Source of the DNA: Promethearchaeota archaeon
GTDB lineage: Archaea > Asgardarchaeota > Odinarchaeia > Odinarchaeales > JBHLKK01
Length of the DNA: 8,085 bases
Assembly (NCBI GenBank): GCA_048939465.1
Contig: JBHLPL010000089.1
Span: forward strand, 1-8,085
Direction of reading: 5' to 3'
Shown here: one piece after another, positions 1 through 8,085 of the stretch
Position numbering within the stretch: position 1 is the first letter of the stretch
How the letters are laid out: each line of letters opens with the position of its first letter
Translations under genes and position numbers: made by a program
Notes under the pieces: model-generated
Told to the model about the DNA's origin: nothing
Database searches by the model: none
The model's input: only the letters and a program-made list of their open reading frames with translations

Positions 1-837
1 GATTCTAATAATAGAAATGCCTGGCTCCGCTACGATTTAAAAACTGCCACCGTTGAAATTACATTAGGCGATGGTACCTCAAGGAAATATCAGGATGAGT
101 TGGTAGAGATATCGATCAACAAGCGTTCACGTATTTCGATGCACACACCGGGCGAAGGAAAACCATACATATTGACTCCGAAAGCAGAGTCGGGGGAATA
201 TATCCGCAAATTTATCCAATTAAGGCAGAGAGGGCGAGATAATCAGGCTCACTATACGGAAGGCAAGCATTTCGGCCCTATAGCAGATCTACCAGTACTG
301 AGAGATTGCGTATTAATCATTGTTGAAGACAGTGAAAATAGGCGTAAAGCAAATGCAAAGATTTGCGAAATATATGGAGTACCTTATATTCTTTGTTCTT
401 ATATGGAGGAAGCAATTGAGGAGCGTGCTAATCTGCCACGACGCATGCGAGTTGCTTTTGATGTGGACCTCGGTGGAACAGCATACGGAGGATGGATAAA
501 AGCTCTGGATTTAAAAAGTGAACCTTCTCCGAATACTACCGAACCTGGTCCTACATTGGACATTGAGACATTTATCGCGAGGAGATGGCCAAAAGACCGT
601 ATAATCCAGTGTTCTCGGCTTTTTGGAGGAAAAGCACTTCAATACGCATTATCACATCGGTTTGATCACATCTGCATCAGGGATGTTGATCCTGACATCA
701 TGGGGAGCCAATTCCGGTCGGTATTGAGTGGTCATGATGAAACGTCATGCACAACAAAAACGGCTCAAAACTCTGTGCTTTTTATCGCAGAAAAAGGTAT
801 TGATAATACTATGGATGGCATAACAATGATGTCGTAA
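1..837 (+). CDS. Hypothetical protein, 5'-truncated by the window edge; C-terminal half has degenerate receiver(REC)-like segments
   Basis: Frame 1 is open from base 1 (DSNNRNAWLRYDLKTATVEITLGDGTSRKYQDE, then L at 100) to TAA at 835-837. The track's TTG start at 100 is therefore probably internal, and 278 aa are visible. Segments VLIIVEDS...VAFDVDLGG and GGKALQYALSHRFDHICIRDVDPDIMG resemble REC motifs; this domain call is weak. Confidence 0.6.
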   Translation, partial: DSNNRNAWLRYDLKTATVEITLGDGTSRKYQDELVEISINKRSRISMHTPGEGKPYILTPKAESGEYIRKFIQLRQRGRDNQAHYTEGKHFGPIADLPVLRDCVLIIVEDSENRRKANAKICEIYGVPYILCSYMEEAIEERANLPRRMRVAFDVDLGGTAYGGWIKALDLKSEPSPNTTEPGPTLDIETFIARRWPKDRIIQCSRLFGGKALQYALSHRFDHICIRDVDPDIMGSQFRSVLSGHDETSCTTKTAQNSVLFIAEKGIDNTMDGITMMS

Positions 838-998
838 AACCTGACATATCGCCCTAATAGGCAACGGATTGAAAAAACTGTGAAAACTATTCGATGTGTT
901 GACTGTTCTTTTCCTATAAACTGATATCGTGAGTCATAAATAACGATTAGTCGATTATCTGTGGCTTATCCTGAGGTGAAATATAGGAAGCCGTAACA

Positions 999-1253
999 AT
1001 GTACTCGTATGTATTGATGTTAGCAATCTTGATGATTGGGGGAATGGTTATTTTTATTATTCTCCGTCTTGATGGGAGTTTTAAAGAGCTTGAAATCAGT
1101 CTTATCCCACCTAGAATTAAGATTAAAGAGGGGAAGTGGCGAGACAAGGAAAAGAAAGGCAAAGAGGACGATAAATCTAAACTGTCAGACTTAAGGCAAG
1201 GAGAAGCCTACGAAGAGGAGCTTGAAAATATCATTGAAAATAGGCAATCCTAA
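999..1253 (+). CDS. Small single-pass membrane protein (84 aa), hypothetical
   Basis: ATG is preceded by an AGGAAG SD-like motif. An N-terminal hydrophobic stretch (YVLMLAILMIGGMVIFIIL) is followed by a highly charged K/E/D-rich tail. Confidence 0.6.
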   Translation: MYSYVLMLAILMIGGMVIFIILRLDGSFKELEISLIPPRIKIKEGKWRDKEKKGKEDDKSKLSDLRQGEAYEEELENIIENRQS

Positions 1254-1333
1254 GTATCGAAAACTTAAAGCTATCTAAGGAGATAGAATGCTTTCTTAAT
1301 GTACTCCTGATTCTGAACGTTCGCCAGAAATAA

Positions 1334-1408
1334 TTGTATTTACAGACTATCTTGAAAGCCGCACACGTTTACCGGGACGGCCGGATAGAGCTGGAGTTTA
1401 GGGAATAA
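1334..1408 (+). pseudogene. Orphan 3' end of a probable large serine recombinase (resolvase/integrase family)
   Basis: An unannotated frame reads LYLQTILKAAHVYRDGRIELEFRE* (TAA 1406-1408). This resembles the terminal '(hydrophobic)-x-V-Y-x-D-G-x-I-E-(I/L)-x-F' beta-hairpin of large serine recombinases. It is preceded by an in-frame TAA at 1331-1333, and the frame is also open over 1244-1330. Recognised from memory, not by search. Confidence 0.5.
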
Positions 1409-1458
1409 TAATTGAATTGGCTTATAATAGTTTTATACTGACCGGAGTAGAGTGTTTC

Positions 1459-1950
1459 CTAAATATGCCCCATATCTGAAGTAGGGAAGTCGGTTGGGAA
1501 GCCTTTTGAATCTGTGTCTTTGTGTATGTTTCGTCTTTTTCTTGAGGGTTGGCTAGAGCGCTTCGGACTAAAGTAGGTATTGATGTGATCCCAAGTCTCT
1601 TCCCACCCTTTTAGAGTGTAAGGAGCATTATTCCTGAAAGAGATTCTTCGCAACCCGGCCCTTTCTTCTTCAGAAAGGTTGCTCTTCTTAAGGAGTAATT
1701 CAAGGCTTTCATCAGTGGCGACTTTTTCCCAGCTCCGGTGCTCGTCAGTCGAGTCATCAGCAAGGTAATCTATTGAGACATCAAGCTCGTCGGCTAAGCC
1801 ACGAAGAATCCGCAGGCCGGGATTCTTCTGTTGTCCGCTTTCAATCTGGTACAGGTACGACCTCTCCATGCCAACTTTATCAGCCAGCTGAGTGCGCCCG
1901 AGCTTCTTTACCTCGCGTAGGCCTTTAATCTTTTGCGCTAAAGTCGCCAT
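1459..1950 (-). CDS. XRE/Cro-C1 family helix-turn-helix transcriptional regulator (163 aa)
   Basis: The N-terminal LAQKIKGLREVKKLGRTQLADKVGMERSYLYQIESGQQKNPGLRILRGLADELDVSIDYL is a canonical HTH_3/XRE domain. About 95 aa of C-terminal extension follow. There is a GGGGA SD-like motif upstream, and the gene is divergent from the rSAM operon. Confidence 0.92.
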   Translation of the reverse strand: MATLAQKIKGLREVKKLGRTQLADKVGMERSYLYQIESGQQKNPGLRILRGLADELDVSIDYLADDSTDEHRSWEKVATDESLELLLKKSNLSEEERAGLRRISFRNNAPYTLKGWEETWDHINTYFSPKRSSQPSRKRRNIHKDTDSKGFPTDFPTSDMGHI

Positions 1951-1974
1951 TTTGATTCCCCACGAACGAATTAT

Positions 1975-2003
1975 ATTTTAAACCATTGTGAGTTATCAGT
2001 CAA
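1975..2003 (-). promoter_or_regulatory. sigma70-type promoter for the XRE gene
   Basis: Minus strand: TTGACT (2003-1998), 17-nt spacer, TAAAAT (1980-1975), ending 24 nt before the ATG at 1950. Confidence 0.7.
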
Positions 2004-2015
2004 ACATGATTGACT
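1998..2015. promoter_or_regulatory. Palindromic candidate operator covering both divergent -35 boxes
   Basis: AGTCAA-ACATGA-TTGACT: 16 of 18 positions are self-complementary (the only mismatched pair is 2004/2009). Each arm is the -35 hexamer of one divergent promoter. Confidence 0.6.
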
Positions 2016-2038
2016 TTTTAATATTCAGATTGTATAAT
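2010..2038 (+). promoter_or_regulatory. sigma70-type promoter P1 for the rSAM-UDG-HD operon
   Basis: TTGACT (2010-2015), 17-nt spacer, perfect TATAAT (2033-2038). Confidence 0.78.
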
Positions 2039-2100
2039 AAAAAAAACATATTGTTTACTACAACGATAATGACGATTACTATATAAAACGTTGGTGCAGT

Positions 2101-2129
2101 TTGACATTATCGGGATCTAGATTTAGAAT
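2101..2129 (+). promoter_or_regulatory. Second, tandem sigma70-type promoter P2 for the rSAM operon
   Basis: Perfect TTGACA (2101-2106), 17-nt spacer, TAGAAT (2124-2129). It lies upstream of the strong SD GGAGGTG (2160-2166) and the ATG at 2172. Confidence 0.68.
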
Positions 2130-2171
2130 GTTTGTCCTTGCCTCAATGGTTTACAGGTTGGAGGTGATGTA

Positions 2172-3242
2172 ATGACTAGCTACCGCCTCCGAGAGCTAAA
2201 GATAGAGGTCAATAGAGACTGCCCTCTCCAATGTCTTCATTGCTCATCTAATGGCATGCCTAAAGCTCCTGAACGCCTGAATCCACACAAAGTTTCTGAA
2301 CTGATAAAAGAGTTTGCTTACTTGGGTGGCGAAAAGTTATGTATTTCTGGCGGAGAGCCGTTGTGCTATCAAGAGTTGCCGGACGTAATTAGCACATGCC
2401 GGGGCAAAAATATTGATCTTTCTCTCTACACGACCGGCATTGCACGTAATGGCGGTCCTTCTAAACCCATATCAGAGAAGATGGCATTCTTCTTAGCTGA
2501 GCAAGGTGTTAAGGTCATATTCAGTATTCATGGTGCCAACGAAAAAACTCACGATACGCTTACCCAGGTGAAGGGTAGCTTTTTCGGGACATTAGCCGCT
2601 ATTGAAAAAACTATAAAGGCTGGAGCTCCGGTAGAACTTCATGTTGTCCCGACTGCTATGAACTTCAAAGAGCTCGTTGATATAGCTAGGTTAGCGGATT
2701 CGGTGGGCGTGAAGAAGATCAGCTGGCTTCGTTTCGTTCCACAAGGACGTGGATACCTGAATAGGAACGTTTTACAGCTAAATAAGGAACAACTGAAAGC
2801 CCTTACTAGTAAAAAAGCTGAAGTGAATAATACATGTCCGAATATTTCAATTAGGACTGGTGCTCCATTTAATATTCTTTGCCCACAGTTACCAGCACCA
2901 TGTGAAGCTGGAACGAGCGTTCTAACGATTACTCCTGATGGCTCCATTTCTCCTTGTGATGCTTTCAAGAGGTTTGATATCCCTGATAGATTCGGGAATG
3001 TTTTACGGGCGTCCCTTGCCGAAGTATGGCAAAATTCGCTGTTCTTGAATGCAGTTAGGGCTTTACATGAGTCTAGCTTAAACTCTTCGTGTTCTTCATG
3101 TGCTTTCTACTCTCGCTGTAATTCTGGCTGCCTCGCCCAAAAAGCAATCGTTGCGGGCACATTGACTGACGGTAAAGACCCTTGCTGCCCATTGGGAGAA
3201 GTCGAGGTAGTTAGGGATGAAGTCAAAGCAATCACAGTTTGA
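2172..3242 (+). CDS. Radical SAM protein with C-terminal SPASM domain (356 aa)
   Basis: CxxxCxxC at C17/C21/C24 (CPLQCLHC) and a GGEP motif (ISGGEPL). SPASM cysteine pattern: CEAG-x-PDGSISPC ... GNV...SLAEVW ... CSSCAFYSRCNSGC (Cx2Cx5Cx3C) ... DPCCP. Strong SD GGAGGTG. Confidence 0.95.
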   Translation: MTSYRLRELKIEVNRDCPLQCLHCSSNGMPKAPERLNPHKVSELIKEFAYLGGEKLCISGGEPLCYQELPDVISTCRGKNIDLSLYTTGIARNGGPSKPISEKMAFFLAEQGVKVIFSIHGANEKTHDTLTQVKGSFFGTLAAIEKTIKAGAPVELHVVPTAMNFKELVDIARLADSVGVKKISWLRFVPQGRGYLNRNVLQLNKEQLKALTSKKAEVNNTCPNISIRTGAPFNILCPQLPAPCEAGTSVLTITPDGSISPCDAFKRFDIPDRFGNVLRASLAEVWQNSLFLNAVRALHESSLNSSCSSCAFYSRCNSGCLAQKAIVAGTLTDGKDPCCPLGEVEVVRDEVKAITV

Positions 3243-3840
3243 TGACCTTATTGCACGGGTGCTGAATTGTAGCCTGTGTCCTCGAATGAGCCAACGAAAG
3301 CCCGTATTAAGTCTGTCAAACGGTAATTTGGACGCCCAGGTGGTTTTTGTCGCTGAAGCACCGGGCAGGCTTGGGGCAGATAAATTTGGTATTCCTCTAT
3401 TTGGCGACCAGACTGGTCGTAACTTTGATTGGCTTCTTTCCAATGCTGGTTTAAGTAGGGAGTCTATTTTTATTACCAACGCTATATTGTGTAATCCTAG
3501 GAAAGCTGATGGTAACAATGACTCGCCTGCAAAATCGGAAATTCGCAATTGTTCCGCGTATCTAAAAGAGACACTGGATATCATCAAGCCCAAATATGTT
3601 GTGTCATTGGGGAAAGTCGCCCTGACAGCTCTGAGAATTCTTCACCCTATTGAGATTGAACTGGGTAAAAGCGTAGGCCAGTTATTTTCTTGGAACGGAT
3701 GTAAAATATTTCCGCTATTTCATCCTGGGCCTAGGGCTTTTATTTGGCGATCTAGAGTTCAGCAGGCTGAAGATTACAGGGATCTCGGGCGTTTGTTAAA
3801 TGAGTCGACATATGCTACTGGAAGCCAATTATCCTTTTAG
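3217..3840 (+). CDS. Uracil-DNA glycosylase superfamily protein, Fe-S cluster type (family 4/5-like) (207 aa)
   Basis: Four putative [4Fe-4S] ligands (NCSLC, LCNP, RNCSAYL), motif A variant VAEAPGRLGAD, FITNAILC, IKPKYVVSLGKVA and motif B FHPG. Overlaps the rSAM 3' end by 26 nt and has a GAGGT SD-like motif. Confidence 0.92.
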   Translation: MKSKQSQFDDLIARVLNCSLCPRMSQRKPVLSLSNGNLDAQVVFVAEAPGRLGADKFGIPLFGDQTGRNFDWLLSNAGLSRESIFITNAILCNPRKADGNNDSPAKSEIRNCSAYLKETLDIIKPKYVVSLGKVALTALRILHPIEIELGKSVGQLFSWNGCKIFPLFHPGPRAFIWRSRVQQAEDYRDLGRLLNESTYATGSQLSF

Positions 3841-3849
3841 GGGAGTTAG

Positions 3850-5262
3850 ATGGAAGTAATTGGGCTGAATCCATTGAATGATGAGAACCTAGTGCCTGAG
3901 TTACAAAAGCGAGTTAAAGAAGGGCGGTTATCTTTTATTTCTGAAGATTGCCGCGAACAGATTAGTGATTTAGATTTATCAGAGGAAGAGAAACAGTTAG
4001 GCCATGAGAGTGCCTTGGATTTGTGGCAACCCTTAGTTGAGGATGCTGTAACATATCTCAAGATGTCTGACCCCAGAGAGTGGTCAGAGAAGTCCGGTGA
4101 GCCCAGTACACTGGAAGAAAAAAATAGCCTAAAGCCATTCGGCATAGAAAAGCTTAATGAGTATTTCATCCGGTTCATAGAGTTTGAAAAAATTCTATAT
4201 GGGGCCGAGAAGTATTACCGTGAGCATACCCTGCATGTGTTTCGCGTTTGGATGCTTGGGGCTCTTCTCTTGGATGACTGGTTTCAGGCCGGAGAGTACC
4301 CATGTGTAGAATTTTTCGCATATGTATCTAAGAGAACCGGTAAACCTGTTGAAGAACTCATCGACTCTCAAGAAATTCAAGCCATGTGGTGCATTATCGC
4401 CCTTAGCCATGACCTTGGATATCCTCTGCAAAAGGTAGATAAAATAAATGAGCAGACGCGAATAATGCTACGACAGTATGCGAGGGTCAATTTACAGGAT
4501 CTTAATTTCGATGTGCCTCAGCCACATCAGTTCATAAATGATTTCATTCTTAAGTTTATCAGTTCCCAAACAATCTTTGAGGATGAATACAGACAGCAGT
4601 CGGAGCCAAAGCAAAGAGAGTTGCCGGATAAGGAACGCGTATTCAGAACTCACGTGCAGGCGAAATATTATCTAAAGTATTCGAAATCCCTTGAAGATTT
4701 TGAACATGGCATCTTTAGTTCTGTTATATTGATGAAAAATCTCACTTACTTTCTGGAGTCAGATTATGACATGGATGAACTCAAACCTTTAGACTTCAAA
4801 GATGCCAAGCAATGTGCTATTAGAAGGGAGATCCTTCGAGCCATAGCCTGTCACACTTGTGAGGAAATTTATCATATACATCCCGATACGTTGGGTTTCG
4901 TATTGATTCTCTGCGACGAATTACAGAACTGGGGAAGGCCGGCTTTTGAGGAGATGCGAATTGCTCAATCATCACCATCCGTTGCGAGGCTAATGAAGTT
5001 TAATTCACGAGAGGTAGAGTATGAATTAGACTTGCCTGGAGATAAGAATGAGTTGCGTGAGTGGACGAGAGGAATATTTCAACGTCTTCACAAGATATTA
5101 CGTGTAGCTGTCGATGCCTCTGACAGGAAATGTACTTGCAAGATCACCATCAAGAGTAAAGATGGATTAACTGATAAATACGAATTCAGTTTCAAACCAG
5201 AGGAAAAGCAGAAGGTTCAATTTCTGAAAGATAATCATAGTTGGAATCCATGGAAAGATTGA
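3850..5262 (+). CDS. HD-domain metal-dependent phosphohydrolase (470 aa)
   Basis: Ordered HD-superfamily motifs: YREHTLHVFRV (H), ALSHDLGYP (HD), FEHGIFSS (H), AIACHT (H), LCDELQNWGRP (D). Starts 9 nt after the UDG stop, with a GGGAG SD. Confidence 0.88.
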   Translation: MEVIGLNPLNDENLVPELQKRVKEGRLSFISEDCREQISDLDLSEEEKQLGHESALDLWQPLVEDAVTYLKMSDPREWSEKSGEPSTLEEKNSLKPFGIEKLNEYFIRFIEFEKILYGAEKYYREHTLHVFRVWMLGALLLDDWFQAGEYPCVEFFAYVSKRTGKPVEELIDSQEIQAMWCIIALSHDLGYPLQKVDKINEQTRIMLRQYARVNLQDLNFDVPQPHQFINDFILKFISSQTIFEDEYRQQSEPKQRELPDKERVFRTHVQAKYYLKYSKSLEDFEHGIFSSVILMKNLTYFLESDYDMDELKPLDFKDAKQCAIRREILRAIACHTCEEIYHIHPDTLGFVLILCDELQNWGRPAFEEMRIAQSSPSVARLMKFNSREVEYELDLPGDKNELREWTRGIFQRLHKILRVAVDASDRKCTCKITIKSKDGLTDKYEFSFKPEEKQKVQFLKDNHSWNPWKD

Positions 5263-5374
5263 GATAATTCCCTCGTTGAAAGATTTATTGGTGAATACTC
5301 CTGTTACTCCGTTCTCACCCCCTTTTAGATAGCCTAGATACGCGGATTACAAACCATCATTAGAGTATTATTCA

Positions 5375-5404
5375 TTGCCTTATTCCCTTTAGGGCTGCTA
5401 TATT
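5375..5404 (+). promoter_or_regulatory. Possible internal promoter for the MazG-like ORF
   Basis: TTGCCT (5375-5380), 18-nt spacer, TATATT (5399-5404), with TGn directly upstream (extended -10 type). It lies in the 191-nt gap after the HD gene. Confidence 0.35.
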
Positions 5405-5453
5405 GGGTGTGCAAACATAAAAGTAAAATCGCGTGTAAAGGGGGGCAGGTTAT

Positions 5454-5741
5454 ATGGACTTAGCACAACGATTGATGTTTAGAATCGGATTTTTACACGC
5501 CCAAGTGAGTGGCATATTTGATGCTCTTAAACATATACTCCGAGGAACTGAAGCTTGGGAGCGTTCACGGGCGAATATGGCCTACGTTGAATCACAAGTA
5601 GGAGACTTGATAGTTCAAACTCATCTTCTTTGTGACCAGCTTAGCATTGATTATAAAAAATGTGAGCAGTTGGGCTGGAAGAGGTATGAGGAACTGAAAA
5701 CTAGTTGGGAGGGAAAGGGATACGGTGATAAGTGGGCTTAA
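5454..5741 (+). CDS. MazG-like (all-alpha NTP pyrophosphohydrolase fold) small protein, catalytic motifs degenerate (95 aa)
   Basis: ESQVGDLIVQTHLLCDQLSIDYKKCEQLGWKRYEE matches the MazG-like 'E-E-(L/I)-G-D-(V/L)...L...L-G-I-D...K...R' pattern. The first acidic motif reads HAQVSGIFDA instead of xEExGELxEA. G-rich SD upstream; an in-frame TAA at 5436-5438 fixes the start. Confidence 0.6.
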   Translation: MDLAQRLMFRIGFLHAQVSGIFDALKHILRGTEAWERSRANMAYVESQVGDLIVQTHLLCDQLSIDYKKCEQLGWKRYEELKTSWEGKGYGDKWA

Positions 5742-5777
5742 TAGCGGGGACTTGTATCTTATATCGATTAAGAGTGA

Positions 5778-5921
5778 TTAACTAATATGGTTTTTAAACT
5801 CCAGTGGCATACACTGCACTCCCCATTCATTACGATTTTCAAGCCAGGATTCAAAAGCTATTGCTAATTCATTAGATAGCACACGATGACCCTGCTCAAC
5901 TGATTTTGCTAGTACCTTGGT
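5778..5921 (-). pseudogene. Orphan C-terminal tail of a second Nmad2-like allele
   Basis: A start-less frame overlapping the Nmad2 stop reads TKVLAKSVEQGHRVLSNELAIAFESWLENRNEWGVQCMPLEFKNHIS* (TAA 5780-5778). QGHR...F..W.....G....PL(D/E)(W/F) is the C-terminal pattern I recall for Nmad2 proteins; not verified by search. Confidence 0.45.
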
Positions 5922-6549
5922 CTACTCGTTTTTCTGCTTGCTCGAATTGGAAAGGATCAGCGATAACAATGTTTCTATTTTTCCAATTCATCTCTTCTAT
6001 ACCCTTAACAAGGGCTGCAACTTGAGTATTCGCGAGAGCTTTTTTACTATAGCCCATTCCATTCTTGTAACTTATCGATTCAAGGTCTACCGGAGGAGCT
6101 GCACTGCCAAAATAGAAGAAATGGTTAGAGATTAGTACATTATCAGTCTTGGTATCTCTCTGAAAGTTTGTCATATTAGTTGAACCATCTTGGTTACTGT
6201 GATGTGAATCCTCTTGAATCCAGTCCCCTGTTGCTGTATCCCTATGATATACATTGTCCCCGACCATCATTACAGAACTTCCGTTGCGTACAGGTTTTTT
6301 TATTTGAAATCTTGTATCTGCCCAATACGTTTCAAATGTGAGTATCTCTGAAATATTCATCAGAAATATGCACTTTCCTGTCGCTCGTAGACGACTTCCT
6401 CCAACACCCATCACCCAATCTCCGATCCGAGCACCTTTTCTGATTTCTGGTTTGCATGTGGCCAAAGTGCAGTATCCATGAAATGGGTTTGGAGCAAAAC
6501 CGAAGTCACGATCGACAACATAAACATATAGGTTTCTTTGGTCTAACAT
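5896..6549 (-). CDS. Nucleotide modification associated domain 2 (Nmad2) protein (217 aa)
   Basis: The N-terminal YVYVVDRDFGFAPNPFHGYCTLATCKPEIRKGARIGDWVMGVGG, together with GDNVYHRD, WIQEDSHHS and VLISNHFFYFG, is characteristic of Nmad2. The ATG overlaps the upstream TIR stop by 7 nt. Confidence 0.85.
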   Translation of the reverse strand: MLDQRNLYVYVVDRDFGFAPNPFHGYCTLATCKPEIRKGARIGDWVMGVGGSRLRATGKCIFLMNISEILTFETYWADTRFQIKKPVRNGSSVMMVGDNVYHRDTATGDWIQEDSHHSNQDGSTNMTNFQRDTKTDNVLISNHFFYFGSAAPPVDLESISYKNGMGYSKKALANTQVAALVKGIEEMNWKNRNIVIADPFQFEQAEKRVDQGTSKIS

Positions 6550-7031
6550 ATGGTACGAGGGCCGTCCTTCCTGGGACTAGGTGTTCCATCAGGATTCTGA
6601 AATGATGGTTCTCCTTCAATCGCAGAGATTATACTTTCAGAGTCCCAACCAACGACCTGTGAGGTCCCGTACTTATCTAAGGCTGGAGGACGATCGACTT
6701 TATCCTTGAGCCCACTCTCGTAGACTCCCACAATCTTCTTCCCTTGCCTATGCGCTTGCTCAATTTCCCAGTTTACCCAGGGGCGCTTGTAGGTCTCCTT
6801 GCCAACAATGACTATTACTGAACCGGCCCAAGATAACTTCATCCTAAGTAGACGTTTGATTACCGCATCTTTAACGAGTCCCTTATCTAAACGTTCTTGG
6901 TTTGCTGGTTTAGCTCGGATGGAACTATTTCTAATGTTATATCCGTTTTTCCGAAGTAAGTCTGTTAGTTTATCAACATCGGCGTCATCCTTATGATGAT
7001 GACTAATGAAAACATTCTTCGTCTCTGCCAT
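6543..7031 (-). CDS. ThsB-like TIR-domain protein (MTH538/DUF1863 type) (162 aa)
   Basis: KNVFISHHHKDD (beta-A), AGSVIVIVGKETYKRPWVNWEIEQA (beta-C/alpha-C with the catalytic Glu in WEI) and GKKIVGVY. AGAGG SD-like motif upstream. Confidence 0.9.
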   Translation of the reverse strand: MAETKNVFISHHHKDDADVDKLTDLLRKNGYNIRNSSIRAKPANQERLDKGLVKDAVIKRLLRMKLSWAGSVIVIVGKETYKRPWVNWEIEQAHRQGKKIVGVYESGLKDKVDRPPALDKYGTSQVVGWDSESIISAIEGEPSFQNPDGTPSPRKDGPRTIC

Positions 7032-7076
7032 CTCATTTCCTCTTTCTCTAAAGCATGAGAACTAGATCTTTTTATT

Positions 7077-7550
7077 CTATTCATCTTCTAGAGAAGTGAG
7101 ATCCTCAACACCAGCCATATCTGCAAGCATTTTTGCATATTTTCTCAACTCGAGTTGCACATCGCCTAACTCTTTTCTGAATTCACTCTTCTTTTCAGGG
7201 TCTTCAAACGTTCCTTGCTGACTAAAACGGTGCCATTTTGCAGTGAAAGGCCTGACAATTTGGTTTAGAACTACTACCGCCAATTTGGTGAACTCAATAC
7301 AGTATCTGGTATTATTCTTCAATACTTGACGAGTAATAGGAAATAACGAATAAACACTCTCTAAAGCGGTTTTTTCATCACCATATTCAACATCGAGTGG
7401 CTGAGTCGTAATGCGCGTTAGTAGTTCGATATATAATTCCCATGCTGCCGTTTTATCTTCGTCTTGAGGTTGCCATTCCATCTCCAGGAACAGGGCCTTT
7501 ATTTTTAAAGATGTCATATCCCAATTTTCCAACCACTTACGCCATTTCAT
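7077..7550 (-). CDS. Conserved-looking alpha-helical hypothetical protein between two TIR genes (157 aa)
   Basis: Start reassigned from the track's GTG at 7559 to the ATG at 7550, which forms an ATGA overlap with the upstream TIR stop (7549-7547). Motif-like blocks: AAWELYIELLTRITTQPL, ALESVYSLF and VLNQIVRPFTAKWH. No recognisable catalytic fold. Confidence 0.82.
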   Translation of the reverse strand: MKWRKWLENWDMTSLKIKALFLEMEWQPQDEDKTAAWELYIELLTRITTQPLDVEYGDEKTALESVYSLFPITRQVLKNNTRYCIEFTKLAVVVLNQIVRPFTAKWHRFSQQGTFEDPEKKSEFRKELGDVQLELRKYAKMLADMAGVEDLTSLEDE

Positions 7551-8085
7551 TCCTGCCACCTACCTCCTGAACGGTTATTAGCGAATAAAGGGCGAGTGTT
7601 ATTAGGATTCACTCTATTTCGCCTTTCAAATGCTTCGTGAATCCAACTCTGGACAGTGTTTGCATCATTACTCCAGTTATAGATTTCTGCAAAGCGGCAT
7701 TTGATGTTGTCACATAATCTTGGTGGAATTGTGTATGGATCATATGTTTGTTGATCCTGACGAGGATAAGTAGGGAGGATAATTCCGAGAAGCCCGGAGC
7801 GAGGATTATACTGCGTATGTCTAATGCTAGCCGCAATTTCCCAGTCGACATGTTTGCGTTTCCACGTTTCTGCTCCGATTAAAACAACTGTGACTGTTGA
7901 ATCGCGTAAATATTCTTCTCTAATTTTTTGTCGTATGGTTTCTGTTTTCAGGTTTGGATCTAGGTCGCCGATCTGTACCGATCTGACCACCATAATATCA
8001 TTGATATGTGCAAACATATATTCAAAGCTATCTCTATATGCTTGATCTCTTAGGTGATGATAACTTACGAATACCTTGTGTCTAA
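7547..8085 (-). CDS. ThsB-like TIR-domain protein, 5'-truncated by the window edge (178 aa visible)
   Basis: The frame is open to the window edge. Upstream of the track's ATG at 8017 it reads RHKVFVSYHHLRDQAYRDSFEY, the typical ThsB beta-A motif. It continues IRQKIREEYLRDSTVTVVLIGAETWKRKHVDWEIAAS (catalytic Glu in WEI) and GLLGIILP. Confidence 0.9.
   Translation of the reverse strand, partial: RHKVFVSYHHLRDQAYRDSFEYMFAHINDIMVVRSVQIGDLDPNLKTETIRQKIREEYLRDSTVTVVLIGAETWKRKHVDWEIAASIRHTQYNPRSGLLGIILPTYPRQDQQTYDPYTIPPRLCDNIKCRFAEIYNWSNDANTVQSWIHEAFERRNRVNPNNTRPLFANNRSGGRWQE

Follow-up and report, generated by a model that had tools for sequence, protein, structure and literature searches.

The window, i.e. 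the whole stretch of 8,085 bp analysed here, carries at positions 1459 to 5741 a real operon in which an XRE-family regulator gene on the minus strand is followed by plus-strand genes for a radical SAM (rSAM) enzyme with a SPASM domain, an Fe-S uracil-DNA-glycosylase (UDG), an HD protein and a MazG-like ORF. We consider it fairly probable that these genes constitute an inducible conflict system centred on pyrimidine (uracil/thymine-type) nucleotides or DNA bases and most likely directed against phage, the defence role being suggested by genomic context and by the validated system DS-4. As the window is an entire 8-kb MAG contig (C14), the host assignment and the completeness of the system are uncertain.

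Operon layout and regulation

The regulator gene (1459..1950, minus strand) encodes a 163 aa HTH protein (Pfam HTH_3, E 7e-11), which also matched capH in PADLOC (E 7.6e-12). It is divergent from the operon, and the promoter/operator region between them (1970..2171) is defined by matches to the sigma-70-like consensus only. Two such sites lie on the plus strand at 2010-2038 and 2101-2129 (11/12 each, consensus matches only), in agreement with the tandem promoters described in the first-pass annotation, and a divergent one is found on the minus strand at 2003-1975 (10/12, likewise a consensus match only). The rSAM start codon is preceded by a GGAGG ribosome-binding site, also a consensus match. 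The close packing of the rSAM, UDG and HD genes opposite the regulator, as originally described, agrees with the ORF coordinates, with an overlap of 26 nt between the rSAM and UDG genes and a gap of 9 nt between the UDG and HD genes.

The order XRE, rSAM, UDG, HD and 95-aa ORF recurs in sister loci L070-L073, L089, L110 and L121, and the arrangement is therefore not due to chance, which bears out the view of the operon as a conserved, regulated module. A divergent XRE gene occupies the equivalent position in L070, L073, L087, L090, L092 and others, and XRE-M78 or MerR proteins are found as sister-locus regulators. These regulators, including the XRE protein with its capH-like match, are of the defence or mobile-element type.

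Two partnerships of the radical SAM enzyme

The rSAM protein (2172..3242, plus strand, 356 aa) has a full C-terminal SPASM domain, as had been claimed, with the Radical_SAM (PF04055, 58.2 bits), SPASM (PF13186, 44.7 bits) and TIGR04085 models all matched above their cut-offs. The CX3CX2C motif at C17/C21/C24, the GGE motif and C244, C262 and C320 are invariant across 33 relatives. From the comparison of loci, this enzyme is the hub of the system, with two conserved partnerships, one with HD and one with UDG.

The UDG (3217..3840, plus strand, 207 aa) is a family-4-like member of the Fe-S UDG superfamily (Pfam UDG, E 1.5e-24). Among proteins of solved structure it is closest to the Thermus family-4 UDG (PDB 1ui0, E 2e-21), with which all four Fe-S cysteines, the ITN asparagine and the HPG histidine are aligned, and the Fe-S assignment made from the sequence was thus upheld. 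The subfamily motif AEAPGRLGAD shows no variation across 23 relatives. Of 68 metagenome loci that carry this UDG subtype, 55 have the rSAM gene immediately upstream of it. Sequence and comparison together show the subtype to be dedicated to, and translationally coupled with, the rSAM enzyme.

The HD protein (3850..5262, plus strand, 470 aa) matched no Pfam or PDB sequence, and its assignment to the HD superfamily (PDE/SAMHD1-like fold) comes from the predicted structure. The model is confident (pLDDT 83.6, pTM 0.90) and, as expected from the earlier call of an HD gene, its structural matches are almost all HD-superfamily proteins, including PDE8A (Z 10.2), PPX/GppA, YhaM, SAMHD1 (Z 7.7) and YqeK. 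Residues H126, H129, H187-D188, H286, H335 and D356 do not vary among 26 relatives, giving the pattern H..H...HD...H...H...D. The protein is, as modelled, a member of a new HD-superfamily family, comprising 278 clusters at 50% identity (E<=1e-30), and a putative phosphohydrolase of the binuclear type. An rSAM gene adjoins the HD gene in 53 of 70 loci. Their hosts span more than 10 phyla of bacteria and archaea and include Nitrospirota, Bacillota, Bacteroidota, Planctomycetota, Asgard archaea, Bathyarchaeia and Thermoplasmata. Fusions of rSAM/SPASM and HD occur in five cluster representatives (P0121, P0150, P0179, P0228 and P0235), and the pairwise identities of the two proteins correlate with r=0.90 (46 loci). 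These comparisons show that rSAM and HD are co-inherited and sometimes fused. The HD family was never found alone, rSAM or TS-like/HMUDK partners always being present.

The rSAM, UDG and HD genes had been proposed to act as a triad, but evolutionarily there are two separate pairings, rSAM with HD and rSAM with UDG, that coincide here. Nor are UDG and HD fixed parts, as in sister loci the UDG slot is held by DUF2284 and the HD slot by a dCTP deaminase. The fold of DUF2284 is nitroreductase/CblD/MetH-activation-like and not that of a glycosylase, hence base excision is dispensable for the core, which counts against the favoured reading. Thymidylate-synthase-like (TS-like) genes alternate with or accompany rSAM, and the interchangeable slots are filled across loci also by MazG-like proteins, an OPRT-like phosphoribosyltransferase, HMUDK_hel (E 1e-110), Nmad1 and TIR+Nmad2. 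Given that all recurrent partners are nucleotide or DNA-base enzymes, the suggestion that the module makes, detects or removes a non-canonical nucleotide is consistent with the data.

The last ORF of the operon (5454..5741, plus strand, 95 aa) had been described as MazG-like, i.e. resembling all-alpha NTP pyrophosphatases. A related ORF is located 3' of the HD gene also in L070, L071, L073, L087-L089, L110 and L121, and overlaps it in L087 and L089. The description agrees with an Atlas feature score of 0.92 against MazG-like clusters and with the name 'NTP pyrophosphatase' given by JGI to two homologues. However, matches to Pfam MazG-like models were weak and restricted to 5 of 21 homologues (best E 0.0039), and the first-helix EExxE motif canonical for MazG is not conserved in the family. 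The product is probably an atypical MazG-like protein.

The convergent operon and related systems

The system probably extends past position 5741 to a convergent Nmad2-TIR-helical-TIR operon (5896-8085), as the TIR-Nmad2 pairing recurs beside its relatives. Of the 70 HD loci, 13 have TIR+Nmad2 alongside, and the pair also borders rSAM-UDG in L152 and L174. In Parabacteroides distasonis the TIR, Nmad2, HMUDK_hel, rSAM and HD genes form a single overlapping operon beside an integrase. In the window, all four genes are on the minus strand. Nmad2 (5896..6549, 217 aa; Pfam Nmad2, E 4e-69) is preceded by a ThsB-type TIR protein (6543..7031, 162 aa; Pfam ThsB_TIR, E 2e-20; PADLOC ThsB, E 3.8e-57), which is 71-80% identical to the rSAM-HD-adjacent TIR proteins of Nitrospirota/Pseudomonadota loci L001, L003, L007 and L056. 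A 160 aa helical protein (7077..7559) had no family match, and its homologues travel with TIR-Nmad2 and adjoin rSAM-HD in L001, L003, L005, L007, L056, L061 and L174. The second TIR-like ORF (7547..8083) clusters with the TIR family and is cut by the contig end, being open at the window edge.

PADLOC includes no model for rSAM+HD. Its pVip model (prokaryotic viperin) matched the window rSAM weakly (E 4e-10), which reflects general rSAM similarity. Both are radical SAM enzymes and, if the defence reading holds, both would be defensive and act on nucleotides, but viperins have neither a SPASM domain nor HD/UDG partners and produce ddhNTP. An rSAM gene and an Fe-S UDG-superfamily gene are also paired in the cassette of TIGR03916 ('putative DNA modification/repair radical SAM protein') with a TIGR03915/TIGR03914 UdgX-type UDG. 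The first-pass annotation considered the operon distinct from it, and this was confirmed, as the window UDG, at 66.7 bits, falls short of the TIGR03914 cut-off (189.95) and is nearer to family 4, the rSAM is SPASM/PqqE-like with TIGR03916 not within its best 25 NCBIfam matches, and the DUF4130 partner is lacking while HD, dCTP deaminase and TS-like proteins are extra partners. Defences that deplete dNTPs by a dCTP deaminase or an HD-type dGTPase were reportedly described by Tal et al. in 2022. Both enzymes are paralleled here, the HD slot of sister loci being filled by the dCTP-deaminase family and the predicted HD structure of the window resembling SAMHD1; however, Pfam models of HD or dGTPase proteins do not recognise the window HD family, which is always accompanied by rSAM or TS-like/HMUDK rather than solitary.

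A close parallel to the defence reading is DS-4 ('NTTI'; DefensePredictor, Science 2026), which consists of TS-like, kinase, HMUDK_hel, TIR and, as gene 5, Nmad2, and protects E. coli from phage (PMC13092281). TIR and Nmad2 are shared with the window and HMUDK_hel and TS-like genes with sister loci, and a nucleotide-centred logic is common to both. In contrast, DS-4 has no radical SAM, HD protein of the window's family, UDG or MazG-like gene, whereas the window has no TS-like, kinase (dNMP-kinase-like in DS-4) or HMUDK_hel gene.

Alternative explanations and distribution

The combination of HMUDK_hel-family and TS-like genes with a radical SAM gene also recalls thymidine hypermodification in phages, in which 5-HMUDK, aGPT-Pplase/AADT, an rSAM isomerase and PLP enzymes are associated with 5-substituted uracil in DNA, 5-HMUDK and the rSAM isomerase of phage M6 acting on DNA (PMC8989533). 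It is conceivable, if unlikely, that the module is a cassette by which a mobile element hypermodifies or epigenetically marks its own or the host DNA, e.g. for restriction evasion, with rSAM, HD and UDG-like proteins installing or exchanging a modified pyrimidine. HMUDK_hel, TS-like, Nmad1 and Nmad2 proteins were first defined in DNA-modification contexts, L074, a close relative, lies in a phage-like contig, and homologues of the MazG-like ORF occur in phage regions. However, rSAM-HD modules are cellular rather than phage-borne, as no member of the HD family turned up in 50,697 phage genomes or when IMG/VR was scanned. Neither the cluster representatives scanned with Pfam nor the flanking genes sampled included an aGPT-Pplase/AADT transferase. 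The window rSAM is SPASM-type and not SPL-like, and the module is TIR-linked and under tight XRE/XRE-M78 repression, which suits an inducible response more than constitutive marking. The function demonstrated for the TIR-Nmad2-HMUDK_hel-TS set was defence and not modification (PMC13092281).

A housekeeping or stress-induced cassette for repair of uracil or damaged pyrimidines and for sanitising the pool is improbable too. In it, UDG would remove the lesion, rSAM would repair DNA in the manner of spore photoproduct lyase, and HD, dCTP deaminase and the MazG-like protein would clean the pool. A dCTP deaminase and UDG are also an ordinary uracil-avoidance pair, which counts against the defence reading, as does the setting of L090 and L091, which share housekeeping flanks (apgM/aspartokinase and gyrA/dnaA) at an apparently fixed chromosomal site. 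UDG retains the family-4 catalytic and Fe-S features, genome G000 has no second family-4-type UDG at E<=1e-20, and dCTP deaminase, MazG, translesion-polymerase or alkylation-repair genes lie near some loci. Against repair stand the shuffling of parts between sister loci, repressors of the mobile-element type, and association with TIR, Nmad2, integrases and transposases as well as defence genes, the flanking genes including AbiLi, AriA, PtuA/GajA-like ATPases, R-M methylases, relaxases and transposases. The module is also sporadic, with an HD orthologue in 0/2 same-genus, 0/4 same-order and 1/60 same-phylum genomes, and no close UDG homologue in the 60 same-phylum genomes.

SPASM enzymes are chiefly known as modifiers of peptides and proteins. 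This habit, and PqqE and MftC as the closest named families, likewise count against the defence reading. The rSAM could accordingly be a maturase forming a cross-link or cofactor in HD, UDG, DUF2284 or a small peptide, the nucleotide theme belonging to the partners, but this we regard as quite improbable. PqqE, MftC and sactipeptide maturases are its best named matches, UDG and DUF2284 are Cys-rich, and rSAM-HD fusions could join enzyme and substrate. However, these matches are far below the family cut-offs (e.g. PqqE, 112.8 vs 381 bits), and Bacillota relatives have a reduced auxiliary domain of the single-cluster, twitch-like kind that small-molecule rSAM enzymes possess. The first-pass annotation had named a peptide maturase with a precursor nearby as the contrary case; no RRE/PqqD domain or conserved small precursor was found, and the small neighbouring ORFs, including those upstream in sister loci, resemble HTH regulators. 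Furthermore, rSAM persists without HD or without UDG, so no single partner is an obligate substrate.

In the favoured reading, that of a pyrimidine-centred conflict system, the XRE repressor, whose place is taken in sister loci by XRE-M78 or MerR, would silence the operon until infection or DNA damage. HD (dCTP deaminase in sister loci) and the MazG-like protein would then reshape or supply the pyrimidine nucleotide pool, rSAM would modify a uracil-type nucleotide or base, with TS-like enzymes alternating or joining elsewhere, and UDG would remove uracil, or the base so modified, from DNA, so that abasic sites wreck replicating phage DNA or host DNA is kept clean. The convergent TIR-Nmad2 operon may be a cooperating arm, as in DS-4. 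The module is probably horizontally mobile, has a patchy distribution and is nearly absent from relatives. The window operon is one repressor-controlled version of a widespread, undescribed and mobile module family.

Gene organisation and the radical SAM and glycosylase proteins

The window corresponds to an entire contig (8,085 bp) of a MAG comprising 1.96 Mb in 152 contigs. The GC content of the contig is 0.420, as compared with 0.434 ± 0.013 for the genome, and the contig was placed in the MAG by binning alone. ORF calling together with family scans identified genes for an XRE regulator (1459-1950, minus strand), a radical SAM/SPASM enzyme (rSAM; 2172-3242, plus strand) and a UDG-superfamily protein (3217-3840, plus strand). 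ORF calling further defined plus-strand genes for a 470-aa protein without a family match, referred to here as HD (3850-5262), and for a 95-aa protein, orf95 (5454-5741). The minus strand then carries genes for Nmad2 (5896-6549) and a ThsB-type TIR protein (6543-7031), both also recognised by family scans, followed by two genes found by ORF calling, one for a 160-aa helical protein (7077-7559) and one for a second TIR protein, truncated by the contig end (7547-8083). The contig terminates within this second TIR gene, and the system may run past the end.

The close packing described in the first-pass annotation, with a 26-nt overlap between the rSAM and UDG genes and a 9-nt gap between the UDG and HD genes, is exact in the ORF calls. 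The tandem promoters it had proposed correspond to two strong sigma-70-like sites 5' of the rSAM gene, each with 11 of 12 consensus matches. A divergent sigma-70-like site was found by consensus match on the XRE side of the intergenic region, and the XRE protein matches PADLOC capH. A search for an operator over 1940-2180 revealed only weak inverted repeats.

The rSAM protein scored above the cut-offs of Pfam PF04055 (58.2 bits, cut-off 29.5), Pfam PF13186 for the SPASM domain (44.7 bits, cut-off 21.5) and TIGR04085 (48.9 bits, cut-off 27). Its core begins right at the protein N-terminus, C17/C21/C24 (CX3CX2C) and G60-G61-E62 (GGE) are invariant among the aligned relatives, and a complete seven-Cys SPASM set is present (C244, C262, C307, C310, C316, C320 and C339). 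[quoted passage not shown] All of its named NCBIfam matches fall far under their cut-offs, which places it outside every named family. PADLOC pVip models match it at E values of 4e-10 and 3e-9 via the generic rSAM core only; viperins have no SPASM domain and extend their own type of core at the C-terminus with a nucleotide-binding part, whereas the window enzyme has SPASM and is not of the viperin type. In the alignment of relatives, the auxiliary-cluster domain (window residues 237-340) exists in two forms, a seven-Cys full SPASM in the window, Nitrospirota and Bathyarchaeia proteins and a four-Cys twitch-like form in those of Bacillota and Planctomycetota.

The product of the adjacent gene scored 87.1 bits with Pfam UDG (cut-off 24.3) and aligned to the family-4 enzymes of Thermus (1ui0) and Thermotoga with an E value of 2e-21. 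Its four Fe-S Cys residues, the ITN Asn and the HPG His all align with those of 1ui0, and motif A reads AEAPG. The scores with TIGR00758 (94.8 bits, cut-off 125.3) and NF040953 (101 bits, cut-off 250) are below threshold, and the motif AEAPGRLGAD is invariant in all 23 relatives. On these sequence features the protein is a distinct subtype, which keeps family-4 features and misses the family-4 equivalog cut-offs; homologues of the subtype number 873 at E ≤ 1e-10. As the first-pass annotation had argued, the system differs from the TIGR03916-type cassette, given that the UDG scores 66.7 bits with TIGR03914 against a cut-off of 189.95 and TIGR03916 is not among the best 25 NCBIfam matches of the rSAM.

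Three HD-linked glycosylases (L002:7198-7830, L008:9223-9840 and L047:6330-6956) have GLAPG as motif A, as opposed to AEAPG in the clade of the window. GLAPG is the family-5 (UDGb) form, and from this difference base specificity may vary among the glycosylases of the system. The subtype also occurs fused to a ~180-aa C-terminal domain with a KMTKLMYLIDL-type motif (L132:5977-7146, L137:5941-7119, L172, L183 and ~21 more), which we take to resemble Panacea/DUF4065 antitoxin domains. In the fusion loci the TS-like and rSAM genes come first, followed by the UDG fusion.

The HD protein and the MazG-like ORF

The 470-aa protein had been described as an HD phosphohydrolase. It has no match in Pfam (empty even at E ≤ 10), NCBIfam, PADLOC, PHROG or PDB sequences, and PDB sequence searches returned nothing for the HD family, the orf95 family or DUF2284, a partner found in other loci. 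Foldseek against the PDB gave nothing significant for the HD or DUF2284 models, and VIA-align alone gave usable rows. In an exhaustive VIA-align search with the AlphaFold model of the HD protein (pLDDT 83.6, pTM 0.90), nearly all of the top rows were HD-superfamily enzymes, the best being PDE8A (Z 10.2, rmsd 5.3, 240 aligned), with further matches to PDE4D (Z 9.8), PPX/GppA (9.6), YhaM (9.0), SAMHD1 (7.7) and YqeK (7.4). Because helical folds give a high background in such a search, the fold call leans on the motif as well: H126, H129, H187-D188, H286, H335 and D356 are invariant in the relatives. Given the fold call and the invariant motif, the protein probably represents a new HD-fold family with a two-metal site. 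The fold and the metal-ligand motif thus favour the original label, which no Pfam HD-clan HMM supports. HD-CE (PF24391) was an Atlas lead at a score below 0.9 only and was absent from hmmscan. A distant paralogue (486 aa, 27% identity, no Pfam match) is encoded on another contig of the MAG (C118:6578-8038, minus strand), and paralogue-like genes are present in both same-genus genomes; these may form a resident family apart from the mobile one.

The family of orf95 includes 42 proteins at 62-94% identity. Its designation as MazG-like is reasonable, as MazG-like clusters surround it in the Atlas (score 0.92), two homologues carry the JGI label 'NTP pyrophosphatase', and five of 21 homologues weakly match Pfam PF12643 (MazG-like; best E 0.0039), the window copy having no Pfam match. 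Its catalytic competence is doubtful, since the first-helix acidic motif at the EExxE position is replaced by H-x-Q-V-S-G. The ExxD-like SEIGDL is kept in most members and reads SQVGDL in the window. A relationship to Nmad1/DUF1599 was considered, for which hhalign gave no match between shallow alignments. Between the window and L070, L087 and L089, orf95 is 66-91% identical, as compared with 35-56% for the adjacent HD protein. A lone copy (62% identity) lies in a phage-like region with portal, capsid and MT-A70 genes (L085:9001-9285). In L087-L089, which belong to the close clade, a gene for an OPRT/UPRT-like phosphoribosyltransferase is located 3' of orf95.

Two partnerships of the radical SAM enzyme and their distribution

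A scan with the HD alignment, taking one genome per species, gave 69 loci, and the window was counted as the 70th. An rSAM gene is present in 53 of the 70, nearly always just upstream and on the same strand, DUF2284 in ~31, HMUDK_hel (E 1e-110) in 17, TIR with Nmad2 in 13, and UDG in six; a TS-like gene occurs in five, all without rSAM. The hosts belong to Nitrospirota, Bacillota, Bacteroidota, Planctomycetota, Thermodesulfobacteriota and Spirochaetota and, among archaea, to Promethearchaeota, Thorarchaeota, Bathyarchaeia and Thermoplasmata. Pairwise identities of the HD and rSAM proteins are correlated (r=0.90, 46 loci), and an exhaustive profile search identified 278 HD clusters (50% identity) at E ≤ 1e-30, including five in which rSAM/SPASM and HD are fused into a single protein (783-885 aa). 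These comparisons are strong evidence that rSAM and HD share one pathway. A complex prediction for the two proteins scored 0.00, which speaks neither for nor against binding.

On the UDG side, 80 metagenome loci with the subtype were surveyed, and counts were limited to loci with room on the given side. An rSAM gene lies directly 5' of UDG in 55 of 68 loci, and a TS-family gene (Atlas score 0.98) precedes rSAM in 22 of 41. Downstream, the 59 loci with room include 13 with HD, five with a dCTP-deaminase-family gene (PDB dCTP deaminase match E 1e-17, Pfam DCD also seen), and 25 in which UDG is fused to the ~180-aa domain. The proposal that rSAM, UDG and HD form a unit is not sustained by the two surveys, in which rSAM+HD and rSAM+UDG are separate pairings. 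As rSAM is kept with HD and with UDG independently, it is the hub of two partnerships, both of which the window has.

In a maximum-likelihood tree of HD sequences from a quick search, loci with different partners come out as sisters, with UDG in L009 and DUF2284 in L010, and with UDG in L047 and DUF2284 in L049 and L040. L089 has an intact UDG gene (1254-1778) and a 53-aa C-terminal DUF2284 remnant (3893-4054), whereas in the sister locus L087 UDG is reduced to 116 aa by an internal deletion (7133-7483) and DUF2284 is intact (9161-9667); their ancestor probably carried both. TS-like versions are interspersed with rSAM versions on the same tree. The possibility of DUF2284 being an unrecognised UDG was discarded, given an hhalign probability of 0.3% and no UDG row among the structural matches. 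Its model (pLDDT 94.3) resembles the AdoMet-binding activation domain of MetH (Z 8.2), CblD/MMACHC and nitroreductases. Since UDG can be swapped for a non-glycosylase, base excision is dispensable for the core.

Within the phylum the system is sparse. An HD orthologue was found in one of 60 genomes (E 2e-110). It was not found in two genomes of the same genus, which are 78-82% complete, or in four of the same order, which are 93-98% complete. A close UDG is lacking from all 60, the highest identity being 38%. A phage-borne pathway was rejected on the absence of an HD relative from an IMG/VR scan and from 50,697 phage genomes (tblastn), and only one plasmid match was obtained. The closest HD relative for which neighbouring genes are available (63% identity), which is accompanied by UDG (L074:2-2012), is located terminally on a phage-like contig with YopX, Pam3_Gp34 and AEP-TOTE primase genes; from this locus, some versions may travel on phages or satellites. 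Regulators in the sister loci are XRE, a fused XRE-M78, an XRE+M78 pair or MerR. The 79 sampled large flanking genes include several for AbiLi, AriA/PtuA/GajA-like ATPases, MADS and R-M methylases, relaxases and transposases, and also housekeeping genes; R-M genes lie beside L073. Set against these defence-type neighbours, L090 and L091 share housekeeping flanks and differ in having a dCTP deaminase or HD, a pattern compatible with a variable hotspot and also with a resident metabolic locus.

The TIR-Nmad2 genes and the possible function of the system

TIR and Nmad2 genes, often with the gene for the 160-aa helical protein, adjoin HD-family genes in 13 loci, which represent four phyla, and they also adjoin HD-less rSAM-UDG pairs, co-directionally, in L152 and L174. 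On a 250-kb plasmid of Parabacteroides distasonis (NZ_OY725812), genes for a hypothetical protein, TIR, Nmad2, HMUDK_hel, rSAM and HD overlap in one operon with an integrase alongside. Nmad1 (DUF1599) lies between the TS-like gene and HD in L012 and L018, and TIR-SLOG genes occur in L005, L039 and L058. In a Thermodesulfovibrionales locus (L056:11352-14308), the Nmad2 gene beside rSAM-HD is itself interrupted by a 2.3-kb insertion, which encodes a DDE_5 transposase of 720 aa whose N-terminal region is DruA-like.

The anti-phage system DS-4 ('NTTI'), validated in E. coli, consists of TS-like, adenylate-kinase-like (dNMP-kinase-like), HMUDK_hel ('DNA base hypermodification protein'), TIR and Nmad2 genes (PMC13092281). 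The minus-strand operon of the window matches two of these, TIR and Nmad2, and sister loci supply two more, with HD where DS-4 has the kinase. The window has no TS-like, kinase or HMUDK_hel gene, tblastn of the MAG gave none either, and as far as the contig extends the window is not a DS-4 system. The ThsB-type TIR (PADLOC E 3.8e-57) recalls Thoeris, but no gene for a ThsA-like effector (SIR2/SLOG, Macro or similar) lies within the window, where the contig ends in the second TIR gene. In the literature library searched, which was screened for Nmad2, for DUF2284 and for defence by rSAM+HD+TIR/UDG, neither an rSAM+HD module nor one of SPASM-rSAM+UDG is described.

The recurrent partners, namely dCTP deaminase, TS-like, UDG, OPRT-like phosphoribosyltransferase, 5-hmdU-kinase family and MazG-like proteins, would all handle pyrimidine deoxynucleotides or uracil-type bases. 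On this basis we favour an inducible conflict system with nucleotides or bases of the uracil/thymine type at its centre, a reading that we regard as moderately probable. Maturation of a protein or peptide by the SPASM enzyme is suggested by its nearest solved structure, PqqE (E 6e-16), and is considered very improbable. The scores with the PqqE (112.8 bits, cut-off 381) and MftC (112 bits, cut-off 265) models are below threshold and no conserved precursor peptide was found in the rSAM neighbourhoods, where the small neighbours are HTH-like, so that the enzyme is not assigned to the RiPP and cofactor maturases (PqqE, MftC, sactipeptide). Small-ORF clusters near sister loci (c18, c44 and c47), assessed as candidate RiPP precursors, proved to be HTH-like, without family, or Nmad1. 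Hypermodification of self DNA would be in keeping with the HMUDK_hel partner and seems unlikely. Uracil repair or sanitation of the pool would suit a glycosylase and a MazG-like protein and is likewise improbable.

For a conflict system of this kind we infer a stepwise model, in which the repressor would let the operon go, HD or dCTP deaminase would shape the nucleotide pool, rSAM or the TS-like enzyme would modify a pyrimidine, and UDG would excise the modified pyrimidine from DNA, with the TIR-Nmad2 operon as a cooperating arm. A more specific 'poison-and-excise' version is put forward tentatively. Here rSAM would make a new modified pyrimidine nucleotide or base from substrate fed by HD or dCTP deaminase, and the dedicated Fe-S UDG would, once this product had entered viral DNA, generate lethal abasic sites there. 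Such a mechanism would be a new immune chemistry that differs from viperin, occurs both in bacteria and in Asgard and Bathyarchaeial archaea, and is linked to signalling or processing by TIR-Nmad2.

The swaps between HD and dCTP deaminase, rSAM and TS-like, and UDG and DUF2284 are natural experiments for dissecting the pathway, and the enzymes could give new nucleotide analogues or DNA-modifying tools. If the interpretation is true, the 278 HD clusters (50% identity), together with rSAM-UDG loci that number in the hundreds, would constitute a large, taxonomically broad immune family, in which nucleotides or DNA bases are subject to radical chemistry of a kind so far undescribed. It would at once provide a function for several orphan families (the new HD family, DUF2284, Nmad1/Nmad2 and cellular HMUDK_hel) and a way into the mechanism of DS-4, a system that is validated but unexplained.
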